Shown: positions 1 to 64,000 of the stretch, piece after piece | How the letters are laid out: each line of letters starts with the position of its first letter | How positions within the stretch are numbered: position 1 is the first letter of the stretch | From: a virus | IMG/VR virus record: IMGVR_UViG_3300000970_000001 | Location: 1 to 64,000 of that record | Strand: one strand, 5' to 3' | Length of the DNA stretch: 64,000 bases | Position numbers and translations under genes: made by a program | Notes under the pieces: model-generated | What the model was told of the DNA's origin: nothing | Seen by the model: the letters and a program-made list of their open reading frames with translations, nothing else | Databases searched by the model: none

Positions 1-582
1 CATGGTACGGAATGATCCAGAAGATGATAATGTAATATGAGGTTCTAAGGCTTCACGTATTTTGTCTTCGATATCATCGGGTAGCATAACCAATGTAGGT
101 AATGCTTTGATGAGAGGCTGGTTTTCTACGTAGGGCTTTTTTGTCTTAGGGTGGATCGATGGTGGGAGCACCATTTGTCGGGCATTACAAAGTAGCTCGA
201 CCACCATCTCACCGTCACCATCTTTGATGTTTCGGTTCTTGAGCTTGGGATTACGCTTGTACAGCATAATCATACCCTTTTGACCGATACGTATCCAACT
301 TGTAGGTGGTAACGCATCTTTGATGGCGTTGATAATGACTTCGTCTTCTGAGTCAATATCAACAGCACATAGGTCAGAGGCTTCACCGAGAACCAGACCT
401 ATGTTTCCTTGTGGATTATTTCTAATCCAGTCTTGTTGTGTGCCTTCATCAGGCATACGTTTTGCAAGCACGTTCCAACTATATGGAACAGGCTTTTTGT
501 CGTGATATCTAAGTGGTATTACAGGTAAGTTATTGTCGTAATACTGCTGAGCTTCAACCCCGAATATCTGTGTTTGTGTCAT
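1..582 (-). CDS. primase-polymerase (Prim-Pol) domain protein, N-terminal part; 3' end runs off the left edge
   Basis: Own minus-strand translation from ATG 582-580 is open to position 1; it is absent from the ORF track because no stop lies in the window. Sequence: MTQTQIFGVEAQQYYDNNLPVIPLRYHDKKPVPYSWN...NIGLVLGEASDLCAVDIDSED...VELLCNARQMVLPPSIHP. The DxD metal site and PPSxHP motif are typical of bifunctional primase/polymerase N-terminal domains. Confidence 0.6.
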   Translation of the reverse strand, partial: MTQTQIFGVEAQQYYDNNLPVIPLRYHDKKPVPYSWNVLAKRMPDEGTQQDWIRNNPQGNIGLVLGEASDLCAVDIDSEDEVIINAIKDALPPTSWIRIGQKGMIMLYKRNPKLKNRNIKDGDGEMVVELLCNARQMVLPPSIHPKTKKPYVENQPLIKALPTLVMLPDDIEDKIREALEPHITLSSSGSFRTM

Positions 583-766
583 TAGTTCTATTCTCCCAAA
601 GTGCGTATCCTATTACTGCTGATGAACCTAGGATAAGCGATGCGCCCACGTTACGTCTGGTAACGTCTTCTAAAATGTAATCTATAACTGTTGCAAGGTG
701 TGGGTACAAACTAAGTAGTACCATCGAAATTGCTCCAAAGAATATTAATCTCACAATATGAATCAT
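554..766 (-). CDS. small hydrophobic (membrane) protein, unknown function
   Basis: 70-aa ORF with two hydrophobic stretches (LIFFGAISMVLLSL, ASLILGSSAVIGYAL). Its stop overlaps the start of the Prim-Pol ORF. Confidence 0.45.
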   Translation of the reverse strand: MIHIVRLIFFGAISMVLLSLYPHLATVIDYILEDVTRRNVGASLILGSSAVIGYALWENRTNDTNTDIRG

Positions 767-1227
767 TAGTCAACTGCCTTTTTCAATTTATTCATCACTG
801 CAGTTCTCTGAGTAGGATCGAGTTCGTCTTCCATGATTTGTAATACTGTGTCTTGGAAGACCTGCATTTTCTGAATGTTAATGACACGCTCCCGCATCAC
901 GATTAGTTTCTCAAGTAGAGTAGCACTGAGTTTGAAGTAAGTGTTTTTCTCAGATGCTGTATCTGAGTTTCTCATCTCAGTACCGAATTGTTTTAGGTGA
1001 GCGTACAATGTCATCACCTCTGCCAACATACCATCATCCGTGTCCAACCCTTCAATATCAATATCTTGTATATCAAAGTCAGATGTGCTATCAGCAATCA
1101 TGAAGAGTTTTTTAATGTCTTCTGAGTAAGGACATTGGTCATCCTGTAGGTATGTTGCATCTTCGGACTGAAGCTTTTGTATAAGCTTAAGATTTTTTTC
1201 ATCGATTTCTGGATAAAATCTGTGCAT
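766..1227 (-). CDS. hypothetical acidic protein
   Basis: 153-aa ORF, first gene of the minus-strand block, divergent from the terminase gene. No recognisable motif. Confidence 0.5.
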   Translation of the reverse strand: MHRFYPEIDEKNLKLIQKLQSEDATYLQDDQCPYSEDIKKLFMIADSTSDFDIQDIDIEGLDTDDGMLAEVMTLYAHLKQFGTEMRNSDTASEKNTYFKLSATLLEKLIVMRERVINIQKMQVFQDTVLQIMEDELDPTQRTAVMNKLKKAVD

Positions 1228-1288
1228 AATGTAATTACCTTTAATTAATAGTATATAATTTATAACACTTAAATAAGGTTAATATCAA

Positions 1289-3055
1289 GTGGAAAATTTA
1301 TTTGAAGATTTATCAGTCAAAGCTGAAGATCGGTTCTCTGAAGATTCAATCAACATGCCAATGTCTGACTGGATCACAAAGAACACAACCATCAAAACAA
1401 AACCTTTCAGTTTGAAGGGCTATGAGTTCCAAGAAGCTATCATTGATGATATGCATGAGAATATGAGCGTCATCAAGCCTTCACAGGTGGGTTTGACTGA
1501 GGCACAAATTAGAAAAGCGTTAGCATTCTTGGTGCGTAACAATGGTACAAGTCTAATCTTTACACTACCGACTGAGGATATGTACAAACGTATTTCTAAA
1601 GGTCGTGTTAAACCAATCGTTGATAAAGATAAGGTTTTCAATACAGCTTATGACCGAGCTAACAAAGCTGTTCGATCTGTGGACATGATGCAGTTTGGTC
1701 AATCGTTTCTTTATCTCACACCAGCGATTGAATCAGCTGCTACTTCTATTGCGGCTGATGTGGTGATGAACGATGAGGTTGATTTATCAGATCAGAAAAT
1801 GATTACTTTGTTTAATTCACGTCTTCAAGGTTCTGATATTGCACTCTCTCAAAAGTTTTCCACTCCCACATTTCCTAGCTTTGGTATTGATCTCACTTAT
1901 CAAGCCTCTGACCAGATGGAATACGCTTGTCTTTGCGAATCTTGTGGTCACTATAATTTCCCAGAGTTTAATAAAAAGTTTATTCATCTGGAAGGTATTA
2001 AATCTTTATCTGATGAGATGGCTGAGGATATGGCTAAGATTACTATTCAAGAACAGGATGCTCTAAACCTTGATGAGTCATACGTTAAGTGTGAAAAATG
2101 TCACAGTCCACTAGACCTTGGTAATCCAGAATTGCGACAGTGGGTTCCTAAGTATGAGTCTAGATCAAGTAACGCTAGGGGCTATAAGGTTACTCCTTTC
2201 GTTACACAAAGACTAAATCCAAAATACATTATGAAGAGTTTGTGGAATTACCAAGAGAATGAGTACCTAAGAGGATTTCATAATACTGTACTCGGTCTAC
2301 CTTACTCAGACGGTAACATGCAGATACCGAAAGACCTTATTGAAAAGTGTATGACAAATGTTAAGTACGATCTTCCAGTATCTGAGTATGATCCAGTATG
2401 GATTGGTATTGATATGGGGCAGACCTGCCATATAATCAGAGCTAAAGGCGATAACGTAGAAAACCTCCATATATTTAGTATGGAGGCCGTGCACGTTGAT
2501 AATATTGTGCAAACCGTTAAAGATGATTGTGAAAAGTATAATGTTATTGGAGGTGCAGTTGATAGACACCCATACGAGCCAACATCTCGTGACATCTTCG
2601 CAGCTAGTGGTGGTCGTATACTACCAGTGGAATATAGAGGTCTTAAAGAGTTAAACATTATTTATGATGAGTATGAAGAGGTGGCTTATGGTCAAGTTAA
2701 TAGGACTACTTTCCTAGATAACTTTGCTATCTTAATCAGAAAAGAGAAGATTAAAATATCAGGTTATGGTATAAATAAAAATACCTATATCGAACATATT
2801 CGTGATATGGTGAGGGATGAGACTCCAGAAAGTCCAGCACAATGGGTAAAACTAAAAGGTAATGATCACTTTTTCCATGCTTCAGCGTTTATGGCTATGG
2901 GTCCTAAAATTGCTGAGTTAATAGCTTTAAAGGGTAAGGGTGAGAAAAGAACTATGATAGATTTACAAGTCATCGGCATTCCTGACCAAACTGAAAATAT
3001 TATCGGTATGGGGTCAGGCAAGAAAAGAGTTGTAAGAACTTTTGAAACAGGGTAA
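1289..3055 (+). CDS. terL: terminase large subunit (lambda GpA-type)
   Basis: 588 aa with a GTG start. It has an N-terminal ATPase with a Walker-B-like VVMNDEVD and a paired CxxC zinc module (CESCGHYN...CEKCHSPL). It lies immediately upstream of the portal-sized ORF. Confidence 0.85.
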   Translation: MENLFEDLSVKAEDRFSEDSINMPMSDWITKNTTIKTKPFSLKGYEFQEAIIDDMHENMSVIKPSQVGLTEAQIRKALAFLVRNNGTSLIFTLPTEDMYKRISKGRVKPIVDKDKVFNTAYDRANKAVRSVDMMQFGQSFLYLTPAIESAATSIAADVVMNDEVDLSDQKMITLFNSRLQGSDIALSQKFSTPTFPSFGIDLTYQASDQMEYACLCESCGHYNFPEFNKKFIHLEGIKSLSDEMAEDMAKITIQEQDALNLDESYVKCEKCHSPLDLGNPELRQWVPKYESRSSNARGYKVTPFVTQRLNPKYIMKSLWNYQENEYLRGFHNTVLGLPYSDGNMQIPKDLIEKCMTNVKYDLPVSEYDPVWIGIDMGQTCHIIRAKGDNVENLHIFSMEAVHVDNIVQTVKDDCEKYNVIGGAVDRHPYEPTSRDIFAASGGRILPVEYRGLKELNIIYDEYEEVAYGQVNRTTFLDNFAILIRKEKIKISGYGINKNTYIEHIRDMVRDETPESPAQWVKLKGNDHFFHASAFMAMGPKIAELIALKGKGEKRTMIDLQVIGIPDQTENIIGMGSGKKRVVRTFETG

Positions 3056-3064
3056 GAATATTAG

Positions 3065-4519
3065 ATGGACATTCAAAGCTTAAAAACTATTGTACTACCG
3101 AGACGTAGAGCAAATCCTAAAGGAGCATCAGCTACAAACACTTTTAATCCACAACAGGTGGATCAAGTTTTGTCAGCTCAAGATTACAGAGCACACTTAG
3201 TAGATTTATTTGTAGACAGAGCTTCTCAAGATTCTAGAGAACTGATGACTGATCTATTTAAGTATGATTCAGACATCTCTGCCACAGTTAATGCCTACCT
3301 AACAATTGCTAATACGACTCCTACATTTACAGTATATAACATGGAAGATGAACTAGATCGTGATGGTCTTAAACTTCTTGACCAAGTTATTCGGGCAATG
3401 ACACAGAGACAAGATTATTCTACAGGATTTAAGTTAACTCCTAACCTAGAACAAATATCTGAGTCACTTCGTTACATGATATTACTCCGTGGTGGGTTTG
3501 GAGCAGAACTTGTTTTCGATAAGTTTCTTGTTCCTGCCAGTCTTCGTCATATCGATGTTGCCACTATCGAGTGGTATGAAAGAACACCTGGGGATTATAA
3601 ACCAGAACAAGAGACAGAAAATTCTAGTGATCCAGTATTATTAGATTTACCTAATATATTCTTTAAATTCTATCGTCAAAATCCTACTGAAATTTATGCA
3701 GAGTCTCCTTTTGTTGCTTCAATCAATACTGTGGCAGCGCGTCAACAGGTTATTAATGACCTCTACCGAATTATGCAAAAAACTGGTTATCCAAGGATGG
3801 AACTGGTAGTTGTTGAAGAGGTTCTTCGTAAGAATGCTCCAGCTAATCTTAGCGATAACGAATTAAAAGTATGGATGAATACTCGTCTAACTGAACTGGC
3901 ACAAGGAGTTGCTAATCTTAGACCTGATGCCGCCTATGTTCACTTTGATGCTGTAGAAGCTAAAATTCTAAACGAGGGAGGTCCTGCTAAGTCACTTAAC
4001 GCAACTGATATTATCGAGGTATTAAATGGACAGAACCAAGCCGCTCTTAAGACTATGGCAACAGTTATTGGACGAGGTGAGTCTGGAATTAATACGGCTT
4101 CAGTTGAGGCTAGAGTATTTTCGATGTCAGCTGATAGTATTAATGTACCAGTGGCATCCTTATATGAGGATATGTTTACTCTCGCTTTAAGACTTCAAGG
4201 TTTTGATGGTTATGTTAAGTGTAAATTTGCTCCAGCTGAGCTTAGACCTGACTTAGAACTAGAACCACAACGTATTATGAAACAAACTAGAGGGCTTAAA
4301 GATTTATCTCTTGGATTAATCACAGATGACGAGTATCATATGATGATGTACGGTAGACCGAGGCCTGATGCTTCACCTGAACTTTCAGGAACTAATTTTG
4401 AAACAGCACAAGCCTCTGTTGATGCCGAAGGTATTAGTCCAAATAGCGATCCACTAGGTCGCTCAGTTGCTTCCGAAGGAAGTACAAAACAAGCACGATC
4501 AAATGAGGTTAAGAAATAA
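3065..4519 (+). CDS. portal protein
   Basis: 484-aa ORF directly downstream of terL. Size and position are typical of portals; no motif was verified by hand. Confidence 0.7.
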   Translation: MDIQSLKTIVLPRRRANPKGASATNTFNPQQVDQVLSAQDYRAHLVDLFVDRASQDSRELMTDLFKYDSDISATVNAYLTIANTTPTFTVYNMEDELDRDGLKLLDQVIRAMTQRQDYSTGFKLTPNLEQISESLRYMILLRGGFGAELVFDKFLVPASLRHIDVATIEWYERTPGDYKPEQETENSSDPVLLDLPNIFFKFYRQNPTEIYAESPFVASINTVAARQQVINDLYRIMQKTGYPRMELVVVEEVLRKNAPANLSDNELKVWMNTRLTELAQGVANLRPDAAYVHFDAVEAKILNEGGPAKSLNATDIIEVLNGQNQAALKTMATVIGRGESGINTASVEARVFSMSADSINVPVASLYEDMFTLALRLQGFDGYVKCKFAPAELRPDLELEPQRIMKQTRGLKDLSLGLITDDEYHMMMYGRPRPDASPELSGTNFETAQASVDAEGISPNSDPLGRSVASEGSTKQARSNEVKK

Positions 4520-4782
4520 TGGCACGTTCATATACAGATAAAGATAGCGTAATGGCTCCTTTCCAGATTGGTTTTGACGTTGTAGTACATGCAACCGATC
4601 CACTAGATCATACAACAAGGTCTATTATGGTTAGCGATGATGACGCAACTATTACAGGTTATTTAGAGGGTAACTCTGATACCCCACATACAACTCTACC
4701 TTTAAAAGCGGGTGTCTATCATCCTTTTGCTTTTACTAGAATTACAGCTATCTCTGCAGGTACAGCGAAAGGTTATTGCTAA
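4519..4782 (+). CDS. hypothetical head-module protein
   Basis: 87-aa ORF; its start overlaps the portal stop (ATAATG). Confidence 0.5.
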   Translation: MARSYTDKDSVMAPFQIGFDVVVHATDPLDHTTRSIMVSDDDATITGYLEGNSDTPHTTLPLKAGVYHPFAFTRITAISAGTAKGYC

Positions 4783-6540
4783 ATGATACGCGTAGGACCT
4801 TCTATTGCTGCAGGTGTTAATCTTTTACCATTTATTAACGTGGGTTTTAATCCTACTTTGATAAGTGGTAACAGGCTATGGTTGGATGGTGACGACAGCT
4901 CTACTATTACACATACAAATGGTCGCGTTAGCCAATGGCGTGATAAAAGTGGATTGGCAAATCATGCTAATCAAGGTAATACATCTTTCCAACCTAGAAC
5001 AGGTGTGAGAACTCTTAATGGTAAAAATGTTGTTGTCTCTGACGATGACTCTATTATGGATTGTGGTGATATTGGTGTTGATCCTCAGGATCAAAACCTT
5101 ACTGTAATAGCAGTTTTTGCCAGTGATGATTGGGGGTCATTTGGTACAGTATACTCTTGGGGCGGTTCACAATTAAGAGCTTTACACAATAGTGCTAATA
5201 GGTTGCAGTTTTTAGCAAACGGTAATACTAACATATTGGCTTCTAGTGGCAACGCTACTGGTACTCGACCTTATATATCTACTTTAGCTTTAGATGCTAC
5301 GACTATAGATTTTAGGTATGACGAAACTGCAGATAACAGCACTGGTTCAGTCGCTCTAAATAGTTCGAATAATTTTAATATTTTCTGTAACACTACTTCT
5401 AGTAATACTTTCTCATTAGATGGTTACATGGCTGAGATCATGGTTTATGATCGTAAGTTAACCCTATCTGAAATTCAGCAAATTGAAACATATCTTGCTG
5501 CTAAGTGGCAAATTGCTTCACAAATAGATAATGACTTTGTACTTGTTGGTTCTGGTCAGTCTAATATGGAGTATCACTTCACTCAAGGTGGAGGAACTGC
5601 AGCAGTTGCACTTGAGAATACATTATCAAGTTATTATAGTGGTAATGTAGAATTTATAAATGGGGCTAACTCAGCTTCTTCATTAATTAAATCAAATGCA
5701 GCTACGAACTTTACTGATAGATGGTACTACGATCCAGTCTTGGACGAATTCGGTCCTAGTTACGATAAATTTGTAACAGCAGTTACAGGTAAAAATGTAA
5801 AAGGAATTATATGGGATCAGGGAGAAACTGATGCTAGTGCAATAGGACGTTTTACAGGTACTTATGATCACGCTAAAGCTGTAGAGTACAAAGCAGGTTT
5901 AATAACTTTGTTTGAGAAGTATAGAGAACTATTGGGTAATGTTCCTATCTATATTGTACCTTTAGGTCGCCGTGGAGGTGGTCAGGGTGTAAGCTGGACT
6001 TCCTTAACACTAATGCAATATGAAGTTGCTGCTGAAATGGATAATGTATTTGTTACAGCTCCTAAGCATAACTATACAATTGGTGATGCTCTCCATATTG
6101 AGATTGGGGCAACTCGTGACTCATTAGCAACTTATCAAGCTCATTACGTTGCTAAAACTATGGGTCGCGCAGGAGCGACACCTATAGATGGTCCAACTTT
6201 CCTTGATGCGACATTATCAGGTACAACAATTGATATCGATGTAGGACATATCGGAGCTGCGGTTCTAGATGCTTCTCCTGCTAGTGGAATAGAAGGTTTT
6301 TCTGTATTTGACGGAGATTATCCTGGAAATCTAAATGATGGTGTAGGGGCTTCTGAAATTGCAATTACTGCTGCCACTAGGGTGTCTGACACTGTTCTAA
6401 GACTAACACTTTCTTCAGCACCAGTTTCTGCAACTCCTCATGTGATATATGGTTATGATGCTTTTGATAATGCTGACGTAGCTAACTTACCAAAAGACAC
6501 TTTAGGCTTTGCCTTACCCGTAACTGCAATGGAGCTATAG
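4783..6540 (+). CDS. LamG/concanavalin-like lectin domain fused to a SASA/SGNH-type carbohydrate O-acetylesterase domain
   Basis: The N-terminal part carries GNRLWLDGDDSS...GRVSQWRDKSGLANHANQ and GYMAEIMVYDRKLTLSEIQQIETYLAAKW, the LamG_3 pattern. The middle part carries VGSGQSNMEY and IIWDQGETDA, the GQSNM / W-QGE-D signature of sialate-type O-acetylesterases. Confidence 0.65.
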   Translation: MIRVGPSIAAGVNLLPFINVGFNPTLISGNRLWLDGDDSSTITHTNGRVSQWRDKSGLANHANQGNTSFQPRTGVRTLNGKNVVVSDDDSIMDCGDIGVDPQDQNLTVIAVFASDDWGSFGTVYSWGGSQLRALHNSANRLQFLANGNTNILASSGNATGTRPYISTLALDATTIDFRYDETADNSTGSVALNSSNNFNIFCNTTSSNTFSLDGYMAEIMVYDRKLTLSEIQQIETYLAAKWQIASQIDNDFVLVGSGQSNMEYHFTQGGGTAAVALENTLSSYYSGNVEFINGANSASSLIKSNAATNFTDRWYYDPVLDEFGPSYDKFVTAVTGKNVKGIIWDQGETDASAIGRFTGTYDHAKAVEYKAGLITLFEKYRELLGNVPIYIVPLGRRGGGQGVSWTSLTLMQYEVAAEMDNVFVTAPKHNYTIGDALHIEIGATRDSLATYQAHYVAKTMGRAGATPIDGPTFLDATLSGTTIDIDVGHIGAAVLDASPASGIEGFSVFDGDYPGNLNDGVGASEIAITAATRVSDTVLRLTLSSAPVSATPHVIYGYDAFDNADVANLPKDTLGFALPVTAMEL

Positions 6541-6548
6541 GATATTAA

Positions 6549-7016
6549 ATGACAGTACAAACAATAGCAGATTTAAAAACAGCAATTACTAATAACATCA
6601 CTACTAATGGTAATGGTGATATAACAGGTGCACAGCTAAGATCATTACTTACAGATGTTGTTGACACATTAGAGTCTATGACACCTTCGGCGGCATTGTG
6701 GCAAGATGTTGTTTTCATCAATAGTTCAGACTCTCCCTATGATGTTCAGACGACAGATGCAGGTAAAATTATAGCTGTAGATACATCAGCAGGAAATGTA
6801 GTAGTTAATCTTACTACAGTAAATGCCGCACAAATGATAGTTGGTATTAAGAAAGATACTAGTGACGTTAACACAGTAACTGTAAATAGAAATGGTGATA
6901 ATTTAATATTACCAAACGATACAACATCTAAAGTTATCACTGCAGAAAATGAGACTGTAGTGTTTTTAAGTACTGACGATGTAACCCCAAATAAATGGAA
7001 TACAACGGACTATTAG
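6549..7016 (+). CDS. hypothetical virion-module protein
   Basis: 155-aa ORF with an RBS-like GGATATTAAATG context. No motif recognised. Confidence 0.5.
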   Translation: MTVQTIADLKTAITNNITTNGNGDITGAQLRSLLTDVVDTLESMTPSAALWQDVVFINSSDSPYDVQTTDAGKIIAVDTSAGNVVVNLTTVNAAQMIVGIKKDTSDVNTVTVNRNGDNLILPNDTTSKVITAENETVVFLSTDDVTPNKWNTTDY

Positions 7017-7072
7017 TCTACTGTTTAAATTATTTGTTGATTATAATTTATTTTTAGGTGATTATTAAAAAC

Positions 7073-8293
7073 ATGGCGAAACAATTAGATAAAGATTTAG
7101 ATATTCAAAATGCTATCAAAGCTTCCTTAGGTGATGAGGACATTGATACAAGTAACTTCGCAGTATTTGAAGCTCGTATGTTGTCTACTGAGGCAATTAC
7201 TCAAAACGGTTTTCATGATGGGGCAAGAGTATCTAGATCAACATTAGTTGAGATGGCAGAGTATGTAAACACAGCAGGTACTGTTGTTCCTTTACAAACA
7301 ATGCATAACACTCAAGTATTACCAGTTGGGCGTGTATTTGCTGCCAATGTGCGCGATATGCCAAATGGAGAAACAGAATTAATGGGAATGTTTTACATTC
7401 CACAAGACAATGAAATGAAGACTGGTCTTGTAAAAGATATCGAGTCTGCGTTAATCGAAGAAGTCAGCGTTGGTCTACTGGCTAAAAAAGCTCTTTGTTC
7501 TGAGTGCGAATTCGATTACTTTGGAGAAGAAGCAGACTTTTTTAATATTCTTACCCTTACGTGTGACAATGAACACACTATTGGTAATAATGGTGTTCAC
7601 GTTCGATTAGTCGGAATGGACACATTTGCTGAGTTATCTTTAGTTGGACGTGGTGCAGCTAAAGATGCTAAGATTTTGTCAAGGGCTAAGAACAGTCAAA
7701 GCCTGAGTCAAGAAACTCGTGAGAGACTAGCTGCAAGCGGTGTACCCGCTGAAGCACACTTTCTCAACGCGTCCTTTAAACTGGACAGTTCTAAAAATGA
7801 AAAAACTCTAGAAGGAGAAAACCAAATGTCAGGACTAGAAACTATTCTATCTACAACTAGTCAGAAACTAGGTAAAGTTGAAGCTGAACTGTCTCAGGCA
7901 GCTACTACTATCGAAAGTCTGAATGGTGAAATTACTACACTTAAAGCTTCTGCTGAAGCTGACGCGACTAAAATCGCTGAACTTGAAGCAGCTCAAGGTG
8001 AAGGTGTAACTGAGTTAACAGCGTCAAATGAAGCGTTGACAACTCAACTTAACGAAGCAACAGAATTTGTAATCGGTGATCTTAAGGCTGCTCTTGTAGC
8101 TTCAGGTGAAGAAGAAGACAAACTTCCTGAAGACCTAACAGCAATGTTAAGCTTGGTTAAAGAAAAAGGTCTTAAACTACACCAGCTCTTCGGCGCAGAA
8201 CCTGCTTCTGATCCAGAGAAAACAGACGTGAAAGATAAAGCTGCTCAAAAAGCTTTAGCTGCACGTAAAGCTAACTTCAAAATAAACGATTAA
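7073..8293 (+). CDS. putative prohead protease / scaffolding protein
   Basis: It lies between the portal region and the capsid gene. The C-terminal third is an Ala/Glu/Lys-rich coiled coil (scaffold-like). The track start GTG 7058 was replaced by ATG 7073, which has AGGTGA upstream. Protease chemistry was not verified. Confidence 0.5.
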   Translation: MAKQLDKDLDIQNAIKASLGDEDIDTSNFAVFEARMLSTEAITQNGFHDGARVSRSTLVEMAEYVNTAGTVVPLQTMHNTQVLPVGRVFAANVRDMPNGETELMGMFYIPQDNEMKTGLVKDIESALIEEVSVGLLAKKALCSECEFDYFGEEADFFNILTLTCDNEHTIGNNGVHVRLVGMDTFAELSLVGRGAAKDAKILSRAKNSQSLSQETRERLAASGVPAEAHFLNASFKLDSSKNEKTLEGENQMSGLETILSTTSQKLGKVEAELSQAATTIESLNGEITTLKASAEADATKIAELEAAQGEGVTELTASNEALTTQLNEATEFVIGDLKAALVASGEEEDKLPEDLTAMLSLVKEKGLKLHQLFGAEPASDPEKTDVKDKAAQKALAARKANFKIND

Positions 8294-8304
8294 AGGAGAG
8301 ATAA

Positions 8305-8715
8305 ATGACTCAGATCGGCACAACTTCTCTTAATGGAATTTTCCACGAAGAGTTTCTATATACTTTTGTCCTAGCGGCAGGTATCGATGCAGACGATGAA
8401 GGTAAAGCAGTTGCTTTAGATTCAAGTGCTGCAAACACAGTAAAACTAGCTGCAGACGGTGAGGTTATCCTTGGTCGTTTGGAATTAGTAGAAAATCGCG
8501 TATCAGAAGGCATTTTGATTGGTACTGTATCACTTAAAGGTGGTCTTAAGTTCCCAATTGATGCTGGACTCGCAGCAGGTGACGTTCCTGACGTTGGTGA
8601 GTACCTTTCAGGTGCTACCGAAGTGGGTACAGTCAAAGGCTCTGCAACAGTGTCTAAATGGCAGGTTGTTGAAGTCGCTGCAGATGACTCATACGCAATT
8701 GCAATAGCTATTTAA
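8305..8715 (+). CDS. putative head decoration / DUF2190-like protein
   Basis: 136-aa ORF with a strong RBS (AAGGAGAG) immediately upstream of the major capsid gene. It is Gly/Ala/Val rich, as small capsid accessory proteins are. Confidence 0.45.
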   Translation: MTQIGTTSLNGIFHEEFLYTFVLAAGIDADDEGKAVALDSSAANTVKLAADGEVILGRLELVENRVSEGILIGTVSLKGGLKFPIDAGLAAGDVPDVGEYLSGATEVGTVKGSATVSKWQVVEVAADDSYAIAIAI

Positions 8716-8732
8716 GGAAAGGACTTAATACA

Positions 8733-9911
8733 ATGGCTGATTATGAACCTCTAAGTAAAGTTGGTAATATCAACTTAGACGACTTAGTAGCTAAGCTTAA
8801 ATCTACAAGCGAAACAGAATCTAAAGAAGCGGGTCTTGCACTTATGAAGACTGCTGCATCTTTCGGTATCTCAGTTCGTGACTATTTGATGCTTGCTGCT
8901 GGCTCTGAAACTGCTGACGAAGGTGGACTAAACGGGTACGAACGTGCTTTGTTTGCTCTTGATCTTCCAGTACGCGACAACTTTAAAGATGGCGTTTACT
9001 TACAAGCTGCTTCAGAAACATTCCAAACTCACGCAGGTACTCGTGCGTTGTTCCCAGAAGTGATTGATGACGTACTTCGCTTTGCGACTCGTCAAGATCA
9101 ATTCGAGACAACTGCTCCTATGCTTGCTAACACACGCACAATCTCTGGTGCTGAACTTCTTTCTACTGTTATCGATGATGACAGCAATGAAAACGATAGC
9201 TTCAGCGTATCAGAACTTGGTCGTATCCCTGTTCGCTCTATCCGTACTAGCGAGAAAACAGTGAAAATCTTCAAACACGGTTCTGCTCTTCGTACATCAT
9301 ACGAATTCAGTCGCCGTGCTTCGCTTGATCTTCTTGTTCCTCACGCTAATCGTATCGCTCGTGAACTTGAACTTTCTAAAGTTAAAGCAGCTACAGCTGT
9401 GTTGATTAACGGTGACGGTGCTTATGGTGCTGCTAACGAAGTTGACCAGTCTAGCTTTGATACAATCACTGGTGTTACAGCAACTGCGAATGAAATCTCT
9501 TGGACACACCTTCTTTACTGGTTAGTTCAACGTGCAAAAGCTGGTACTCCAGTTGATACCGTTGTAATGAACTGGGATGGATGGTTCCAGTGGTTGATGC
9601 TATTCGCTAAAAACCAAACACCAGATGGTGATACTCCAGCTGAGAGCTTGAATAAAGCAGGTGTAAGTATGGGTGCAGGTGGAAACATCTTCTCTAACCT
9701 TACTCCAGTTCTTTCAAGTTCAGTACCTGCTGGTAAACTTATTGGTTACACTAAGGGTGACACAATGGAAGAACTTGTTGAAGCAGGTTCTAACATTCAG
9801 GAAACTGAGCGTCAAATCCTTAACCAATCTATCACAATGGTTAAGACAGAGAACACTGGTTACCGTCTTGTTTACGGTGACACTCGTGAAATCTTTGATT
9901 TCGGTAACTAA
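8733..9911 (+). CDS. major capsid protein
   Basis: 392-aa ORF following the protease/scaffold and decoration-like genes. RBS is AAGGAAAGG, and a strong intrinsic terminator follows. Confidence 0.7.
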   Translation: MADYEPLSKVGNINLDDLVAKLKSTSETESKEAGLALMKTAASFGISVRDYLMLAAGSETADEGGLNGYERALFALDLPVRDNFKDGVYLQAASETFQTHAGTRALFPEVIDDVLRFATRQDQFETTAPMLANTRTISGAELLSTVIDDDSNENDSFSVSELGRIPVRSIRTSEKTVKIFKHGSALRTSYEFSRRASLDLLVPHANRIARELELSKVKAATAVLINGDGAYGAANEVDQSSFDTITGVTATANEISWTHLLYWLVQRAKAGTPVDTVVMNWDGWFQWLMLFAKNQTPDGDTPAESLNKAGVSMGAGGNIFSNLTPVLSSSVPAGKLIGYTKGDTMEELVEAGSNIQETERQILNQSITMVKTENTGYRLVYGDTREIFDFGN

Positions 9912-9936
9912 TCTAATTAGTTATCTTAAAATTAAA

Positions 9937-9970
9937 AGCCCATCCATCCACATGGGTGGGCTTTTTTATT
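9937..9970 (+). terminator. intrinsic terminator after the capsid gene
   Basis: 10-bp stem AGCCCAUCCA/UGGGUGGGCU, loop UCCACA, then UUUUUAUU. Confidence 0.8.
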
Positions 9971-9985
9971 AGGAATTTATTAAAC

Positions 9986-10456
9986 ATGAAAGAAGAAATT
10001 ATGAAATGTATAGTTGAAACTACAGGGAGTTTCATGTTGCTTAATACAACAATGGAAGCAATCCCTTCACAAAGACCTTGTGTCACAACAATGAATACTT
10101 TTGTGAACATAGCCATCAATGAGAAAAAACTTAAAGTATTAGCTCGTAACTTGCCTCGTAAGGCTAGTGACACAGAGTTTCTTGAAGGCTATATCGCTTT
10201 AGAAAAAGACGGAAAGCAAGCTGCTGCTGCTTATTGTGCCGAATTTGGTTTAACTATTGATGGTGAGCCTCTTGATGATGTTGAAGTAGAAACAGAAACA
10301 CAAAAGGAAGAGAAAGAGGAAAAAGAAGATGCAGATACAGAACCCGCAACTGAAGATTCCAAAGAATCCACTACTGTTGATGTTGCTGATGAAGCAAAAG
10401 AAATTAAAGCAGAAAAGCCAAAAGGCAAACAAGGTAAAAAATCTAAAAAAGGATAA
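9986..10456 (+). CDS. hypothetical protein with an acidic, Lys-rich C-terminal tail
   Basis: The track ORF 9956-10456 begins inside the terminator, so ATG 9986 (MKEEIMKCIVE...) is preferred. Confidence 0.45.
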   Translation: MKEEIMKCIVETTGSFMLLNTTMEAIPSQRPCVTTMNTFVNIAINEKKLKVLARNLPRKASDTEFLEGYIALEKDGKQAAAAYCAEFGLTIDGEPLDDVEVETETQKEEKEEKEDADTEPATEDSKESTTVDVADEAKEIKAEKPKGKQGKKSKKG

Positions 10457-10463
10457 TGATTAA

Positions 10464-11192
10464 GTGCAGTATGTTTTAAAAGATACTGACGCAAGCTTTC
10501 ATTTAGATTTTCTATTAGATGGAAACCTTGTTGTCCCTGATACATCATCTGTTAGATTAACTCTTACAGAGCCTGATGGAACAGTACTAACAGGTTATAA
10601 CGATATTAGTCTCTCTCCTACTGTAGGAGAGAGCTTCGTTGTGTTTGAAACAACAGCTCTTGCAAACTCTAAAAGTAATGACTATGAACTTAGACAAGCT
10701 AGAGTAGATTATACTGTAGATACTAGACCTTTTACTCAATTTTTAAACTATAGAATAGTCGATAGAATTAACTTACCTGTTAATCCAACTGATGTTAGAA
10801 AAGTTTTAGGTATATCGGATGACGAATGGCCTGATTCTAATGTTGATATTGTAGATGCTTACTCTAAAGTTCAGCTTGAAGAAACTCTTGATGGTGTAGA
10901 TACAGAAGCTATATTGAATGGTGGGACTGCATTGGTATCATATTTAATTGAAGCTATTAAATTAAAAGCTGCTATTGATATTCTACCTGTTTTAGAACTT
11001 GTTGCTACTCAGAGTCAACAAGCTGATAATGTTTCTTTCAGACGTTTTGAAAAAGTTGACTTTCCTTACATAAGGAAAAACCTTATGGACAGATACTCTA
11101 TAGCTATATCACAAACTGTAGGACAGGCTGATATTACTCTTACGTTAGCAACTACTGGTGTAGGTACAGATGCGGTGACTGGAGACGGTTAA
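10464..11192 (+). CDS. hypothetical head-tail connector module protein
   Basis: 242-aa ORF with a GTG start, in a co-oriented gene run between capsid and tail genes. Confidence 0.45.
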   Translation: MQYVLKDTDASFHLDFLLDGNLVVPDTSSVRLTLTEPDGTVLTGYNDISLSPTVGESFVVFETTALANSKSNDYELRQARVDYTVDTRPFTQFLNYRIVDRINLPVNPTDVRKVLGISDDEWPDSNVDIVDAYSKVQLEETLDGVDTEAILNGGTALVSYLIEAIKLKAAIDILPVLELVATQSQQADNVSFRRFEKVDFPYIRKNLMDRYSIAISQTVGQADITLTLATTGVGTDAVTGDG

Positions 11193-11728
11193 TGAAACTT
11201 AAGAATGTAGGGTTAAAGTTTAGAGACAAATATAAAATTATGAATGGCCAGACTTTCTTTGGTCAGATACTAGACATACCTGATACATCAAGAGTAAGTA
11301 ACTTTTTATCCGCTCGTAGGTATCTTAGGGTACATATCGGTACTAATGTTCAGTCTTCTAACGTGGCTATCATAGAAAATGATAAATACATTGTTGGAGA
11401 ACATGGTACAGGATTCTTTAGAAATCCTATTTACAAGCATTTTAAGCTTTTCTTAGTAGATCAGCAAAGAGCTTGGATAAGAAATTATGAAACTGAAGAC
11501 CTTGTAACAGGTGTTAAAAAGAAGTCCTCGGAATTAAACTTAGGAGTGGTACATATATCTGTACAACCTAAGTCAGATTTACAGGACTCTATACTTGTAC
11601 AAACACCTAGACATACCATTGTCTGTGATAAGGAAATAAAAGTAGACGATAAATTAGGAGAAGACTGGGTTGTCACAAAAGTTGATCCACAACTTGGATT
11701 ATATGTGGCTGAAGTCAAGGAGGGCTAA
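11192..11728 (+). CDS. hypothetical head-tail connector module protein
   Basis: 178-aa ORF with a start/stop overlap (TAATG) with its neighbour. Confidence 0.45.
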   Translation: MKLKNVGLKFRDKYKIMNGQTFFGQILDIPDTSRVSNFLSARRYLRVHIGTNVQSSNVAIIENDKYIVGEHGTGFFRNPIYKHFKLFLVDQQRAWIRNYETEDLVTGVKKKSSELNLGVVHISVQPKSDLQDSILVQTPRHTIVCDKEIKVDDKLGEDWVVTKVDPQLGLYVAEVKEG

Positions 11729-12405
11729 TGACTTTAAATTATCAGAGAGTTATGAATTCTCTTTTTAAAGTCGTTGAAGAGAGTTTTGAAGATACATTTG
11801 AGTCTAATGTAAAAAAGTTAGACAGAGAAGTTAATAAAGCACAATCCAGATTTTTTAAAAAGCTTGTTAATAAGGCTATTGATGTAAAGTCAGCACCATC
11901 TTTAGACGAATATACACCTGTGTGGAAAGCTTTAAATCCTAAATACCTACAGGAAAAGAGAAGATTAGGACAAGGAACTAACTTTTTTAAAAAGACAGGG
12001 GAACTAAAAACGTCTCTATCTTCTTTAAAACCTTTAACGGTGTTAGGTAAGCCAGTTGTTTATTTTAGCCCCTCTGGCCTCTCAGGGACTCCAGGTGTGA
12101 GGGAAACTAGAGAAAGATGGAAAGGTAGCTCTTCTAAGAGAAAGGTGGTCAGAGACAGCCGTGGACGCTTTGCTAGTGCTAGTAATATCCCAAGGTACAT
12201 TAGTGCTTCTATGACTATTGATCCATATCCCAATATTTTAAAAAACGCGGCTTCAGAAATTATTAATGAAAGTGATGTACTTCCTGATAATATTGCTGTA
12301 AAGTTAAAAGCACCAAATGGTAGAAGAGTAAGACCAGTCTTTACTAATTTTTTAAACTGGTTTTTAGAAAAAGAAATAAGAAAAGCCGCAGAGAGAGTTG
12401 TTTAG
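11728..12405 (+). CDS. hypothetical head-tail connector module protein
   Basis: 225-aa basic ORF with a start/stop overlap (TAATG). Confidence 0.45.
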   Translation: MTLNYQRVMNSLFKVVEESFEDTFESNVKKLDREVNKAQSRFFKKLVNKAIDVKSAPSLDEYTPVWKALNPKYLQEKRRLGQGTNFFKKTGELKTSLSSLKPLTVLGKPVVYFSPSGLSGTPGVRETRERWKGSSSKRKVVRDSRGRFASASNIPRYISASMTIDPYPNILKNAASEIINESDVLPDNIAVKLKAPNGRRVRPVFTNFLNWFLEKEIRKAAERVV

Positions 12406-12406
12406 T

Positions 12407-12859
12407 ATGAGCTATGAAAATATACATTTAAATATTAATGCATCGTTATTAAAAGTGTGTAAAGATTTTATTCTGTCAGAAGGCCTTTCAGCAGATTATG
12501 ATGTTTTTGACTTTGACGCTCATGCATCATTAAACGATTTACCAAATAAAGGTTTAATCGGGATTGCTGAGTACTCTTTGGCTGAGGATAGTGACATGTA
12601 TTCAGGTGAGTGTATGATTGTAATATCAACTATGCAAGATGACTTGAACTTGCAAAAATTAAAACCTCTTGTGTCGAAGATGTTTTCAAAATGGAGAACA
12701 GGACAAGAAATAGCAGCTGTTACCGCTGATAACGGAACATTAATAGGTAACATAAAGGTGCATAGTGGTACTGAGGCTCTATCAGTAGCTAGAACTCAAT
12801 CCAGACCTTTACAAATGATAAGTGTTAGTTTTGGTCTGGCAACTGTTTTGTCGCCATAG
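12407..12859 (+). CDS. hypothetical tail completion-region protein
   Basis: The track ORF starts at TTG 12398. ATG 12407, just after the upstream stop, is preferred. Confidence 0.45.
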   Translation: MSYENIHLNINASLLKVCKDFILSEGLSADYDVFDFDAHASLNDLPNKGLIGIAEYSLAEDSDMYSGECMIVISTMQDDLNLQKLKPLVSKMFSKWRTGQEIAAVTADNGTLIGNIKVHSGTEALSVARTQSRPLQMISVSFGLATVLSP

Positions 12860-13016
12860 CGATTTCTAAGTCTTTATCTTGTTCCATAGACATGCACTTT
12901 TTGATCATACGTTCTATTAAAGAACTACGAGTACGATCTTCTAGTTGCATTCTTTGCATAATATACTGATCAATATCCTTAGTTAAGTATATTGTTCTCA
13001 TCTCTTTATTAGCCAT
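12825..13016 (-). CDS. ribbon-helix-helix (Arc/CopG-like) DNA-binding protein
   Basis: 63 aa. The pattern RTIYLTKDIDQYIMQRMQLEDRTRSSLIERMIKK fits beta-strand, helix, helix. It is the only minus-strand gene inside the late plus-strand module and overlaps the preceding gene convergently by 35 nt. Confidence 0.5.
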   Translation of the reverse strand: MANKEMRTIYLTKDIDQYIMQRMQLEDRTRSSLIERMIKKCMSMEQDKDLEIAMATKQLPDQN

Positions 13017-13027
13017 TAGTTACCTTT

Positions 13028-13040
13028 AAATAAGTTATTT
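13028..13040. promoter_or_regulatory. palindrome AAATAAgTTATTT in the divergent RHH / major-tail intergenic region
   Basis: Perfect 6-bp arms seen directly, 12 nt upstream of the RHH start. AT-rich, so chance is not excluded. Confidence 0.25.
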
Positions 13041-13121
13041 CCTATATATAATTTAATACGTTATAAATAATACATCAAGGAATTTTTCTTTGAGTTAAAA
13101 CCTATTTGAAAGGATATTATT

Positions 13122-13880
13122 ATGCCAGGTTTAGCTAAAACTGATGACTTTATGCTTGGTACAGCGACTGTTATGATTGGTCCACAAGCAGATTTGTTTG
13201 ACCTAGGTCCAGACGAGTCAATTGGCTTGGTGAAAAATTTCTCACTAAGTTCTGATCCATCATATACTGATCTAACACAAGGTGTTAAAAACACTCTTGT
13301 TTATTCTGTTCTTACACAGAATACTGTACGAGCAAGTATGGAGACATATGAATTTACTTCACAAAACATTGCCTATGGTCTAGGTCTTGCTGGAACTTAC
13401 ACTAAGAACACTGTAGAGTCTACAGTTGCTTCTGAAGTAACTTCTGGTTCTGATTTTGACGTAGCTGCTGCTGACGGTGCTAATTTTGCTGTTGATGATG
13501 TTGTTATGATTCTAAATGATTCAGAAGACGACTTTGTTATTCGTAAGATTACAGCAATTGCAACTGACACAATCACAGTTAATGTAGCTTTTGGTCAAAC
13601 AATTGCTGCGGGTGCTAAAGTGATTAAAGTTAGTGAATTGGGTGTTGGTTCTAAAACAGAACAACCATTCTATTCTGCTAAAATCGCTGGTAAGCTAGCA
13701 AACGGTGAACCAATCGTTATGTTACTTCCAAAAGTTCGTATTGTTCAAGGTTTCAATGTATCGTTCTCATCTGATGATTACGGTAACATGCCTTTTGAAT
13801 TTTCGATCTATGACCTTGTTTCAACTGATCCTAACTACGCTTACTTTGGCGGGGACTCAGCGAAAATCATTCGTCAGTAA
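13122..13880 (+). CDS. major tail tube protein
   Basis: 252-aa ORF with an RBS-like AAAGGA. It is followed by a terminator, then the chaperone pair and the tape measure. Confidence 0.7.
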   Translation: MPGLAKTDDFMLGTATVMIGPQADLFDLGPDESIGLVKNFSLSSDPSYTDLTQGVKNTLVYSVLTQNTVRASMETYEFTSQNIAYGLGLAGTYTKNTVESTVASEVTSGSDFDVAAADGANFAVDDVVMILNDSEDDFVIRKITAIATDTITVNVAFGQTIAAGAKVIKVSELGVGSKTEQPFYSAKIAGKLANGEPIVMLLPKVRIVQGFNVSFSSDDYGNMPFEFSIYDLVSTDPNYAYFGGDSAKIIRQ

Positions 13881-13926
13881 AATCACTCGCTTATTACTTA
13901 GCTCCCAGTAATAATGCTTGAAGTGT

Positions 13927-13965
13927 AGACCATCCTCGCTTACAGTGAGGGTGGTCTTTTATTTT
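13927..13965 (+). terminator. intrinsic terminator after the major tail gene
   Basis: Stem AGACCAUCCUC/GAGGGUGGUCU followed by UUUUAUUUU. Confidence 0.75.
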
Positions 13966-13985
13966 ATTTACAAGGGAGTATAAAC

Positions 13986-14447
13986 ATGACCAAAGAAGTA
14001 AATATCGTAGTTCCAGACGATACTATCAAAGTAAATGTTAATGGTGCGGACCGTGAGATTTTCATGTCCGCAGGTCTTATGCAGAAAATTGCCATGATTG
14101 CTGAAGCACATGATGATTTTTCATTGATTTATATGGACCCATTAATTCAAGAGCGATGCTTTATTGAGGTTCTTGTGGAACGAGATAACCGAGGTGTACC
14201 TATTGAAGACACATCTGAGTTGTCTATGATGGCGTTTGAAATGAATATGTCGGACTCTAACAAGCTTTCGAAGTGGATTGGCGATCATGCCGTAAATTTT
14301 TTCGTGAGCGGAGCAAGGAACATGAAGAACAGTGTCCAAGCTCAACAGGAGGTGTTCGAGAACTTAACTCAGTCCTTGATTGGTACGAACGCCTCGACCC
14401 AGACGAAGCAATCTGTTGGGCCTTCGACACCACCAGAAGTAGAGTAG
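13986..14447 (+). CDS. tail assembly chaperone (gpG-like)
   Basis: 153-aa acidic ORF immediately upstream of the tape measure. An overlapping -1 frame ORF extends to 14656. Confidence 0.6.
   Translation: MTKEVNIVVPDDTIKVNVNGADREIFMSAGLMQKIAMIAEAHDDFSLIYMDPLIQERCFIEVLVERDNRGVPIEDTSELSMMAFEMNMSDSNKLSKWIGDHAVNFFVSGARNMKNSVQAQQEVFENLTQSLIGTNASTQTKQSVGPSTPPEVE
14297..14303 (+). promoter_or_regulatory. candidate -1 slippery heptamer U UUU UUC
   Basis: In the 0 frame this reads AAU UUU UUC (X XXY YYZ), and the -1 frame is open from here to 14656. No other heptamer was seen nearer the gpG stop. Confidence 0.4.
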
Positions 14448-14656
14448 TCTGTGTCTATTGGAATAATACTTACTTAGACATTAAAACTAGGTTAAAATTA
14501 AGACTCAGTATGGAACATCTAAAAGGTGTTCAACAATATGAAGCAGTTCAACTTTGTATGAAACAGCTCTTTGGGGAGGGGGATAAAAAATCTAATGCTC
14601 CCAAAGACATGGTGGATGCTGAAATTAAACTTAATAACCTATTTGGAAAACAGTAG
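14297..14656 (+). CDS. -1 frame extension giving a gpGT-like chaperone fusion
   Basis: The frame-2 ORF ends 1 nt before the tape-measure ATG, the classical G/GT arrangement. The exact shift site is unverified. Confidence 0.45.
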   Translation, partial: FFRERSKEHEEQCPSSTGGVRELNSVLDWYERLDPDEAICWAFDTTRSRVVCVYWNNTYLDIKTRLKLRLSMEHLKGVQQYEAVQLCMKQLFGEGDKKSNAPKDMVDAEIKLNNLFGKQ

Positions 14657-17600
14657 ATGGTAGATAAGAAAGAAAAGTTAGGCGTTGATTTAGAACTTCA
14701 ACTTGAAGAGCTTAAAAAAGCTCAACAATTGTTTGAAGAGATGAATAATGCCACGAAGCAAATGAATCAAAATTTGCTTCAGACTAAAAAAACTTTTCAG
14801 TCAATTACTAATCAACAACAAAAAATACAGCAAAACCTTGGGACATCCACAGGCTTTGCTGCCAAAACTAACAGCCGAGGCAGTCCTACAGTACAATTTG
14901 CCAATGCTGAAGAAGCTAGAGTAAAAGCTAGTGTTCGTGCTTTTGAAACTGCTGAAGCTCAAAAACTTCGTGCAACACAACAACGGGTTGCTAAAACTGA
15001 CAGTTTAGAGCAGGCCTCTGCTAAGCTAAGGGCGCAAAGAGAAAGACTTGCTCTTGCGTCTGCAGGTCAGTTACCTAGGGATGCTAATGGTAGATTTACC
15101 AGTATTCAAAAAGAGATATCTGCTACAGCTAGACTTGAAGCACAAGTTACCAGACTCAACACAATTGAAAAACAGCGTAATGCAACGCTAAAGCAAACTG
15201 AGTCTATTCAGCGCAGCATCAACAATGGTCGTGCACGACTACAAAATCAACAGCTACAACAGGTAACAAGAGACAACGCCGTATCTCGTGTTTCTGGAGA
15301 CGGTGGGGCATCACTATTTAAAATTCAAGCTCAATTACTAGGTAACTACTTAGTTATGGGTAAGATTTTCGAATTGTTTCAATTTGGTTCACAGTTCGTA
15401 TTGCAACTTGATCAAGCATTTACTCAGTTACAAGCCATCACTGGTACAACTGCTACTGAGATGCAGCAACTTCGTACTGAGCTTATTAGTGTATCAGAAC
15501 AAACTAAATTCACAGCTGTTGAAGTTGCTGAAGCTGCAACTGTATTGGGACAGGCTGGTTTCTCAACAACAGAAATTAAAGAGTCTATTCAAGACGTTAC
15601 ATTATTGGCGACTGCTGTTGGTACTGATTTAAAAACTGCTGTTGACTTAACAACAAGCGTCCTGTCAATTTTCAATCTACGTGCTGAAGAAACAGGACAT
15701 ATTGCTAATGTCCTTACTGGTGCGATTAACAATTCCAAACTTACACTTGATAAACTTACTTTAGGTCTTCAGTTCGCTGGTAACACAGCCGCTCAAGCGG
15801 GAGCTACGTTTGAAGAAACTGTGTCTGTTCTTGGTGCTATGGCAAACGCTGGTATTAGATCAGGTTCTACACTAGGTACAGGTCTAAGACAAGTTCTTGT
15901 TTCGTTCTTAAATCCTACAGCTAAAATGAAGGTTGAGTTAGAAAAATTAGGGTTAACGATGGAAGACATTGATGTAAAATCAAATGGTCTTGTTAACGTA
16001 TTTGAAACTTTAAAGGATGCTGGTTTTGGAGCTGCAAACGCTTTTGGTGGTATGCAAGTTCGTGCGGCTGCTGCGTTCTTAGCCGTGTCTAACAACTTAG
16101 ATGTCGCTCGTGATCTTGAGGAAGCTTTGTTACTTACTAACGCCGCTGCGGCTGCTAATGAAGTTCAAATGACTTCTCTATCTAATTCTTTAGACAGATT
16201 TAAGTCTATTCTTGGTACAGTGATTGTTAATTTCTCAGAACCATTTAAGAACTTTTTAATCTCTAGTATTCAACTATTCGGTGGATTGCTACAAGCCGTA
16301 AATAACTTAGGCATTGTATTGCCTGTTATTGGTACAGCAATGATTGCCTTAGGAAGTGCTGCTTTAATATCTCGTTTTGCTAAATTAGCAACTGGTGTTT
16401 TAGGCCTTGGTGCAGCTTCCAACACACTTGCAGTTGGATTTACTCGTGCCGCTACTTCAGCCACGTTAGCTACAGCAGCCATGGCTAGGCTTAAACTGGC
16501 TGTCGCAGCAATCGGAGGCCCAATTGGTTTAGCTATTGCTGGACTAATTGCCTTTGTACAAACTGTTGGTTTATTAAATCAAAGCACTGAAACTTTAGAT
16601 CAGCTACAAGCAGAGCTTGATGACGCACAAGGTAAGTTTGAAAAAACAGGTCAGAAAGTGGATTCTGTTGACGAGGCTATTGAGAGATTAACTAATAGAT
16701 ACGCCACACTAACTCAAGATTCAAGACAACTTCAAAACGAAGCTCTGAAACTTCAGGTTCAGTTCGGTGAAATGGGTCTTTCTGTAGACGTAGTAGGTGG
16801 TTCTGTTGATAAACTTATTAGTTCATTGAAAGAGCTAAGAGGTGAATTGCTTAAGGGTCAAGGTTTAGAACTCGATGCGGTTCAATCAGGAAGAGTTAAT
16901 CTTTTTGAACAACAACTTAAAGAACTAGATGTACAGAATAAGGGAGGTAAATTAAATTCTCTACTAACTAGAGATAACTTTAATCCTTTCGATAAGATCG
17001 CGTCAAATGAAAATCTATCTGGTGCGTTTGATAAAAACATTACCACTACAAGAGATTCTATTAGTGAGCTAGCTGGTATTAATCTTAATGAATTTACTTC
17101 TACTCAAATAAGAGGTCAGGTTATCAATGAGTTATCGGAAGTTCGTAATGATCTTAACGACCAATTAAACACGGCAGCTAAAGAGCTTTCTGATTTAAGA
17201 AATCGTCAGAAAGAAGGTGAGATTGTTTCTTCAGCTACTTTAGGTTTTGCTGAAGACTTTATCAATAGTTTAAAATCTCAAAAAGCTATTGTTGATCAGA
17301 TTCAAGCAAACGTAGCTCAATATGTGGCAACTATTAGTGAAGCGGATCAAATTAGTTTTGATCAAACAAGCACGGCTGAGGAGTTTAGACAACTAATTCA
17401 AGGGTTTGCTACAGATACTTCTAAGCTTAAAGATGATTTAAAAGGTGTTAAAAATCCTATTGATCGTCAAAAAATTGCTAGTGAGTACTTTGATAACATA
17501 GAAGACATTGAAAAATTCACTACTGAAGCTCTTGTACAACTGGTAGATGTTGTAGAATTAGAAAAAGAACTTGGCAAGAGATTATCTGCTGAGGATATTA

Positions 17601-19144
17601 AACAGTTTATTAAAAATTATCAGGTTCAATTTGCAGGTAAAGTTTCTGAAAGACTTAATGCAACTGGAGCTGTAGATGAAGCAGCTAATAAGTATGTCGA
17701 AGATGAGTTTGAAATCAAGTTAAAACTTCTTGAAAAAGAAAAGAAACTTCTATTAGCTCAGTTAGCCAATACTGATAACTCTAAAGAACGTGGTTCTTTA
17801 GTTAAAAGAATTACTGACCTTATTAACCAGTTGTTTGTTTTGGAGACTAACAAACTGGCTAAGGATGCTTTTAATGAAAGTGACTCAAATAAGCGTGAGT
17901 TAATCAATAAAGATATACAACTAGCTGGCGTTGAAAAAGATACTGAGATTATTAAACTAAACGATAGCGTTAAAAAGTTTGGGGATAAATTCCTAAATGT
18001 TAACGAAGCTTTAGCTAAGGCCACAGATGAGTTGGATAAAATTTCTCAGATAGCTGATAATTCTACCCGTGGTATTGAGCAACAGCTTACCAGAATACAA
18101 GCTGCTATAGGTAACGCAGACGAAAATGGATTGACTAAAGGCCAAGTTTACCGTTTAGAGAGAAGACAAAAAGCTCTTGAGGACGAAGCTTTAGCAGTAC
18201 GTCAAACTGCTTTACAGCAGCAATTAGAGCAAACACAGGCTTTAGTTGATAAAAGAAGAGTTGATGTTCAAGAGTCTAGAGCACGTCTGGGAGACTTTGC
18301 TAAGTCTGATAAAATTAATGAAGTAAAACAAAAAATTCAAGCTTTGGATGAAGCTGAGAAAGCTCTAGTTGACACTCAACGAGAACTTTCAGAGACATCT
18401 GCGGAACTTGAAGGTAACATGGGTAAGGTTGAGGAAGCTGCAGGAAGTGTAGCTGATGACATTAATGCTGCCATTGATGCCTATGCCCGTCAAATAGATA
18501 CTGATCCATTCGAGGTAATCACTGGTTCTTTAGACGCGGCTCAAAGTGGGCTAGCCACATTTTTAACTGACGTTACTTCTGGCACTAAATCTATTAAAGA
18601 TGCCTTTAAAGATATGGCTGTTAGCGTCATAGAAAGCATCCAACAAATAGTAGCTGAGTGGGTGGCCGCACAGATTACTAAAGCTATATTAGGTTCTTTC
18701 GGTTTTGGACTTAACGATGGTGGAAGTGTTAGTGGTGGTTCTAGTATTGGAAGCTTATTAGGTTTTAATGGTGGTGGACAGATTCCTACTGTTAGTGGTC
18801 TTAAACGTGCTAATAACGGTTATGGTATTCCTAACAGAGACTCAGTACCGATTCTTGCAAGACCAGGTGAATATGTACTACGTAACTCTGCTGTAAGCTT
18901 AATTGGTAAGGACAATCTTGATCAGATTAACGGCCTTGGTAATAAACGTATATCACAAGGCGTTGCAGGACCGACTATGAATGAGTCAGGTGGCGACAAT
19001 AGTATTGTTAATGTGTATGTAGTTTCCCCAGATCAAAAACCTTCTATGACTCCTCAAGATGTTATTGTAACGATTACTGATGATCTTGCTAAGGGTGGAC
19101 CAACTAAGAAACTTGTTAAAACAATTCAGATGGGTAAAATATAA
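14657..19144 (+). CDS. tail tape measure protein
   Basis: 1495 aa, with long coiled-coil Q/E/K/L-rich segments and central hydrophobic Gly/Ala-rich segments. It follows the G/GT pair. Confidence 0.9.
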   Translation: MVDKKEKLGVDLELQLEELKKAQQLFEEMNNATKQMNQNLLQTKKTFQSITNQQQKIQQNLGTSTGFAAKTNSRGSPTVQFANAEEARVKASVRAFETAEAQKLRATQQRVAKTDSLEQASAKLRAQRERLALASAGQLPRDANGRFTSIQKEISATARLEAQVTRLNTIEKQRNATLKQTESIQRSINNGRARLQNQQLQQVTRDNAVSRVSGDGGASLFKIQAQLLGNYLVMGKIFELFQFGSQFVLQLDQAFTQLQAITGTTATEMQQLRTELISVSEQTKFTAVEVAEAATVLGQAGFSTTEIKESIQDVTLLATAVGTDLKTAVDLTTSVLSIFNLRAEETGHIANVLTGAINNSKLTLDKLTLGLQFAGNTAAQAGATFEETVSVLGAMANAGIRSGSTLGTGLRQVLVSFLNPTAKMKVELEKLGLTMEDIDVKSNGLVNVFETLKDAGFGAANAFGGMQVRAAAAFLAVSNNLDVARDLEEALLLTNAAAAANEVQMTSLSNSLDRFKSILGTVIVNFSEPFKNFLISSIQLFGGLLQAVNNLGIVLPVIGTAMIALGSAALISRFAKLATGVLGLGAASNTLAVGFTRAATSATLATAAMARLKLAVAAIGGPIGLAIAGLIAFVQTVGLLNQSTETLDQLQAELDDAQGKFEKTGQKVDSVDEAIERLTNRYATLTQDSRQLQNEALKLQVQFGEMGLSVDVVGGSVDKLISSLKELRGELLKGQGLELDAVQSGRVNLFEQQLKELDVQNKGGKLNSLLTRDNFNPFDKIASNENLSGAFDKNITTTRDSISELAGINLNEFTSTQIRGQVINELSEVRNDLNDQLNTAAKELSDLRNRQKEGEIVSSATLGFAEDFINSLKSQKAIVDQIQANVAQYVATISEADQISFDQTSTAEEFRQLIQGFATDTSKLKDDLKGVKNPIDRQKIASEYFDNIEDIEKFTTEALVQLVDVVELEKELGKRLSAEDIKQFIKNYQVQFAGKVSERLNATGAVDEAANKYVEDEFEIKLKLLEKEKKLLLAQLANTDNSKERGSLVKRITDLINQLFVLETNKLAKDAFNESDSNKRELINKDIQLAGVEKDTEIIKLNDSVKKFGDKFLNVNEALAKATDELDKISQIADNSTRGIEQQLTRIQAAIGNADENGLTKGQVYRLERRQKALEDEALAVRQTALQQQLEQTQALVDKRRVDVQESRARLGDFAKSDKINEVKQKIQALDEAEKALVDTQRELSETSAELEGNMGKVEEAAGSVADDINAAIDAYARQIDTDPFEVITGSLDAAQSGLATFLTDVTSGTKSIKDAFKDMAVSVIESIQQIVAEWVAAQITKAILGSFGFGLNDGGSVSGGSSIGSLLGFNGGGQIPTVSGLKRANNGYGIPNRDSVPILARPGEYVLRNSAVSLIGKDNLDQINGLGNKRISQGVAGPTMNESGGDNSIVNVYVVSPDQKPSMTPQDVIVTITDDLAKGGPTKKLVKTIQMGKI

Positions 19145-19533
19145 TGGCTCTACAAACTTTTGATTTTCCTTATCACCTATACGAAACTGTAAACCCTGAG
19201 ACAGGATTTAGGGGGCAGTTTGGTGGTTCGTATGTTTTTACTGCAACACCTGATGCTCCAGATCAACGTCTTTTTAAATTAACTTTCGAGGCTATGAAGT
19301 TTTTTACTAACGAAGATGGTAGTATTAATGTTACATTAGAACCTGAAATAAACATGAAAAGACTTATTGACTTTTATAGTGAGCATAAGTTACATACTAC
19401 ATTTCAATATCAACACCCCATTCATGGTTTAATGGTGGTTAAGTTTAATAAACCTGTTCCAGAACCTAAAGGACTCAAAGGCGGTGGTGGTGTTGTTGAA
19501 GGATTTGAAGTAGAATTAATAGAGATACCTTAA
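19144..19533 (+). CDS. minor tail protein (gpM-like position)
   Basis: 129-aa ORF overlapping the TMP stop (ATAATG); first gene after the TMP, as in lambda. Confidence 0.45.
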   Translation: MALQTFDFPYHLYETVNPETGFRGQFGGSYVFTATPDAPDQRLFKLTFEAMKFFTNEDGSINVTLEPEINMKRLIDFYSEHKLHTTFQYQHPIHGLMVVKFNKPVPEPKGLKGGGGVVEGFEVELIEIP

Positions 19534-19542
19534 GGAGATATT

Positions 19543-19983
19543 ATGCCAACACCTGCAATTTATTACTACGAACAATTTATCACGAACATTGGGGTTAACA
19601 ATGTTAATTTAGTAAGTGATGATTTTAAAATGATCTTAGTAGACGGTTACGTTTACGATTCCACTGATGACGAATTAAGCGATGTTGTTGCTTTTGAAAT
19701 TGCATCAGGAAATGGTTACACCTCAGGGGGTAAAAGTCTGACTAATATTACTTTAGGCTATGATGCCGCTAATAGTCGAACTAGATGGGATGCCGATGAT
19801 TTAACTTGGAACGCCACAGGTGGCCTTATAGGACCTGCTACAGGTGGGATAATTTATTCCAGTACCTCAACAGGTGACAAACTAATTGGTTATTGGGATT
19901 TTGATGACTCAGTCTCCGCTGGTGATGGTACTGACCTTAAAGTAACATTTAATGCAGATGGTTTAGCTTACATTAACGTATAA
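19543..19983 (+). CDS. hypothetical tail-tip module protein
   Basis: 146-aa ORF with RBS AAGGAGA, between the M-like and L-like genes. Confidence 0.45.
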   Translation: MPTPAIYYYEQFITNIGVNNVNLVSDDFKMILVDGYVYDSTDDELSDVVAFEIASGNGYTSGGKSLTNITLGYDAANSRTRWDADDLTWNATGGLIGPATGGIIYSSTSTGDKLIGYWDFDDSVSAGDGTDLKVTFNADGLAYINV

Positions 19984-19993
19984 CAGAGGTTAA

Positions 19994-20878
19994 ATGTCAG
20001 ACTTTAATAACGACTTTAATCCTGACTTTAGACTACCACCGTCCTCTTCTGGTGGTGGCGACTTTAACTCTGACTTTTCTTCAGACTTTTTAACTGAAGA
20101 TAGTATAAGATTTCCAGCTAAAGAATTTAGTATTGGTAAACCATCGTTTACAGTATCTACTGGAGCGCAGGTTTTACTACCTGCTAAAGAATTTAATTTA
20201 AGTTTACCTTTACCTATTATAGAAAATAGAACATCTGTAGAGGTTGTATTTAATACTACTAAAGAATTTAGTATTACTAAACCTGTTCCGACTATTATTT
20301 ACCCAATATATTTAAGTTTTCCTAGTAAAGAGTTTTCTTTAGGTAGACCTACATTTAATGTTTATAACTTAAAGGTAATAAGCTGGTCTGGAGGTTCTAA
20401 CCCAGAAGAGCATATTGTTGACTCTAAGAAACTTGATGCTGATGCCTATGTAGATTTATTTCAGATTACATTAAATGATAAATCTACTAGCGTTTACTTG
20501 AAGGATAATAATGACGTAACATGGCAAGGTAACCTATACGAAGGAACAGGTATTAAGATCGAAGGTGTTGCTACATACTCCGATGATCAAACCTCTAGAC
20601 CTACCCTAAGTTTATACAACCCTGCAGGAGTTTACTCTTCTTTAGTTGACAAAGGACTACTAGATAATGCTACTATAGTTAGAACAAGAGTGCTGAAACA
20701 ACATATTGATAACGATCAACCTATCTCTAGAAGTCAACAATGGAGAGTTAGTAGGGTTGCTAGCTTAAGAAGTAACTTTATCTCTCTTGAATTAAGGGAT
20801 ATGTTAGATGGGCAGTTCTTTTTAACACCAGGTCGGATGTTTATTCCTCCTGAGTTTCCACAGGTGAGCTTAACATAA
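19994..20878 (+). CDS. minor tail protein L-like with a repeat-containing N-terminal extension
   Basis: The C-terminal ~165 aa (DADAYVDLFQITL...WQGNLYEG...RPTLSLYNP...ATIVRTRV) resemble lambda gpL. Confidence 0.65.
   Translation: MSDFNNDFNPDFRLPPSSSGGGDFNSDFSSDFLTEDSIRFPAKEFSIGKPSFTVSTGAQVLLPAKEFNLSLPLPIIENRTSVEVVFNTTKEFSITKPVPTIIYPIYLSFPSKEFSLGRPTFNVYNLKVISWSGGSNPEEHIVDSKKLDADAYVDLFQITLNDKSTSVYLKDNNDVTWQGNLYEGTGIKIEGVATYSDDQTSRPTLSLYNPAGVYSSLVDKGLLDNATIVRTRVLKQHIDNDQPISRSQQWRVSRVASLRSNFISLELRDMLDGQFFLTPGRMFIPPEFPQVSLT
20111..20362 (+). repeat. four tandem ~22-25 codon repeats (P-x-KEF-S/N-I/L-x-K/R-P)
   Basis: The peptides FPAKEFSIGKPSF, LPAKEFNLSLPLP, TTKEFSITKPVP and FPSKEFSLGRPTF are visible, as is the repeated nucleotide string AAAGAATTTA. 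Confidence 0.7.
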
Positions 20879-21393
20879 TGGACACGAATAAATTTAACTA
20901 TCTAGAGGGTCTGGAGTTCATACATGGAACTCAAGATTGTTACAGCTTACTTAGAAGGGTGTACAAGGAATTTTTAGATATAGAATTAACTGACTATGCT
21001 CGGCCTGACGACTGGTGGCTCACTAATAAATCTCTTTATGTGGAAAATTTTAAGAACGAGGGTTTTAAACTTATAGAAGATTTTGACGTTAATGACGTAA
21101 AATTATTTGATGTTTTTTTAATTGCTTTACCAGATAACAGAATACGAGAGGGTGTTGTACCTCCCAATCACTGTGCAATTTATATTGGTGATGGTAAAAT
21201 CATACACCATAGACTTGGTAAAAACAGTCAGATAAAACCATATCAAGGTATGTTAAAAAACTTTACTACACACATTATACGGCATAGTGAGGTTACTATA
21301 AAACAACCTAAAGCCCAAAAAGTAGACCTAAGTAAATATATCTTACCTGAGAAACGTAGGTTGATAGAGGAGACTTTAAAAAATGAAAGTTAA
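20878..21393 (+). CDS. NlpC/P60 cysteine peptidase domain tail protein (gpK C-terminal-like)
   Basis: Carries GTQDCYSLLRRVY (catalytic Cys) and NHCAIYIGDGKIIHH (His). Confidence 0.65.
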   Translation: MDTNKFNYLEGLEFIHGTQDCYSLLRRVYKEFLDIELTDYARPDDWWLTNKSLYVENFKNEGFKLIEDFDVNDVKLFDVFLIALPDNRIREGVVPPNHCAIYIGDGKIIHHRLGKNSQIKPYQGMLKNFTTHIIRHSEVTIKQPKAQKVDLSKYILPEKRRLIEETLKNES

Positions 21394-21718
21394 AGACTTA
21401 GAAGACTTGTATGAAGACGGTCCTGAAAGAGTTGGCTTTATAATTGATGATTGTATTATAGAAGTTGATAATATATGTGCCGATCCTGAGCAGGGTTTTA
21501 TGATTAAGACTGAAGATATATTACAATATGCTGATATAGCTACGGCAACATGGCATACACATCCTAATGTAAACTCTAATATATCTGATGAAGACTATGT
21601 AACAGTAAAAAACTGGCCTAAGTTAGTACACTATATTATAGGAAATGATGGGGTTTCATGCTATAAATATGATCAAGATTTAAAGGCAGTTGTTAAGGTA
21701 GATAATGGCGAGAGTTAA
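21383..21718 (+). CDS. MPN/JAMM metalloprotease domain tail protein (gpK N-terminal-like)
   Basis: Carries the JAMM motif H-T-H-P-x7-S-x2-D in ATWHTHPNVNSNISDED. Confidence 0.65.
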   Translation: MKVKDLEDLYEDGPERVGFIIDDCIIEVDNICADPEQGFMIKTEDILQYADIATATWHTHPNVNSNISDEDYVTVKNWPKLVHYIIGNDGVSCYKYDQDLKAVVKVDNGES

Positions 21719-22289
21719 AATTGTACTACATGGTTATTTTAAGGACCTGTATGACGAAGAAATTTACTTAGAAGGAAACGATGTTGCTGAAATCATTAAT
21801 GGTTTTTGTAAGCAAACAGGTGCGTTTGACGTTGGTCCTAATGAGGAAAAACATCACGTAAGAGTACATGGCTTTGATGACGAAGACAGCTTATACTCTC
21901 CTTTGCCAGTAGATACAGAAGAATTACATTTAATTCCAGACATACGTGGTGGTAAAGGTGGTGGCTTTTTGAAGGTTGTAATTGGTGTTGTGTTGATTGC
22001 TGCGGCAATCTTGTTACCACCAGTTGGGCTTGCTGCAGGTGTTACATTAAACAGTATTGTATTTGGTATTGGAGCTAGCTTGGTTTTGGGAGGGCTTTTA
22101 GAGTTACTTAGTCCTGCACCTCAAGTGGATACCTTACCAGAAAATCAAGACCCTGAGGCTTCTAAGTATCTAGGAGCTGATCAAAACACAGTTAAAATAG
22201 GGACAAGGATACCTTTGCTATACGGTAAACACCAAGCATTTGGTCACTATTTATCATTTAACGTAGACGCTAAAGATGTCTCACTATAG
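21705..22289 (+). CDS. tail assembly protein I-like
   Basis: 194 aa: an N-terminal ubiquitin-like part, then GGKGGGFLKVVIGVVLIAAAILLPP and a hydrophobic C-terminal half, as in lambda gpI. Confidence 0.7.
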   Translation: MARVKIVLHGYFKDLYDEEIYLEGNDVAEIINGFCKQTGAFDVGPNEEKHHVRVHGFDDEDSLYSPLPVDTEELHLIPDIRGGKGGGFLKVVIGVVLIAAAILLPPVGLAAGVTLNSIVFGIGASLVLGGLLELLSPAPQVDTLPENQDPEASKYLGADQNTVKIGTRIPLLYGKHQAFGHYLSFNVDAKDVSL

Positions 22290-22298
22290 GAGCTTAAA

Positions 22299-23543
22299 GT
22301 GAAATTTACTGAAGAACAAATTTTAAGAATAAAAGAAAAGTACGAAGAACTTTCTAATCAAACTGAAACTGCTAGAATTCTTTCAGAAGAATTTGGTTTC
22401 CCAGTGCGTAGACAAAATATTAGTTACTGGCTCAGCCAAGATGCTGATGATGTTCCTTTGTCTGAAGACCAAGAGAAAATTAAAGATGCAACTCGTGATG
22501 AGTGTATTGCCTTAATACGAGAGTTTGCTGAAGCTAATCCCGAACAAATTATCACTCGTAACTTTTTTAGAAACAATTCACCATTGGCTGAATCAGCATG
22601 GACGCAACACTTTGGTACGTTTGAAGAATTTAAGAGACAAGCGGACATTAAATTAACTAGACATGCTCGTAAAATGGAAATGGATATTGCTCGTCACGCT
22701 TCCATTGATAACTATCGTGCTATGAATGATCAGAAGATGGATTGGAATGAATCTTATCTTAAACCTAACGATGCTAGATTTCAGACTGTTATGGTTTGCT
22801 CAGACGTTCACGATGTCGAGTGTGATCCTTTCTGGCGTTATCTATGGATAGAAACCCTAACGCGTGTCCAACCTAATAAGATTGTCTTAAATGGAGATAT
22901 GTTTGATTTACCTGAATTTGGTAAATATGACACTGATCCAAGGGAATGGGATGTTGTAGGTCGTATTAAGTGGGTACATACTTTCTTAGAAGACATGAGA
23001 GAAGCTTGTCCCGATGCTGAAATGATCTTCGTAGAAGGTAATCACGAATACCGTATGCTTCGTCATTTGTCTGAGTCTACTCCAGCTATGAAAGCCATTC
23101 TATCAGACTTACATGGTTTCACAGTACCTAAGTTATTGGGTTTAGATAAGTTTGAAGTTAATTATGTTGCCCCTGCTGATCTTGCTGTATTCACACAGTC
23201 GAATATGAAAGCTGAAATTAAGAGAAACTGGACGACATTGTATGACTGTTTATTGGCTCATCACTTTCCACAGGGGCGTGCATTAGGAATGCCAGGTTGG
23301 AACGGTCATCACCATAAGCATATCGTATGGCCTGAGGCTAACGCCATGTTCGGAGCTTACGAATGGCATCAACTTGGTGGTGGTCATAAACGTGAAGCTT
23401 CTTACTGTAATGGAGAAGTTTGGAGCAACGGATTTCTTATAGTCCATGTCGATACACAAGACAAACGCTCTCAATTCGAGTATATTGATACTACGAATGA
23501 TCACGTTGTAATTGGTGGTAAATGGTATGGTAGAGACGACTAG
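22299..23543 (+). CDS. HTH-containing calcineurin-like metallophosphoesterase
   Basis: GTG start with GGAG 7 nt upstream. Motifs are CSDVHD, NGDMFD, EGNHEY and GHHHKH. The N-terminus is HTH-like (ETARILSEEFGFPVRRQNISYW). Confidence 0.7.
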   Translation: MKFTEEQILRIKEKYEELSNQTETARILSEEFGFPVRRQNISYWLSQDADDVPLSEDQEKIKDATRDECIALIREFAEANPEQIITRNFFRNNSPLAESAWTQHFGTFEEFKRQADIKLTRHARKMEMDIARHASIDNYRAMNDQKMDWNESYLKPNDARFQTVMVCSDVHDVECDPFWRYLWIETLTRVQPNKIVLNGDMFDLPEFGKYDTDPREWDVVGRIKWVHTFLEDMREACPDAEMIFVEGNHEYRMLRHLSESTPAMKAILSDLHGFTVPKLLGLDKFEVNYVAPADLAVFTQSNMKAEIKRNWTTLYDCLLAHHFPQGRALGMPGWNGHHHKHIVWPEANAMFGAYEWHQLGGGHKREASYCNGEVWSNGFLIVHVDTQDKRSQFEYIDTTNDHVVIGGKWYGRDD

Positions 23544-26500
23544 TGTCCTAAAAGGTAGTAAAGGTGGAGGAAGTTCTGCTCCACAGATAACACAAACTCC
23601 TGATAATTTAAGAAGTAAAGATACTTTAGAAATTATTTTAGGTATTTGTGAAGGCCCTATTTATGGTCTAGAGGATGGAGCAAAAAGTTTCCTCATTGGG
23701 GACACTAAACTACAAAACGAAAACGGCTTGTATAACTTTAATGCTTTCGATTTAAGAATCTTAGAAGGCGAAGACGATCCACAGGAAGTCGTTCCTGCTT
23801 TAGGGGGTACTGCTAGTAACCAAGCGGTTAATTTGGAACTCTCTTCTGATGTAGGAGTTGTCAGACAGACTACCTCTGGTCAAATTGACTACATCGAGGT
23901 AAGGCTTGCCTTTAATCGTTTAATGAAATCAACTGATAAAGGTACTTTTAATGCCTCAGTAAAATTCAGAATTGAATACAAGCCCGTTTCTTCAAACAGT
24001 TGGACTAAGGTTTATGGTGATGATATCACTATTTCTGGTAAGACTACAAGCACTTACGCTAAAGAAATAAGACAGGCAGTTGAAAGAATTAACGAGCCTT
24101 ATGAAATTCGGGTTACTAAGTTAAGTAGTGAAAATACTACCTCTTATTTTGCTGATATGACTTGGGAAAGCTATCAAGAAATTATACAACAAAGACCGTC
24201 TTATCCTAACACTGCTATTGCTCACTTAGTTGGAGAAGCCAGTGACCAGTTTTCAAGTATTCCTAATTTCAAAGGAATTTATAAAGGACTACTTGTCAAA
24301 GTCCCATCTAATTATGATCCTATAACTAGACTTTATTTAGGAATATGGGACGGTACTTTTAATGTGGCGTGGACTGATAATCCTGCATGGATTCTATATG
24401 ATTTCATAATGAATGATCGTTATGGTATTAAGTCTTATTACTCTGACATTAACTTAGATAAATACGATGTCTATGAGGCTGGTGTATGGTGTGATGAAAT
24501 GGTTCCTGATGGTAAAGGAGGAACTCAACCTCGTTACACTTTCAATTCTTATATTACCGAACCTCGTTCAGGTAAAGAACTAGCCAAGTACATAGCTGGT
24601 TCATTTAACGCTACATTTTTTGATGACTTAAATGGTAAAGCTTACCTAAGAGTAGATAAAGATGATTCAGCCAACCACATTTTTCAACCTGAGAATACGT
24701 TTGATGGTGGTTTTGAATATAGTTATGTTGATGTCTCAACTCGATACAATGACATTACCGTTACCTTTAGAAACCCAGATTTAGATTGGGTTGTAGATAG
24801 ACGTAGAGTTTTTGATCAGGAATTGATAGATAAGAACGGACGTATTCCATTAGACTTTGTGGCTGTTGGTTGTATTGATGAGCATGAAGCTATTCGCAGA
24901 ACACAACATAAATTAATTACTGCTAACACTGAAGTCTGTTTGGTTAATTTTACGACAAATAGATTAGGTCAATTTGTTAATGTGTTTGACACTATATTAG
25001 TTGCTGATCCTGATATGGGATACAGTGTAACGGGTCGTATTGACTCTGTTTCAGGTGATGGTCTAACTATTAATTTAAGAGATCAAGTTTATATAGAATT
25101 AGGAGTAGAATACGATCTACAGATCGTACAGTCCGATGGAGCAATGGTAACTATACCTGTTAGTAGTTCACAGGCCTCAGGTTATACGAATGAAATTACT
25201 CTTGCTGGTGCTTTAAATTTATCATTAATACCTGAGAATACTACTTTCTCTTTACAGAATTCTGTTAACGTAGGTCTACCTAGACCATTTAGAGTACTTA
25301 GCGTTGAAGAAGACGATGGACATCCAGACAAATACAAAATCTCTGGTATCAATATCAACAGAAACAAGTGGTATGATGCTGATAATGTTACGAATTCAGG
25401 TACAATTCAGTATGCTGTTCTACCAAATCCATTCGATCCACTTGGTCCAACCACAGTTGGTTTAGAAGAAAAATATGTTAAAGATTTAAAACAATATCAT
25501 ATTACAATTTCTCCAACATTTCCTAGGGAGCAATATAAATATTATACTAACGATCACTCTTTTGAAGTTTGGTCGAGAGAAAAAGACAGCGGTGATGCTT
25601 TTGTTAAGAGACAAGTTCTGTATGGCGACACCTTAGTGGACCATCCTGCAGGTACATATGACTTTAAGATACTTGGTAAATCATATTTAGGTTCTACCAC
25701 TAGACTAGAGGCAGCTCCTACTTATGTATTCCAAGTTACCAATCCTGCTGATCCACCTGCTGATGTCGAATGGGTAAAGATCAATGAGCGAGAAGTTTAT
25801 TGGGGTTACGATACACCACCAACAGACTTTGCTGGGTTTAAAGTACGTTATCACAACCAAGCAGGTCGAACAACATGGTTTGATGCTGCCAGACCGCATG
25901 AAGGTATTTTAACTCAAACATCGTTCTATACTAATCTAATTCCACCATCAGCTAGAACAATTTTAGTTAAGGCTGTAGATGACTTTGGTATTGAGTCTGT
26001 AAACTCTGCTATTATTTATCGTGATGCAGGTCAGGTATCTTTACGCAATGTGGTTGAACAATTTGATTTTCATACGGTATTTAATGGTACTAAGTCTGGT
26101 TGTGCTGTAGTAGATGATGAACTTGTAGCGACTGATACTGGTGGGTTGATGTATTCAGATAATCCAGTTACTGCTATGTATTCAGGTGGACAATTTTACA
26201 GTGCCAGTTATAACAGTATGGTCTATTATCCAGTAATGAATGTAACTGGTAATGGTAGTTTGACAATTGATATAGACTCAGATAACAATGGCTACCAAAT
26301 TGACTTACGTGAAACGGGAGAAACCAACTGGTCACAGGTTCCTAATAATTTAGACGTTGAGGCTGGCAACTATGAACTTAGGGTTACTTTGTTTGGAGGA
26401 GCTAACCGTGGGATTATAAGAACTCTAAGTGCTATAGTAGATGTTGCTGATATTGAGGAAACGCTTAATGACGTTACTATTCCTGCTACTGCTTTCAGAA

Positions 26501-26688
26501 TAACCCCTACTAAACAATACTCGACCATTAAGACAGTATCTGTTATTATTCAGAATGATGGTTCTTCAACAGCGGTATTTCCTAGAGTCATTGATAAAGA
26601 TGCATTATTAGGACCAGAAATAGAACTATTAGATATAAACGGAGCAGTGACTAGCGGCTTAGTTGACGTAGTTATAAAAGGATTTTAA
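23512..26688 (+). CDS. host specificity / central tail fibre protein J-like
   Basis: 1058 aa. It carries NPAWILYDFIMNDRYG and an N-terminal KGSKGGGSS, typical of gpJ-type tip proteins. An alternative start at ATG 23527 is possible. Confidence 0.88.
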   Translation: MVVNGMVETTSVLKGSKGGGSSAPQITQTPDNLRSKDTLEIILGICEGPIYGLEDGAKSFLIGDTKLQNENGLYNFNAFDLRILEGEDDPQEVVPALGGTASNQAVNLELSSDVGVVRQTTSGQIDYIEVRLAFNRLMKSTDKGTFNASVKFRIEYKPVSSNSWTKVYGDDITISGKTTSTYAKEIRQAVERINEPYEIRVTKLSSENTTSYFADMTWESYQEIIQQRPSYPNTAIAHLVGEASDQFSSIPNFKGIYKGLLVKVPSNYDPITRLYLGIWDGTFNVAWTDNPAWILYDFIMNDRYGIKSYYSDINLDKYDVYEAGVWCDEMVPDGKGGTQPRYTFNSYITEPRSGKELAKYIAGSFNATFFDDLNGKAYLRVDKDDSANHIFQPENTFDGGFEYSYVDVSTRYNDITVTFRNPDLDWVVDRRRVFDQELIDKNGRIPLDFVAVGCIDEHEAIRRTQHKLITANTEVCLVNFTTNRLGQFVNVFDTILVADPDMGYSVTGRIDSVSGDGLTINLRDQVYIELGVEYDLQIVQSDGAMVTIPVSSSQASGYTNEITLAGALNLSLIPENTTFSLQNSVNVGLPRPFRVLSVEEDDGHPDKYKISGININRNKWYDADNVTNSGTIQYAVLPNPFDPLGPTTVGLEEKYVKDLKQYHITISPTFPREQYKYYTNDHSFEVWSREKDSGDAFVKRQVLYGDTLVDHPAGTYDFKILGKSYLGSTTRLEAAPTYVFQVTNPADPPADVEWVKINEREVYWGYDTPPTDFAGFKVRYHNQAGRTTWFDAARPHEGILTQTSFYTNLIPPSARTILVKAVDDFGIESVNSAIIYRDAGQVSLRNVVEQFDFHTVFNGTKSGCAVVDDELVATDTGGLMYSDNPVTAMYSGGQFYSASYNSMVYYPVMNVTGNGSLTIDIDSDNNGYQIDLRETGETNWSQVPNNLDVEAGNYELRVTLFGGANRGIIRTLSAIVDVADIEETLNDVTIPATAFRITPTKQYSTIKTVSVIIQNDGSSTAVFPRVIDKDALLGPEIELLDINGAVTSGLVDVVIKGF

Positions 26689-28014
26689 ATGACAGACTTA
26701 CCTAATTTACAACATTTAGTCGGTGGAACAGCTACAGAAGCTGAGTTCCAAGGGGCTATGAGTGATCTGTATGAAATAATCTCAGAGATAGCAGGAGTTC
26801 AAGCTCCTGAGGATTTATCTATTACACTCGGTGCTATTACTCCTAACCAAGGTTTTTGTATCGTAGATACTGAAAATGCCGCACCTACGGACACTCTTTC
26901 TAATATTGCTTCAACCAATTTAGGAGAAAAAATATTAATTCTTCAAGCTAAGTCTACTGCTAGACCTATAGTGCTACAACACAACGCTTCAGGTTCAGGA
27001 AAGATTAGTTTAATCGGTGGAGTTGATGCCAGTCTATCTGACGTTAGGCAGTTAACAGTTTTAAGATATAACGATTCAGATTCAACATGGTATGAACTAT
27101 GGAATAACTATAGTATTTTTGCTCCAACAGCAAGTATTAAAGCTCTCGTTAGAGACTCTATTGGAGTAACTGATGTTGCTACTAAAAGTATTGGGACACT
27201 CTCTGATCAAATACCTACAGCAAGCCTACTCGGTGGTTTAGCATTTTTAAGCACTATTACTTCAAATCAGTTAGGTAGTAACTCTGTTATTACTTCTAAG
27301 ATACTTGATAGAAACGTAACTTTAAATAAAATGGCACAGGGTTCACCAGGGAAATACATTGGGTATAATACACAAGGTAATCCTGTAGCTTTGGACGTAG
27401 ACATACCGAACCCAGGCGGTAGAGAAATGTTCGACACCGCTGGTACATTTTCATTCGATTGTTCTGAAATTGAAGGATTTGTAAAAGTAACTGTACATGG
27501 AGCTGGTGGTGGTGGTGGCCATCCTACTACGGGTGGTAACGGTAATGCAGGTGGAAGAGGGGAAACTTCTGCATTTGGAGAGTTTGTATCAGCAACAGGT
27601 GGTTTTGGAGGACTAGGAGCGATTACTTCTTCAGCTTCATCTACCAGAGCGGGTGGTACAGGTATTGATGGTGACTTTAACTATGATGGTGAAGCAGGAA
27701 CATGTGATGACGCTGGAACTTCATACGGTGGACTAGGAGCTATTTATTTTGGTTCTGGAACAAGACCTTCTAGAACTATATCAAATAATACTGTATCAGG
27801 ACCCGCTGCTATTATGGAGTATGGTTCAGGTGGAGCTTCAGGTCAAAGATATAACAGAACATTTAGACCAGGCGCAGGTGGTGGAGGTATGGCAATTAAA
27901 TGGGTAGATGTCACTAACTTACAAACTGTGGAAGTTATAGTAGGTGAAGGTGGAATACGAGGTGGAACAAACTCTGTCCATGGTACTGCTGGTTTTGTAA
28001 TGATTGAATGGTAA
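26689..28014 (+). CDS. tail fibre protein with a glycine-rich C-terminal domain
   Basis: 441 aa following the J-like gene. The C-terminal half is Gly-rich (HGAGGGGGHPTTGGNGNAGGRG...) and ends GTAGFVMIEW. Confidence 0.65.
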   Translation: MTDLPNLQHLVGGTATEAEFQGAMSDLYEIISEIAGVQAPEDLSITLGAITPNQGFCIVDTENAAPTDTLSNIASTNLGEKILILQAKSTARPIVLQHNASGSGKISLIGGVDASLSDVRQLTVLRYNDSDSTWYELWNNYSIFAPTASIKALVRDSIGVTDVATKSIGTLSDQIPTASLLGGLAFLSTITSNQLGSNSVITSKILDRNVTLNKMAQGSPGKYIGYNTQGNPVALDVDIPNPGGREMFDTAGTFSFDCSEIEGFVKVTVHGAGGGGGHPTTGGNGNAGGRGETSAFGEFVSATGGFGGLGAITSSASSTRAGGTGIDGDFNYDGEAGTCDDAGTSYGGLGAIYFGSGTRPSRTISNNTVSGPAAIMEYGSGGASGQRYNRTFRPGAGGGGMAIKWVDVTNLQTVEVIVGEGGIRGGTNSVHGTAGFVMIEW

Positions 28015-28023
28015 GGATAAAAT

Positions 28024-28557
28024 ATGTTCGCTTTAATAGATACATTAGATAACACTGTAGTGCAATATAGTAATACAAAATTTCCGTCACCAGTTAGGTT
28101 GATTTGGATTTCTGCACCCTCTAAATACGAGGGTAACTTTGATATAAAATATAATGCACAAACAGGTGCTCTATATGACCCTATGGAGACTGTTGACTTA
28201 GCTGTTATTCAAGATGAAAAGATGTCTCAAATTAAAAATTATAGGGATGAGCTTATAAACGAGGGTATAGTCTATAATGGTGTTCAAATTAAGGTTAATA
28301 GCCTTACTGAACAAAGACTTATCGGAGCAAGAGTTAAGGCTGAAGCGGATTCTAACTTTGTTATTCAAAACTGGTCAGCCGAGAATGGTTGGTTTACTTT
28401 AGATGCCGCTACTATAATAACCTTGAGCGATCTGGTTAGTGATAAAGTACAGGATTTATTTAATAAAACTAAAGCTCATGACGATAACATTAAGTTACTA
28501 GTTTCTCAAAATAATAGAGACGATCTTATCAACTATGACATAACACAAAATTGGTAG
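28024..28557 (+). CDS. tail-fibre-associated protein (DUF4376-like)
   Basis: 177 aa. The pattern KMSQIKNYRDELINEGIVYNGVQI...LTEQRLIG...L resembles fibre assembly-associated domains. This rests on memory only. Confidence 0.4.
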   Translation: MFALIDTLDNTVVQYSNTKFPSPVRLIWISAPSKYEGNFDIKYNAQTGALYDPMETVDLAVIQDEKMSQIKNYRDELINEGIVYNGVQIKVNSLTEQRLIGARVKAEADSNFVIQNWSAENGWFTLDAATIITLSDLVSDKVQDLFNKTKAHDDNIKLLVSQNNRDDLINYDITQNW

Positions 28558-28560
28558 TAT

Positions 28561-29172
28561 ATGATAATTTCTGAATCTATTATACTAGCATTAATCGGTT
28601 TTGCTGGAGTTTGCGTCACATCACTTGGCACGTTATGGTTGAAAAACAAATTAGAGAACAACAAAAAAGATGTTCATGAAACATTTTTAAATGTTATTCC
28701 TAGAATTCATGACATCTATACGATTTTAAATAAGTTAAAGTCTGAAACTAATGCTGTTAGAGTTCTAATTTTAAAAACTGAAAATAACGGTGGTAGACCT
28801 AAAGCTGGTTGTCAGTTAAAAAGTTCTGTTATATACGAGGTATGTGACTCACCACTTAAGCCTGTCAAAGACACTTGGCAGTATCAAGTTTTGGACGAGG
28901 AATACGTTCATGTTATGTCTGAGATGATGCTTGATCCTAATAAAAGAAAAGAAATTATTAGAGAAGAATTAGATCCAACTTCTATATTATATAATGTTTA
29001 TGTTGCAACCAACGTGGCAAAGAGTGTAATATACGAGATACAAGAACGTGAAAAAGAATACATATATATAAGTATAATTTATGATACACTTACTCCTCAC
29101 AGCCCTGAAGAATCTGATTCGAAAAGAATCTACATCAACCAGCTTAGACAACTCTTTAAGCAAAACGATTAG
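28561..29172 (+). CDS. hypothetical protein with an N-terminal transmembrane segment
   Basis: 203-aa ORF with the N-terminal hydrophobic helix IILALIGFAGVCVTSLGTLWL. Confidence 0.45.
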   Translation: MIISESIILALIGFAGVCVTSLGTLWLKNKLENNKKDVHETFLNVIPRIHDIYTILNKLKSETNAVRVLILKTENNGGRPKAGCQLKSSVIYEVCDSPLKPVKDTWQYQVLDEEYVHVMSEMMLDPNKRKEIIREELDPTSILYNVYVATNVAKSVIYEIQEREKEYIYISIIYDTLTPHSPEESDSKRIYINQLRQLFKQND

Positions 29173-29179
29173 GAAAGAT

Positions 29180-29743
29180 ATGAAGTTTTTTAAAAGAAAA
29201 CCACAAATTCCTGCTGAATATAACTATCTATTAGATAGTCGTAATCCTAAAATAATTCGTGAAGCTTTAAAACTATACGGTGTCAAAGAAGAAGTTGGTG
29301 TAATGAATAACCCTGAGATTATGGGTTGGGCTAAGGAAATAGGTGGATGGATAGGAGACTGGTATAATGAGGATAAGATACCTTGGTGTGGTCTTTTTAT
29401 GGCTGTTGTAGCCAAACGTGCAGGATTTTCTCATAACCAGACAGCTTTGTCGGCATTAAAGTGGAGGGCATGGGGCCAGAAAGTCTTAAAGAAAGATGTA
29501 GCTTTGGGTGATGTGGTTATCTTTAAACGTAAAGGTGGAGGGCATGTTGGTATTTACGTAGGTGAAGATCATACTTATCTACATGTTTTAGGTGGTAACC
29601 AGTCTGATGCTGTTAATATTATAAGAATCAATAAGAATAGACTACATGCTGTACGTAGATGTAAATGGAAATGGAGTCAACCTACTAGCGTTCGTAAAGT
29701 ATTTCTAAGTGCTAAAGGTCAAATCTCTTTCAATGAGGTTTAA
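29180..29743 (+). CDS. endolysin, NlpC/P60-CHAP-like (TIGR02594-type) cell wall hydrolase
   Basis: Motifs PWCGLFMAVV, GGGHVGIYVG and LGGNQSDAV. The start was moved to ATG 29180 (AGGAAAG RBS) from track 29081, which overlaps the previous gene. Confidence 0.65.
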   Translation: MKFFKRKPQIPAEYNYLLDSRNPKIIREALKLYGVKEEVGVMNNPEIMGWAKEIGGWIGDWYNEDKIPWCGLFMAVVAKRAGFSHNQTALSALKWRAWGQKVLKKDVALGDVVIFKRKGGGHVGIYVGEDHTYLHVLGGNQSDAVNIIRINKNRLHAVRRCKWKWSQPTSVRKVFLSAKGQISFNEV

Positions 29744-29824
29744 ACAATAGTACTATGAAGACACCCATTGTATTTACTAAAGGCGTTAAGTCTATAAGAT
29801 GGGAAGAAAATAAAGGAGAAGTCA

Positions 29825-30028
29825 ATGTTAAAGAAGATTATATTAGGTCAAGTCCGTCACTTGCTCAGCGCATCTGGTGGAGGTTTTTATATTTGGTTAA
29901 TGAACCATGGCGTGGAACCGACTGATATTGAAGCAATCGCAACTGGAGTAATTGCAGTAATTGCTGCAATCTGGTCTGGTTATGATAAATACCAACAAGA
30001 AAAACTAAAACAGAAAGAGAAAGTATAA
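29825..30028 (+). CDS. putative holin
   Basis: 67 aa with two hydrophobic segments and a charged C-terminus (KYQQEKLKQKEKV). RBS is AAAGGAGAAG, adjacent to the endolysin. Confidence 0.5.
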   Translation: MLKKIILGQVRHLLSASGGGFYIWLMNHGVEPTDIEAIATGVIAVIAAIWSGYDKYQQEKLKQKEKV

Positions 30029-30357
30029 TGAAAAAACTAGTACTAATTCCTTTAGTTCTTGTTTTGGGAGCATGTGCATCACTAGGTCTAGAACGACCAA
30101 GTTGTTACGAATCTGTTGCCATTTCTAAGATCGCTATTGGAGAAGCTTTTAAAACTGCTACTAAACTTAGCAATGAAGAAGTAATTTCTATCGGAGCTGC
30201 TGAAGACACGTTAACTGCGTTGGATCAAGCTGATTCTGCAACTGACAGTGCATCTGCGCTATGTCCTATTGATGATCGTGCTGCTCGTGACTATCTACTT
30301 GTCGCTCGTGACTTGATTACTAATGCAACTGAACTAATGGAGGTTTCTGATGAGTAA
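30028..30357 (+). CDS. lipoprotein (possible outer-membrane spanin component)
   Basis: Signal peptide with lipobox LVLGAC; located in the lysis cassette. Confidence 0.5.
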   Translation: MKKLVLIPLVLVLGACASLGLERPSCYESVAISKIAIGEAFKTATKLSNEEVISIGAAEDTLTALDQADSATDSASALCPIDDRAARDYLLVARDLITNATELMEVSDE

Positions 30358-30589
30358 AGTAAAAGACATCCTAGAAGATGTAGACTTAGACAGAGTTTAC
30401 CTCTCAGTAGGAATTGCAATGGATTTGATTGCTGCTGGTAATGAAATCCTAAAACTCCTAAAAGCTGGAGAAGAAGTGGATGAGATCAAACTAATTGAAT
30501 TGATTGAAGTTCACAATAACGCTAAAGAGGCCGCACGAAATGAATTGATTGCCTCAATTAAAAAGCGTAAAGAAGCTAAAAAAGTTTAG
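30350..30589 (+). CDS. hypothetical helical protein in the lysis cassette
   Basis: 79-aa ORF overlapping the lipoprotein gene end. No TM segment was seen, so an i-spanin role is unsupported. Confidence 0.4.
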   Translation: MSKVKDILEDVDLDRVYLSVGIAMDLIAAGNEILKLLKAGEEVDEIKLIELIEVHNNAKEAARNELIASIKKRKEAKKV

Positions 30590-30601
30590 CCCAAGCCCAC
30601 T

Positions 30602-30630
30602 AGCCCTCACCATTGGTGAGGGCTTTTTAT
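30602..30630 (+). terminator. intrinsic terminator after the lysis cassette
   Basis: Stem AGCCCUCACC/GGUGAGGGCU, loop AUU, then UUUUUAUU. Confidence 0.8.
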
Positions 30631-30651
30631 TAACCAATAGAAAGTCACTAC

Positions 30652-31329
30652 ATGAAAAAGAAGAACTCTGTAAACGATGCTCAACGAGCAAACAAAATCA
30701 ATCTCTATCCTAAAAACAATAAACAAAGAGAGTATATAGAAGCCCTTCGAAATCATGACCAAGTATTTGCAATAGGACCTGCAGGAGCAGGTAAAACTTA
30801 TATTCCTACTATAATGGCAACTCAAGCCTATCTACGTGGTGACATCAAAAAGATAATCCTTACACGTCCTGCTGTTGCTGTTCAGGAAGAACATGGATTC
30901 TTACCTGGCTCCATTGACAAAAAGTTAGCCCCGTGGGTGTTACCAGTTACAGAAGTGATTGAGGAAGCCTTAGGTTCTAAACAACGCTTCCTTGACATGC
31001 TCAAGGCAGGTGACCTTGAGGTGGCTCCTTTTACTTATATGAGGGGTAGAACCTTCAAGGATGCCTTTGTCCTATTGGACGAGGCTCAGAACACCACAAA
31101 GGAACAGATGAAGATGTTCTTAACACGATTGGGAGAGAACGCCAAAGTTGTCATCAGTGGTGATATCGAACAGTCTGATATCAGAGCGGGGAGTGGACTA
31201 GCAATGGCTGTTGATCTTATTGACACTCACGATATTCCAGCCGCTAAGGTTGAGTTTAGAAGTAACCATGTGGTTCGTTCAGAATTGTGTAAGATGTGGG
31301 TTGAGGCATTTGAAAAAGGCCCCGATTAA
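30652..31329 (+). CDS. phoH: PhoH-like ATPase
   Basis: 225 aa with Walker A GPAGAGKTY and LLDEAQN; size typical of phage PhoH. Confidence 0.88.
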   Translation: MKKKNSVNDAQRANKINLYPKNNKQREYIEALRNHDQVFAIGPAGAGKTYIPTIMATQAYLRGDIKKIILTRPAVAVQEEHGFLPGSIDKKLAPWVLPVTEVIEEALGSKQRFLDMLKAGDLEVAPFTYMRGRTFKDAFVLLDEAQNTTKEQMKMFLTRLGENAKVVISGDIEQSDIRAGSGLAMAVDLIDTHDIPAAKVEFRSNHVVRSELCKMWVEAFEKGPD

Positions 31330-31342
31330 CGGGACCTTTTAT
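31318..31342. terminator. bidirectional hairpin at the convergence of the plus and minus transcription units
   Basis: GGCCCCG AUUAA CGGGACC with A-run and U-run flanks. It includes the phoH stop codon. Confidence 0.6.
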
Positions 31343-31497
31343 ATTCTTTATCTCGTCCGTTCTGTTGCTAAGTGGATGAATCTCCGAATTAGGCAGCTAG
31401 TGCGTAATCCATATTGCTATTATCATTTGCGATTAAGTAATACTAACATAGTATTTATCTTAAAATCAAGCGTTAATTAATACAATAATATTATTTA

Positions 31498-31574
31498 TGG
31501 TACTAGCGGAAGGATTCGAACCCTCAACCTGCGGAGTAGAAATCCGCTGCTCTAGTCCGTTGAGCTACGCTAGC
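31498..31574 (-). tRNA. tRNA-Arg (anticodon UCU)
   Basis: Hand-folded cloverleaf: acceptor GCUAGCG/CGCUAGU (G1-U72), anticodon stem-loop GCGGA UUUCUAC UCCGC, T-loop UUCGAAU, encoded CCA. Confidence 0.85.
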
Positions 31575-31637
31575 ATGTTGGAGGAAGGCACTGGTCCCGA
31601 TCCAGATGGTACATTTAAACCACGCAATGATTAGCAA

Positions 31638-31991
31638 TCACCCACAGCGACCCCGCTGTTTTACCTTCCATTCAATTCTCTGATACCACATATCATACTT
31701 ATAGGCTAACTTCCAGAGTGAGTTTTTAATTTTCCACAATCGATACTGCCACCCATTATTAATAAAAGCTTCTGTTGACATCTTAGGTACAGGAAACCAA
31801 GGAGGGCCATCTAAGTTACGAATAGGCATCAAGTCATTTGCATCAATGGTTAGAATAAGTTCCAACTCTGTCATACGTTCTTCAGGTGTTAGAGTATACC
31901 AATCTTCTCCTGTAGTTACGTGGAATCTTTTTATTCCTTTAGATTCCAAATGATCTGCTAAATCATCTCTTCTCTGTTCTAGTGTTTTCAT
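31638..31991 (-). CDS. hypothetical protein
   Basis: 117-aa ORF inside the tRNA island with a 4-nt overlap with the upstream ORF. Confidence 0.5.
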   Translation of the reverse strand: MKTLEQRRDDLADHLESKGIKRFHVTTGEDWYTLTPEERMTELELILTIDANDLMPIRNLDGPPWFPVPKMSTEAFINNGWQYRLWKIKNSLWKLAYKYDMWYQRIEWKVKQRGRCG

Positions 31992-32290
31992 ACTAATAGT
32001 CCCATTACGTATCGCGTTTCATTAAGTAACTCTTTTGGTATTCTAACATCTCCATTATGAAATGCTTTTAAAATTAAGTTAGCTGCTTTTTGTAGTCTTT
32101 GTTGATGTCTTATTTCCTCTTTAAAAAACTTACCAACATCAGGTAATTTTTTATATGTATGATATAATTGTTCAGTATTAGCAAACTCTTTTCTAAATAA
32201 TTTTAAGTTGTCTTCGTCTTCTTGAGTAGGACAGTTATAAAAGTTTATTATGTTTCCATAGTGTGTCCTAGTAATTATCATATCAACCAT
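31988..32290 (-). CDS. hypothetical protein
   Basis: 100-aa ORF starting 14 nt downstream of tRNA-Ser. Confidence 0.5.
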   Translation of the reverse strand: MVDMIITRTHYGNIINFYNCPTQEDEDNLKLFRKEFANTEQLYHTYKKLPDVGKFFKEEIRHQQRLQKAANLILKAFHNGDVRIPKELLNETRYVMGLLV

Positions 32291-32304
32291 GTTCTTGCTC
32301 CTAG

Positions 32305-32398
32305 TGGCGGTGGGTTAGGGGATCGAACCCTAAAGGGAGTATTAGTCCTCGCTGGTTTTCAAGACCAGTGCAGTCGCCAGCCATCTGCTTGACCCACC
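32305..32398 (-). tRNA. tRNA-Ser (UGA), long variable arm
   Basis: 94 nt: acceptor GGUGGGU/ACCCACC, anticodon stem-loop CUGGU CUUGAAA ACCAG, T-loop UUCGAUC, G73, CCA. Confidence 0.85.
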
Positions 32399-32406
32399 TT
32401 ATTATA

Positions 32407-32484
32407 TGGCACTACCCGTAGGACTCGAACCTACAACCTTCGGATTCGTAATCCGATGCTCTAGTCCAATTGAGCTAGAGTAGT
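32407..32484 (-). tRNA. tRNA-Arg (ACG)
   Basis: Anticodon stem-loop UCGGA UUACGAA UCCGA, D-arm GCUC AAUUGGACUA GAGC, T-loop UUCGAGU, CCA. Confidence 0.88.
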
Positions 32485-32522
32485 ATATCAAAACTCATTA
32501 TTGATCCGTACTTGTAGATCAA

Positions 32523-32607
32523 TGGTGGGCGGGTGCAGATTCGAACTACTCCCCCGAAGAGAAAGGCTTTACAGGCCTCGTGCTAGAACCACTAGCTTTA
32601 CCCACCC
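32523..32607 (-). tRNA. tRNA-Tyr (GUA), long variable arm
   Basis: 85 nt: acceptor GGGUGGG/CCCGCCC, anticodon stem-loop GAGGC CUGUAAA GCCUU, CCA. One mismatch at the base of the T-stem. Confidence 0.8.
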
Positions 32608-32612
32608 ATTAT

Positions 32613-32689
32613 TGGGTTGTGTGATGGGATTCGAACCCACAGCCTGATCGATCACACCGATCTGCTCTAACCGTTGAGCTACACACAAC
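32613..32689 (-). tRNA. tRNA-His (GUG) with encoded G-1
   Basis: An extra 5' G pairs with C73, the His hallmark. Anticodon stem-loop GAUCG GUGUGAU CGAUC, CCA. Confidence 0.88.
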
Positions 32690-32696
32690 ATATTTT

Positions 32697-32771
32697 TGGC
32701 GAACGTGAAGGGGATTGAACCCTCATCTTCTTCCTCGACAGGGAAGCGCATTACCAGTCTGCCACACGTTC
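32697..32771 (-). tRNA. tRNA-Asp (GUC)
   Basis: Acceptor GAACGUG/CACGUUC, anticodon stem-loop CUUCC CUGUCGA GGAAG, T-loop UUCAAUC, CCA. Confidence 0.88.
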
Positions 32772-32919
32772 TAATCTAATTTTTAATTTTTGTCTAGTAC
32801 CACTCTTTGTTTTACCTAAGTTAATATTTCTTTTGTAGTACTGACAACATCTACACCACTTATGCTTTTTACCCCTCTTTATGTTTATCATAGATTTCAT
32901 AGTTATTCTCCTTAAAATT

Positions 32920-32994
32920 TGGTGCTAGATGAAAGACTCGAACTCTCAATTCCTGATTACAAAACAGGCGTGTTGCCATTAACACTAAACTAGC
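32920..32994 (-). tRNA. tRNA-Thr (UGU)
   Basis: Anticodon loop UUUGUAA, T-loop UUCGAGU, CCA. One U-U mismatch in each of the acceptor and anticodon stems. Confidence 0.75.
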
Positions 32995-32995
32995 A

Positions 32996-33070
32996 TGGTG
33001 GCCGCACGAAGACTCGAACTTCAATCCTACCCATTATGAGTGGGCAGCTCTACCCCTGAGCTATACGGCT
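32996..33070 (-). tRNA. tRNA with CAU anticodon (Met, initiator-like or Ile2; undecided)
   Basis: Anticodon stem-loop GCCCA CUCAUAA UGGGU. Positions 1:72 are unpaired (A-C), an initiator-like trait, but the 29-31 GGG signature is absent. CCA encoded. Confidence 0.75.
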
Positions 33071-33076
33071 TTAATT

Positions 33077-33151
33077 TGGTATCAGAAACTGGATTCGAAC
33101 CAATATCTTCTAGCTTATGAGACTAGCGCTTTTCCGTTAAGCTATCCTGAT
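33077..33151 (-). tRNA. tRNA with CAU anticodon (Met or Ile2; undecided)
   Basis: Acceptor AUCAGGA/UUCUGAU, anticodon stem-loop CUAGU CUCAUAA GCUAG, T-loop UUCGAAU, CCA. Confidence 0.8.
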
Positions 33152-33599
33152 GTGTTTTATTTCTCCTTATACAGGAAATAGTTGAATGGGAAACATTAAA
33201 TAGTTTACCGATTTCTGTATTATTAATCCCTTCTTTTATCAACTGTCTTACTTTAATTAAATCTGATTGAGTTAATTTACTATTGTTATTCTTAGTTCCT
33301 GTTTGTATTGATCCAAGTCTATTTTTATTTGCTGCGTCTACCATATTATCTTTAGGAGTACCATCAAACAAATGATTAGGATTAACACATTTTGGATTGT
33401 CACACTTATGACAACAAAACTCTTTTGGAAAAACTTTATGTTTTAAGTAAAAAGAATATCTGTGGGCATAGTGTATACCTCTACCTATTTTTCTACGTTT
33501 TACTACACCATACCCGTGGTTATTTAAAGCTCCTAACCATTGCCAGCATTCATTTTCTTTACCTATTTTAACCTTATCCCAGAATAAATTATCTTTCAT
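33123..33599 (-). CDS. HNH homing endonuclease
   Basis: Carries CWQWLGALNNHGYG...YAHRYSF...CHKCDNPKCVNPNHL plus a C-terminal HTH-like NTEIGKLFNVSHSTIS. The last 9 codons and the stop lie inside the tRNA at 33077-33151. Confidence 0.88.
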   Translation of the reverse strand: MKDNLFWDKVKIGKENECWQWLGALNNHGYGVVKRRKIGRGIHYAHRYSFYLKHKVFPKEFCCHKCDNPKCVNPNHLFDGTPKDNMVDAANKNRLGSIQTGTKNNNSKLTQSDLIKVRQLIKEGINNTEIGKLFNVSHSTISCIRRNKTHQDSLTEKR

Positions 33600-33616
33600 T
33601 TTTGTACCTTCTTAAT

Positions 33617-33691
33617 TGGTGCAGGAACAGATGATCGAAATCTGAACTCAAGTTTGGAAGACTTGCACGTTGCCACTTACGCCATTCCTGC
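33617..33691 (-). tRNA. tRNA-Gly (UCC)
   Basis: Acceptor GCAGGAA/UUCCUGC, anticodon stem-loop CAAGU CUUCCAA ACUUG, T-arm CAGAU UUCGAUC AUCUG, CCA. Confidence 0.85.
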
Positions 33692-33700
33692 ACTTAGTAT

Positions 33701-33776
33701 TGGTGGAACCCCTAGGAATCTAACCCAATCCTTCTGGTCTTCAATCAGATGTGCGCAACAGCTACACCAGAGTTCC
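33701..33776 (-). tRNA. tRNA-Phe (GAA), atypical T-loop
   Basis: Anticodon loop UUGAAGA, A31-C39 mismatch, T-loop UUAGAUU (A56), D-loop AGCUGUUGC (G18 U19), CCA. Confidence 0.65.
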
Positions 33777-33782
33777 GTTATT

Positions 33783-33860
33783 TGGCTGGAGTAATTGGAT
33801 TCGAACCAATCTTCATCTCGGTTAACAGCCGAGTGCATTCGCCTAGAATACTATACTCCA
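33783..33860 (-). tRNA. tRNA-Asn (GUU)
   Basis: Acceptor UGGAGUA/UACUCCA, anticodon stem-loop CUCGG CUGUUAA CCGAG, T-loop UUCGAAU, CCA. Confidence 0.88.
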
Positions 33861-33864
33861 AAAT

Positions 33865-33898
33865 TAAAAAACCCTCCTCAAGTACTTCTTGGGAGGGT
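33865..33898 (-). terminator. intrinsic terminator A, abutting the tRNA-Asn 5' end
   Basis: Minus-strand RNA ACCCUCC CAAGAAGUACUUGA GGAGGGU followed by UUUUUUAAUUUU. tRNA-Asn begins right after the U-tract. Confidence 0.75.
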
Positions 33899-33924
33899 GA
33901 AAATAAATAAACATACTTAATTGT

Positions 33925-33981
33925 TTACATACAACGACCCTCATCACCGCTTCTTCCAAAGCCGCGTGTCGAATAATTCAT
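33925..33981 (-). CDS. leader peptide ORF A (MNYSTRGFGRSGDEGRCM), putative attenuator leader
   Basis: 18 codons, starting 16 nt after the receiver-gene stop. 16 of 18 residues belong to the specificities of the downstream tRNA block. GAGGGU (33937-33942) is complementary to the terminator 5' arm ACCCUC. Confidence 0.55.
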   Translation of the reverse strand: MNYSTRGFGRSGDEGRCM

Positions 33982-33997
33982 ATCTGTATGTATACAG

Positions 33998-34336
33998 TTA
34001 AACATTTTCTTTAATCCAGTTTAGAACTTTCTGTTCAAGTTCTGATTTATCTACCATTTGATCCTGTGGTAGGTACAGGTTATTCATGTATAGTAACCCA
34101 GATGTAATTATAAAGTCAACTTCTTTTTTAACTTTAGGTCTAAGATCATCATAAATGGCTTTACCGTTTTCGTTTGATAGGTTTATATCTAATATTATAA
34201 GATCGTATTTGTCTATACTTATGGTAAAACCGTCATAATCACCAACAGTATGTATTTCTATTTCACAATCCTTTAACTTTTCTCTTAGTAATATACGTTC
34301 AGTAGGACAATCGTCAATATATAGAATGTGTTTCAT
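33998..34336 (-). CDS. stand-alone CheY-like receiver domain protein
   Basis: 112 aa from ATG 34336; the longer track ORF runs over two tRNA genes. Sequence MKHILYIDDCP...DLIILDINLSNENG...DFIITSG...VDK carries the acidic pair, phospho-acceptor Asp, Thr/Ser and Lys positions of receiver domains. Confidence 0.6.
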   Translation of the reverse strand: MKHILYIDDCPTERILLREKLKDCEIEIHTVGDYDGFTISIDKYDLIILDINLSNENGKAIYDDLRPKVKKEVDFIITSGLLYMNNLYLPQDQMVDKSELEQKVLNWIKENV

Positions 34337-34359
34337 TCCAGTATAGTAACATATAATAA

Positions 34360-34436
34360 TGGTACACGCCACAGGAATTGAACCTGTCTTAAAGAGGATG
34401 TAAACCTCCCGCTTAACGCCAGTCAGCCAGACGTGT
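34360..34436 (-). tRNA. tRNA-Val (UAC)
   Basis: Acceptor ACACGUC/GGCGUGU, anticodon stem-loop GGAGG UUUACAU CCUCU, T-loop UUCAAUU, CCA. Confidence 0.85.
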
Positions 34437-34442
34437 CTAAAT

Positions 34443-34518
34443 TGGTGGAACCTGTGGGAATCAAACCCACCGCAGTCTGCTTGCAAAGCAGTCTCGCCCT
34501 CTTGGAACATGAGGCCCC
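34443..34518 (-). tRNA. tRNA-Ala (UGC), atypical D-arm and T-loop
   Basis: 76 nt: acceptor GGGGCCU/AGGUUCC with G3-U70, anticodon loop UUUGCAA, T-loop UUUGAUU (U56). The D-arm folds only as GUUC/GGGC with a short loop. CCA encoded. Confidence 0.65.
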
Positions 34519-34524
34519 TTAAAC

Positions 34525-34601
34525 TGGAGATCGCGGTGGGATTCGAACCCACATACTTCTGGGTAAAAACCAGACGTAACAGCCAGTTGTACTACGCGAT
34601 C
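34525..34601 (-). tRNA. tRNA-Lys (UUU)
   Basis: Acceptor GAUCGCG/CGCGAUC, anticodon stem-loop UCUGG UUUUUAC CCAGA, T-loop UUCGAAU, CCA. Confidence 0.85.
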
Positions 34602-34602
34602 T

Positions 34603-34678
34603 TGGTTGTCGATGAAGGATTCGAACCTTCAACCTGCCCCTAATCAGGGGGCTGCACTACCAGTTGTGCTAATCGACA
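34603..34678 (-). tRNA. tRNA-Ile (GAU)
   Basis: Acceptor UGUCGAU/AUCGACA, anticodon stem-loop GCCCC CUGAUUA GGGGC, T-loop UUCGAAU, CCA. Confidence 0.88.
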
Positions 34679-34679
34679 A

Positions 34680-34705
34680 TAAAAAACCCACCTAAAAGGT
34701 GGGTC
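34680..34705 (-). terminator. intrinsic terminator B, abutting the tRNA-Ile 5' end
   Basis: Minus-strand RNA ACCCACC UUUUA GGUGGGU followed by UUUUUUAU. Confidence 0.75.
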
Positions 34706-34737
34706 TAGAATTCTTTTTCTTAAACATACGAAAAGAT

Positions 34738-34800
34738 TCAGCCCACCCCTCTGGTGTCTGCTTTAATCTTAATCGCTACAATGTTGTTTTGCTCTCGCAT
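34738..34800 (-). CDS. leader peptide ORF B (MREQNNIVAIKIKADTRGVG), putative attenuator leader
   Basis: 20 codons with GAGG upstream. Residues 7-14 (IVAIKIKA) use only the four specificities of the tRNAs that follow (Ile, Lys, Ala, Val). The last codons GGGGUGGGC (34741-34749) copy the terminator 3' arm and can pair with its 5' arm. Confidence 0.6.
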   Translation of the reverse strand: MREQNNIVAIKIKADTRGVG

Positions 34801-34820
34801 TTTCTCTATTTCCTCTAACT

Positions 34821-34897
34821 TGGAAGGGCTAACGGGATTCGAACCCGCGTCTACCAATTGAAAGTCGGTATGTCCTTGACCACTAGACGATAGCCCC
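34821..34897 (-). tRNA. tRNA-Glu (UUC)
   Basis: Anticodon stem-loop ACCGA CUUUCAA UUGGU, D-arm GUCUAGUGGUCAAGGAC, T-loop UUCGAAU, G1-U72, CCA. Confidence 0.85.
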
Positions 34898-34929
34898 ATT
34901 AAGTTAGTTTGGTGCTTATCGTTAGGATT

Positions 34930-34959
34930 AATATAACCTAGTTAATATAGGTATGTCAA
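34930..34959 (-). promoter_or_regulatory. sigma70-type promoter TTGACA-N18-TATATT facing tRNA-Glu
   Basis: The exact -35 consensus (plus 34954-34959 TGTCAA) and a 5/6 -10 (plus 34930-34935 AATATA) lie about 30 nt upstream of the tRNA-Glu 5' end. Confidence 0.55.
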
Positions 34960-34973
34960 CTTCTTTATTTAAT

Positions 34974-35047
34974 TGGCACAGGAACAAGGAATCAAACCTC
35001 AGTCTGCGGGGTTGGAAGCCGCCGTGTTATCACTACACTATTCCTGC
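34974..35047 (-). tRNA. tRNA-Trp (CCA), atypical D/T loops
   Basis: 74 nt: anticodon loop UUCCAAC with a C31-C39 mismatch, D-loop AGUGAUA (G18 A19), T-loop UUUGAUU (U56), CCA. Confidence 0.7.
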
Positions 35048-35048
35048 A

Positions 35049-35126
35049 TGGTTGGAGAGGTGGGGTTCGAACCCACATTGCACCCGTTCAAAGCGGGTAG
35101 CCTTACCAACTGTTGGCTACTCTCCA
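35049..35126 (-). tRNA. tRNA-Gln (UUG)
   Basis: U1-A72, anticodon stem-loop ACCCG CUUUGAA CGGGU, T-loop UUCGAAC, CCA. Confidence 0.88.
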
Positions 35127-35129
35127 TAA

Positions 35130-35206
35130 TGGTGCTCCCCCTCAGATTCGAACTGAGACTGTACCGCTTCTAAGGCGGCTCCCTCTGCCAGTTGGGGTAG
35201 AGGAGC
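35130..35206 (-). tRNA. tRNA with Leu anticodon UAG but a short (5-nt) variable loop
   Basis: 77 nt: acceptor GCUCCUC/GGGGAGC, anticodon stem-loop GCCGC CUUAGAA GCGGU, variable ACAGU, T-arm CUCAG UUCGAAU CUGAG, A73, CCA. Confidence 0.7.
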
Positions 35207-35214
35207 GTTATAAT

Positions 35215-35292
35215 TGGTCGGGTGGGCAAGATTCGAACTTGCGATACTCGGCCTCCAAAGCCGATAACTTGACCAGACTAGTTCACCACCCG
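35215..35292 (-). tRNA. tRNA-Pro (UGG)
   Basis: C1-G72, acceptor CGGGUGG/CCACCCG, anticodon stem-loop UCGGC UUUGGAG GCCGA, CCA. Confidence 0.88.
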
Positions 35293-35369
35293 TGGTACTC
35301 TCAGTCAGATTCGAACTGACACTGTGGGGATTTTAAGTCCCCTGCCTCTTCCAGTTGGGCTATGAGAGC
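35293..35369 (-). tRNA. tRNA with Leu anticodon UAA but a short (5-nt) variable loop
   Basis: 77 nt: acceptor GCUCUCA/UGAGAGU, anticodon stem-loop GGGGA CUUAAAA UCCCC, variable ACAGU, T-arm GUCAG UUCGAAU CUGAC, A73, CCA. It is a paralogue of the UAG tRNA. Confidence 0.7.
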
Positions 35370-35370
35370 T

Positions 35371-35410
35371 TAATACAAAAAGCCCCTCTATCTTGCGATT
35401 AGGGGCTTTT
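35371..35410 (-). terminator. intrinsic terminator C, abutting the first tRNA of the island
   Basis: Minus-strand RNA AAAAGCCCCU A AUC GCAA GAU AG AGGGGCUUUU UGUAUU, a 7-bp GC stem plus an inner GNRA-capped stem. Confidence 0.75.
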
Positions 35411-35439
35411 AAATTCTTTTGAACTTACTTAGACATACC

Positions 35440-35496
35440 TCAACGCTGTTCTCCTAAAGGGAGCAATTGTTGCAGTTGTGGTAACCAGTTGTTCAT
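35440..35496 (-). CDS. leader peptide ORF C (MNNWLPQLQQLLPLGEQR), putative attenuator leader
   Basis: 18 codons, starting 14 nt after the stop of the 105-aa gene. Residues 4-14 (WLPQLQQLLPL) use only Trp, Leu, Pro and Gln, exactly the specificities of the five tRNAs that follow. Confidence 0.6.
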   Translation of the reverse strand: MNNWLPQLQQLLPLGEQR

Positions 35497-35510
35497 AGTG
35501 TTAATATAGT

Positions 35511-35828
35511 CTATTCTTTGTTGTTTGTCAAATTTAAAAATTCTTCAGGAGTCATTTCAGTAGCAAGAAACTTATTTTCCTTGGTTATATACTGAACAGG
35601 TTCGATTATCTGACTGTCTATGTCAAGATATGCAACGTACCTTAGTATCTTATCCTCATCATTGACAGTTGGTGATTCTATTAAAGCTTTACATGGTGAA
35701 AACAACCAGTATCCATTATCTCCATATTTAGAAGAAAACACATACGTGAAGTCTTCATTAGGTATAATATGAAGAATCTTTACTGATTCATAAGATTCTT
35801 CTGATCCAAGTATAAATTTTTTAGTCAT
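35511..35828 (-). CDS. hypothetical protein
   Basis: 105-aa ORF with RBS AGAGGA. It lies downstream of the tRNA-like RNA and upstream of leader C. Confidence 0.55.
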   Translation of the reverse strand: MTKKFILGSEESYESVKILHIIPNEDFTYVFSSKYGDNGYWLFSPCKALIESPTVNDEDKILRYVAYLDIDSQIIEPVQYITKENKFLATEMTPEEFLNLTNNKE

Positions 35829-35878
35829 AGTTAGTCCTCTGTGGTTTAAGAGTTAAAAGTTAAAGTTACTCAGTAAAT

Positions 35879-35940
35879 TGGTGGAGCCGCTCGGTATTGC
35901 ACCGAGGTCCAGACTAAGCTGTCGATCCTATTTCGGCCCC
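35879..35940 (-). ncRNA. 62-nt tmRNA tRNA-like-domain (TLD)-like RNA lacking an mRNA-like domain
   Basis: Sequence: GGGGCCG AAAUA GGAUCGAC AGCUUAGUCU GGAC CUCGG UGCAAUA CCGAG CGGCUCC ACCA. It has a 7-bp acceptor stem with G3-U70, a T-arm, A73 and encoded CCA. GGAUCGAC and GGAC match tmRNA 5'/3' end motifs (E. coli GGAUUCGAC ... GGAC). Confidence 0.55.
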
Positions 35941-36084
35941 GAATAAGTGAAGAGGGAGAGGTTGGGATACTACTCTCATAGACCATGACCAAATACCTTT
36001 TGATTTACTGATCTAACCTATCGTTACTCTCATGTAGAGTAGCAGTGTCCCGCCCGATAGTACCTTATAACCTTTGGTAAGCTA

Positions 36085-36321
36085 TTATTCAGCCACCTCT
36101 TCATCTGGTATGCCTACCAGATATTCTAATAATTCTCTTGCTTTAAACTCATAAATGTCATACAGGCCATACTCTCGTATTTTTAAACCTGTTACTGATC
36201 CTATTTGAGTTGCGATTACATTAGCATATACTCTTGGGTATCGCAACTCAATAATAGGATTTTTTGGATTAATTTTAATCGCTTCCTGACATGTTTCTTT
36301 TAACCCTCGCAAGCGATACAT
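36085..36321 (-). CDS. hypothetical protein
   Basis: 78-aa ORF overlapping the nrdA 3' end by 22 nt. Confidence 0.45.
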   Translation of the reverse strand: MYRLRGLKETCQEAIKINPKNPIIELRYPRVYANVIATQIGSVTGLKIREYGLYDIYEFKARELLEYLVGIPDEEVAE

Positions 36322-37973
36322 CCTTCGTTCTTAGCACGTTCACGCATAAACGCTTGAGCCTCACTTAAGGAGTACTGGTAGTAAAGGGTTTTAAGACCTA
36401 GTTCCCAAGCTGTAAAGTATAGTCTATTGATCTCTCGCGTTGGCATTTGAGGGTCAACCATAATATTAATTGATTGACCTTGGTCAATATAGGGCTGACG
36501 TACTGCTGCCTGATTCAAAATTGCTTCAGGATCAATCTCATATATAGTTTTAAATACTTGTTTTTCTTGATCTGTAAGGAAGTCAAGATGTTGTACTGAA
36601 CCGTCTTGTGCTCTGATTGATAACCATACTTCTTTAGTATTCTGGTTATGACGTTCAAGCACTGGTACAAGATAAGGATTCTTCCAAGTCATTTTATCTT
36701 TGGCACAGTCCTTAACATAGTAATTAGAAAACTCTGGTTCAATTGACATTGATACCTGTCCTAAAATGTATGAAGACGACTTAGTTGGAGCCACCGCTAA
36801 TAAAGTGGTGTTTCTACGACCTTTACCTTTTAGTAACTTAGGTTCACCGAATATTTCTGCAAGTTTTCCACTTGCCTTATATGCATCGTTGTTAATCTTT
36901 TTAAAGATTTCTAAGTTTAACTTAGCAGCTTCTCTACTCTCAAATGGTATTTCATTTTTAAGAAGGTAGGCATGCCATCCAAGTACACCTACTCCAAGTG
37001 CTCTGTGTTCTTTAGCAAACTTACGTACACGTCTCATGAGGTACTGAATTTCCTCATTCATTTCGTCAATTCTCTCTAAGAACTCTGTCACAACTGAGTC
37101 TAAGAACATAGTGAGAACTTCGACAGCATCTGTGTTTTTCCATTCATCATACTCCGAGATATTCATTGAGGATAAAACACACACAAAAGATTCATCGGGC
37201 GAGGATGGTAACGCGATTTCCGTACACATATTTGATGCGTTAATTTTCATGTTATTTTCTTTATAAACATCTACAGTATCTCGGTTCACTGTATCAGTAA
37301 AGAAGATGTACGGTACACCTTTCTCTGATCGGACGCGTAGAACTTCTGCCCAACGGTCCTGTGCTTCTTCATCACCATCACGAACTCTGTTCATGAAGTC
37401 ATCTGATACACAAACACCGTGTTTAGTGTTTTGAATTGTGTGTTCTTCTGTTCCGATTTTAACGAAGTCATAAAAATCTCCGTGATCTATATCTATGTAA
37501 GGAGAGAATTGACCTCGTCTTACTGATCCTTGAGACACTACGTTAGCCACTTTGTCAAACATACCCATAAAGTGTACGGCTCCAAATGACTCCCCATTAT
37601 TGGAAATCGCTGCACCACGAGGGCGTAACTTACCAAAGTAACCTGATGTACCGCCGCCAAACTTAGACAACATTCCTACTTCAGCAGCCGTAAACAAAAT
37701 GTTTTCCATGTTGTCACTAATGTCTGAGTTAAAGCAGGACACTGGTAAACCTCTTGTGGTTGCATAATTTGACCACACAGGAGAGGACAATGAGTAAAAC
37801 CCACGCGACATGTAGTCGTAGAATTTATCTCCTATACCTTCGATACCATTGATCCCTTGAAATCTATCAGCAATCACTCGAACACGCTCGGGCACGGTCT
37901 GGCCCTCAGCTAGATAATCTCTTTGAATAAATTTTTGTGAGTGTTCGTTCACCCAATTAAAGTTTGTATACAT
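36300..37973 (-). CDS. nrdA: ribonucleotide reductase large subunit, class I, without an ATP-cone
   Basis: 557 aa with GGGTSGYFGKLRPRGA, the active-site NMCTEIALPS and a C-terminal CIACEG Cys pair. Its start abuts the nrdB stop. Confidence 0.9.
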   Translation of the reverse strand: MYTNFNWVNEHSQKFIQRDYLAEGQTVPERVRVIADRFQGINGIEGIGDKFYDYMSRGFYSLSSPVWSNYATTRGLPVSCFNSDISDNMENILFTAAEVGMLSKFGGGTSGYFGKLRPRGAAISNNGESFGAVHFMGMFDKVANVVSQGSVRRGQFSPYIDIDHGDFYDFVKIGTEEHTIQNTKHGVCVSDDFMNRVRDGDEEAQDRWAEVLRVRSEKGVPYIFFTDTVNRDTVDVYKENNMKINASNMCTEIALPSSPDESFVCVLSSMNISEYDEWKNTDAVEVLTMFLDSVVTEFLERIDEMNEEIQYLMRRVRKFAKEHRALGVGVLGWHAYLLKNEIPFESREAAKLNLEIFKKINNDAYKASGKLAEIFGEPKLLKGKGRRNTTLLAVAPTKSSSYILGQVSMSIEPEFSNYYVKDCAKDKMTWKNPYLVPVLERHNQNTKEVWLSIRAQDGSVQHLDFLTDQEKQVFKTIYEIDPEAILNQAAVRQPYIDQGQSINIMVDPQMPTREINRLYFTAWELGLKTLYYQYSLSEAQAFMRERAKNEGCIACEG

Positions 37974-39224
37974 TTAAAATAAGTCCTTTGCTGTAAATGA
38001 TTTGTTGCCTTGAGCATATTTAGTATCGTCTGTATGGAAAAAGTCAATAAGTTTACTGGCTATAAGTTCATCTTCAAACCACTCTACCTCATCTGTGACA
38101 TTTTCATCACACTCAAAGATAGGATCAACACCAATTCTAACTAGTGAGTTGTTTGTACGGTATTTTATGTACTCTTTAACTGTTGCCTTAGGCATAAAAT
38201 CAAGATCACCAGTTTCAAAAATCCAATCAACTACTTCCATTTCAGCTTCAACAGCTTCTTGACTAATATCCTTAATATACTCAATTAAGTCTTCATCAAA
38301 CCAAGTAGGGTTTTCTTTCTTGATAGTTTTTATAAGTTCAAAACCAAACTCTGCGTGAATAATCTCTTCTTTGCTAGTAGCTTCCACGGCATTAGAAATA
38401 CCCTTTAACTTACCAAGGTGTTTTCGGTAAGACATGAGAATAAGAAATTGTGAAAACAATGATACGTTTTCAACAAATATAGAGAACAAAATGATTGCTT
38501 CAAAGAAATCTCTGTTATCTGTTGCTCTCATGTTAGCGTTAACTTTATCAAGATATTTAATTCTCTTCGCCATACATGGTACATCAGCCAAAGACTTAAA
38601 CTGACCATGGAAGCCAAGCAGTTTTATAAGTTCTTTATAAGCATCTTCATGTCTGACTTCGGAATCAGCAAATGTAAATCCAACAGCAGCCACTTCGGGC
38701 TTGGGCATCTTAGTGTGAATCGTGCCCCAAAATACTTTAACTGCTACTTCGATTTGAGAGATAGCCAACATGGCTTTAGTGGCTACAGCAACCTGTTCAG
38801 GTGTCATAGTTACTTTCATGTCTTGAATATCTGACTCATAGTTGAGGTGTTTAAATGTCCAAAAGGACTTATGCACTGCTTCCTTATAGGGTGCAAACTG
38901 TGGGTACTCTGAAGGTTCTACCTCTACTCTCTTACGAAAGATATCTGGTTTGTTTGCATCGCGGTAAGTAATATATGATCTGGCAACATCGTGTAGTTTT
39001 GCGTCCATCAAAGAGTTCTCTACCAAGATGTGAATTTGATCCACATGTGGTGTGTCATTCTCCCAAGATTTTAACTTCCTCAAAACTTTTCTTGTTATCT
39101 TTTCTGCTACTAACTCGTCTGGGCTATCACCCATTGACTTAATGATTGCTTCAGTGATTTTCTTTGCATCAAACACGACAATAGACCTGTCCCGCTTGAT
39201 AACATGTACGATGTTACCAGACAT
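37974..39224 (-). CDS. nrdB: ribonucleotide reductase small subunit with an N-terminal ATP-cone
   Basis: Di-iron ligand motifs SEVRHEDAY and EEIIHAEFG. The N-terminal ~90 aa (VIKRDRSIVVFDAKKITEAI...ARSYITYRD) is an ATP-cone. The track start GTG 39266 was replaced by ATG 39224. Confidence 0.85.
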   Translation of the reverse strand: MSGNIVHVIKRDRSIVVFDAKKITEAIIKSMGDSPDELVAEKITRKVLRKLKSWENDTPHVDQIHILVENSLMDAKLHDVARSYITYRDANKPDIFRKRVEVEPSEYPQFAPYKEAVHKSFWTFKHLNYESDIQDMKVTMTPEQVAVATKAMLAISQIEVAVKVFWGTIHTKMPKPEVAAVGFTFADSEVRHEDAYKELIKLLGFHGQFKSLADVPCMAKRIKYLDKVNANMRATDNRDFFEAIILFSIFVENVSLFSQFLILMSYRKHLGKLKGISNAVEATSKEEIIHAEFGFELIKTIKKENPTWFDEDLIEYIKDISQEAVEAEMEVVDWIFETGDLDFMPKATVKEYIKYRTNNSLVRIGVDPIFECDENVTDEVEWFEDELIASKLIDFFHTDDTKYAQGNKSFTAKDLF

Positions 39225-39276
39225 ATATTTGCTTTCTTTAGATTGATTTGGATTAATTAGTATCACATATTAGATA

Positions 39277-39849
39277 CTAACCTGCAAGAACTTTTTGCTC
39301 TTCGTCTAAGTCACGATTCAACGCATTGTCTTTACTGAATTTATCAGGGAAACGCTTTTGTAACTTGGCAATATTCTTAGCAGCAACGTCCTCAAAACTA
39401 ACGTCTACTTCACGTAGCAACATGGCTAGATACCACATAATGTCTCCTGCCTCTTCCGCAAGATTCACCTTGTTTACTTCACGACCTTCAAGAGAGGCAT
39501 TAAAGTATTCCTCGAACAATTCACCAGACTCACTGGCAATTCCTAGTGCAGCGTGAATAAGGTTAGGACTGACATTCAGTACGTTATATTCTTCACCTGC
39601 TTCTTCTGCTTTCTGAGCCGCTTCTTGTAGTGCTACAGAGTTCTTGGCGATACGATCACGTTGCACATCAGTACGAGCATTCAAATCGTCTGAGTAATAC
39701 AAGCTACGTTTCATAGCGTCTGCCATTGCTCCAAACATATCCAATGCAATTAGCTCGTTCATAAACACAAAGTCTGATGAGAAGTCTTTGCGATCAAATC
39801 CTTCTGCTGCTGTACGTGCTGATAGTTCTTTATATTCTTTCATTTCCAT
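39277..39849 (-). CDS. MazG-like nucleoside triphosphate pyrophosphohydrolase
   Basis: Carries ASESGELFEEY...EEAGDIMWYLAML, the EExGE / ExxD motif pair. Confidence 0.75.
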   Translation of the reverse strand: MEMKEYKELSARTAAEGFDRKDFSSDFVFMNELIALDMFGAMADAMKRSLYYSDDLNARTDVQRDRIAKNSVALQEAAQKAEEAGEEYNVLNVSPNLIHAALGIASESGELFEEYFNASLEGREVNKVNLAEEAGDIMWYLAMLLREVDVSFEDVAAKNIAKLQKRFPDKFSKDNALNRDLDEEQKVLAG

Positions 39850-40421
39850 TATACAAATCCTTTTTGTTTTAAATAATATTCAACTTCTTCTACGGCATCA
39901 ATTACTGAGCCGTTATTATTTACTGTAATAGTGTTTACACCATGCTGTGTCAAGTCAATATAATTGCGACTGTCTCCTTCAAAGGTACAACCGTCTCTAT
40001 TAATTTTCACTAGAATTATATTCTCAGCACCGAACTCATTGATTAATACTTCTGCTTCTTTGGTAAAGCCAGAGTCAGAGACTAAGATTAAGGATGCTAT
40101 CTTGTTATAAATAGCTTTTACTGCTAGGTGTCCAAAGACATCCTCACCATGTGTTGGTTTAAGAAATAATTCTGAGAAATTAATCTGAACTTGGCGACAA
40201 GTTTCACCAAAGAAAGCATCGTTAGGTTCTTCCTTAGTGGCTTGTGATCCGTCAATTTCATTCCATTCTTCTAAGGTTAAACCATAGATAGCACGACAGT
40301 TTTTCTTAATTGGTCCTGCGAACTTAACAATCGCCGATTGATGTCGGTCATAAAGACCTGCTGCAAGGGTGTCTTTACCTGCCCCTGGTGGTCCGTTAAA
40401 TAGTACAATCTTTTTACTCAT
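39849..40421 (-). CDS. P-loop kinase, probable deoxynucleoside monophosphate kinase
   Basis: Carries LFNGPPGAGKDT, has a ~190 aa size, and sits among nucleotide metabolism genes. Confidence 0.55.
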   Translation of the reverse strand: MSKKIVLFNGPPGAGKDTLAAGLYDRHQSAIVKFAGPIKKNCRAIYGLTLEEWNEIDGSQATKEEPNDAFFGETCRQVQINFSELFLKPTHGEDVFGHLAVKAIYNKIASLILVSDSGFTKEAEVLINEFGAENIILVKINRDGCTFEGDSRNYIDLTQHGVNTITVNNNGSVIDAVEEVEYYLKQKGFV

Positions 40422-40645
40422 TTTAATACTCCCTTTACGTGTAAATAGTTAAATAATCTTCTCATGTAATAGCTTCTTATCATACTCACAACTGTAAATA
40501 TAGAGGTGATAAGAATATTATCTGTCATACTAGTATCAATTTCCATGACCCAACTGACCACAGTCCAAGTTAAGAGGGCGATTAAGTAACCAAAAACTTG
40601 GTTACAAACTACCTCTACTCGACTAGCTTTTTTGCTCTGACTCAT
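40418..40645 (-). CDS. small membrane protein
   Basis: 75 aa with two hydrophobic helices and 4-nt overlaps with both neighbours. Confidence 0.5.
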   Translation of the reverse strand: MSQSKKASRVEVVCNQVFGYLIALLTWTVVSWVMEIDTSMTDNILITSIFTVVSMIRSYYMRRLFNYLHVKGVLK

Positions 40646-41553
40646 ATTGCTATCGGAGCTTTAATGGCTGCGTGTGACTCGTAGTCTTCGACTCTGATAT
40701 CATCAATAGTAAAGTCATTGATATCGTCAATGTCTGGATTCAACCACAGAGTGGGAGCATCATAAGGATCACGTTCCATTTGTTCTTCTACTTGATCAAA
40801 ATGGTTGTTGTAAACATGAAGATCACCGTAGGTATGTGTAAACACACCTGCCTGTAATCCTGTTACCTGTGCTACCATCTCTAAGAGAATAGCATAGGAA
40901 GCAATGTTAAATGGTACACCAAGGAATAGATCACAACTACGTTGGTACAGTTGTAGGTTAAGAACACCGTTGGTTACGTTGAACTGAAACAGACAGTGGC
41001 AGGGTGGTAGACCCATGTGGGGAATCTCTGGTGGATTCCACGCTGTGACAATTAAACGGCGACAATTAGGATTAGTTTTGATCCGTTCAATTACTTCACC
41101 CAGTTGATCTATACTTGTGTTTTTTAATGTTAAATCACCTTTTTCAGTATCAACATCTATATAGTCCTCTCCTCCCCACGCTCTCCACTGTGAACCGTAC
41201 ACTGGTCCCAAATCTAGATCAGGGTGACGAGGGTTTTCTGAGAAACATTTCATCACGTCATCTAACCCACCACGTTTAAACGCAGGTGTCCACTGATCCC
41301 AAATATGTACGTTGTTCTCAAGAAGATAACCGATGTTAGTCTCGCCCTTGATGAACCATAGTAGCTCATGTGTGATAGCTTTAGTTGCCATTTTCTTGGT
41401 GGTAAGTAGAGGGAAGCCCTCACGGAGATCGAACTTGGCTTGCTCCCCGAACACACTACGTGTTCCTGTACCTGTTCGATCTCCCTTATCGTCACCTTCA
41501 TTCATAACTGTCATCAATAGTCGAAAGTATTCTTCATCAAAGTTATTAGTCAT
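40642..41553 (-). CDS. thyA: thymidylate synthase
   Basis: Carries DRTGTGTRSVFG, LPPCHCLFQF and DLFLGVPFNIASY. Confidence 0.95.
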   Translation of the reverse strand: MTNNFDEEYFRLLMTVMNEGDDKGDRTGTGTRSVFGEQAKFDLREGFPLLTTKKMATKAITHELLWFIKGETNIGYLLENNVHIWDQWTPAFKRGGLDDVMKCFSENPRHPDLDLGPVYGSQWRAWGGEDYIDVDTEKGDLTLKNTSIDQLGEVIERIKTNPNCRRLIVTAWNPPEIPHMGLPPCHCLFQFNVTNGVLNLQLYQRSCDLFLGVPFNIASYAILLEMVAQVTGLQAGVFTHTYGDLHVYNNHFDQVEEQMERDPYDAPTLWLNPDIDDINDFTIDDIRVEDYESHAAIKAPIAI

Positions 41554-41926
41554 TCTCTTGCTCCAATTCTGTAAAGTAGGGTTTATTATTCATTTTTACG
41601 ACCTTACGAGGAATAGCATATAGTATCAAGTAGAGTCCATCTCTGCCTGTACACATTTCTATTTTACCATCATCAAAATCCTGTCTGGCTTTCTTAATCT
41701 TAGGATCAGTGTTGTCCCACTCCTGATGTGTACGTGTTTTAGCAATCATATACTTTTTTAAATCATTACGACCATCACCTGATGGTGTAAAGTTAAACTT
41801 TTTATTTAGACGTATATCAATCTTGCGAATTTCTTCAGCTTTAATGTGAGTATCTTTGGCAACTTGATTGTAATCCCCTCTATGCTCTTCTAATAAAGCC
41901 ATTACTCTTTGTTCTAGTGGTGTCAT
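41546..41926 (-). CDS. hypothetical protein
   Basis: 126-aa ORF, co-oriented with overlapping stops and starts. Confidence 0.5.
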   Translation of the reverse strand: MTPLEQRVMALLEEHRGDYNQVAKDTHIKAEEIRKIDIRLNKKFNFTPSGDGRNDLKKYMIAKTRTHQEWDNTDPKIKKARQDFDDGKIEMCTGRDGLYLILYAIPRKVVKMNNKPYFTELEQEND

Positions 41927-43954
41927 TTATTTCCTCAATTCTATCTGATGGTCTGCATCAGGCTTTTGGTGTGATACTATTACGATTTGTCCAATGGTTG
42001 ATTTAAGATTGCGTAAACACTCAGCAGTATATGAGGCTCTATCTTTATCCATAGCGGCATCAATCTCGTCTGCTAAAAAGACACTGAATACTTTGTTAGT
42101 TAAAACTGTACCTAAACCTATTCTTATTGCTAGATTGGCTACAGCTTTACCAGAACCAGATAGTTCTTCAATGGCTTGTCCATCGATCTTGATGTTAAAT
42201 TGTTCATCAATCTCGACTTTGTTACGTTCTCCCTTAGTCATTTCTGAAATCAACATGCTTGATACTTTATTCAGACTTGGAACTAAGAACATCTTAACCT
42301 TTGGTTTCAAATCTTTCAAGCCGTTTTTAACATTTTCATCACGATTTATTGATTTTTTTAATGTTTCTATCTCTTTTTGTCTTTCATCCATGATTTTTTG
42401 TTGTTGTTCATAGCTCTTATACTCACTATCATACACAGCAAACCGACTAGCCTGTATACGCCAGAACTGAATCTCCTTATCTATACCAGATAGTTCTTTC
42501 AATCTCTGTTCCACAACATCTTTCTTTTCCATGAACTCATTATACTGACCAAGAATTACCCCATAAGATTCTAATGCTCTTGTCTCTTCTTTCTTAGTCT
42601 CTATCATATCAGTCAAGTCTACCATAAACTTACAAGCATCTTCTTGTGCATGAAGTTCAGTTCTGAGATCAAGATACTCTTGATGTAGTTTAAACTGTGC
42701 AATATCTTTCATGAGTAACATTTCAGTATCGTCTGGTTTCTCAACCTCAACAATATCAGGACGACACGAATAGGCATGAATCATATCCTCATACATCTTT
42801 AACTCATGTTCATTAGCTTTTATTTCACCAAACGGAGTGGTAGCAGGTATGAAGGCTAACTCAGCTTTCAAGTCTCTAAGTCTTTCATGTCCCCTAGCAA
42901 ATTCTCCATCACATAACGGACATGTTATACTGTGTTCTTCCTCTAACTCTATGTTTTTCTGTAGAGTAACTTTTTGTTCACTTAGCTCTCTATTCTTTAT
43001 CCATAATCTCTGCTCGTCAATCCACTCTTGCGTTCTTGGAGGCTCTGGGTATCTGAGAACAAGCTCCTGATACTGGTTCCATGCTTGAAGCTTCTCTTCG
43101 CGTTCCTGAAGTGACTTCTCATCTGTGACTGAACATGTTGAGGGCAAGGCTTCCATCTTTGCTGTGAGATAGTTAATGCGGGTTTTGATTTCATTGTATT
43201 TCTCCTGTTTAAGTTGTAAAGATTGCAGTGGCTCCTGTATTGTAACAGTAGGTGCTACAGGCTCCTCTATACTATTAGATTGCATCCATGCGTTGAGTTC
43301 TGTGAACTCTTTAAACTCTCGCTCTCCTCGCTCAAGTTTCTCTGTTCTCTTTGGTTCTGCCACATAACCTTCTGGCTTTTCAGGCTCTTGTAAACTTTGT
43401 AGCGTGGATTCAAGAGCTTCAACAGTGCGCTTGTTGGACGACATTTCGTTATTAACATGCTTAATCACTTTCTCGATAGCGTCTAGTCCTATCGTTCTTT
43501 CGACCATACGTTTACGTTCGGCAGGTGTTTTGTCTGACAGAGCCTCGACCTGTCCCTGTAGACAAGCGTTAGACACATCAAAGACTTCTAGGTTATAGCC
43601 TAATAGTTTTTCTATAGCTTCGTTGACAGGCTTCGTGCCTGACACAATGGTCTTATCGTTTTGTAAAAGACAATCACTACCTGTCTTATTACGTTTAACA
43701 GTGTAGGCATCATCGCTCTGTAGTGGTAAAAGAAATGTTAACTCAGACTTCAAACTCTTATAACCAGAAGAAGCTCCTCTAAGTGCTTTAGTTCCGAACA
43801 AAGCGTAACGAATCATTTCTATAACCATAGACTTCCCTGACTCGTTAGGGCCAGTGATAGCAGTCATACCATTATCGATATCAAAGTTACCCTTGATGGT
43901 TCTCATAGTGGACGCAAACGTGACATCATATTTAATCGTCTTCAACATCAGCAA
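41927..43954 (-). CDS. SbcC/Rad50-like recombination ATPase
   Basis: Walker A GPNESGKSM, a long coiled coil with a CPLC hook, signature LSGSGKAVANL, Walker B FLADEIDAAMD. Confidence 0.85.
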   Translation of the reverse strand: MLMLKTIKYDVTFASTMRTIKGNFDIDNGMTAITGPNESGKSMVIEMIRYALFGTKALRGASSGYKSLKSELTFLLPLQSDDAYTVKRNKTGSDCLLQNDKTIVSGTKPVNEAIEKLLGYNLEVFDVSNACLQGQVEALSDKTPAERKRMVERTIGLDAIEKVIKHVNNEMSSNKRTVEALESTLQSLQEPEKPEGYVAEPKRTEKLERGEREFKEFTELNAWMQSNSIEEPVAPTVTIQEPLQSLQLKQEKYNEIKTRINYLTAKMEALPSTCSVTDEKSLQEREEKLQAWNQYQELVLRYPEPPRTQEWIDEQRLWIKNRELSEQKVTLQKNIELEEEHSITCPLCDGEFARGHERLRDLKAELAFIPATTPFGEIKANEHELKMYEDMIHAYSCRPDIVEVEKPDDTEMLLMKDIAQFKLHQEYLDLRTELHAQEDACKFMVDLTDMIETKKEETRALESYGVILGQYNEFMEKKDVVEQRLKELSGIDKEIQFWRIQASRFAVYDSEYKSYEQQQKIMDERQKEIETLKKSINRDENVKNGLKDLKPKVKMFLVPSLNKVSSMLISEMTKGERNKVEIDEQFNIKIDGQAIEELSGSGKAVANLAIRIGLGTVLTNKVFSVFLADEIDAAMDKDRASYTAECLRNLKSTIGQIVIVSHQKPDADHQIELRK

Positions 43955-44993
43955 GCTCCTTATAAGTGTCCCACATTGTTTCTATGTATTCATCATCAAC
44001 ATCATGTGCTTTTAATGTCTCTTTAAATAACTCAGAGAAATTAAAGTTCATAAGATCAACCTGAATTGGGTCTTCTGAGTTACCCTCACGTATGATTTTA
44101 TACTGAAACTGAAGTACATCTAAATCTTCTGGTAAGTCTTCTTCTGGTTTAATTAAAAGTCTAAGACATTTATTGTGATACACTTTAGGATCAACTTCTA
44201 CCTCTTCTTCGTACTCTTTTAATGTACGTGTAACATATATCAATTCATCAGGGTCTTCACCATGCGTGTAAGGTTGCATAGAACCTGTTACAACAACCTT
44301 AGTGTATGGGTGGAGAGCTATTAAATCTTTGGTAATCTTTTCACCTGTCTCAGCGTGTATGTAAAACTCTGAGGGTGTATGAATGTGACCTGTCACAATT
44401 AAGTCAGTAAACTGAGATAGGTAGACATAAGGGCATAGGTTGTGATCGTCACCACCATAACTCTCGATATCCCAATGACCAAATGCACCATGAACATAAC
44501 CAAACTGTTCTAAGTTAGCTCCCTCGCACATTTCTTCAGTAGTAGCAAAGCAGTTGTAACCATTGAGTAACAAATTAGTAGTACTATCTCTACTGGTATA
44601 AATACCAAAGTCTTGTATGATAATTATGTTTCTTATACCAGATAACATGTGACATAGTAGATCAAAAGATGAAAATCTATTTTGATCTCTACTAATATCA
44701 TGGTTTCCTCTTAGAATAACGTAATCAATTTGAGGATTAGTAATCGCTGCATGTGAATACAACTGATAGGTTGCCATTACTATAGTAGGATCAACGATAA
44801 ACTTATCAAATATATCTCCCATCATAATATTAACATTACAATCTTGATCCATTAGCTCTAGAGAAAACTGGGCTAACTGTCCCTCTTCTCTATCGCCTTT
44901 ACGGGTCAATGGAGTCCCCACTGAGAAATTTCTTCCTAAGTGGGGGTCACCTATTGTTTTTACTTTTAATCCTGTGTCGAGTACGATCTTCAT
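43932..44993 (-). CDS. SbcD/Mre11-like nuclease
   Basis: Phosphoesterase motifs GDPHLG, GDIFD, GNHD and GHIH. The start was moved to ATG 44993 (MKIVLDTG), 1 nt after the upstream stop. Confidence 0.85.
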   Translation of the reverse strand: MKIVLDTGLKVKTIGDPHLGRNFSVGTPLTRKGDREEGQLAQFSLELMDQDCNVNIMMGDIFDKFIVDPTIVMATYQLYSHAAITNPQIDYVILRGNHDISRDQNRFSSFDLLCHMLSGIRNIIIIQDFGIYTSRDSTTNLLLNGYNCFATTEEMCEGANLEQFGYVHGAFGHWDIESYGGDDHNLCPYVYLSQFTDLIVTGHIHTPSEFYIHAETGEKITKDLIALHPYTKVVVTGSMQPYTHGEDPDELIYVTRTLKEYEEEVEVDPKVYHNKCLRLLIKPEEDLPEDLDVLQFQYKIIREGNSEDPIQVDLMNFNFSELFKETLKAHDVDDEYIETMWDTYKELADVEDD

Positions 44994-44994
44994 C

Positions 44995-45546
44995 TTAGTT
45001 CCCTGTTTTATCCATGTGGGCGAATAGAAGTTTAAGTTGATAGAAACAATCATTCAAAGCATTGTGAGCTACAGCGTCATGTGAAACTTCTTTTTCTGTT
45101 ACCTGACATACAGGTTCAGGATAGTAAAGTCCACTAATAAATGTATTCATGTCTTTTGCTGTACGATAATTCAATGGGTTCACTAGATCACAATCACTAA
45201 AGTAACTGGATAGGAACATGAAATCAAAGTGCGTAGGCTTAGACCAGAAACGTAGATTGGGTGTCTTTACAATCCATTGTTGTAGTTGTTGCATCACTTC
45301 ACGATATGGTTTAGCTCTCATTGTAATATCTTTAAGAACCTGTGGTGGTTGCTTTGCCCACCAATCCATTGTTCCTTTATCCCAATGTCTAAATGGTGCA
45401 AAGGTAAGAGCTTCATCGAAGAAGTCACTGTCAATCTCTCGTGTCTCTAGGTTAAACTTTACAGCACCAACCTGTAGGATGGCGTTACGATCTGGTTGTA
45501 GACCAGATGTTTCAATATCAATCATTACGTCTGTATATTCGGGCAT
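44995..45546 (-). CDS. DnaQ-like 3'-5' exonuclease (DEDDh)
   Basis: Carries VMIDIETSG and HNALNDC. The start was moved to ATG 45546, which has a GGAGAA RBS. Confidence 0.7.
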   Translation of the reverse strand: MPEYTDVMIDIETSGLQPDRNAILQVGAVKFNLETREIDSDFFDEALTFAPFRHWDKGTMDWWAKQPPQVLKDITMRAKPYREVMQQLQQWIVKTPNLRFWSKPTHFDFMFLSSYFSDCDLVNPLNYRTAKDMNTFISGLYYPEPVCQVTEKEVSHDAVAHNALNDCFYQLKLLFAHMDKTGN

Positions 45547-45550
45547 TATA

Positions 45551-45847
45551 TTATTCTCCAGTTTCTTCTTTGATAAAATTACTAATCCGTTCTTTTTTCT
45601 CCTGACGTTCGCTAAAACATAGGCCAGTATCAACTTCTACACCTAACATTTGTAGAATAGCTATTACATCATTAGCTTCGGAAAGAAAATCATCTCGATT
45701 AGTCATATCAGTGTTTTTGTAACTGTCTGGATTAAATGAATCTTCGCCATGTCTTAACCATTTTGAAGACGCTTGAATTAATTCACCACACTCTTCCATC
45801 AAACATACTAATAAATAATCTTCTCTGTTATCCATTATATTTTCCAT
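45551..45847 (-). CDS. small MazG-like / NTP-PPase fold protein
   Basis: 98 aa with MEECGELIQA, an EExGE motif. Confidence 0.45.
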   Translation of the reverse strand: MENIMDNREDYLLVCLMEECGELIQASSKWLRHGEDSFNPDSYKNTDMTNRDDFLSEANDVIAILQMLGVEVDTGLCFSERQEKKERISNFIKEETGE

Positions 45848-46251
45848 TCATAGTTTGTTAAGTCTTCCCATTTAAATGACTTTTTGTCATGTCCATGAAA
45901 AGCTAGGGCTGGGACTTTGTACCACTTGTCTGTGTTCACATTATGCAAGAAGAAGTAGTACTCACCCCCTGCCATTTGTTGTCTTCTCGAAGAACCCATT
46001 TGGGTACTAGAAATCTGAGAGAATGGGAAAGATGTTTTATTATTAGAGGACTTAACCTCAGCATAAAACATCTTTCCTTCTATCGTCACGATGTAGTCGC
46101 TAGGCTGTGCTTTAGTAAAAGCGGCCTTACCAGACCTTCCCCTAACCTCTTTACTATCTGTGACTCTATAAATGAACGCACGTTTACCGTATGCGCGTTT
46201 AATTCTCAGCTCAAAATCGTCTTCTGAATCTGTTCCTGTATTCTTAACCAT
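45835..46251 (-). CDS. PD-(D/E)XK nuclease-like protein (possible junction resolvase)
   Basis: PSDYIVTIEGKMFYAEVKSS fits D...E-x-K. The assignment is tentative. Confidence 0.4.
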   Translation of the reverse strand: MVKNTGTDSEDDFELRIKRAYGKRAFIYRVTDSKEVRGRSGKAAFTKAQPSDYIVTIEGKMFYAEVKSSNNKTSFPFSQISSTQMGSSRRQQMAGGEYYFFLHNVNTDKWYKVPALAFHGHDKKSFKWEDLTNYEWKI

Positions 46252-46454
46252 AAAGATTTTTCTCTTTTGCTTTTAATTTTATATTTGTCGTCTAATAATT
46301 CTTGAGGAAAACCGTGTATATCGGTAAAGCCGCATTGTCCACAGTCACTACCACACGTATCACAAACTAAGTAACCATCCTTTCCGATTGTGGCTTCGCC
46401 TCTTTCAAGCTTACTCTCTGCTCTTAATTTTAGAAAGTTTTGGTGGGCTTTCAT
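46206..46454 (-). CDS. small Cys-rich protein
   Basis: 82 aa with CDTCGSDCGQCG. Confidence 0.4.
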   Translation of the reverse strand: MKAHQNFLKLRAESKLERGEATIGKDGYLVCDTCGSDCGQCGFTDIHGFPQELLDDKYKIKSKREKSLWLRIQEQIQKTILS

Positions 46455-49105
46455 TACGCTGCCTTTCTTTGTTCGAAGAGATAATCAACACATGATTTAA
46501 TCTCGTCATTGTTAAGCTTACTATCAACTTTGAACCCGAGGATTTCTGGTGCTTCATCGACCTCGATCTGTCCCAAGGTTTTCTTAGGTGTCCAAGGTTC
46601 GAATGTTAAACCAACAGAGGCTGTTGAGTCAACCGCTAAATTAGAAATAATTTCAGGATGGTGACACATTTTTTCTTTAGCCATATCAATGAAATCAACT
46701 ACTTCGTTTTTATTAACAGAGAATACAAGTTCATCGTGGATAGGCATCTTAAATCTACCTTTAAATCCTGCTGAGATAATCTCTTTTCTTATCTCTAAGA
46801 TTGATCTCTTAGCAAGAGTCGCACAACTTCCTTGAATCATTGAGTTAACAATTTGGTTTCCTGCTCTACTTCTTATCTTCTGTAGTGCTGTGGCATAGAA
46901 GTTAGTAAGTGGTCTACTATTATACTGTTCTATAATACGAGAGAATGCTGTACCAAATCGGTGTGTGGCTTCCTCACGGTAGCGTCTAAGACCATCTGGT
47001 AGTTCTACATAACCATTCCATTTTGCTTCGTCAATCAGATCAGTTCTCCACTTCTCTGCCACTGCAAATCTTGTGCGATACTTATCAGTAGCATCCCACA
47101 TCTGATCTGAACTCCAACCTAGTCTGTCACCAACAGTAGACAATGCGCCTGAGTACCAGTAGTTGAAGTTTGATCCCTTACCTACTTCTGTTCTCCAGTA
47201 GCCTTTACGCTTACCTTTATCGATAGCAATACCATTAGCGTTATACAGAAGACCAGTTACGATATCATCTTCTGACCATCTGTCAGCATTAACTAGCATT
47301 TCTTCTGTAACTTCAGGCCAAACAACACTAAGAACATCTGCTGCTGCTCCAAGGTGGAGGTCTTCATATGGTGTTTGACCATATGCTTTGGCAAATTCAG
47401 GATCGCCTGACAGTTCTCCAATGAGAACAAGCTCAATCTGTGACCAGTCTAAGGAGATCAAGACTTCATCTTCGTGGTCAGGTAGATAGAAACCTCTCAC
47501 ATAGGTACTATCTCCACGCTTACTGAGCTGCATACCGTTAGGGTACGACATAGCCATACGGCGTGATGCCAACTTAGATGACAGGACTGGATACATACGA
47601 TCCGTCTCTGGGTCAGTTAACTTTAAGTAAGGAGTAATATATAGTTTCATGCGTTGGTCAATACCCGCAAGCCTATTGAAGGCAACAAGTGCAGCTTCGC
47701 ATTGATCTAACCATTCAGTTGTGCGATCCTCGTACCCCTCTGGTGTGTTCTTAACAAGATATTCTTGATCAGTGCGACATCTATTTATACGTTGAAGAAG
47801 GTTACCTCGTGACTCGCCATCGCTTTGGGTCTTGCCCTTGGAAACGTAGTTACGCATACGCATCAAGTCGTACATTAAAAGACGTACTTGATAGTAGTGC
47901 TGTATAGATAGACTTTGGTTCTTTGTTGAAGGTATTCCTTGCCAGTCGTTACTAACTGCTGAGGATACTTGCTTACATTGGTTAAAGTCAGACTCATCAT
48001 TAGGTGTCTCTATCCATGCTTCAAAGCGTTCTCTCAATTCAGCTGGCTTCTTAGCGTACCATTTGTCATTCTTCATAAGTCCACTATGCGGTTCAGTTGG
48101 GAATGGGAGCAGTGCTTGACAAGCAGTCTTCAACTCACGTAGTGCTTGAGCATACTCTGATCGCTCGATGTCTTGACGCTCAAGGATAGATGGCTGGTTA
48201 ACTAATAGCCCTTGTCTCCATAGATCAGCATACACATGGATCATTGGATTCTCTTGTTCCATGAAACACTGAATAGCATTTGGACAATGAGTTTTCATGA
48301 ACTCTAACAATTTATAGAATAGTTTCACACACCAGAATGCATCATCAGCACCATAAGCAACAACCTCGGGTCCTGTCAATGCCCCCATGTTTTCTTTGTC
48401 ACCTAGAGTATCATCGAAAGAGGCCATCTCGAAACCGAACCAAGATTTGACTGCTTGCTTGAGTCCGTAACCATAAGCTATAGATTTAATGAACCCATTG
48501 TAACAGTGGTCAGCATCAGACTGCTTAGCGATTACCTTAATCAAAAGCTCGTGCTGTGAGGGAGTCATGTTGTCGCCCTGTTGCCATGTAGCGAACTCTC
48601 TTGAGATATCTGTGTTGAGTTTTTTCAAACCACCCAACTGTCCTGCTATCCATTTGTCTTGTGGGTATTCGTCAGGACTGTAAGCTGACACTGCCATTTG
48701 TAGTGTACAGATAAGGTTTTCTCCGAACTCATAGTTCAAAGACTTACCCATCATTGTAATTTCAAAGGGTGCATTATGAGCACAAATCAAAGTGGTATCA
48801 GGAATTGCGTGTAGAATTTTAACAGCTTCTTCCCAAGGGACTCTCTTGTCCTCGTCAGCGTGACTAAGATTTACGTAGTATGCGTTCTCGTCACCTTCAG
48901 AATAAACTGAGAAACCTGCTATGATGGTACGCTCTGTATCAAATACTAATCGCTTTTTGTTACGGTAAGTAGCAATGCCTTCGTGGGCTTCATCGTAAGT
49001 TTCTATATCAAAACCTACAACTGGTGCAGTCATTAGACTACAGATGTGTGGTATTAAAACCTCATAGTTTGTTGCGTCTACTAGGATCGGTGTTGCACTC
49101 TTCAT
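46454..49105 (-). CDS. family A DNA polymerase with a 3'-5' exonuclease domain
   Basis: Exo I VGFDIETY, motif A ISLDWSQIELVLIG, motif C PIHDELVF; 883 aa. Confidence 0.93.
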   Translation of the reverse strand: MKSATPILVDATNYEVLIPHICSLMTAPVVGFDIETYDEAHEGIATYRNKKRLVFDTERTIIAGFSVYSEGDENAYYVNLSHADEDKRVPWEEAVKILHAIPDTTLICAHNAPFEITMMGKSLNYEFGENLICTLQMAVSAYSPDEYPQDKWIAGQLGGLKKLNTDISREFATWQQGDNMTPSQHELLIKVIAKQSDADHCYNGFIKSIAYGYGLKQAVKSWFGFEMASFDDTLGDKENMGALTGPEVVAYGADDAFWCVKLFYKLLEFMKTHCPNAIQCFMEQENPMIHVYADLWRQGLLVNQPSILERQDIERSEYAQALRELKTACQALLPFPTEPHSGLMKNDKWYAKKPAELRERFEAWIETPNDESDFNQCKQVSSAVSNDWQGIPSTKNQSLSIQHYYQVRLLMYDLMRMRNYVSKGKTQSDGESRGNLLQRINRCRTDQEYLVKNTPEGYEDRTTEWLDQCEAALVAFNRLAGIDQRMKLYITPYLKLTDPETDRMYPVLSSKLASRRMAMSYPNGMQLSKRGDSTYVRGFYLPDHEDEVLISLDWSQIELVLIGELSGDPEFAKAYGQTPYEDLHLGAAADVLSVVWPEVTEEMLVNADRWSEDDIVTGLLYNANGIAIDKGKRKGYWRTEVGKGSNFNYWYSGALSTVGDRLGWSSDQMWDATDKYRTRFAVAEKWRTDLIDEAKWNGYVELPDGLRRYREEATHRFGTAFSRIIEQYNSRPLTNFYATALQKIRSRAGNQIVNSMIQGSCATLAKRSILEIRKEIISAGFKGRFKMPIHDELVFSVNKNEVVDFIDMAKEKMCHHPEIISNLAVDSTASVGLTFEPWTPKKTLGQIEVDEAPEILGFKVDSKLNNDEIKSCVDYLFEQRKAA

Positions 49106-49430
49106 CTAAAAACTCCTCTATTCTATTTAAATATCTATCATACATGTAGGGTTCTGACTTTGGAGAAAACCATAAGCAACCACTCCAATCCCAAACGCTC
49201 CCGTCTATTTCAGTAACAACGTGGTTACTTGAGAATAAACACTTAGCATCTGGAAACCTTCGTTTCAACTCTAAATGAAATAACATACACTGACCCCACA
49301 TAAAATTAGCAGTGGGATGAGCTTCTTCAATTTCTTTTTTTATTTCTTCAAAGTCTCGGAACATGTCATAGACTTTACTGTCTTTGACTTTTCCGAGTTT
49401 GAATATGTTAGGATGCGTCTTTATCATCAC
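49062..49430 (-). CDS. hypothetical protein
   Basis: 122-aa ORF overlapping both neighbours. Confidence 0.45.
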   Translation of the reverse strand: MMIKTHPNIFKLGKVKDSKVYDMFRDFEEIKKEIEEAHPTANFMWGQCMLFHLELKRRFPDAKCLFSSNHVVTEIDGSVWDWSGCLWFSPKSEPYMYDRYLNRIEEFLDEECNTDPSRRNKL

Positions 49431-50643
49431 GAAATCTTACAAAGCGTGGGTGACGTAGAGAACCATCAGGAGTTACCTCATGGTATTGTACTTCGGCTAT
49501 AAGACCTATCAGTTCGTCTTGTATATGCCACATGTCCTGTCTATCTTCATCACTAAGACCTGAACCAACACGTACTTCAACACCTTTGTGATCCACAATA
49601 AGTCCACCTAGCTGTCCCTCGTACTTGCCCTGTCCCTCGAAAACACCGACCACTTCTAAGTCAGCATCGTTGCAGTCTTTAATCTTCATCCAATTGTATG
49701 AGCGTTTAGGCTCATAGATACCATCACCATTCTTTACAATAACTCCTTCTTCACCATTGTTAAGTAGAGAATTAAAATAATCAATGATCTCTTCATCGTT
49801 ATGAAGAGTACGGCGACTAACTGGCACAAGATTAGGTTGAGAGTTCAGACTTGGTATACGCTTCATTCTTTCAGTAAATGGTGTGTCGCCATTACCAGTA
49901 AACTCTTCATGCGTTAGAACTTCAAAGATATGAAACTTTGCTTCACTAGCAACTTGATCTTTCTTACGTAATACAGAGATTGAAATATTAAAATTATCAC
50001 CTGATGTAAGTTCACCATCAATGTATAAATTACCACCATTATGTGGTGTAAACACATTCATGATTTGTTTTTCAAGATGTGGAATAGAAGTAATCGACTT
50101 ACCATTACGAGATACAAAACGGACACCTGAGGTGTTTACAATAGCTACGGCTCTCATACCATCTAGCTTTGGCTCTACGTATACAGGCCATGCTGTAACA
50201 CGGTTAGGGTCGTACTTATGAGCCAGCATAGTTTCAAATACAGGAATAAATCCTTTACCGAAAGCTTTATTACAACTGCTTACAGAGATACCACAACGTA
50301 AATCCTTTTGAATGATGTGATAAATTAACCATGCTTGACTGTGAGTCGAAAGAGACATAGCTTTTTCAACAGCTTGGATAGCTGCGTTACCTGTCAGTTC
50401 TCTATTGGCTAGCTTGTCTAATAGTTCAAAGACTTCATCAGGAGTTATTGAAGAAACTTTTGCTCCCTCAGGTAGGTACTGTAATTCAATACTGCTGGCA
50501 AGACCAAAGGTTTTGAATGGATCAAAGGCGTATTGTAAAACCTTCTTTCCTGTCTTATCAAACTTCTTGATCAGTGCTATTTTTTTATTCTTGGATGGTT
50601 CATCTGTGATCTTTTCTATAAGATCAAAAGTTTTATCTAACAT
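49408..50643 (-). CDS. ATP-dependent DNA ligase
   Basis: Adenylation motif VEPKLDGMRAV, plus EGVIVK and a C-terminal OB-like part; 411 aa. Confidence 0.88.
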   Translation of the reverse strand: MLDKTFDLIEKITDEPSKNKKIALIKKFDKTGKKVLQYAFDPFKTFGLASSIELQYLPEGAKVSSITPDEVFELLDKLANRELTGNAAIQAVEKAMSLSTHSQAWLIYHIIQKDLRCGISVSSCNKAFGKGFIPVFETMLAHKYDPNRVTAWPVYVEPKLDGMRAVAIVNTSGVRFVSRNGKSITSIPHLEKQIMNVFTPHNGGNLYIDGELTSGDNFNISISVLRKKDQVASEAKFHIFEVLTHEEFTGNGDTPFTERMKRIPSLNSQPNLVPVSRRTLHNDEEIIDYFNSLLNNGEEGVIVKNGDGIYEPKRSYNWMKIKDCNDADLEVVGVFEGQGKYEGQLGGLIVDHKGVEVRVGSGLSDEDRQDMWHIQDELIGLIAEVQYHEVTPDGSLRHPRFVRFRDDKDAS

Positions 50644-50652
50644 ATTTGCTCC

Positions 50653-50922
50653 TTAGTTAGCGAGTGGTATTCCTGTTCTAGATTGAGATAGACCTCTTAA
50701 TAGTTCTTCAAATTCTGCTGTGACAATTTGGGTGTCAGCTTCAACCCATAAACCTATTTGTTGCTTTGTTATTGAGTGGTGACAGTATAATGCAGCGGCA
50801 GCTAAAGCTCCTCTCATTACTGTGACATCATCAACTCTCTCTGCTATTTTATTAACCAAAGCTAAAATTTCATTACAGACATCAACTTCTTCTTGGTTTT
50901 CAAAGATTAATTTTTCATTCAA
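50653..50922 (-). CDS. hypothetical protein
   Basis: 89-aa ORF. Confidence 0.45.
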   Translation of the reverse strand: MNEKLIFENQEEVDVCNEILALVNKIAERVDDVTVMRGALAAAALYCHHSITKQQIGLWVEADTQIVTAEFEELLRGLSQSRTGIPLAN

Positions 50923-51701
50923 AGCATGTACTCTTTCAAAATTGGTGTAGCTAGCTCTGGTCTTTTAAGACCAACCTTGGTATGTTCTTCAATTAAATCT
51001 TCTGGTACAGGTATAAAATTAATAATCTTATAGAAGTCTAAAAGTAACTGACGGTTATCTTTTTTAACCATCCAGTTTTTTACTGTCTTACTTAAAGGCT
51101 GAACTGTATCAAGTTGTTCGAGAACTCTCTCTTCAGTTTCATTAATATATGAAACTACAATAGCAGATAAAGTTTGCATATCTTGTTCAGAAAGTTTTTC
51201 CCATGTGCCTTTTCCAAAGCCCTTCGCCCCTGGAATATTATCGGAGGAGTCACCAACTAATGTCTTGTTCAGTGCAATCCATTGTGGTGGACCATGATTC
51301 TTAGAGGTAGCTAAGGGAAATCCTAACTGTGCTAAGTCACCATCGTTGCTTTCAATAAATATCTCATGACCTGCATCACCATATCGTCTAGCCAGATAAG
51401 CAATAACATCGTCAGCCTCAAACTCTGGTATCCGAATTGATAGTCCTTTACCAAACTCAAGAAGTTTAGCTAACATATCTTGGCTGTCGTAAATCGATTC
51501 CCCTGCAGCTTTACGTGAAGCTTTGTATTCAGGATAAATTTCTTTTCTCTTTTTACGTGAATTAAAACCATCCCATACAACAATGGGAAAAGAGGGTGAG
51601 TTTTGTACTTCAAAGAAACAAGAAGATACAGCTTTACCTTCCATATCTGTTTCTATACGTCTGCGAAACCAGTTGTTTCCGTCATATATTGTAATTTTCA
51701 T
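50919..51701 (-). CDS. 5'-3' exonuclease / flap endonuclease
   Basis: Carries EADDVIAYLA, SNDGDLAQL and GDSSDNIPGAKGFG. Confidence 0.9.
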   Translation of the reverse strand: MKITIYDGNNWFRRRIETDMEGKAVSSCFFEVQNSPSFPIVVWDGFNSRKKRKEIYPEYKASRKAAGESIYDSQDMLAKLLEFGKGLSIRIPEFEADDVIAYLARRYGDAGHEIFIESNDGDLAQLGFPLATSKNHGPPQWIALNKTLVGDSSDNIPGAKGFGKGTWEKLSEQDMQTLSAIVVSYINETEERVLEQLDTVQPLSKTVKNWMVKKDNRQLLLDFYKIINFIPVPEDLIEEHTKVGLKRPELATPILKEYML

Positions 51702-51711
51702 ATCAATTCTC

Positions 51712-51748
51712 CCAAGAAAAATGTGGGGAGGCCCATGCTCCTCCCCAC
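51712..51748 (-). terminator. intrinsic terminator
   Basis: Minus-strand RNA GUGGGGAGG AGCAUGGG CCUCCCCAC followed by AUUUUUCUU. Confidence 0.7.
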
Positions 51749-51760
51749 ACCGCGCACATA

Positions 51761-52429
51761 TTAGTCTTCTAGAACTTCTACAAGTTCAAAAGTAAGAATA
51801 CCCCAAGTATAAGAGTCCTTAGCCTTAGCTTCGAAGCCCACTTTAACTTTGATTTTCTTACCTAAGTCACCTTGTGCTTTCAACTGTTTCATCAAGCCAG
51901 AGAAGTTACCCCAGTTTGTAGTTGAAGTTGAGTGACCTAGAGTTTGACCAGCTTCGATAAGCTTCGTACCATCCTTATGTACAATGTCTTCTACTGCTTC
52001 CAGTTGAAGGTCTGCACTAGCATAAGGACGTACGCCAGGGTCGACTTGCTTAGCACGAGCAAGAGCTTCTTGCCATGTACCTACACCATCACACGTTGCG
52101 CGATCATAAGTTTTTAGGTACTGTGCAGGTTTTCCAAACTTAACAACATCACAGCGTTGAACTGTAGCGGTGTCAAGAATGAATTCAGCATCGTCAAAGA
52201 ACTTAGCAGCGTGGCTCCCAACAGTCAAACCAACTTCCTTAACCTTAAGCCAATCGTCAACAGACATTCCACCTGTGGTAAGATCGTCAAGTCCGAATGC
52301 AACACCTGTATTTGCTACCTGTGCTACTGCTGTCGCTTGTGGTTGAGTTGTTGCTACGTCTGTAACGGGTGCGGCTTCTGCTGCTTGTTCTTTTGCAGCT
52401 GCGATAGCTGCGTCTACTGGGTTAGTCAT
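51761..52429 (-). CDS. hypothetical abundant-looking protein (function unknown)
   Basis: The ORF has a strong RBS AAGGAAG before ATG 52429 (the track start 52459 is less likely) and is followed by a terminator. It has an Ala/Gln-rich N-terminus and no verifiable motif. Confidence 0.5.
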   Translation of the reverse strand: MTNPVDAAIAAAKEQAAEAAPVTDVATTQPQATAVAQVANTGVAFGLDDLTTGGMSVDDWLKVKEVGLTVGSHAAKFFDDAEFILDTATVQRCDVVKFGKPAQYLKTYDRATCDGVGTWQEALARAKQVDPGVRPYASADLQLEAVEDIVHKDGTKLIEAGQTLGHSTSTTNWGNFSGLMKQLKAQGDLGKKIKVKVGFEAKAKDSYTWGILTFELVEVLED

Positions 52430-52517
52430 ATTCATCTTCCTTTTTAGTTTCGTTTTCATGTTAGAACAATCACTATTGACTGAACTTCGGTTACCTTACT
52501 CCTATTAAAAAACGGAG

Positions 52518-52880
52518 TCAAGTTGTTTTTTCAAAATGTTTTAAAGTTGCCATTATAGCTTCTTGAGTGTGAGTAGTATTAAAATTTGATCTGCCCACAA
52601 AGAAGTTACAATCGCCATTTAGTTCTTTGTCTTTGTTAGGTGGGTGGTCAGAAAACCTAGTTTTAAAAACTCTAGACCCATCTGATACATAGACATATTT
52701 TGATTTAGTATGGGCAGCTTCGTATAAAATTACTCCGTAATTCATGTTGTGAAAAAATTCACAGTACTGCACCCATTTATAGTTCTTTTGTCTACTAAGA
52801 AACTTATCGTTAATACGAGTCTGGTTACCACCCGAAGGCCTCTTCCGTCCCCTCGCTTTGTTTCTTGTACCCTTTCCCAT
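52518..52880 (-). CDS. hypothetical basic protein
   Basis: The ORF overlaps the helicase 3' end in another frame. The start is uncertain (52892 or 52880). Confidence 0.4.
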   Translation of the reverse strand: MGKGTRNKARGRKRPSGGNQTRINDKFLSRQKNYKWVQYCEFFHNMNYGVILYEAAHTKSKYVYVSDGSRVFKTRFSDHPPNKDKELNGDCNFFVGRSNFNTTHTQEAIMATLKHFEKTT

Positions 52881-54264
52881 TATGCTCTCCAATAGTTAAT
52901 ACTTTGTAAGTGGGGTCAACTTTATTTAAACTTCGTGACTTAGCGTTAACGATTTTAAATATACTTTTTTCTACAGGACAATTATATCCTAAGACAGTTA
53001 CACGCAATGCTCTTTCACGTTTCTTACGAATGGCTCTCTTGTAACCTTGAGTGAAATTACTGTCCTTATAATCAATAGAAGCAAAGATGATGTGGTCTAA
53101 GTGGCCCCAGTTATAACCTACTGCCGTTGTCTCAGGTGAAGCTACTACAATGTCTAGATCACCATTTTGAAAGTCAACATCAATCTGTCCACGAACTTTA
53201 GCAGGAACATTACCATTAATCAATCCAACTCGAAATCCTAATTTATTACAAAGACTGTAAATTCTTTCTTGTTCTGGTTGTAGTACAGAATAGATCAACA
53301 ATGGCTTTCCAGTGTTCTTGTGGTCTTCTAAGTGAATCATTAACTGTTCATCTTTGCCAGTCAGTTCATCGTCTTTTAAGATTTTAAATGTGTGGGGGTG
53401 AGCCATTATCTGACGACAGCGAATCGCTTTAACACCACCTTCAAAACCCTCAAGTACGTCACTCTCAATCTTATCAAGGTACTCGTCAAGTTCTAGAACA
53501 GCCTGTTCTTCAAACTCAGTGTAAGCACGTAATTGTTTAGGATGCATATCACACCAGTCTACCTGAATAACTGGTTCCTCTTTACCGTACTCCTCTTCAA
53601 AGGTACGGCGAATACCATGTCTCATAAAGATACGTCCAATCTTATCATGACCAGTCCACATCTGAACCTGTCCCATATCATCCATGATTGCATGTTGCAT
53701 TAAGAACGAGAAGTGGCTTGCGTAATAACGTGGCTCAATAATATGGATAGCTGGGTAACAACTATCGAGTCTACCATCGATTAATGTACCTGACATTACT
53801 CCAAAATATTTTATCTTACGCATCGATTGAAACAAAGACTTGGTTCTCTTAGAGTTATGACTTTTAAAACCCATGTGAGACTCATCGATAAACGTAGCGT
53901 TAATGTTTGGATGTTGGTCTTTCAAAGTCTTCCAGTCATCACCATAACGAGTGAAGCCCATTAACCATACTACTCCCTCTTTACGTGACATTTGTTCCGC
54001 ACGTTGTTTAGGAGTACCGTCAATAATAATTACTTGTTCATCTGTTAAGTTTGTGAAGTTATGCAACTCCATTTTATTCTTTCTTAACAATGACTTAGGC
54101 ATGGTCCAAAGCGTTTGAGTACCTTCAGATGTGAACAGATGCTCAATGTACACACAAACTGATGGAGTCTTACCAACGCCTGGGTCAGATAAGTTTAACC
54201 ATCTATCATTGTTTAGGTAGAATGAGAGATCGGTAACTTGTTTTTCTCTTAGTGCTAATGGCAT
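52825..54264 (-). CDS. SNF2/DEAD-like superfamily 2 helicase
   Basis: Walker A DPGVGKTPS, DExH box FIDESH, and a C-terminal helicase lobe. Confidence 0.8.
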   Translation of the reverse strand: MPLALREKQVTDLSFYLNNDRWLNLSDPGVGKTPSVCVYIEHLFTSEGTQTLWTMPKSLLRKNKMELHNFTNLTDEQVIIIDGTPKQRAEQMSRKEGVVWLMGFTRYGDDWKTLKDQHPNINATFIDESHMGFKSHNSKRTKSLFQSMRKIKYFGVMSGTLIDGRLDSCYPAIHIIEPRYYASHFSFLMQHAIMDDMGQVQMWTGHDKIGRIFMRHGIRRTFEEEYGKEEPVIQVDWCDMHPKQLRAYTEFEEQAVLELDEYLDKIESDVLEGFEGGVKAIRCRQIMAHPHTFKILKDDELTGKDEQLMIHLEDHKNTGKPLLIYSVLQPEQERIYSLCNKLGFRVGLINGNVPAKVRGQIDVDFQNGDLDIVVASPETTAVGYNWGHLDHIIFASIDYKDSNFTQGYKRAIRKKRERALRVTVLGYNCPVEKSIFKIVNAKSRSLNKVDPTYKVLTIGEHNGKGYKKQSEGTEEAFGW

Positions 54265-54884
54265 TCAAGCATCCTTTTTCTCAAGATTGAGTTTCCTAAT
54301 CGTTTCCATTGTTCTGTGTCTCTTAACAGTGGAGAGATTTTTTGTTTTGGCTTAGTAAATTTGATCAAGTCATTTAACGGTGTAGTTTTATCACCAACAA
54401 ATAGTAATCTTGAAGGTGAATAGTAACCGTGTTTAGCATAAGTTCTCAACATGTCTGATTTATTATCAGCATCAGTTAATACGATTGTTCTTAAGTTCGA
54501 TTTATATAACTCTATGGTTAAATCTTTTTCTCTCAACATTCCTATCGGCATTACCGAAGGCATTGTTGGGGATAAAATATTGTTCAAATAGTATATCAAT
54601 TCTATATTCTTAGAAGAGTCATCTAAGAATAAACACTTAGGATTATCTTTTACAGTAGGTAAAAAGTTTTTAACAACTGGACAATTTAAATTAACTTGAT
54701 CCAAGAACTCTTTAGTGGGTTCTTGATCTTGTATGTTAAAGTTATGCGGTGGAAAACACCGAGTGTGTAGATTAAAAAGCGGTGGGTTTTGAATTCCCAC
54801 CGCATTTTGTACGTCTTTATTAGATTGTATTAGGTAAGACACTCCTTCTAGGTCATGTAATCCTAATTGATTAATGTTAAGCAT
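54255..54884 (-). CDS. hypothetical protein
   Basis: 209-aa ORF. Confidence 0.5.
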   Translation of the reverse strand: MLNINQLGLHDLEGVSYLIQSNKDVQNAVGIQNPPLFNLHTRCFPPHNFNIQDQEPTKEFLDQVNLNCPVVKNFLPTVKDNPKCLFLDDSSKNIELIYYLNNILSPTMPSVMPIGMLREKDLTIELYKSNLRTIVLTDADNKSDMLRTYAKHGYYSPSRLLFVGDKTTPLNDLIKFTKPKQKISPLLRDTEQWKRLGNSILRKRMLECH

Positions 54885-55107
54885 CAGTTCTTTTTCTGTT
54901 TAACTCTCGTAATTCTAAAAATTTTTGCTGTAACTTTATTGAAGAAGCTTTAGAGTTAGCCAAGACAAAAGAAATCTGACGCTCTACACGCTCCCGAGGT
55001 AGTACATTACCACGTATTCCTTGAGACAGTCCCCAGTATATAGAAATATCTCGTTCCATAAGATCATTAGGAACACCTGTAGTTTTTAGTTTTACTTGTT
55101 TAATCAT
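54877..55107 (-). CDS. hypothetical protein
   Basis: 76-aa ORF. Confidence 0.45.
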   Translation of the reverse strand: MIKQVKLKTTGVPNDLMERDISIYWGLSQGIRGNVLPRERVERQISFVLANSKASSIKLQQKFLELRELNRKRTDA

Positions 55108-55110
55108 TTA

Positions 55111-55329
55111 CTATCCTATCTTTTGGTAATCGAAAACACCCTTAACTTCACTGTTAAGGAATTTTCCATGACTTTCTGCTGCTAATAGTCTACCATACAC
55201 TGTTAAAGGAACGCCAGAGTACTCATATAGTGTACCTCCTTTAAACCCTGCTATTAGTTTTTTAGCTTCGGGATCATATCCTACTTTTTCTAAGTTAGAA
55301 CTATCGACTGGAATTAGCTGTACGTTCAT
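55111..55329 (-). CDS. KTSC domain protein
   Basis: 72 aa; VDSSNLEKVGYDPEAKKLIAGFKGGTLYEYSGVPLTVYGRLLAAESHGKF fits the KTSC pattern. Confidence 0.65.
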   Translation of the reverse strand: MNVQLIPVDSSNLEKVGYDPEAKKLIAGFKGGTLYEYSGVPLTVYGRLLAAESHGKFLNSEVKGVFDYQKIG

Positions 55330-55765
55330 TTCTTTTCTCCTGTTTTTCTGTTACTCGTTGAATATTTCTGCGTTGTTGACGTGTTAAAGTTTTAGGTTCA
55401 TGGAAATCTTTCGGGTAAGTCCACAAATCTACAATTTTATCTTTCAACTCTGGATGTAACTTAGCTCCAGACTTTGCTTGATCCTTACGAATCTTGCGTA
55501 GTTTTTCACCAGTATACTTACTGTTAGGTGTATGATTGGTTACAATAAACACTGGTACATGAACACGTTCGCCTTTTTTATTGAAGTCACCTGTGTCTAT
55601 AGAACCAATGTGTTGTCGAGTACCATCAAACTTTGCACGCAGTTTTTCGATGCGTTTAGCTTTAGCTTTTTCCTGCTCAAAGATAACTTTCTCAAACTTA
55701 GTTAAAGGTTTCTCATCTCTCATTTTAATTACGATATCTCGTAACATGTCTTGTAGTTTAAACAT
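55301..55765 (-). CDS. hypothetical basic protein
   Basis: 154-aa Lys/Arg-rich ORF. Confidence 0.45.
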   Translation of the reverse strand: MFKLQDMLRDIVIKMRDEKPLTKFEKVIFEQEKAKAKRIEKLRAKFDGTRQHIGSIDTGDFNKKGERVHVPVFIVTNHTPNSKYTGEKLRKIRKDQAKSGAKLHPELKDKIVDLWTYPKDFHEPKTLTRQQRRNIQRVTEKQEKRNERTANSSR

Positions 55766-56058
55766 TACATTCGTGCTCCTGCTGAAGATTCCGTTGGTCC
55801 ACCTGTAGGTGACTGTTTAACTGGTTTAGCGTTCAATCCTTCATCAACATACTCCAGTTGTGCTTCGTCAATCCAATAAGACTCTGGACGTTTATCAGCA
55901 TTTGGTTTGTCAACTTGAGGTTGAACAGAGTAACGTATACAACCGTTTAGGTATTGTGCTCTCATATCCACAATACCCTCTGCTAGAGTTACTCTGTCTT
56001 TTACTCGAACTCCCATAGGAAATTCAAATGTTACTTTTTCTTTTTTAGGTTTAGCCAT
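55765..56058 (-). CDS. hypothetical protein
   Basis: 97-aa ORF. Confidence 0.45.
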   Translation of the reverse strand: MAKPKKEKVTFEFPMGVRVKDRVTLAEGIVDMRAQYLNGCIRYSVQPQVDKPNADKRPESYWIDEAQLEYVDEGLNAKPVKQSPTGGPTESSAGARM

Positions 56059-56327
56059 TATTTAAACGCCTTCTCATATGCTTGAATTACTTGATCTTTG
56101 GTTTGAAAAAACTTACCTGATACAGTATCAGGATATACTCGTTCGAAAAAGATAGCGTTATCAGGGTGATTTATGATGCCTCCTGAAATATACTCGTTTC
56201 CACATGGGACATGATCCCACACATCTTCTTGAATAGGGTAAAAGTGATTTACTGTCTTTCTATCAGAAATAATTGCTCCCTTTTTCCAAAGGAAATTATC
56301 TTCTAGTACTCGATAATATCTAGCCAT
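56058..56327 (-). CDS. hypothetical protein
   Basis: 89-aa ORF. Confidence 0.45.
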   Translation of the reverse strand: MARYYRVLEDNFLWKKGAIISDRKTVNHFYPIQEDVWDHVPCGNEYISGGIINHPDNAIFFERVYPDTVSGKFFQTKDQVIQAYEKAFK

Positions 56328-56580
56328 CGTTCATTAACTCCTTAACCATGTATCCAATTCTATCAGACAACGCACCACGGTTATTAATGCGCCATTCGAT
56401 TTCTTTACCAAAGTTGTCTCCTGCACGAGCAAGTTGACTCCCATTAAAGATGTGTAACATACCACTGTCAGCATGTTCTACAACAAAACGAGTTGATCCT
56501 TGAGTATTTTCAAACTCAGCTACAATTTTACCATCAAACTCATAGCCACCTTCTTTGTATACGTAATCATTTAATTTCAT
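56320..56580 (-). CDS. hypothetical protein
   Basis: 86-aa ORF. Confidence 0.45.
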   Translation of the reverse strand: MKLNDYVYKEGGYEFDGKIVAEFENTQGSTRFVVEHADSGMLHIFNGSQLARAGDNFGKEIEWRINNRGALSDRIGYMVKELMNDG

Positions 56581-57041
56581 TCTTTTTGCTCCTTTAAGTA
56601 CTTAATAGCACTCGTTAAAATTGTTCTGTCGTCTTTAAAACAACCTAAACCCACATTACATCTACCACAGAGTAACCCTCGTGGTTGCCCAGTGCTGTGA
56701 CAGTGATCAGCATCTAGTCTACCCTTAGCAGGTTTATCTCCACATATACAACACTTATTATTTTGTTCACTATGCTTTTTTAAATACTCATCAACATCCC
56801 AGTTTTTTACTCGTAAAGCAATTCTTAATTGCTTATACTCTTTAACACTTAATTGTTTACCATTAAGGAGTTTTCCTTGTACCTTAATGCAGGGTTCTCT
56901 ATGTCTAGCTAAATTAGCGGGTGACATTTGTTGTCCACAAATGTCACAGTTGATTTTGGTATTAAATCCACCCTTACCTTTACCCCTAGCTGCCTTACTT
57001 ATTTTATTTTTAGTTTCTTGAGTGTGGGTAAACTTTTTCAT
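56577..57041 (-). CDS. recombination endonuclease VII-like (HNH-type) nuclease
   Basis: Carries LDADHCHSTGQPRGLLCGRCNVGLGCF plus N-terminal Cys clusters. Confidence 0.85.
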   Translation of the reverse strand: MKKFTHTQETKNKISKAARGKGKGGFNTKINCDICGQQMSPANLARHREPCIKVQGKLLNGKQLSVKEYKQLRIALRVKNWDVDEYLKKHSEQNNKCCICGDKPAKGRLDADHCHSTGQPRGLLCGRCNVGLGCFKDDRTILTSAIKYLKEQKE

Positions 57042-57087
57042 AGTAATCCTTATACAGTTTTATATACTATACTATATAAGGATTACT
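57042..57087 (-). promoter_or_regulatory. 13-bp perfect inverted repeat hairpin sequestering the endonuclease VII RBS
   Basis: AGUAAUCCUUAUA - 20 nt loop - UAUAAGGAUUACU, immediately followed by AUG. The AAGGA Shine-Dalgarno lies in the 3' arm. Confidence 0.6.
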
Positions 57088-57090
57088 TTA

Positions 57091-58251
57091 TCAATCTTTA
57101 TAGGGGTCCTTGGTGTCAGCGGAAGCCATACATACAATCAATGGCGTTAGTCTAGTTTCTACTACCACAGAATCCTTGTGGTATTCAAGCACTTCATCTA
57201 ATTTTTTGTAACACGCAGGTGCTTCATCAGCTCCTGCTCCAAACAAATGTACCCCTGCTGTTCGCATTTCATTGCGCATTTCGTCTTCGTCAACGAGACC
57301 CTTGGTGATCTGTACACCACGTTTCCACTTTCCCTTTGCCTGAGTGCGAGATAGTTCTCGACCTGCTCCATGTACTGTTGAATACATGTTCTCTTTAGCA
57401 GCTGGAGTATCCAGTCCTCGTACGATAACAGACTGGTCAGACATTGTTGATCCAATGAATGATCTCTGATCTGGAAAGGCTGGTGTTGAACCTTTACGCA
57501 CGACAAAGTAGTTTTCTCCGTCGTGCTCTTCCTTCCACGCAAAGTTGTGGTGGTTGTGGACGACATCAAGGTACTCGGAATTTCCTTGTATGATTTCAGC
57601 CACTGTTTTACAAACCCACTCTCTTCCAGCGTAAGCATACTCACCTCCTAATGTCATTGCTTCAAAATAAGCTTCTCCAATATCACTATCCATATCGACA
57701 AGGCATGGATCAGCGTCCATACCTGATCTGGCTCCCAGTGTTTTTAAGAAGTGTGTAGTAGCTTTATGACCTAGACCACGAGAACCAAAGTGAACTCCAA
57801 TCCATACAAAGTAGTCATCATCATAGAATACATCTACGTAATGGTTACCTGAACCTACCGTACCTAATTGGTTAGCGGCTAAGTCTTTCAAACCTTTTAG
57901 TGCTTCGTTTTCCCAGTTGGCATTTGTATCAAGGAATCCACATTCAACTGGGAGTGGATTCGTTCTTCCCATACCAAAGGAGATTGTTTCCGAGATTTTC
58001 TTCCCGATTTCATACCAGTCGGCAACTTCAAAAGCCTTGATAGGGAGTTTAACAGCCATATTACCACAAGCAATATCAAAACCAACACCAGAAATGCTAA
58101 TCTTATCACGATAAGCAGCCACTCCACCAATAGGATGGCCGTATCCCAAATGACCATCAGCACAGAGTATGAACTTGTCAGCACCCATTGATAGACAGTT
58201 TTTAGCTTGTTGAATAGTATTTTCATCGTGCTTTCCGATTATTTTTAACAT
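57091..58251 (-). CDS. rtcB: RtcB-type RNA ligase
   Basis: Carries GYGHPIGGVAAY, GSGNHYVDV, HFGSRGLGH and HNHHNFA; 386 aa. Confidence 0.9.
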   Translation of the reverse strand: MLKIIGKHDENTIQQAKNCLSMGADKFILCADGHLGYGHPIGGVAAYRDKISISGVGFDIACGNMAVKLPIKAFEVADWYEIGKKISETISFGMGRTNPLPVECGFLDTNANWENEALKGLKDLAANQLGTVGSGNHYVDVFYDDDYFVWIGVHFGSRGLGHKATTHFLKTLGARSGMDADPCLVDMDSDIGEAYFEAMTLGGEYAYAGREWVCKTVAEIIQGNSEYLDVVHNHHNFAWKEEHDGENYFVVRKGSTPAFPDQRSFIGSTMSDQSVIVRGLDTPAAKENMYSTVHGAGRELSRTQAKGKWKRGVQITKGLVDEDEMRNEMRTAGVHLFGAGADEAPACYKKLDEVLEYHKDSVVVETRLTPLIVCMASADTKDPYKD

Positions 58252-58512
58252 TTAACTCTCCTCTTTAAATTCTACCCAATCATACTTGGAACACCAAGTC
58301 TTTGGTTTAAGTAGATTAAATTTCTTTTGTCTTTCCCAGTTACCAAATTCTACTTTCCAAGATGTATCTGCAAAAAGTCTGTCACTTTTACGTTCTCCAC
58401 AAGTAGTGCATCTTTTACCAAGGAAAAAAGCTGACATAAATGTGTTGCAAGTATCTCTTCTTACCGTTGTATTACAATTTCCACAGAAAGCTCTGTAATG
58501 ATACCTAGACAT
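58252..58512 (-). CDS. small zinc-ribbon-like protein
   Basis: 86 aa with CGNCNTT...CTTCGE. Confidence 0.45.
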   Translation of the reverse strand: MSRYHYRAFCGNCNTTVRRDTCNTFMSAFFLGKRCTTCGERKSDRLFADTSWKVEFGNWERQKKFNLLKPKTWCSKYDWVEFKEES

Positions 58513-58513
58513 A

Positions 58514-59059
58514 CTAAGCTCCCTTACTTAAATTATCTGGTGGTGCAACACCAACATTATACTCGTTGATAACGTACCAAAGTTTCTTGTCTTTCATAAA
58601 TGTGTCGTACTCTAAAATATTGTCCGTCATATTGTCGAGTACGTATTTATCATCCACCAAAAGGACTGCGTGATCCTCAGCTTTTTTATACATGTGTACC
58701 ACTAACACTTTGACGTTGTGACCCAATTGTTTTAAAGCATGGTATTTGAAGATGGCAAAGTCTTCACAGTCACCATAACCATCCAGAGCCATTTCCATTG
58801 GTTTTTTCCAATGATCTTTCTTTTCTCTACGATATTCAAAAATCTCATTTACGTTAGAGTTAATTTCTTTAATTGTCGTACCAAAATGTTCTTTAGATAT
58901 ATTATAGTCGCCTCTAAAGGCTTCCATTTTATCTTCCATTGAGTGTTGGTTGTTGTATAATATTAAACTAATCACTAATAAGCTCCAAACTATGACCAGA
59001 AATCCGAAATGTAACGAGGTCACCTTGACTATTTGTTCTGACATAAGCGTCTCCTCCAT
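58514..59059 (-). CDS. transglutaminase-like cysteine peptidase with an N-terminal TM segment
   Basis: Carries YGDCEDFAIFKY and EDHAVLLV, with an N-terminal hydrophobic helix. Confidence 0.55.
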   Translation of the reverse strand: MEETLMSEQIVKVTSLHFGFLVIVWSLLVISLILYNNQHSMEDKMEAFRGDYNISKEHFGTTIKEINSNVNEIFEYRREKKDHWKKPMEMALDGYGDCEDFAIFKYHALKQLGHNVKVLVVHMYKKAEDHAVLLVDDKYVLDNMTDNILEYDTFMKDKKLWYVINEYNVGVAPPDNLSKGA

Positions 59060-59417
59060 CGATCATACAACCATCATGGTTGACACAATCGTGCCTGTGG
59101 CGTGAATAAATAAAGTCCCCATTAGGTGTAATAAGGCCAGTGTATATGGTTTCAGATTGAGGTTTTCCAGATGTTATGTAAACTGATTCTCTGAACGGAT
59201 TATAATAAATTAGAAAGTAATTACTATAATCGTGAGGTGGATTAGGTTGCCAAAATAAGCTACCTGCTATGTTTGCATGAGGAGCAACTGGAAATTCTCC
59301 CACAAACACAGCTTCTGGATATTGATCTTTAAGTTTCGTCTGATCCAACCATTTGTTGATTGGTGGTAATGCATGTTTCATCTTGCTCTCCGTATCCTTC
59401 GGCATATCCTGCCTCAT
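58968..59417 (-). CDS. hypothetical protein
   Basis: 149-aa ORF. The start is uncertain (59417, 59405 or 59381). Its 3' end overlaps the next gene by about 90 nt. Confidence 0.45.
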   Translation of the reverse strand: MRQDMPKDTESKMKHALPPINKWLDQTKLKDQYPEAVFVGEFPVAPHANIAGSLFWQPNPPHDYSNYFLIYYNPFRESVYITSGKPQSETIYTGLITPNGDFIYSRHRHDCVNHDGCMIDGGDAYVRTNSQGDLVTFRISGHSLELISD

Positions 59418-59480
59418 AGATTTTAATTACTACACCATTCTCTACTTTAGTATCTATTACTTTGTACATTTAATCCCCGT

Positions 59481-59672
59481 TAAAATAAATTGGGAGGGTT
59501 TCTTGTCGCAAGTACCTCCCGCTCGTCCGAGACTCGGCTGCTCAACAGCTCGCTTCATTTTTATCCAAAGTCTCTCAGGCGAAAGCACCTGCATACATTA
59601 CGTGTTGGACCCACGCCCCTCATTAGCTGCCTCATTGGGGAATGCGGTTTTTATGTCAGTATAGGTATGACG
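59481..59672 (-). ncRNA. GC-rich structured intergenic element ending in an intrinsic terminator (candidate sRNA or cis-regulatory RNA)
   Basis: Markedly more GC-rich than its flanks. Hairpins seen are CAGGUG CUUU CGCCUG (59576-59591), GCUG UUGAG CAGC, CCGA GUC UCGG (59527-59537) and the terminal GGGAGG UA CUUG CGA CAAG AAA CCCUCCC + AAUUUAUUUU (59481-59520). Confidence 0.35.
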
Positions 59673-59686
59673 ACCCAGCCACAGAA

Positions 59687-60139
59687 CTAAATTATTAATT
59701 GATCTCCCGAGTAGAATAGAATTTCTACACCTGCACTGTCAAGCAGTTTTTGTGATTCTTCAAAACTATCTTTCCAGCGGTCTAACATATCTTGAGTTGG
59801 CGCGACTGTGACAATTCTTTTAACGCCTTTATCTATAAGTTTTTGAGTACAAACAGCACATGGTTGGCAAGGCCAAGTATAGAAGGTAGCTTCAGATAAA
59901 TCATATCCTTCAGCACGTTCCAGTGCGTTATCTTCAGCGTGTAATATGTGTTTATACTTATACTCACGATCTTTATAAAGAAGAGGATGATCGTTTTCAC
60001 CTCGTGCAAACCCATTATAACCTTTGCTGATCTCTTCCTTACCTATGGCTACAACTGCCCCCACTTTGGTGGACGGGTCTTTGCTCCAATTTGAGATAAA
60101 CTGAGCTAGTTGTAACCATCTGATGTCCCACTTATTCAT
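59687..60139 (-). CDS. dCMP deaminase
   Basis: Zinc motifs HAEDNAL and PCQPCAVC; 150 aa. Confidence 0.9.
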   Translation of the reverse strand: MNKWDIRWLQLAQFISNWSKDPSTKVGAVVAIGKEEISKGYNGFARGENDHPLLYKDREYKYKHILHAEDNALERAEGYDLSEATFYTWPCQPCAVCTQKLIDKGVKRIVTVAPTQDMLDRWKDSFEESQKLLDSAGVEILFYSGDQLII

Positions 60140-60285
60140 TTTAATCCTTCATTTAATTTATCAATAGTTTCTTGGCTTAAGTCTGAATAAGAATCAAAGT
60201 AACAATCATGATACGGTTGTCCGTTTTTAAAAATAGATAGGTCCCCATCTTCTGATTTTATAATCTCAATTTTTACTGCGCTCAT
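60136..60285 (-). CDS. small hypothetical protein (49 aa)
   Basis: Own translation MSAVKIEIIKSEDGDLSIFKNGQPYHDCYFDSYSDLSQETIDKLNEGLK fills the gap. Its stop overlaps the deaminase start (ATGA). Confidence 0.4.
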   Translation of the reverse strand: MSAVKIEIIKSEDGDLSIFKNGQPYHDCYFDSYSDLSQETIDKLNEGLK

Positions 60286-60286
60286 C

Positions 60287-60616
60287 TTACAAATCTCTCA
60301 AAAAATCTGTTACTTTACGTATAGAGTGAAGGTCTTCAGTCACAGTTTCCTCGTTACCTCCCTCTTGAATACAATAATCAGCTAATCTGTGAGAAGCGTC
60401 TATTGCTTCCATTATTTCGCTTTTTAAAGGTAAGTATTTATATTTATCCAATATATTTTCAAATTCAATAACTGATTTTTCACCTATATTGTTTAAAGTT
60501 CTTAAACCTGTATTTTTATGAAACTCTCTTAATTTTTCAATAGTTATGTCGTCACCAAAGTTCATCCGTATTACACAACTTAAGCGAATAGAAGATTGTA
60601 GGTTATGAAATTTCAT
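60287..60616 (-). CDS. hypothetical protein
   Basis: 109-aa ORF. Confidence 0.45.
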   Translation of the reverse strand: MKFHNLQSSIRLSCVIRMNFGDDITIEKLREFHKNTGLRTLNNIGEKSVIEFENILDKYKYLPLKSEIMEAIDASHRLADYCIQEGGNEETVTEDLHSIRKVTDFLRDL

Positions 60617-61323
60617 CTTACAAATCCTGTGTTGTCTGTTTTAGCCTTACCTTTGGCTTTTAGTCCCACGATTACGCCCTGAGGGTCTATAGGACGGTAA
60701 TCATGTTCATCACCATCAATAACGGGAACACAATGCTTACCAAGTTTAAACTCGTCAGGCAAGTCTTTTCTGAAAACAGCGGCAATATTCATACCATTAT
60801 TAAATGCTTCTTCAGCACGATCATCATTATCTTCAGCAAGTGAATATGTAAGATGATAGTTATCAGGTAAATCCTTACGATTATGTCTCTTAGTATAGTC
60901 ATAAAATTGAACGTCAGGAAAATGCTCCATCATGTTCTTGCCCTTGTAAAGTACACGCTCCCATGGAATATCAGAGGTAGCATTTAAACGAATACCACAC
61001 TCTAGATTTTCACGTTTGGCTTTGCGCACCATAAACTCAATATCTTTGTATAGAAGTTCAAGGAACTTATCACGTTCTTCGAAATACATCAAAGTCTTAC
61101 GCTTACGAGCTTCCTGTATCATGTTGGTGTTCTCGCCTTTCTTAAACATACCACCACGTCCTGCTGTGTTAAGACACGCTGCCGCACAACCTGCACTAGC
61201 CATCGGGCATACTTGATAACCAGATAGATCGTATGGTGCAAGGTGAAGTGGTGCTGTGAGAACTCCGAGTTTAGAGTTTTTAGCAACTTTTGGATTACTA
61301 GTCGGGTTGCTTAATAGTTTCAT
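60613..61323 (-). CDS. hypothetical Cys-rich protein
   Basis: 236-aa ORF with CPMASAGCAAACLNTAGRGG. The family was not identified with confidence. Confidence 0.5.
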   Translation of the reverse strand: MKLLSNPTSNPKVAKNSKLGVLTAPLHLAPYDLSGYQVCPMASAGCAAACLNTAGRGGMFKKGENTNMIQEARKRKTLMYFEERDKFLELLYKDIEFMVRKAKRENLECGIRLNATSDIPWERVLYKGKNMMEHFPDVQFYDYTKRHNRKDLPDNYHLTYSLAEDNDDRAEEAFNNGMNIAAVFRKDLPDEFKLGKHCVPVIDGDEHDYRPIDPQGVIVGLKAKGKAKTDNTGFVR

Positions 61324-61639
61324 TACAATGCTCCTGTTGTGCTACGTATTCTGGATTTGGTTCACATACTTTTTTACCAGAACCAGATGTGTAATATGCT
61401 GAACGCTGACACTGACGTATAGCATGGTCAATATCTTCATCATCGTGAGTAGTATAGTCGCCGCCTTGCGACCCTCGCATTCCTGCAAGTTGTTCTAAAC
61501 AGAATTTGTAAAGCTCAACTTTCTCAGGGTTGGAATGTTTACAAATTGTAGGAATAATTTCCTCTTTACAGTAAGAATATTGTTCTTCATTACACGCTGT
61601 GACTAATAAAACTGTTAGTAATAAAAATAGTTTTTTCAT
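61298..61639 (-). CDS. lipoprotein
   Basis: Signal peptide plus lipobox LLVTAC, followed by a Cys-rich mature part. Confidence 0.55.
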   Translation of the reverse strand: MKKLFLLLTVLLVTACNEEQYSYCKEEIIPTICKHSNPEKVELYKFCLEQLAGMRGSQGGDYTTHDDEDIDHAIRQCQRSAYYTSGSGKKVCEPNPEYVAQQEHCNETIKQPD

Positions 61640-61640
61640 C

Positions 61641-61841
61641 TTATCCCTTCCAAGTTAAAGGTATGTATTTTCCAAACCTACCACTCATAGTTAAATCTCT
61701 ATATAATATATGCACACCTGATAGTAGTTTAACATACATTTCTCCATTCGGCATTTTATGAGCGCGTTTTACATACCATGTATAGCCAAACTGTAATAAA
61801 ACGTAGTCATAACCGAATAACTTATGAAACAATCTCCACAT
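61641..61841 (-). CDS. hypothetical protein
   Basis: 66-aa ORF. Confidence 0.4.
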   Translation of the reverse strand: MWRLFHKLFGYDYVLLQFGYTWYVKRAHKMPNGEMYVKLLSGVHILYRDLTMSGRFGKYIPLTWKG

Positions 61842-61857
61842 TTTTAACTCTCCCTTT

Positions 61858-61890
61858 AAAACCCTGCGTTACTTTAACGCAGGGTTTATT
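61858..61890. terminator. hairpin terminator (bidirectional shape)
   Basis: AAACCCUGCGUUA CUU UAACGCAGGGUUU with T/A runs on both sides. Confidence 0.6.
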
Positions 61891-61894
61891 TTAC

Positions 61895-62884
61895 TTAGTT
61901 TGTAATAACTTTAGCAACGACTACTTGGTCGTTTTCATCAACAATTTGAATGGATACTTCTTCATCGTAATCAAGTTCAAAACCATCATCGTAAAGAAAT
62001 TCCTTATCAACATTATCAAAGAATTCACGAGCAGCTTGCATTGTCGTAAACACAATCGGCTCGTCAAGGCAGTCATGAGTAGTGAAAGTTTCATCACCCC
62101 AATCATCTGTCTCCCATACAAACTTAAACATGTCTGTAACTACTTGGATCGTATATTTTCCAGTGTGTAATGGAGAGTTAAATTCTTGAGTTTCAGTTAC
62201 TTCATCAATAACTTTATAACGACAACAACGACCTTTTGAGTTATTATAGTCGTTAGGGATTGAAACAACATCAGCAGGATCGATTGAAAGTAACATTAAG
62301 CGACTTTCACCATGGCTGAAATGAGGAATGTACTCACGACTACAAAAATGAAGACCTGCTGAACATGTATTCTGGCGGCGATCATCAACTTCTCCACGAT
62401 CCATTTCAACAGTTTGACCTACAGAATTGTCAAATGTGCCTGAATGTTTATCAAGATAATCTTTGCGAACTACCTTATAAGCTAGAAACGATCCGTCTTC
62501 TTGAATTGGAAGATTGTTATGTTCTAAGAACAAGAGTAATTCTTCACGAGACTGATAAGATGGGTTAGCAAGAATACGCTCAAGGAAATTAATCATTGGT
62601 TGAGGATCAAGATCATGTCCTATCCAATCTGCAATACGATTAGTAATCGCATTCTCCATGTGTTCACCTTTATAGTAAACAACACCTCCAATGACTTTGA
62701 CGTTCTTGTCGTTACCCCACTCACGAATTTCATTGAGTTTATCAATAACAGCTTTAACACGCTTAACATCGCCTGTTTTATAAGCAGCAATTAACTCTTT
62801 AAAACGCTTGTGTTCTTTAGCAACAGTATATGGTTTACCTTCTACAATTACAGTAGCAGATTGGGAAGTAATAATAATATTCAT
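61895..62884 (-). CDS. hypothetical protein
   Basis: 329-aa ORF with RBS AAGGAGAAA. Confidence 0.55.
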   Translation of the reverse strand: MNIIITSQSATVIVEGKPYTVAKEHKRFKELIAAYKTGDVKRVKAVIDKLNEIREWGNDKNVKVIGGVVYYKGEHMENAITNRIADWIGHDLDPQPMINFLERILANPSYQSREELLLFLEHNNLPIQEDGSFLAYKVVRKDYLDKHSGTFDNSVGQTVEMDRGEVDDRRQNTCSAGLHFCSREYIPHFSHGESRLMLLSIDPADVVSIPNDYNNSKGRCCRYKVIDEVTETQEFNSPLHTGKYTIQVVTDMFKFVWETDDWGDETFTTHDCLDEPIVFTTMQAAREFFDNVDKEFLYDDGFELDYDEEVSIQIVDENDQVVVAKVITN

Positions 62885-62895
62885 AGTTTTTCTCC

Positions 62896-64000
62896 TTAGA
62901 TTTTAATACTTGGTGAGGCATCACAAACATTAATGTAGTGAATTTTGTGATTATGTTGTCCACTATGTCGTAAAGTTTCTAATAGTGGGTACTTTGTCTT
63001 ACACTTTTCTAAAAGATTTGGCAAGTCAAAAGTTGGTTTTAAAGTTCTATACTCATAACCTAGAACTTTTATAGCTTTATAGAGGTTTTTAGCTTGCTCG
63101 GTTGGCTCCATTACTTTACAGGCTTTTACTAGTTGAGCCATTTCACCTCGACTTGATCTTAAAAGATCGTCTTGTGAGTCAGCTAAGTGTTTTAAAATAC
63201 TATCTAGATAACTACTACTCATAGCATTTGAATAAGCTATATAGTCAGTCATAATACGATTGACATTTATATTAGCTAATAATTTATCAACACCTTCCTT
63301 AAAGACATCGGGTAAGTGAACCCAACCCTCGTTTTGCTCAGGTATGTTTTTAAATGAAGATTGAATACCGAATACTGTTTCATCAGTAATTCCAAGTTTT
63401 GTACATAGATCAATTACATTGTGTAAATTACTACGAAGGTTATCAAGCTTTGGTTCACGAGAGTAAGTCATAACATAAAGACCACCATCGGATACTTGAT
63501 GATTGGTATCTTCCCAATATTCAGTATAGGGACCACGGTATTTTAATAACTTCTTAACCTCGTAACTACCACGAATGGTTTGAAAATGACCTTTAGGAAC
63601 TTCTTCGTAATCAGACCATTTCTGGATTGGTGGGTTACCAAGTTGTTTTTTGATTTTCTTAAGATGCTTTTTCTCAGCTTTAATGAAATAGACATTTTTC
63701 TTCTCACCACGGAAATGATAGTCCATTTTCTGATTATACATCTTGGTATCAGTATCATCATATATAAAGATTGTATCTGGAACTGCTACAATACGACCTC
63801 TATATTTTCTCTCAGATGAAACACGTTTTAGATCAAAAGCAGCACGAGAAAAGTATAATACATCAGCATATGGATTATCCTCCTGAATATCATCAAGACC
63901 TTCACGCACTTTGGTAACAAGAGTTGAGAAGTTAAACTCTACGTGGCCCTTATTAATAATTTGACCCTTGTAAGTTAGACGCTCACCAATGTGTTCTTTG
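62896..64000 (-). CDS. hypothetical protein; 5' end runs off the right edge
   Basis: The track ORF starts at GTG 63909, but the same frame stays open to position 63999 (...KEHIGERLTYKGQIINKGHVEFNFSTLVTKVREGLDD...), so the gene is probably partial here. Confidence 0.5.
   Translation of the reverse strand, partial: KEHIGERLTYKGQIINKGHVEFNFSTLVTKVREGLDDIQEDNPYADVLYFSRAAFDLKRVSSERKYRGRIVAVPDTIFIYDDTDTKMYNQKMDYHFRGEKKNVYFIKAEKKHLKKIKKQLGNPPIQKWSDYEEVPKGHFQTIRGSYEVKKLLKYRGPYTEYWEDTNHQVSDGGLYVMTYSREPKLDNLRSNLHNVIDLCTKLGITDETVFGIQSSFKNIPEQNEGWVHLPDVFKEGVDKLLANINVNRIMTDYIAYSNAMSSSYLDSILKHLADSQDDLLRSSRGEMAQLVKACKVMEPTEQAKNLYKAIKVLGYEYRTLKPTFDLPNLLEKCKTKYPLLETLRHSGQHNHKIHYINVCDASPSIKI

Follow-up and report, generated by a model that had tools for sequence, protein, structure and literature searches.

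In the 64,000-nt stretch of viral DNA analysed here (the window), a short open reading frame on the minus strand stands between the gene for tRNA-Glu and genes for tRNA-Ile, tRNA-Lys, a probable tRNA-Ala and tRNA-Val, and eight of its consecutive codons specify only isoleucine, lysine, alanine and valine. From the sequence and from predicted RNA folds, we consider it likely that this element, module B, is a ribosome-mediated, multivalent transcription attenuator within a phage tRNA operon, for which translation of the leader and read-through into the four tRNA genes are predicted. Synthesis of these four tRNAs by the phage would probably be limited to times of shortage in the cell. Module B shows every feature that is expected computationally of a leader-peptide attenuator; what we infer is that the leader is translated, that its translation is coupled to the polymerase, and what the physiological signal is. 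Two sister modules of the same design, A and C, lie in the same tRNA cluster of the window.

Results

Organisation of module B

The elements of module B and of the tRNA block that surrounds it are as follows, in the order of transcription.

34930-34959, minus strand: sigma-70-type promoter, TTGACA-18-TATATT, with 11 of 12 consensus matches
34821-34897, minus strand: tRNA-Glu(UUC), called by ARAGORN and by the Rfam tRNA model (56.9 bits)
34812-34815, minus strand: Shine-Dalgarno-like GAGG, 11 nt 5' of the AUG, a long spacing above the optimum
34738-34800, minus strand: leader ORF MREQNNIVAIKIKADTRGVG, 20 codons followed by UGA, from translation of the sequence
34759-34782, minus strand: regulatory codons 7-14, AUU GUA GCG AUU AAG AUU AAA GCA, read from the sequence as IVAIKIKA
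34749-34741, minus strand: last leader codons, GGGGUGGGC, with the UGA (34740-34738) directly 3'
34679-34706, minus strand: intrinsic terminator (3:4), AGACCCACCUUUUAGGUGGGUUU plus UUUAUU, with arms AGACCCACCU-UUU-AGGUGGGUUU and then the U tract
34603-34678, minus strand: tRNA-Ile(GAU), first regulated gene, with anticodon loop CUGAUUA and U37 (ARAGORN, Rfam)
34525-34601, minus strand: tRNA-Lys(UUU) (ARAGORN, Rfam)
about 34443-34518, minus strand: probable tRNA-Ala(UGC), from a cloverleaf-like fold
34360-34436, minus strand: tRNA-Val(UAC), last gene of the regulated block (ARAGORN, Rfam)

The promoter is one of the two best sites in the 31-36 kb region, the other lying upstream of sister module A, and it would drive tRNA-Glu and the leader and, upon read-through, the four further tRNAs. 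An earlier note on this DNA had placed the leader at 34800-34738, with its ATG 20 nt past tRNA-Glu and a GAGG 5' of it, and had described codons 7-14 as restricted to I, V, A and K; all of this was borne out on the minus strand, so that upstream of the regulated genes there is a short ORF that has both a start codon and a ribosome-binding site. Codons 7-14 make up most of region 1 and are the proposed site of ribosome stalling. All eight can be read by the anticodons GAU, UAC, UGC and UUU, through Watson-Crick or G-U wobble pairing, and the regulatory codons are in this way cognate to what the operon supplies. A+T-rich sequence in general favours runs of I, K, A and V.

The terminator stem (34706-34684) contains 10 pairs, five of them G-C, and ends 5 nt 5' of tRNA-Ile. 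Because this gap is too small for a promoter, the four tRNAs would be made only by read-through of the intrinsic terminator that separates them from the leader. The stop codon is so placed that a terminating ribosome could hide region 2 and a stalled one would not, codons 7-12 ending at least 15 nt upstream. The tRNA-Glu gene, being upstream of the attenuator, lies outside its control.

Three of the four downstream tRNAs proposed earlier, Ile(GAU), Lys(UUU) and Val(UAC), were called, but Ala(UGC) is only probable and is non-canonical, being called neither by ARAGORN nor by Rfam. The candidate has an aberrant D arm, together with a T arm, a 7-bp acceptor stem containing G3:U70, UUUGCAA as the anticodon loop and an encoded CCA, and it is covered by a BLAST match to the locus L118 at 74.8% identity (window 34550-34442).

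Alternative folds of the leader

Besides the terminator, folding identified two structures in the module B transcript.

34723-34785, minus strand: 1:2 (anti-antiterminator) hairpin, in which the regulatory codons pair with GAAUCUUUUCGUAUGUU past the stop codon and which encloses GGGGUGGG
34695-34750, minus strand: antiterminator (2:3) of about 20 bp, in which AGGGGUGGGCUGAAUCUUUUC pairs with GAAAAAGAAUUCUAGACCCACCUUU

The minimum free energy (MFE) structure of the free leader (34820-34679) consists of the 1:2 hairpin and the terminator (-35.2 kcal/mol, z=-3.2), and was reproduced in a second fold. When the regulatory codons were removed, which mimics a stalled ribosome, the MFE structure changed to the antiterminator, which uses the 5' arm of the terminator (-19.5 kcal/mol before the 3' arm is transcribed). 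The antiterminator was still the MFE structure (-27.9) with the 3' arm present and the regulatory codons masked. Masking through the stop codon plus 10 nt, as by a ribosome on the stop codon, restored the terminator. These predicted folds agree with both halves of the switch as originally proposed, in which a ribosome on the stop codon leads to termination and one stalled on the I/V/A/K codons to antitermination.

The pairings that had been proposed for this switch exist, but not in the extent given. GGGUGGG does pair with the terminator 5' arm, but as part of an antiterminator of about 20 bp (34750-34695) and not as a helix of 7 bp, and the 1:2 pairing is far larger than the CACC:GGUG that had been named. 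Antiterminator and terminator are mutually exclusive, and the 1:2 hairpin would pre-empt the former. The terminator by itself was valued at about -14 to -16 kcal/mol, varying with the segment folded. In the nascent module B segment, 8 of the 9 nt of the terminator 5' arm are paired upstream, with z=-3.6 against shuffles, and folding z-scores overall range from -3.2 to -3.9. The antiterminator of module B, like its terminator, has UUUU 3' of it.

Sister modules in the window

The two sister modules are located on either side of module B.

35378-35531, minus strand: sister module A, with promoter 35531-35503, ORF 35496-35440 (MNNWLPQLQQLLPLGEQR and a stop codon), probably leaderless, and terminator 35410-35378
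33871-34005, minus strand: sister module C, with leader 33981-33925 (MNYSTRGFGRSGDEGRCM and a stop codon), or a leader from ATG 34005, and terminator 33898-33871

The tRNAs that follow module A are Leu(UAA), Pro, Leu(UAG), Gln and Trp. A family that is widespread in IMG/VR (family A) is homologous to this module and includes it as a diverged member; the antiterminator of module A is weak in the window. Module C is followed by tRNAs Asn, Phe and Gly and, further on, by Met, Met, Thr, Asp, His, Tyr, Arg, Ser and Arg. Its alternative ATG at 34005 overlaps the stop codon of the upstream gene, and in the long ORF 21 of 25 residues belong to the downstream set of 10 amino acids, all 10 of which are represented (binomial p=3e-4). 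Leader A has no residue from set B, and leader B has one from set A.

Search for close relatives

Relatives were sought with four anchors, the large subunit of ribonucleotide reductase (RNR), a 105-aa neighbour, PhoH and a tail protein, against IMG/VR and a set of 5.8 billion proteins; the 105-aa neighbour ORF was a singleton in this search. Neither the best RNR relatives (61-66% identity; L002-L006) nor Caulobacter phage Seuss (L007) have a tRNA cluster at the equivalent position, and two IMG/VR contigs with 71-72% identical TerL stop short of the equivalent region. When the region was compared with 50,697 phage records by megablast and blastn, only scattered tRNA similarity emerged, and the collections searched contained no relative sharing the Ile-Lys-Ala-Val block.

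Leaders matching their tRNA blocks in other viral contigs

We surveyed tRNA clusters of IMG/VR in samples of up to 120 loci. Among 120 loci, six blocks had a leader that matched its own tRNA set at p<1e-4, and permutation of the tRNA sets over the same loci gave a mean of 0.2 matches and a maximum of 2 (200 permutations). Of 63 blocks preceded by a terminator, six likewise reached p<1e-3, where permutation gave 0.49 on average. Shuffling the tRNA sets among blocks abolished the signal. The spacing from stop codon to terminator was 17-33 nt in all 19 examples. A leader-like ORF (MKKLLTLLQKQ..) before Leu/Thr/Gln tRNAs at locus L239 was rejected as it overlaps a promoter and is without a terminator. 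A different T-loop pattern was used to draw a further, independent sample of 116 loci with tRNA clusters; there was no global enrichment in it, and only one case was plausible. The tRNA region of T5 contains no such module. It follows from these two results that the device is confined to some lineages and is not general in phage tRNA clusters.

Family A, which belongs to uncultivated phages, gave 45 matches with 27 variants of leader and tRNA block. Its layout comprises a GGTTGACA promoter, a leader (for example MSQTNTTYITCWPPSGGMS), GGGGUAUGUCUUGA, a hairpin, a terminator AGCCCCUAG..UUAGGGGCUUUUUUU and then tRNA-Trp. Leader residues covary with the tRNA content downstream (permutation p=0.0015 without the window; with the window included, none of 20,000 permutations reached the observed value), and a Cys codon occurs in the leader only where the block can hold tRNA-Cys (8/9/0/6, Fisher p=0.05). 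Neither Rfam nor the records of cultured phages contain the family, and it is also missing from 185,579 species genomes. It resembles module B in architecture and logic, but there is no detectable sequence homology between the two.

A further search used a pattern that captures only how the three RNA segments of module B fit together (GGGUGGG..CCCACC..GGUGGGUUUU). It yielded six further modules in tRNA clusters, with leaders matching their own tRNAs; for example, the leader GTETGADT is followed by tRNAs Glu, Thr, Met, Gly, Gly, Asp and Ala, and AGTPETDTP by tRNAs Glu, Thr, Gly, Asp, Ala and Pro. Since MAFFT misaligned the cores of L291 and L296, and since the inner helices are unequal in length, the seven B-type modules were folded singly. 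The antiterminator has 14-23 bp and -16 to -22 kcal/mol in these seven; it beats the terminator (-12 to -14 kcal/mol) in each of them and is made of differing inner sequences. Because the core is imposed by the search pattern, the independent evidence from these modules lies in the tRNA context, the leader match and the inner helices. The B-type relatives have 80-170 nt between the terminator and the first tRNA, space enough for a promoter. Loci L278-L292, which came from the first version of the pattern, were discarded as they represent the 3' end of a prophage protein gene and have no tRNAs. The window's own contig was not among the matches of the metagenome scan with this pattern, and the collection may be without that contig.

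Comparison with known systems

The enterobacterial ilvGMEDA and ilvBN operons are controlled by multivalent leader-peptide attenuators with interspersed codons for several amino acids. Module B shares with them a short leader ORF, the 1:2, 2:3 and 3:4 hairpins, a terminator just before the regulated genes and a design in which a stall at any of the codon types would give read-through. It differs in that the ilv output consists of biosynthetic enzymes, whereas that of module B would be the very tRNAs that decode the regulatory codons, and in that module B belongs to a phage, lies past tRNA-Glu within a tRNA operon and has no sequence homology to them. The trp, his, leu, thr and pheA leaders are alike in mechanism class, in geometry and in having the stop codon beside region 2, but they have a run for a single amino acid, whereas module B has a mixed run and tRNA-gene targets. 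No Rfam leader family was assigned to module B at gathering thresholds. Sub-threshold matches to Trp_leader (RF00513; 23.2 vs 41 bits) and Phe_leader (RF01859; 24.9 vs 55 bits) fell exactly on 34678-34786.

Escherichia coli pheST, a chromosomal leader-peptide attenuator for phenylalanyl-tRNA synthetase, resembles module B in controlling a decoding component for the amino acid sensed; it responds to one amino acid and its output is a synthetase, whereas that of module B would be tRNAs. T-box elements bind uncharged tRNA directly via a specifier codon and need no ribosome. They too set transcription antitermination by the state of a specific tRNA and act on genes of the translation apparatus, whereas for module B the proposed sensor is the ribosome and the output tRNA genes. 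There was no T-box (RF00230) in the window at gathering thresholds, nor in 33800-36100 at E<=5.

To our knowledge, all leader-peptide attenuators described so far control genes for amino-acid biosynthesis, transport or aminoacyl-tRNA synthetases. The targets of module B are of none of these kinds but are four tRNA genes, and leader-peptide attenuation directed at tRNA genes is what would be new here. No description of leader-peptide control of tRNA genes was found in the literature searched, whose coverage left older papers in subscription journals outside.

Discussion

We propose that host RNA polymerase would start at 34959-34930 and transcribe tRNA-Glu and then the leader, on which a ribosome would load at AUG 34800. 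With plentiful Ile, Val, Ala and Lys aminoacyl-tRNAs, the ribosome would reach the UGA and cover GGGGUGGG and the bases that follow, the terminator (34706-34684) would fold, and transcription would end just before tRNA-Ile. If any of the four tRNAs were scarce, the ribosome would stall on codons 7-14 and hold region 1, which would leave GGGGUGGGCUGAAUCUUUUC free for the terminator 5' arm; with these two paired, the polymerase would continue into tRNA-Ile, Lys, Ala and Val. In the event of no translation the 1:2 hairpin would form, and hence termination would result. Since the regulated tRNAs would themselves relieve the stall, the circuit would be one of negative feedback, in which phage tRNA synthesis is fitted to decoding demand. 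If the switch is real, changing GGGGUGGG to CCCCUGGG would kill read-through, and compensatory changes in CCCACC/GGUGGG would restore it.

The same attenuator might instead gauge the supply of amino acids or the overall capacity for translation, in the manner of the ilv, leu and his operons, so that the tRNAs are simply made more when translation slows and there is no feedback through the tRNA pool. The sensing of aminoacyl-tRNA cannot separate a shortage of amino acid from one of tRNA, the architecture of module B is that of the amino-acid operon attenuators, and the B-type pattern also caught a classical Trp-Trp leader in a Ca. Berkiella MAG. A shortage of amino acid is, however, not relieved by extra tRNA, and the block-by-block match of leaders to tRNAs, with covariation inside families, is the product expected of selection on the tRNA pool. 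We therefore regard this version as unlikely, though it deserves to be kept in mind.

It is also conceivable, though we find it improbable, that the hairpin and U tract serve for termination or processing, that a phage antitermination factor, temporal control or constitutive partial read-through decides how much transcription passes them, and that the ORF is incidental. Factor-dependent antitermination is common in phages, the Shine-Dalgarno sequence of leader B is weak and distant, and in certain matching leaders elsewhere (L124, L140) a simple fold test detected no antiterminator. Moreover, the terminator also closes the promoter/tRNA-Glu unit, and a G+C-rich hairpin with a U tract 3' of a gene is what module B has. 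The label of a plain terminator is correct as far as it goes, but it gives the four tRNAs no promoter of their own and accounts neither for the ORF and the antiterminator nor for the comparative data. A factor or partial read-through would likewise leave unexplained the codon run matching the four tRNAs, the placement of the stop codon, at which a terminating ribosome would cover region 2, the 1:2/2:3/3:4 alternatives, and the recurrence and covariation in unrelated contigs.

A chance origin of the codon match in leader B is unlikely. Its run of at least eight codons fits one of 4845 four-amino-acid sets, which is the set of the four downstream tRNAs, and of the small ATG ORFs in the window (628 scanned) just one other has an I/V/A/K run of at least eight. 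That second ORF would be in keeping with an A+T-rich spacer in which a short I/K/A/V ORF happens to lie beside an ordinary terminator, as would the finding that in 31-36 kb promoter-like sites are no commoner overall than in shuffles (14 found vs 13.1 expected) and terminator-like sites are likewise not over-represented. Three modules in one cluster, each fitting its own block and not the others, the permutation controls and the folding z-scores all speak against this reading, which was already disfavoured and which we hold to be very improbable. We give next to no weight to the ORF being a functional micropeptide of a composition unrelated to regulation, since, although family A leaders share a peptide-like motif (..TNTTYITCWPP..GGMS), conservation in that family is strongest at the nucleotide level and extends beyond the stop codon to take in the non-coding hairpin and the terminator, its variable residues track tRNA content, and leader B has no peptide homologue.

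Phage tRNA genes are usually taken to be constitutive early or middle genes that fix a mismatch in codon usage or replace tRNAs destroyed in the course of infection. Taking the attenuator reading of module B together with family A and the B-type modules, we lean towards the view that some phages run their own tRNA genes by "tRNA-demand attenuators", in which the leader is written in the codons that its block decodes, the ribosome gauges codon by codon whether the infected cell still possesses those tRNAs, and the phage copies are switched on only when they are missing. Such devices would form a general, undescribed class comprising several unrelated sequence families, and would be the first leader-peptide attenuation whose output is the sensed tRNA. 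If this is true, the shortage could come from host shut-off, from a mismatch in codon usage or from cleavage of host tRNAs by an anticodon-nuclease defence. The composition of a leader would predict the tRNAs that follow and would aid annotation, including that of aberrant tRNAs missed by tRNA finders, such as the tRNA-Ala here. A modular, codon-specific sensor of decoding capacity would be useful in studies of anticodon-nuclease defence and in synthetic biology. For the phages themselves, it would mean supply on demand for each tRNA block, and classical attenuation would extend from amino-acid metabolism to the tRNA pool.

A predicted leader-peptide attenuator before four tRNA genes

Module B is carried on the minus strand and consists of the following elements.

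34959-34930, minus strand, promoter TTGACA-18-TATATT
34897-34821, minus strand, tRNA-Glu
34815-34812, minus strand, GAGG, Shine-Dalgarno-like, 11 nt from the AUG
34800-34738, minus strand, leader ORF encoding MREQNNIVAIKIKADTRGVG; codons 7-14 are AUU GUA GCG AUU AAG AUU AAA GCA, and GGGGUGGGC lies immediately 5' of the UGA
34706-34679, minus strand, terminator AGACCCACCUUUUAGGUGGGUUU with a U tract
from 34678, minus strand, the putatively regulated tRNAs: tRNA-Ile, then Lys, probable Ala and Val

On re-reading the sequence, the leader ORF, the GAGG, codons 7-14, the GGGUGGG segment and the terminator were located exactly where an earlier note on this DNA had placed them. Its four tRNAs after the terminator were confirmed for Ile, Lys and Val, while tRNA-Ala is only probable: it shows G3:U70, a UGC anticodon loop, a T arm and CCA, but its D arm is aberrant and neither ARAGORN nor Rfam called it. 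Just 5 nt separate the end of the terminator stem from tRNA-Ile, leaving the four tRNAs without a promoter of their own, so that they would be made only by read-through. The anticodon loop of tRNA-Ile(GAU) (34678-34603, minus strand) is CUGAUUA, which places a U at position 37, usually a purine.

The free leader (34820-34679) was predicted to form a long hairpin (-35.2 kcal/mol, z = -3.2) in which the regulatory codons (AACAUUGUAGCGAUUAAGAUU) pair with GAAUCUUUUCGUAUGUU 3' of the stop codon, with the terminator alongside. When the RNA upstream of 34758 was removed, mimicking a ribosome stalled on codons 7-14, the minimum free energy (MFE) structure switched and AGGGGUGGGCUGAAUCUUUUC paired with GAAAAAGAAUUCUAGACCCACCUUU. 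This antiterminator has a predicted energy of -19.5 kcal/mol before the terminator 3' arm is made, and was still the MFE structure (-27.9) with that arm present, the terminator alone giving about -14 to -16. Shuffled controls were less stable than the nascent segment (z = -3.6), in which upstream pairing took up 8 of the 9 nt of the terminator 5' arm. Masking the RNA to 10 nt beyond the stop codon, as a terminating ribosome might, left the terminator alone. The folds thus agree with both outcomes proposed earlier, namely that a ribosome on the stop codon would permit the terminator and that stalling on the Ile/Val/Ala/Lys codons would favour antitermination pairing. Module B shares with the trp, his and ilv attenuators the logic of an anti-antiterminator (1:2), an antiterminator (2:3) and a terminator (3:4), and its stop codon has the canonical position adjoining region 2.

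Of 4845 four-amino-acid sets only one, that served by the four downstream tRNAs, gives a run of at least eight in leader B; a run of this length from I/K/A/V was found in only one other small ATG ORF among the 628 scanned in the window. The anticodons GAU, UAC, UGC and UUU suffice to read all eight codons 7-14, by Watson-Crick or G-U wobble pairs. We rate as more telling than these run statistics that the module design is present two more times in the cluster, as modules A and C. We consider it likely that module B is a leader-peptide transcription attenuator, as predicted from sequence and folds. The attenuator interpretation of the earlier note is supported as far as computation goes, translation of the leader and regulated read-through being putative.

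Modules A and C

35531-35370, minus strand, module A: promoter 35531-35503, probably leaderless ORF MNNWLPQLQQLLPLGEQR, terminator 35410-35378
34005-33866, minus strand, module C: leader MNYSTRGFGRSGDEGRCM or a 26-residue version, terminator 33898-33871

The ORF of module A begins at about the expected transcription start, and its terminator is followed after 8 nt by tRNA-Leu(UAA), Pro, Leu(UAG), Gln and Trp. It contains an 11-residue run from {L,P,Q,W}, equalled by no other small ORF in the window. Leaders A and B are block-specific: A holds no residue of set B, and B holds one residue of set A. Module A is a diverged member of family A, a group of uncultivated-phage modules, and is homologous to those at loci L058, L079 and L095. 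The GGG/AGG codon that supplies the antiterminator GGGG in the family is replaced here by the UGA stop, which would weaken the antiterminator and agrees with the weak alternative fold.

Module C precedes Asn, Phe, Gly and the remaining tRNAs. The ATG of its 26-residue leader overlaps the stop codon of an upstream receiver-domain gene, and 21 of 25 residues fall within the ten amino acids served downstream, all ten being represented (p = 3e-4). GAGGGU near the end of leader C duplicates the 3' arm of its terminator (33898-33871).

The phage and its tRNA cluster

The window belongs to a tailed phage, represented by a JGI metagenome contig of 77.8 kb, for which megablast gave no match and no close cultured relative was found. 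The large terminase shares about 44% identity with its counterparts in Achromobacter phage JWF and Caulobacter phage Seuss. Plus-strand structural genes converge on minus-strand replication genes, and the tRNA cluster lies in between.

31.5-35.4 kb, minus strand, tRNA cluster, 19 tRNAs called by ARAGORN
33776-33704, minus strand, tRNA read by eye as Phe(GAA), Rfam only
about 34518-34443, minus strand, probable tRNA-Ala(UGC), from folding
about 32607-32522, minus strand, candidate tRNA-Tyr(GUA) with a long variable arm, from folding; called by neither ARAGORN nor Rfam

Taken together, the tRNAs from ARAGORN, Rfam and folding would serve 19 amino acids, Cys alone being missing. Other elements were observed in and near the cluster.

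36122-35947, minus strand, manA RNA motif (RF01745) match of 47.6 bits (threshold 55.2, E = 4e-11), between the ribonucleotide reductase (RNR) gene and the tmRNA-like element
35940-35879, minus strand, tmRNA-like RNA gene of about 62 nt, resembling the tRNA-like domain without the mRNA-like part: acceptor stem GGGGCCG/CGGCUCC with G3:U70, GGAUCGACAG, T arm and encoded CCA; Rfam tmRNA 40.2 bits (threshold 47, E = 1e-14), no ARAGORN call
34336-33998, minus strand, stand-alone response-regulator receiver domain (112 aa) between the module B tRNAs and module C; 27.9 bits against Pfam PF00072, just below the threshold of 30.2
33599-33123, minus strand, HNH/HTH homing-endonuclease-like gene between tRNA-Gly and tRNA-Met
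32900-32751, minus strand, basic, Cys-rich ORF of 49 aa with a good AAGGAG site, ending inside tRNA-Asp

Using a 105-aa neighbour ORF, RNR and terminase as anchors, no phage with the same Ile-Lys-Ala-Val block was found. The 105-aa ORF was a singleton among 5.8 billion proteins, the tRNA cluster was absent from the nearest RNR relatives and from Seuss, and two IMG/VR contigs with 71-72% identical terminase stop short of the tRNA region.

Leader/tRNA matches in other viral contigs

A first sample comprised 120 IMG/VR loci, each with at least three tandem tRNAs. Blocks were called with ARAGORN, and small ORFs in the upstream 260-300 nt were scored for runs or windows made up of amino acids that the block's tRNAs serve. 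Striking matches were obtained in contigs unrelated to the window.

Leaders and following tRNA blocks in the first sample
L118 (424-kb contig), MNVFEHEFFAAERAAAEFAAAAFEAFCSDTVHRIR: Glu, Ala, Phe, Ala
L118 (424-kb contig), MNTNNTNPNNNPEVLQD: Asn, Asn, Pro, Pro, Pro, Thr, Tyr
L099, MTTTVRTRVNGRGKNTILVDYCLF: Gly, Thr, Arg, Arg, Ala, Val
L124, ..VITITNCVNNTT..: Asn, Asn, Val, Val, Cys, Cys, Thr, Thr
L124, MPQPMQDQD..: Gln, Pro, Asp, Gln, Pro, Asp
L140, MNLNITNLNLT..NNTLC..: Leu x3, Arg, Asn x2, Thr, Cys
L079, ..QQPIYWYPI..: Trp, Ile, Tyr, Pro

Six blocks had p<1e-4, whereas 200 permutations of the tRNA sets gave 0.2 such blocks on average and never more than 2; at p<1e-3 there were 6 among the 63 blocks with a preceding terminator and ORF (permutation mean 0.49, maximum 3). 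The signal was thus lost on shuffling tRNA sets among blocks. No global enrichment was seen in a second sample, 116 tRNA-cluster loci selected by a different T-loop, and only one case in it was convincing (L353, MKTLNTTNSSTAPV.. before Thr, Asn, Pro, Ser, Ser); no such leader module was found in the T5 tRNA region. The device is thus confined to certain lineages, a possible reason for its having gone unseen in model phages. In L124 (blocks starting at 2862, 3841 and 12741) and L140 (block starting at 12919) each leader matches its tRNA block and the terminator lies 24-28 nt past the leader stop; a simple nascent-RNA fold gave no antiterminator for these leaders, so that lineage may use another switch.

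Covariation of leaders and tRNA blocks in family A

A shared 14-mer, GGGGTATGTCTTGA, together with the terminator, retrieved at least 45 family A modules from IMG/VR. All those listed have a common layout.

Promoter: GGTTGACA..TATAAT-like
Ribosome-binding site: AAGGAAT
Leader, for example MSQTNTTYITCWPPSGGMS, then a small hairpin
Terminator: AGCCCCUAG..UUAGGGGCUUUUUUU
tRNAs: tRNA-Trp, often then Pro, Cys, Ser, Gly, Ile, Tyr or Met

GGGGU at the leader end, with the stop codon 8 nt beyond it, can pair with GCCCCU in the terminator 5' arm. Among the matches listed, the leader core tracks the tRNA block over 27 distinct leader/block combinations, such as TCWPP with Trp-Pro-Cys, SIIGWPS with Trp-Pro-Gly-Ser-Met-Ile, PIYWYPI with Trp-Ile-Tyr-Pro and TQLCWPP with Trp-Gln-Cys. 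With Trp left out as universal and blocks permuted among the 23 members analysed, the covariation gave p = 0.0015; when module A of the window was added, 0 of 20,000 permutations reached the observed value. Among the members analysed, a Cys codon was absent from all six leaders before blocks without tRNA-Cys, and no tRNA-Cys block was preceded by a leader devoid of Cys codons. Family A was absent from Rfam, from cultured phage records and from one genome each of 185,579 species. The 4-kb viral contig L079 also carries a glutamine riboswitch (RF01739; 3022-2972, minus strand; 52.8 bits, above threshold) a few hundred bases from its family A tRNA attenuator.

Modules sharing the RNA design of module B

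B-type modules, which share the design of module B, were searched for by RNA logic alone, using the pattern GGGTGGG-N28-58-CCCACC-N3-9-GGTGGGTTTT, for which we estimate about 0.4 chance matches in IMG/VR from collection size and pattern length. Three tRNA-cluster loci and one irrelevant prophage gene end were obtained, and a stricter pattern gave six metagenome stretches representing four distinct modules. Every tRNA-cluster match had a sigma-70 promoter, and its leader ORF closed with ..RVG, ..GVG or a similar ending over GGGUGGG; in a match matrix the leader cores matched their own downstream tRNAs.

B-type leaders and following tRNAs
L291, MQIIKNITIGTETGADTSLVRVG: Glu, Thr, Met, Gly, Gly, Asp, Ala
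L294/L296, MKTISHITVAGTPETDTPRKLGVG: Glu, Thr, Gly, Asp, Ala, Pro
L295/L297, MKNLNIILLGLAEGTTDSTRVGKV: Asp, Met, Gly, Gly, Leu, Thr
L281, MFNLGTILLLTAETDLLFRVGMV: Asp, Gly, Leu, Thr, Ile, Pro, Ala, Gly
L277/L293, MKNYTNIMLLDLNVKYRTCLSGGSYFV: Tyr, Leu, then Thr, Asn

The search pattern imposes the shared core but neither the tRNA context nor the agreement of leaders with tRNAs nor the remainder of the helix. The antiterminators of all seven modules comprise 14-23 bp (-16 to -22 kcal/mol), extend well beyond the core with sequences that differ per module, and in every case exceed the terminator (-12 to -14) in stability. The distance from leader stop to terminator start was 17-33 nt in 19 of 19 examples. 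From terminator to first tRNA the B-type relatives have 80-170 nt, in which a promoter could hide. In this spacer L281 and L295 carry a conserved stretch, AAAAAGTTWTTTTGTAACTTTGTA, 10-60 nt past the terminator, which could be a promoter or processing signal. The only match in bacterial genomes (L299 4690-4907, from a Ca. Berkiella MAG) resembles a classical Trp-Trp tryptophan-operon leader (MNTKSPRNKSFTNQNWWHTSTGW..) with a terminator, indicating that the pattern captures attenuator logic.

Comparison with known attenuators

Module B would use the same mechanism as the multivalent ilv type of leader-peptide attenuator. The segment 34678-34786 scores 23-25 bits with the Rfam Trp_leader and Phe_leader models, against thresholds of 41 and 55, and Rfam gave no T-box match. 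To our knowledge, attenuators of this kind control genes for amino-acid biosynthesis or transport or, for pheST, a synthetase, whereas the output of module B is the tRNAs that decode its regulatory codons. Full-text literature searches, with thin coverage of older subscription work, found no account of phages or cells controlling tRNA genes by a leader peptide. With such an output, the circuit would exert direct negative feedback on the tRNA pool, and we lean, with some reserve, towards the wider reading that such leaders are, in general, sensors of the demand for phage-supplied tRNAs.

Follow-up and report, generated by a model that had tools for sequence, protein, structure and literature searches.

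An uncultured phage of ~78 kb carries a tRNA cluster that is gated, with a probability of about 0.7, by three transcription attenuators of the ribosome-mediated type, one of which is module C. The best reading of sequence and comparison is that each leader would sense the decoding capacity for the very tRNA species that it gates. The window, that is, the whole 64 kb stretch of DNA that was analysed (~128,000 codon positions in a six-frame scan), contains modules A, B and C, the features of which are listed in Table 1. The original prediction had proposed a trp-like attenuator for module C. Its core was strongly supported by statistics and by comparison with relatives, whereas its details of initiation and of the 1:2 and 2:3 pairings were not.

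The codons of leader C match the downstream tRNA genes

Position, strand and codon list of the leader ORF C are exactly those that had been predicted, and its ATG indeed lies 14 nt past the stop codon (TAG, 35513-35511) of a 105-aa ORF. The latter is an ORFan, the sole other copy of which was found on an identical 1.25-kb Logan contig. As predicted, codons 4 to 14 (UGG UUA CCA CAA CUG CAA CAA UUG CUC CCU UUA) specify no residues other than W, L, P and Q, and the five genes behind terminator C are tRNA-Leu(UAA), tRNA-Pro(UGG), tRNA-Leu(UAG), tRNA-Gln(UUG) and tRNA-Trp(CCA), which score 48–58 bits with the Rfam tRNA model (34974..35369, minus strand). Each of the five downstream tRNA species is represented by at least one codon of the run, and both Leu families (UUR and CUN) are included.

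WLPQLQQLLPL is the only 11-residue W/L/P/Q run, and the longest of all, in the six-frame translation of the window. Runs of at least eight such residues occur four times in the six frames, and the other three are dominated by L and Q, two of them consisting of L and Q only. Within the ORFs of at least 100 aa in the window, no 11-residue stretch had a comparable W/L/P/Q composition. The expected count for a run of this kind within 260 nt or less upstream of the five module C tRNAs is 4 × 10−6. The match is also specific for the module, because 12 of the 17 leader codons match its own tRNA set, versus none of 17 for the set of module B and four of 17 for that of module A. Outside of the run, the leader comprises codons 2 and 3 (AAC AAC) and the last four codons (GGA GAA CAG CGU), among which CAG alone is decoded by a module C tRNA. 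Leader C shows the enrichment in sensing codons expected of ribosome-mediated attenuators.

A promoter 6 nt upstream of the leader and a terminator 8 nt upstream of the tRNAs

A sigma-70-type promoter, P_C, is located within the 3' end of the 105-aa ORF. It matches the consensus at 11 of 12 positions. P_C is one of two TTGACA-N16-18-TAWAWT sites in the 64 kb, where 0.41 would be expected. Only 6 nt separate its −10 hexamer from the ATG of leader C. The start site is therefore predicted at or adjoining A35496, yielding a leaderless transcript that begins with 5'-AUG. The same 6 nt spacing was found for leaders C' and A' of the related locus L016 and for leader A'' of the related locus L111, i.e., at all four promoter-leader junctions (4/4), and the three relatives' leaders are not accompanied by any 105-aa gene.

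A Shine-Dalgarno sequence is absent upstream of the leader C ATG, as the original prediction had noted, and translation would thus depend on the predicted leaderless start. We infer that leader C is translated, probably from this leaderless 5'-AUG. Translational coupling or reinitiation after the 105-aa gene, which had been considered plausible, is unnecessary, because P_C predicts a leaderless AUG and the spacing is kept in relatives that lack the 105-aa gene.

Terminator C has the hairpin arms (AGCCCCU, 35407-35401, and AGGGGCU, 35387-35381) and the U-tract that had been proposed. Together with an inner AUC/GAU stem and a GCAA loop, the predicted dG is −17.4 kcal/mol, and the module as a whole folds with z = −3.36. 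The terminator ends 8 nt upstream of tRNA-Leu(UAA), which leaves no space for an intervening promoter, and indeed no promoter-like site was found between the terminator and the first tRNA. Module C thus combines an intrinsic terminator with the absence of an internal promoter.

Table 1. Coordinates of predicted and observed features of modules A, B and C in the window (all on the minus strand)
Feature	Position	Description
Promoter P_C, sigma-70-type	35503..35531	TTGACA (35531-35526), 17-nt spacer, TATATT (35508-35503)
Leader ORF C	35440..35496	MNNWLPQLQQLLPLGEQR + stop; 57 nt, 18 codons; ATG 35496-35494, TGA 35442-35440; read directly from the sequence
Putative regulatory codon run C	35455..35487	Codons 4-14; unique in six-frame translation
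Small hairpin	35451..35463	CUCC-CUUUA-GGAG; in the minimum-free-energy structure
Candidate antiterminator 5' strand C	35437..35447	AGCGUUGAGGU; overlaps UGA; pairs with CCCUAAUCGCA
Intrinsic terminator C	35377..35410	AAAAGCCCCU..AUC-GCAA-GAU..AGGGGCUUUU hairpin + U-run (35381-35377)
tRNA-Leu(UAA)	35369-35293	ARAGORN
tRNA-Pro(UGG)	35292-35215	ARAGORN
tRNA-Leu(UAG)	35206-35130	ARAGORN
tRNA-Gln(UUG)	35126-35049	ARAGORN
tRNA-Trp(CCA)	35047-34974	ARAGORN
Promoter P_B	34930..34959	TTGACA-N18-TATATT
tRNA-Glu(UUC)	34897-34821	After P_B, ahead of leader B
Leader B	34738..34800	MREQNNIVAIKIKADTRGVG + stop; GAGGA 10 nt upstream
Putative regulatory run B	34782-34759	IVAIKIKA; before Ile-Lys-Ala-Val tRNAs
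Putative antiterminator strand B	34751-34739	GAGGGGUGGGCUG; overlaps leader B stop codon
Terminator B	34681..34706	AGACCCACCU-UUU-AGGUGGGUUU + U-run
tRNA-Ile(GAU)	34678-34603	Behind terminator B
tRNA-Lys(UUU)	34601-34525	Behind terminator B
Degenerate Ala(UGC)-like tRNA	34517-34443	Behind terminator B
tRNA-Val(UAC)	34436-34360	Behind terminator B
Leader A	33925..34005	MFNCIHTDMNYSTRGFGRSGDEGRCM + stop; ATG overlaps stop of receiver-domain ORF
Terminator A	33866..33898	ACCCUCCCAAG-AAGUA-CUUGAGGAGGGU + U-run; dG −16.7 kcal/mol
tRNA-Asn	33860-33783	Behind terminator A
tRNA-Phe	33776-33701	Behind terminator A
tRNA-Gly	33691-33617	Behind terminator A
Distal tRNAs of module A	down to 31498	Past inserted ORFs: two CAU, Thr, Asp, His, Tyr, Arg(ACG), Ser(UGA), Ser(GCU)-like, Arg(UCU)

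Alternative pairings in module C

A four-segment scheme had been proposed for module C, and its hairpins were found in the sequence, whereas its alternative pairings are no stronger than those of shuffled sequences. The calculation of alternative-structure energies gave −4.6 kcal/mol for the 2:3 pairing UUAGG(A)G:CCCCUAA, which is too weak for an antiterminator. The best competitor for the 5' arm of terminator C is instead the duplex AGCGUUGAGGU:CCCUAAUCGCA with −8.3 kcal/mol, in which CCCUAAUCGCA is part of the terminator 5' arm and loop. Also this duplex was not stronger than those of shuffled sequences (p 0.29–0.40). With a modelled ribosome on codons 2 to 13 its 5' strand (35447-35437) is free, and the strand becomes masked as soon as the ribosome stands at codon 14. 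An antiterminator in module C would be weak.

The proposed 1:2 pairing of CUCC (segment 1) with GGAG (segment 2) is present, and it is conserved in L016 as GCUCC-CAUUGU-GGAGC, the 3' half of which codes differently. However, the calculations do not support a significant 1:2 fold for leader C; the leader alone folds with z = −0.96. In addition, the L016 hairpin differs from the L016 antiterminator strand, so that the role of the 1:2 segments is doubtful. Possibly, CUCC/GGAG serves as a pause hairpin.

Modules B and A follow the same design

Runs of at least eight I/K/A/V residues occur three times in the 64 kb, and only IVAIKIKA of leader B contains all four residues. The codon match has E = 6 × 10−4 for leader B and E = 1 × 10−3 for leader A. 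The predicted antiterminator duplex of module B has −15.1 kcal/mol (p = 0.003), and ribosome-mask folding places the switch past the regulatory run.

For leader A, 17 of the 19 codons from codon 2 to 20 are in the tRNA set, and all ten amino acids (10/10) of the 13 downstream tRNAs are covered, a combination that was reached only at this site in the six frames of the window. HTDMNYSTRGFGRSGD in leader A is one of three runs of at least 16 in the window. The candidate antiterminator GAGGGU:ACCCUC has −11 kcal/mol (p = 0.08). Leader A contains two Cys codons, yet the window has no tRNA-Cys.

The match extends to the level of isoacceptors, with both Leu families in leader C and the families of Arg (CGC, AGA) and Ser (UCG, AGC) in leader A. 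The Ile codon is AUU in leader B, which precedes tRNA-Ile(GAU), and AUA in leader A, which precedes two CAU tRNAs. All leaders of the A type retain AUA, as would be explained if one of the CAU tRNAs were Ile2 (lysidine). Altogether, the phage tRNA set comprises 20 confident and two weak tRNA-like calls, and it covers all amino acids except Cys if the degenerate Ala-like tRNA is counted.

Relatives conserve the logic of the leaders

The codon-matched design was found in seven modules of three genomes that share ancestry: A, B and C of the window, A', B' and C' of L016, and A'' of L111. Both relatives are distant, as SbcC of the window phage is 53% identical to that of L016 and 40% identical to that of L111. 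Related phages of the L017, L020 and L111 lineages were seen in SRR4039775, ERZ23498651 and SRR21722015. The tRNA order in L016 is the same as in the window, and its leaders contain MIKIFVLLQPVVQLPLWSHF..., ...VVKAVAIIK... and MIKVYIHMDTRNFSCSRGG.... In all three cases, the six frames of the locus gave no second site of this kind, and the MIKVYIHMDTRNFSCSRGG leader covers every one of the 11 amino acids in its tRNA set, Cys included. Leader C' of L016 also contains V, I, K and F codons. In L111, the leader MITIYFNTNGFNTMNSDRGSLL precedes Asn-Phe-Gly tRNAs. The leaders of the relatives differ in sequence and agree in composition, as exemplified by IVAIKIKA versus VVKAVAIIK and by three different orders for leader A. 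Judged from these sequences, it is the logic that is conserved, not the sequence.

Phage tRNA clusters do not in general show this design. Codon-matched leaders were not found upstream of the tRNA groups of T5 (25 tRNAs; best E 0.2) and PPSC2 (22 tRNAs; best E 0.03). All of the 59 metagenome loci retrieved with the tRNA-Leu arm stem from other phage types; they were used as negative controls. About 13 of them have at least six tRNAs and most have one or two, and none contained a run with E < 0.03. Modules are entirely absent from L015, whose SbcC is the most similar one (60% identical).

Other database searches for relatives were unproductive. Megablast and blastn searches of 34300-36000 against GenBank phages returned single tRNA-Leu matches only, and the best matches for ribonucleotide reductase (RNR) alpha (61–66% identical) belong to unrelated phages that lack tRNA clusters. 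PhoH relatives in IMG/VR (at most 50% identical) and 28 SbcC relatives in IMG/VR (23–53% identical) had no clusters, and in Pseudoalteromonas phage KB12-38 (DNA polymerase 42% identical) the region is devoid of tRNAs. Exact-pattern scans of IMG/VR for the tRNA-Leu arm, the module B antiterminator and the tmRNA tag were empty, and a scan of genome contigs gave two chance matches without tRNAs. The contigs P0125 and P0126 stop short of the cluster, and P0130 has none.

Terminators and antiterminators across the seven modules

In all seven modules (7/7), a terminator of −14.5 to −19 kcal/mol is located directly upstream of the first tRNA. For each module, the duplex formed by the leader ORF's 3' part and the 5' arm of the terminator was tested against 1000 dinucleotide shuffles, resulting in p values of 0.003 for window B, 0.003 for L016 C', < 0.001 for L016 B', 0.04 for L016 A', 0.08 for window A, 0.10 for L111 A'' and about 0.3–0.4 for window C. 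The combined p value for the seven modules according to Fisher is 7 × 10−7. In six of the seven modules, the putative antiterminator strand overlaps the stop codon or lies within ~15 nt of it. Ribosome-mask folding predicts the switch where the regulatory run ends, and a ribosome close to the stop codon would mask the antiterminators of B, C', B' and A'.

Proposed mechanism and alternative explanations

In the proposed mechanism, the host RNA polymerase would start at P_C, producing a transcript with its 5' end at or beside the AUG, and a ribosome would translate the 18-codon leader, codons 4 to 14 of which are decoded only by the five tRNA species encoded downstream. With fast decoding, the ribosome would reach the UGA and cover the competitor of the terminator 5' arm, so that the hairpin 35410-35378 forms and transcription ends 8 nt before tRNA-Leu. 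If any of these tRNAs were scarce or uncharged, possibly as a result of the codon demand of the phage, shut-off of the host or host defences that cleave tRNAs, the ribosome would stall within the run. The downstream segment would then pair with the terminator 5' arm, leading to read-through into Leu-Pro-Leu-Gln-Trp. The outcome would be a negative feedback, with phage tRNAs being made when the decoding of their own codons is limiting.

Alternatively, the leader could be translated and codon-matched and act by another route, i.e., via Rho access, processing by RNase E or RNase P, pre-tRNA stability, or a switch of reversed polarity, in which efficient translation could favour read-through. The chance level of the module C antiterminator would fit this alternative, as would the small conserved CUCC/GGAG hairpin outside of the proposed switch. 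The geometry of L016 C' also differs, because its ORF runs 8 codons beyond the antiterminator strand and its stop codon is located 25 nt beyond it. However, a canonical intrinsic terminator abuts the tRNA in every module, and the significant 5'-arm pairing in four of the seven modules, with a strand that a terminating ribosome could cover, corresponds to the classical geometry. Another route is therefore rather unlikely.

Small ORFs, promoters and terminators abound in phage tRNA regions, e.g., in that of T5. The hairpin might thus be the terminator or insulator of an upstream unit, with a constitutive leak into the tRNAs and with micropeptides that are unrelated to regulation. Three points argue against this explanation, which we regard as very improbable. 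The relatives' leaders keep their composition and not their sequence, the opposite of what is expected for a functional peptide. A dedicated strong promoter would serve only a 57-nt ORF that leads into a terminator. And L016 lacks a protein gene upstream whose transcription would have to be ended.

The absence of a Shine-Dalgarno sequence in module C would also be compatible with an RNA-level sensor without translation, in which the codon run is read by tRNA anticodons, as in a T-box, or by a protein. This seems hardly credible, because the matching triplets are in one frame between start and stop codon in all seven modules (7/7), no T-box-like architecture and no Rfam match were found, leaders B and B' are preceded by purine-rich ribosome-binding sequences, and leader A is placed for translational coupling. 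A chance ORF next to an ordinary terminator, as which a short ORF without Shine-Dalgarno sequence and without a significant alternative fold might appear, is effectively refuted by the expected count for module C alone, the six further matching modules across three genomes and the negative results for all control clusters.

Returning to ribosome-mediated attenuation, we lean towards the wider view that this phage lineage runs a modular homeostat of tRNA supply, in which batches of tRNAs are placed behind leaderless, codon-matched leader peptides and would be transcribed on demand. Nearly every tRNA batch would be placed behind such a leader; tRNA-Glu is located directly behind P_B instead. Triggers could be host anticodon nucleases or the turnover of host tRNAs during infection.

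Relation to known systems and implications

The closest known systems are the enterobacterial trp, his, leu, thr, pheA and ilvGMEDA/ilvBN leaders (RF00513, RF00514, RF00512, RF00506, RF01859). Like the phage modules in the proposed scheme, they consist of a short ORF rich in sensing codons that is followed by an intrinsic terminator, together with a competing pairing that is covered by a non-stalled ribosome. Simultaneous sensing of several amino acids is also known for the ilv and thr leaders. The energies of the modules resemble those of E. coli trp (2:3 about −12, 3:4 about −20 kcal/mol). In contrast to the biosynthetic leaders, the targets here would be tRNAs instead of enzymes, and the codon set mirrors the downstream tRNA species with up to 10–11 amino acids per leader. 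The modules are also carried by a phage, and their leader mRNA is apparently leaderless. Module C matched none of the Rfam leader families. Module B scored 23.2 bits with Trp_leader (threshold 41) and 24.9 bits with Phe_leader (threshold 55), and L016 B' scored 28.4 bits with Thr_leader (threshold 55). Membership in these families was rejected, because the 23–28 bits, obtained for B or B' only, are below the gathering scores of 41–55.

In the E. coli pheST attenuator, a leader with Phe codons controls phenylalanyl-tRNA synthetase and senses charged tRNA-Phe. The phage modules would share with it leader-peptide attenuation of a component of the decoding machinery, not of biosynthesis. However, pheST encodes a synthetase and senses one amino acid, whereas here the tRNA genes themselves would be controlled in multi-species batches. 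As is proposed for the phage modules, Firmicutes T-boxes respond to uncharged or insufficient specific tRNA with read-through, via a choice between terminator and antiterminator. In contrast to the phage modules, they bind the tRNA directly, with the specifier codon and the acceptor end, and without a ribosome. No Rfam T-box match with E ≤ 1 was obtained in 31000-36600 or in the relatives, and a stem I specifier loop and an antiterminator bulge, the features of T-box identity, were not found.

To our knowledge, the regulation of phage tRNA genes is largely unknown, and no paper on the control of tRNA genes by leader peptides was found in a full-text search of the literature. The reasons why phages carry tRNAs are debated and include codon-usage compensation, degradation of host tRNAs and escape from tRNA-cleaving defences. 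Leaders that stall on the codons of the downstream tRNAs would read out decoding capacity directly and wire it to tRNA production, so that the idea of tRNAs on demand becomes testable with simple reporter constructs. If true, ribosome-mediated attenuation would for the first time be known for tRNA genes, a single leader would for the first time be known to sense up to 11 amino-acid/tRNA species, and a textbook mechanism would be extended to a new target class. The leaders would also be natural, compact and orthogonal sensors with which the availability of up to 11 tRNA species could be read together. A simple search rule for further elements is suggested, namely that a run of codons corresponds to the set of tRNAs encoded downstream of it.

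The cluster resembles those of T5, T4, Felixounavirus and Pseudomonas phage PPSC2, with arrays of ~20 tRNAs together with HNH endonucleases, small ORFs, promoters and tRNA-like RNAs, but unlike T5 and PPSC2 the window phage has codon-matched leaders. A similar tRNA-Leu with 81% identity is present in known phage tRNA clusters.

Codon content of the leader peptides

Three minus-strand units of the window (modules C, B and A) each combine a leader ORF, a terminator and a batch of tRNA genes, and module C lies at the head of the tRNA cluster. All statements on its sequence in the original prediction proved correct on re-reading. The leader C peptide contains WLPQLQQLLPL, the single longest W/L/P/Q run in a six-frame translation of the 64 kb. 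Only four such runs reach a length of 8, and the three others are dominated by L and Q, two of them consisting of L and Q only. For each tRNA group, we scanned for upstream codon runs limited to the amino acids that the tRNAs behind them carry; the expected chance count (E) of the module C run was 4e-6, and its W/L/P/Q composition was not matched at equal window length in any long ORF of the phage. Leader C uses both UUR and CUN Leu codons, and 12 of its 17 codons fall within its own tRNA set, compared with none for the module B set and four for the module A set. The codon match of module C is more than chance.

Candidate attenuator elements of the window and its relatives (L016, L111), with the best antiterminator duplex of each module
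Feature	Position	Strand	Detail	Duplex (kcal/mol)	p
tRNA cluster	35.4 to 31.5 kb	minus	ARAGORN and Rfam
Promoter upstream of leader C	35531-35503	minus	TTGACA-N17-TATATT
Leader ORF C	ATG 35496 to TGA 35440	minus	MNNWLPQLQQLLPLGEQR; direct sequence reading	-8.3	about 0.3-0.4
Terminator C	35410-35377	minus	hairpin with UUUUU run, -17.4 kcal/mol
Module C tRNAs	from 8 nt past terminator C	minus	Leu(UAA), Pro(UGG), Leu(UAG), Gln(UUG), Trp(CCA)
Leader B	34800-34738	minus	MREQNNIVAIKIKADTRGVG	-15.1	0.003
Terminator B	34706-34681	minus
Leader A	34005-33925	minus	MFNCIHTDMNYSTRGFGRSGDEGRCM	-11	0.08
Terminator A	33898-33866	minus
L016 leader C'			MIKIFVLLQPVVQLPLWSHFCLGECMHLIST; before Leu-Pro-Leu-Gln-Trp	-16.2	0.003
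L016 leader B'			MKEMLERNTVVKAVAIIKTDTREVR; before Ile-Lys-Ala-Val	-14.2	<0.001
L016 leader A'			MIKVYIHMDTRNFSCSRGGQLEGICV; before Asn...Arg; all 11 amino acids of the L016 tRNA set	-19.4	0.04
L111 leader A''			MITIYFNTNGFNTMNSDRGSLL; before Asn-Phe-Gly, where the contig ends	-8.9	0.10

Module B follows a second promoter and tRNA-Glu, and terminator B precedes Ile, Lys, Ala-like and Val tRNAs. Its leader contains IVAIKIKA, in six frames the sole I/K/A/V run of at least 8 residues in the window with all four amino acids. Terminator A is followed by Asn, Phe, Gly, two CAU, Thr, Asp, His and Tyr tRNAs, and then by Arg(ACG), Ser(UGA), Ser(GCU)-like and Arg(UCU). Codons 2-20 of leader A cover all ten amino acids of these tRNAs and just two others. 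In the window modules, the match extends to the isoacceptor level: leader A contains CGC and AGA for Arg as well as UCG and AGC for Ser, and the Ile codon is AUU in leader B, ahead of tRNA-Ile(GAU), and AUA in leader A, ahead of the CAU tRNAs, one of which may be an Ile2 tRNA with lysidine, a type annotated in T5. In leaders C (35493-35488, minus) and B (34788-34783, minus), the regulatory run is preceded by AAC AAC (Asn-Asn); this pair falls outside the own-module matching rule because tRNA-Asn belongs to module A.

Conservation and loss in relatives

Close relatives of this phage are very rare in public data, and the lineage was revealed via an SbcC-like ATPase (window 41930-43954). In L016 (Logan SRR23008605; SbcC 53% identical), the tRNA order is that of the window, with tRNA-Cys included, and three modules follow the same logic with different leader sequences, each leader being unique of its kind when its own locus is translated in six frames. 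A further module was found in L111 (SRR21722015; SbcC 40% identical). In the alignments, the regulatory codons are reshuffled between the window and its relatives, and module B keeps its antiterminator and terminator strands. Composition of the leaders is kept and sequence is not, as would be predicted for selection on decoding, not on the peptide. L015, the closest relative by SbcC (60% identical), has no attenuator module and just a single tRNA-Leu; thus, the design is lineage-restricted and can be lost. The run scan also found no comparable leader run in T5 (25 tRNAs; best E 0.2), in Pseudomonas phage PPSC2 (22 tRNAs; best E 0.03), or in the 59 metagenome loci with the tRNA-Leu anticodon arm in common, of which about 13 have at least six tRNAs.

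The proposed terminator-antiterminator switch

A terminator of -14.5 to -19 kcal/mol abuts the first tRNA in all seven modules, and therefore the tRNAs can be expressed only by read-through. For each module, the strongest pairing of the leader region with the terminator 5' arm was tested against 1000 dinucleotide shuffles; across the seven modules, Fisher's combined p was 7e-7. In six of the seven, the upstream antiterminator strand overlaps with the stop codon or is no more than about 15 nt away. When folding was performed with a modelled ribosome footprint, the terminator 5' arm was captured with the A site on the regulatory codons and released with the ribosome at the ORF end. In this classical attenuator geometry, a stall would lead to read-through, and completion of the leader to termination.

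As modelled, the structural switch is the weak point of module C. The UUAGGAG:CCCCUAA pairing originally proposed for it is weak (-4.6 kcal/mol), and AGCGUUGAGGU (35447-35437) with CCCUAAUCGCA, the strongest alternative, does not exceed chance. Nor does leader C alone fold better than its shuffled versions (z = -0.96). The CUCC/GGAG hairpin, also assigned to the switch, is kept in L016 despite a differently coding 3' half and is not the antiterminator in that relative; possibly, it is a pause hairpin.

Promoter and predicted translation start

The 64 kb contain only two perfect sigma-70-type sites, the promoter of leader C and the one that drives tRNA-Glu and module B. The former ends exactly 6 nt ahead of the ATG, and the usual spacing between promoter and start is about 7 nt, so that transcription is predicted to start at the A of the AUG. 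In leaders C', A' and A'', the spacing is again 6 nt, and the spacer sequences are unrelated. Given these spacings, the best inference is that the leaders would be translated leaderless. Coupling of leader C to the 105-aa gene directly upstream, as first suggested, is unnecessary because the leader has its own promoter; this gene is missing from L016. Leader B is preceded by GAGGA, and the start codon of leader A shares bases with the stop of an ORF with a response-regulator receiver domain. This ORF (112 aa; 33998-34336, minus; PF00072, E 2.7e-6, just under the cut-off) lies within the cluster between Val and leader A; it is not present in L016, which has a promoter there instead.

Comparison with known attenuators

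In its proposed mode of action, the phage element resembles the leader-peptide attenuators of trp, his, leu, thr and ilv, above all the multivalent ilv and thr ones; the pheST attenuator is closest in target. New are the tRNAs as regulated genes and a leader codon set that mirrors the tRNA species gated. A full-text search of an incomplete literature collection found no published description of such tRNA-gene attenuators, and an earlier account may exist. For the whole system, attenuation is a well-supported mechanism (probability about 0.7). For module C alone, it appears less certain because the antiterminator is weak and the leaderless start is a prediction. The core of the attenuator reading thus stands, with initiation and the 2:3 (antiterminator) pairing corrected.

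T-box identity was rejected, as was membership in an Rfam leader family, with sub-threshold matches only and none on module C. Those of module B (34678-34786, minus; Trp_leader, 23.2 bits; Phe_leader, 24.9 bits) and its L016 orthologue (11849-11962; Thr_leader, 28.4 bits) probably reflect a generic leader-plus-terminator resemblance.

The phage, its tRNA cluster and neighbouring RNA elements

The phage is uncultured, the window comes from a JGI metagenome contig of 77.8 kb, and no nucleotide match of the window to GenBank phages was found. The DNA polymerase of the phage shares about 42% identity with those of Achromobacter phage JWF and similar siphoviruses (about 80 kb). ARAGORN called 19 tRNAs in the cluster, and relaxed settings and Rfam added Phe, Tyr, a degenerate Ala-like and a Ser(GCU)-like tRNA; together they cover all amino acids except Cys. 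The L016 tRNA-Cys, between Arg(ACG) and Ser(UGA) (L016 13359-13433), is absent from the window (32398-32407), where leader A still has two UGU codons. The window Ala(UGC) tRNA (34443-34517) is degenerate, being detected with relaxed ARAGORN settings only and without an Rfam match; its L016 counterpart scores 69 bits. Both tRNAs assigned to Leu, UAA (35369-35293, minus) and UAG (35206-35130, minus), have a short variable loop and a length of just 77 nt, whereas a long variable arm is the norm for bacterial tRNA-Leu. The anticodon arm of tRNA-Leu(UAA) recurs unchanged in 59 metagenome contigs that belong to many different phages.

Several ORFs interrupt the module A tRNAs (33123-33599, 32751-32900 and 31638-32290, minus) and are missing from the compact L016 cluster. 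One is an HNH/HTH endonuclease ORF that shares 29 nt at its 3' end with the first CAU tRNA; the others are a Lys/Arg-rich 49-aa ORF running into tRNA-Asp and two ORFs, 100 and 117 aa long.

The phage appears to encode a split tmRNA (35940-35879 and 31430-31389, minus), with a 62-nt tRNA-like piece (GGGGCCGAAAUAGGAUCGAC...GGCUCCACCA) upstream of module C and a tag-coding piece after the last tRNA (GCA AAT GAT AAT AGC AAT ATG GAT TAC GCA CTA GCT GCC TAA, encoding ANDNSNMDYALAA*). Matches to Rfam tmRNA, tmRNA_permuted and alpha_tmRNA were all under the gathering scores. Candidate pieces are also present in L016 (10980-11050 and 13979-14183), L015 (19986-20397) and L111 (18781-19047). The two pieces flank the entire attenuator-gated tRNA cluster in the window and L016 and are next to each other in L015 and L111. 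The manA RNA motif (RF01745) also has a match in the window, immediately upstream of the tRNA-like piece (35947-36122, minus; 47.6 bits, below the gathering score of 55.2; E 3.8e-10). This match spans the full model length and overlaps the end of a conserved 78-aa ORF.

Follow-up and report, generated by a model that had tools for sequence, protein, structure and literature searches.

The minus strand of the viral DNA analysed here carries, at 35879-35940, a 62-nt element that by its sequence is a complete tRNA-like domain (TLD) of the tmRNA type and no ordinary tRNA, while at the far end of an adjoining tRNA gene array there lies an mRNA-like domain (MLD) with an intact tag frame. Both halves are of the alphaproteobacterial (alpha) type, and our comparisons show that the order of TLD followed by MLD recurs in other viral contigs. 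We give about an even chance to the reading that the element is the TLD half of a phage alpha-type tmRNA that has been split into two genes, the free MLD being recruited separately. Three forms of tmRNA gene have been listed (standard, intron-containing and permuted; PMC11915505), and the present layout matches none of them. A TLD-only tmRNA is already known, but the unlinked pair of TLD and MLD appears to be undescribed, and in the literature we found no description of a closed TLD (one whose two acceptor strands pair with each other within the same RNA) accompanied by an unlinked MLD. The stretch studied, referred to as the window, comprises 64 of the 77.8 kb of its source contig, and all window searches cover these 64 kb. 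The order along the minus strand is RNR genes, a manA-like RNA, the TLD, ORF105, about 21 tRNAs, the MLD and a terminator; coordinates are collected in Table 1 together with the tag frames found in other contigs.

Direct reading of the minus strand gave GGGGCCG AAAUA GGAUCGAC AGCUUAGUCU GGAC CUCGG UGCAAUA CCGAG CGGCUCC ACCA, which agrees letter for letter with the first-pass annotation made from the sequence. That annotation had recognized a tmRNA-type TLD with the AlaRS identity set (G3-U70, A73 and CCA), GGAUCGAC and GGAC, and had argued that the missing anticodon arm sets it apart from tRNA-Ala; the sequence, the alignment to Rfam model RF00023 and the fold bear out both points. In a sensitive Rfam scan RF00023 spans the element from end to end (model positions 1-374) with 40.2 bits (E = 2.1e-14 per 1-kb search), and the 318 nt of the model interior are reduced to 6 nt in the TLD. 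It is the absence of this interior that keeps the score under the RF00023 gathering score of 47, the curated threshold for membership, and no Rfam match at gathering thresholds was obtained at this position; nor did ARAGORN call anything there. The interior had been described as only 10 nt with a possible 3-bp stub; RF00023 aligns three Watson-Crick pairs under a 6-nt loop. The minimum free energy fold (-22.7 kcal/mol, z = -1.98) consists of the 7-bp acceptor stem with G3-U70, the 5-bp T-arm and a small stub. Taken against the features of the tmRNA tRNA-like domain (RF00023, clan CL00001), the element has G3-U70, A73 and a 3' CCA, a D-loop analogue, a tandem G.A opening P2a, and GGAC before the T-arm, with no anticodon arm. 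The locus is not an assembly artefact, as an independent assembly (Logan SRR2835671) is identical across 35268-36519.

The sequence of the TLD is, on comparison, of the alphaproteobacterial tmRNA type. Over nt 1-22 it has exactly the sequence that opens the coding piece in permuted tmRNA genes of roseophages (DSS3_MAL1, annotated ssrA), and the RF01849 consensus reads GGGGgCGAAAuAGGAUCGAC, with an acceptor piece of GGAC-CCGGG-GGCgGUA-CCCGG-CGcCUCC-ACCA. Measured against the halves of classical viral alpha-type tmRNAs, the two halves of the window TLD are identical at 21/22 and 27-30/34 positions, and its P2 starts with AG/CU pairs as theirs does. U70 was present in 80/80 classical viral alpha-type genes among the matches listed, and T-loop positions 54/58 in these 80 distinct genes, again among the matches listed, were G/G in 49 and U/A in 31; the exact T-loop UGCAAUA is also seen in two classical genes (L089 and L147). 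Judged by the alpha-type consensus and the viral genes, the 8-nt GGAUCGAC and the G55 T-loop are therefore an alpha signature and not defects. The G at position 55 had been taken for an oddity that lowers confidence, a concern that falls away because xGCRxxx is the alphaproteobacterial-type norm (GGCgGUA in RF01849, and the 80 viral genes among the matches listed). An attP-type fragment of a host ssrA gene was considered as well and rejected, since both halves of the TLD are present and mutually paired. No integrase was found among the 30 window ORFs scanned against PHROGs.

ARAGORN called 19 tRNAs at 31498-35369, to which Rfam adds one at 33704-33776. A deviant tRNA-Ala-like element is located at 34443-34518, where the first-pass annotation had placed a separate tRNA-Ala(UGC): the G3-U70 pair and the UUUGCAA anticodon loop are indeed there, but neither ARAGORN nor Rfam at gathering thresholds calls a tRNA, and the best tRNA-clan match in a sensitive scan reaches 18 bits. 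The ORFs adjoining the TLD had no Pfam or PHROG match, and homologues of ORF105 were found in the same phage only. A tblastn search of the window with an approximate E. coli SmpB query turned up no SmpB gene. A megablast of 35000-37000 against GenBank phages returned no close relatives, and a search for the locus in IMG/VR via RNR returned only a 22%-identical match. The nearest relatives are Seuss/JWF-like phages, with 53% identity in the major capsid protein and about 45% in the large terminase, and by these values the kinship to Achromobacter phage JWF and Caulobacter phage Seuss is only distant; at the corresponding position in Seuss the tRNA array is absent.

The first-pass annotation also held that the element has no mRNA-like domain, which is true locally and wrong for the genome as a whole. 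On the same strand, 4.4 kb downstream of the TLD and 67 nt past the last tRNA of the array, a tag frame with the codons GCA AAU GAU AAU AGC AAU AUG GAU UAC GCA CUA GCU GCC UAA encodes ANDNSNMDYALAA followed by a stop, and is accompanied by a hairpin and a terminator. The frame lacks both a start codon and a Shine-Dalgarno sequence. Its resume context, UAAUC directly before GCA, places U at -5 and A at -4; in classical genes, among the matches listed, A was found at -4 in 80/80 and U at -5 in 73/80. This frame is the sole match to the tag pattern on both strands of the 64-kb window, and none of 60 Markov simulations of the window produced a match. RF04321 matches the MLD region with 28.2 bits (E 6e-4), which is under its gathering score of 47. 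The leader hairpin ends 9 nt 5' of the resume codon, at the place of PK1 in classical tmRNA, and we infer a PK1-like role for it. Within the post-tag hairpin is the alpha-tmRNA motif GCAACAGAA (31360-31368); the hairpin aligns with the classical MLDs of a roseophage and Pseudaminobacter, and its loop ACUUAGCAACAGAA is identical in three classical MLDs (L158, L119 and L151). The tRNA/MLD transcription unit is closed by the terminator, convergent with phoH and unflagged by a consensus scanner. The window MLD therefore displays the coding features of the alpha type, namely an ANDN...LAA tag, the U-5/A-4 context and a post-tag GCAACAGAA hairpin.

Table 1. Features of the window and tag frames of other closed-TLD loci, with positions, strand and basis of the assignment.
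Feature	Position	Strand	Basis
Closed TLD RNA gene, 62 nt	35879..35940	(-)	Direct reading, RF00023 alignment, fold, family covariation
TLD acceptor stem, 7 bp including G3-U70	35934-35940 with 35883-35889	(-)	
TLD linker AAAUA and D-loop analogue GGAUCGAC (8 nt)	5' part of the 62-mer	(-)	
TLD P2a stub: G.A, A.G, C-G, A-U, G-C; loop CUUAGU		(-)	RF00023 alignment
TLD T-arm, 5 bp, 7-nt loop UGCAAUA, preceded by GGAC	35890-35906	(-)	
TLD discriminator A73 and encoded CCA	35879-35882	(-)	
tRNA gene array, about 21 genes, between TLD and MLD	31498..35369	(-)	ARAGORN and Rfam
Leader hairpin AAUACUA-UGU-UAGUAUU	31439..31455	(-)	Fold of 31312-31497
MLD tag frame ANDNSNMDYALAA, then stop	31389..31430	(-)	Pattern match, RF04321, resume context
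Post-tag hairpin CAUCC / GGACG, loop ACUUAGCAACAGAAC	31354..31378	(-)	Sequence
Intrinsic terminator GGUCCCG-UUAAU-CGGGGCC, then UUUUU	31313..31336	(-)	Sequence and fold
RtcB-like ligase	57091-58251		phrog_1075, E 8e-66
Tag frame L012: DNDNARPLAIAA	Downstream of TLD	Same as TLD	
Tag frame L004/L009: ANDNSQAQSWHPPQRLAA	Downstream of TLD	Same as TLD	
Tag frame L005: ANDNQPGMAQHPLQRLAA	Downstream of TLD	Same as TLD	
Tag frame L033: ANDNTNMLSLAA	Downstream of TLD	Same as TLD	
Tag frame L015: ANDNDFADLRLAA	Past first tRNA of 14-tRNA array	Same as TLD	
Tag frame L020/L036: ANTNERMNYKVAA	Downstream of TLD	Same as TLD	

The arrangement of these two halves differs from that of the known tmRNA genes. Standard one-piece tmRNA holds the tag frame and pseudoknots inside the P2 loop, whereas the window interior amounts to 10 nt (a 6-nt loop). 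Permuted alpha-type tmRNA is known from marine phages (PMC9004378), and all classical viral alpha-type genes among the matches listed (80/80) are permuted: each has a perfectly complementary 5' acceptor strand between CCA and tag (80/80 among those listed), and none has a 5' acceptor strand upstream of the T-arm (0/80 among those listed). The coding piece of a classical gene thus begins with the 5' acceptor strand, so that the two RNAs stay attached to each other through the acceptor stem and P2. In the closed systems, unlike the permuted RF01849 and RF04321, the 5' strand precedes the T-arm, the TLD is closed on itself and the MLD is left without a pairing partner. A second 5' acceptor strand or GGAUCGAC between CCA and tag was seen in 0/7 closed systems, and a classical permuted gene was rejected for the window as it holds no second 5' acceptor strand. 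The intermolecular acceptor-stem/P2 pairing of two-piece tmRNA is likewise absent, the TLD pairing with itself, and in predictions of TLD-MLD pairing (with whole RNAs and with the TLD interior alone) cognate duplexes were no better than non-cognate or shuffled ones. In other respects the window closely resembles the permuted alpha type, for which roseophage DSS3_MAL1, phage Melnitz (PMC9004378) and Rfam RF01849 and RF04321 served as examples. Common to both are GGGGxxGAAAUAGGAUCGAC, an xGCRxxx T-loop, a P2 start of AG/CU, an ANDN...LAA tag, a UAAAU-like resume context, the GCAACAGAA hairpin and a 3' TLD half that precedes the tag. What looks like a decayed relic of a former 5' acceptor strand, GGAUGUGAAAU, persists in another closed system (L033) and points to a permuted ancestor gene whose 5' strand was relocated; the conserved order of TLD then tag could be inherited from such a permuted ancestor.

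By pattern scans we counted 12 closed TLDs in viral or metagenomic contigs, the window included. Closed alpha-type TLDs of 69-82 nt are found at L001, L004/L009, L005, L012 to L016, L020/L036, L021 and L033, and two further closed TLDs (L003 and L008) have canonical T-loops and score 76 and 65.7 bits, over the Rfam threshold. Many closed-TLD columns were fixed by the search patterns, so that the invariance of those columns proves nothing and the informative signal lies in the free columns. In the alignment of the 12 closed TLDs, pairing holds in 97.8% of cells and both sides have changed in 8/15 pairs, with a covariation score of 0.584 as against 0.06-0.14 with the partners slid, a score that 0/500 shuffles reached. 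With an unbiased viral-contig pattern, in which acceptor positions 1-7 and 66-72 were left free, we obtained 8 matches (six distinct sequences) having 7/7 acceptor and 5/5 T-stem pairs, and G3-U70 occurred in 8/8 of these full-stem matches; none of the remaining 18 matches had more than 4 acceptor pairs. When the closed-TLD pattern was run on 185,579 bacterial and archaeal species genomes, it returned only chance matches and one classical permuted gene, and blastn found no cultured phages with the closed TLD-MLD layout. On inspection, stop codons and mini-ORFs within the TLD interiors are inconsistent between family members.

These data bear on whether the closed TLDs are merely debris left over from permuted genes, or at most a processing site at which RNase P would release the manA-like RNA before it or the mRNA after it. 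The decayed relic in L033 does speak for rearrangement from a permuted gene, and the manA-like RNA of the window ends 6 nt 5' of G1 of the TLD. However, no manA RNA has been reported beside the other closed TLDs, all identity elements have been preserved in 12 diverged copies, which show compensatory changes, G3-U70 is in every unbiased match, and the MLD features are intact, leaving this explanation very improbable in our estimate.

Rfam matches just 3' of the TLDs in L012 and L033 prompted a search for tag frames, and one was found in 7/12 closed-TLD loci, on the strand of the TLD and between +40 and +4450 nt downstream. Besides the window, frames of the ANDN...LAA type follow the CCA on the same strand in six distinct lineages (Table 1), and a start codon is present in none of the seven. 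The TLD of L015 stands at the head of a 14-tRNA array, a modular arrangement as in the window. When L004 and L005 are compared, the TLD, resume region, tag end, reading frame and, with compensatory changes, the terminator are conserved, whereas the spacer between CCA and MLD differs heavily, as does the mid-portion of the tag, and this contrast in alignment shows a pattern of selection in which the MLD is maintained. No promoter was found at consensus thresholds in the TLD-MLD interval of L004, L005 and L012, and a conserved upstream region suggests that TLD and MLD are co-transcribed. We found no tag frame in the 1.4-3.2 kb flanks of L014, L016 and L001, nor in the shorter flanks of L013 (374 nt) and L021 (97 nt), and with these five loci lacking a tag frame in their visible flanks, genuine TLD-only use may occur too.

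The nearest published counterpart is the TLD-only tmRNA of Mycobacterium phage DS6A, which Hudson et al. 2014 (PMC4131195) cite from Mao et al. 2009 (tmRNA Website ID 11587). Both DS6A and the window phage have an RNA that is barely more than the TLD of tmRNA, and DS6A encodes RtcB (gp76) as the window phage does. DS6A is reportedly without a coding part, whereas the window has a tag frame 4.4 kb downstream, so that the two are set apart by description; neither model R1 nor a regular expression nor ARAGORN located a TLD in the DS6A sequence JN698994. At 62 nt the window element is of the size of TLD-only forms (about 60-65 nt), but its genome does encode ANDNSNMDYALAA on the same strand. Hudson et al. 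state that a TLD-only molecule, whether chargeable or not, strongly inhibits tmRNA, perhaps via SmpB titration (PMC4131195), and in E. coli the endogenous tmRNA is reported to be inhibited by the form from DS6A (PMC11915505). It is conceivable, as the first-pass annotation had suggested, that the closed TLD is a decoy or inhibitor that would bind SmpB, and possibly AlaRS and EF-Tu, and so block or divert host trans-translation, the tag frame being irrelevant or vestigial; the five loci with no detectable tag frame nearby and the failure to find TLD-MLD pairing would fit such a role. On the other hand, the window retains, on the strand and in the module of the TLD, an MLD that is intact in all its conserved features, as do six other lineages, the pattern of selection in L004 and L005 goes against a vestigial tag frame, and about 21 tRNAs look like an investment in sustained translation and not in blocked rescue. 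A canonical tag frame on the same strand, in an order that recurs in six other contigs, makes a pure decoy or AlaRS sink less likely than a split tmRNA, and we regard the former as unlikely.

A TLD could also act in rescue with no tag at all, Ala-TLD and SmpB adding one or more alanines before host factors release the chain, with the MLD uninvolved. According to Shimizu and Ueda 2006 as cited in a review (PMC3929946), SmpB and a TLD fragment produce polyalanine in vitro without a template. For engineered fragments of this kind both binding to SmpB and EF-Tu and activity on ribosomes are documented, and one joined by UUCG has been crystallised with SmpB (PMC3929946). The T. thermophilus construct (5' 25 nt, UUCG and 3' 34 nt; PMC3929946) is nearly equal to the window TLD in size and architecture, with the difference that it is a laboratory construct and the window TLD a natural gene. 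Natural tmRNAs cut down to the TLD, as in the window, are those without a CDS in organelles, known from Mallomonadaceae plastids (about 65 nt) and also from mitochondria where SmpB is retained (PMC11915505); these are not of the alpha-phage type, and for the organellar forms a separate tag frame is unreported. Alanine tailing would nevertheless leave unexplained the intact tag frames with conserved resume context in 7/12 loci, and we consider it improbable.

In a split tmRNA the closed TLD would head the tRNA array and the tag-encoding MLD would be supplied from the array tail on the same strand. Established tmRNA biology suggests that RNase P would mature G1, stacks of acceptor and T-stem being accepted RNase P substrates, and the CCA is encoded in the genome. 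For AlaRS, G3-U70 and A73 are sufficient, minihelices included, and host AlaRS would presumably charge the TLD through these elements as it does Ala minihelices. Host SmpB and EF-Tu may then bring the Ala-TLD to the empty A site of a stalled ribosome, where it would accept the nascent chain. The identity elements are the sole basis on which alanylation, SmpB/EF-Tu binding and entry into stalled ribosomes are predicted here. Once translocation has occurred, the free MLD RNA would have to enter the vacant mRNA channel, which is the weakest step and one without precedent: to the best of our knowledge the halves are physically joined in every tmRNA studied, two-piece forms included, and use of a free MLD is unprecedented. 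SmpB would position the MLD by recognising UAAUC before GCA, after which ANDNSNMDYALAA would be appended and translation terminated. The phage may thereby supply its own ribosome rescue and tagging beside its tRNA set. Published work on linked and fragmentary tmRNAs is consistent with several of these steps, in that SmpB and EF-Tu bind the TLD, the TLD with SmpB accepts the peptide and is active on ribosomes without any MLD, and the TLD is bridged to U-5 of the MLD by one SmpB molecule (Himeno et al. 2014 review, PMC3929946).

A variant is that the two RNAs are joined, an RtcB-type ligase or other activity linking TLD and MLD, for example by insertion of the MLD into the opened P2a loop, which would restore a linked tmRNA of conventional form. 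There is an RtcB-like ligase in the window, and RtcB also occurs in DS6A, so far the sole phage for which a TLD-only tmRNA has been published. Yet RtcB is commonly understood as a tRNA repair enzyme, no endonuclease site or splice-like motif was seen, and the normal ends of tRNA processing (5'-phosphate and 3'-OH) are no substrates of RtcB, so that joining seems to us the least probable of the alternatives and barely credible. With the template acting in trans (bridged by SmpB, or entering the emptied channel in the manner of a leaderless mRNA) or joined by RtcB after transcription, the separate and unpaired halves would constitute a fourth form of phage tmRNA, a proposal that we put forward tentatively and at somewhat less than even chances.

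The tether between the halves of tmRNA has been assumed to carry the tag template into the ribosome. In the window and in at least six other viral lineages, however, the TLD is closed on itself and an intact tag template is found as a separate gene. If the two RNAs cooperate, the tether would be dispensable and linkage would not be required for trans-translation, and recruitment of a free template by SmpB could be tested directly with a pair of small RNAs. Otherwise, phages would be using a natural minimal TLD RNA as a rescue factor or an inhibitor. A sub-threshold tmRNA match on the TLD would pass for a truncated gene, and since ARAGORN missed the TLD and Rfam at gathering scores missed both halves, such systems are probably under-counted in phage genomes.

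Positions 54 and 58 of the T-loop proved to be strictly coupled across 80 classical (permuted, two-piece) viral tmRNA genes of the alphaproteobacterial type, drawn from among the matches listed (L054-L173), and 12 closed tRNA-like domains (TLDs). The pair reads U...A in 31 of these listed classical genes and in 3 closed TLDs, G...G in 49 listed classical genes and 9 closed TLDs, and in no case among these 80 and 12 sequences was a mixed combination found. Judged from sequence, this coupling fits a conserved tertiary 54-58 pair, within a T-loop where G replaces pseudouridine-55.

Features in the window and at other tmRNA loci (L-numbers, viral or metagenomic contigs)
Feature	Location	Strand	Details
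RtcB-like tRNA-splicing/repair ligase	window 57091-58251	-	phrog_1075, E 8e-66
manA-like RNA (RF01745)	window 35947-36122	-	47.6 bits, below gathering score of 55.2; E 7e-11
Sigma-70-like promoters (3), in tRNA array	window 35531-35503, 34959-34930, 34317-34290	-	near-consensus, 10-11/12 matches
Terminator-like hairpin (1), in tRNA array	window 34706-34684	-	
tRNA-Ala(UGC)-like element	window 34443-34518	-	G3-U70, G4-U69, anticodon loop UUUGCAA, deviant D-arm
tRNA	window 33704-33776	-	Rfam 43.1 bits; missed by ARAGORN
158-aa ORF within tRNA array	window 33123-33599	-	weak matches: HNH_3, helix-turn-helix
ORF directly 3' of closed TLD	L016 6712 onward	+	starts MSKIIMTVGIPGSGKSTWA; P-loop kinase motif
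GOLLD RNA	L017 (Bacteriophage DSS3_MAL1) 2400-2726		125 bits; match runs to edge of searched stretch
Pistol ribozyme	L003 5916-6012	-	50.7 bits
Pistol ribozyme	L008 10682-10769	+	62.2 bits

On the minus strand of the window, a gap of 6 nt separates the first base of the TLD (G1) from the 3' end of a manA-like RNA, and RNR genes lie directly 5' of the latter. The manA RNAs are motifs from marine sources and cyanophage, and are described as forming RNA cages in a 2026 preprint; the scans of the other closed TLDs reported no adjoining manA RNA. Other structured RNAs were seen near tmRNA loci elsewhere, with the GOLLD RNA of L017 situated directly 5' of the permuted tmRNA gene within a tRNA cluster, and the two Pistol ribozymes each placed about 2 kb from a closed TLD of the canonical, non-alpha type.

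The first-pass annotation had placed a separate tRNA-Ala(UGC) at 34443-34518, and the G3-U70 pair and anticodon loop of this element partly bear that out, but its D-arm is deviant and it received no ARAGORN call. It was also not among the Rfam matches at gathering score, and in a sensitive scan its own top match within the tRNA clan reached only 18 bits. The ORF within the array is probably a homing endonuclease. Given the predicted promoters and the terminator-like hairpin inside the array, transcription is probably divided among several units, and the TLD and the distant mRNA-like domain may belong to different transcripts.

In three closed TLDs with long interiors (L016, L013 and L001) a tag frame was not detected. 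Read by eye, these interiors (6629-6658 in L016) have in common a YUAAAK motif, which is similar to the UAAAU resume context just 5' of the tag frame in classical mRNA-like domains; on the same reading, a 5-codon frame would be possible in L001 and not in L016 or L013. The product of the ORF that follows the L016 TLD looks like a polynucleotide kinase.

Mycobacterium phage DS6A, for which a TLD-only tmRNA has been published, likewise possesses an RtcB (gp76), 26% identical to the RtcB-like ligase encoded in the window. The occurrence of RtcB in both may be a coincidence, or may hint at RNA joining or repair.
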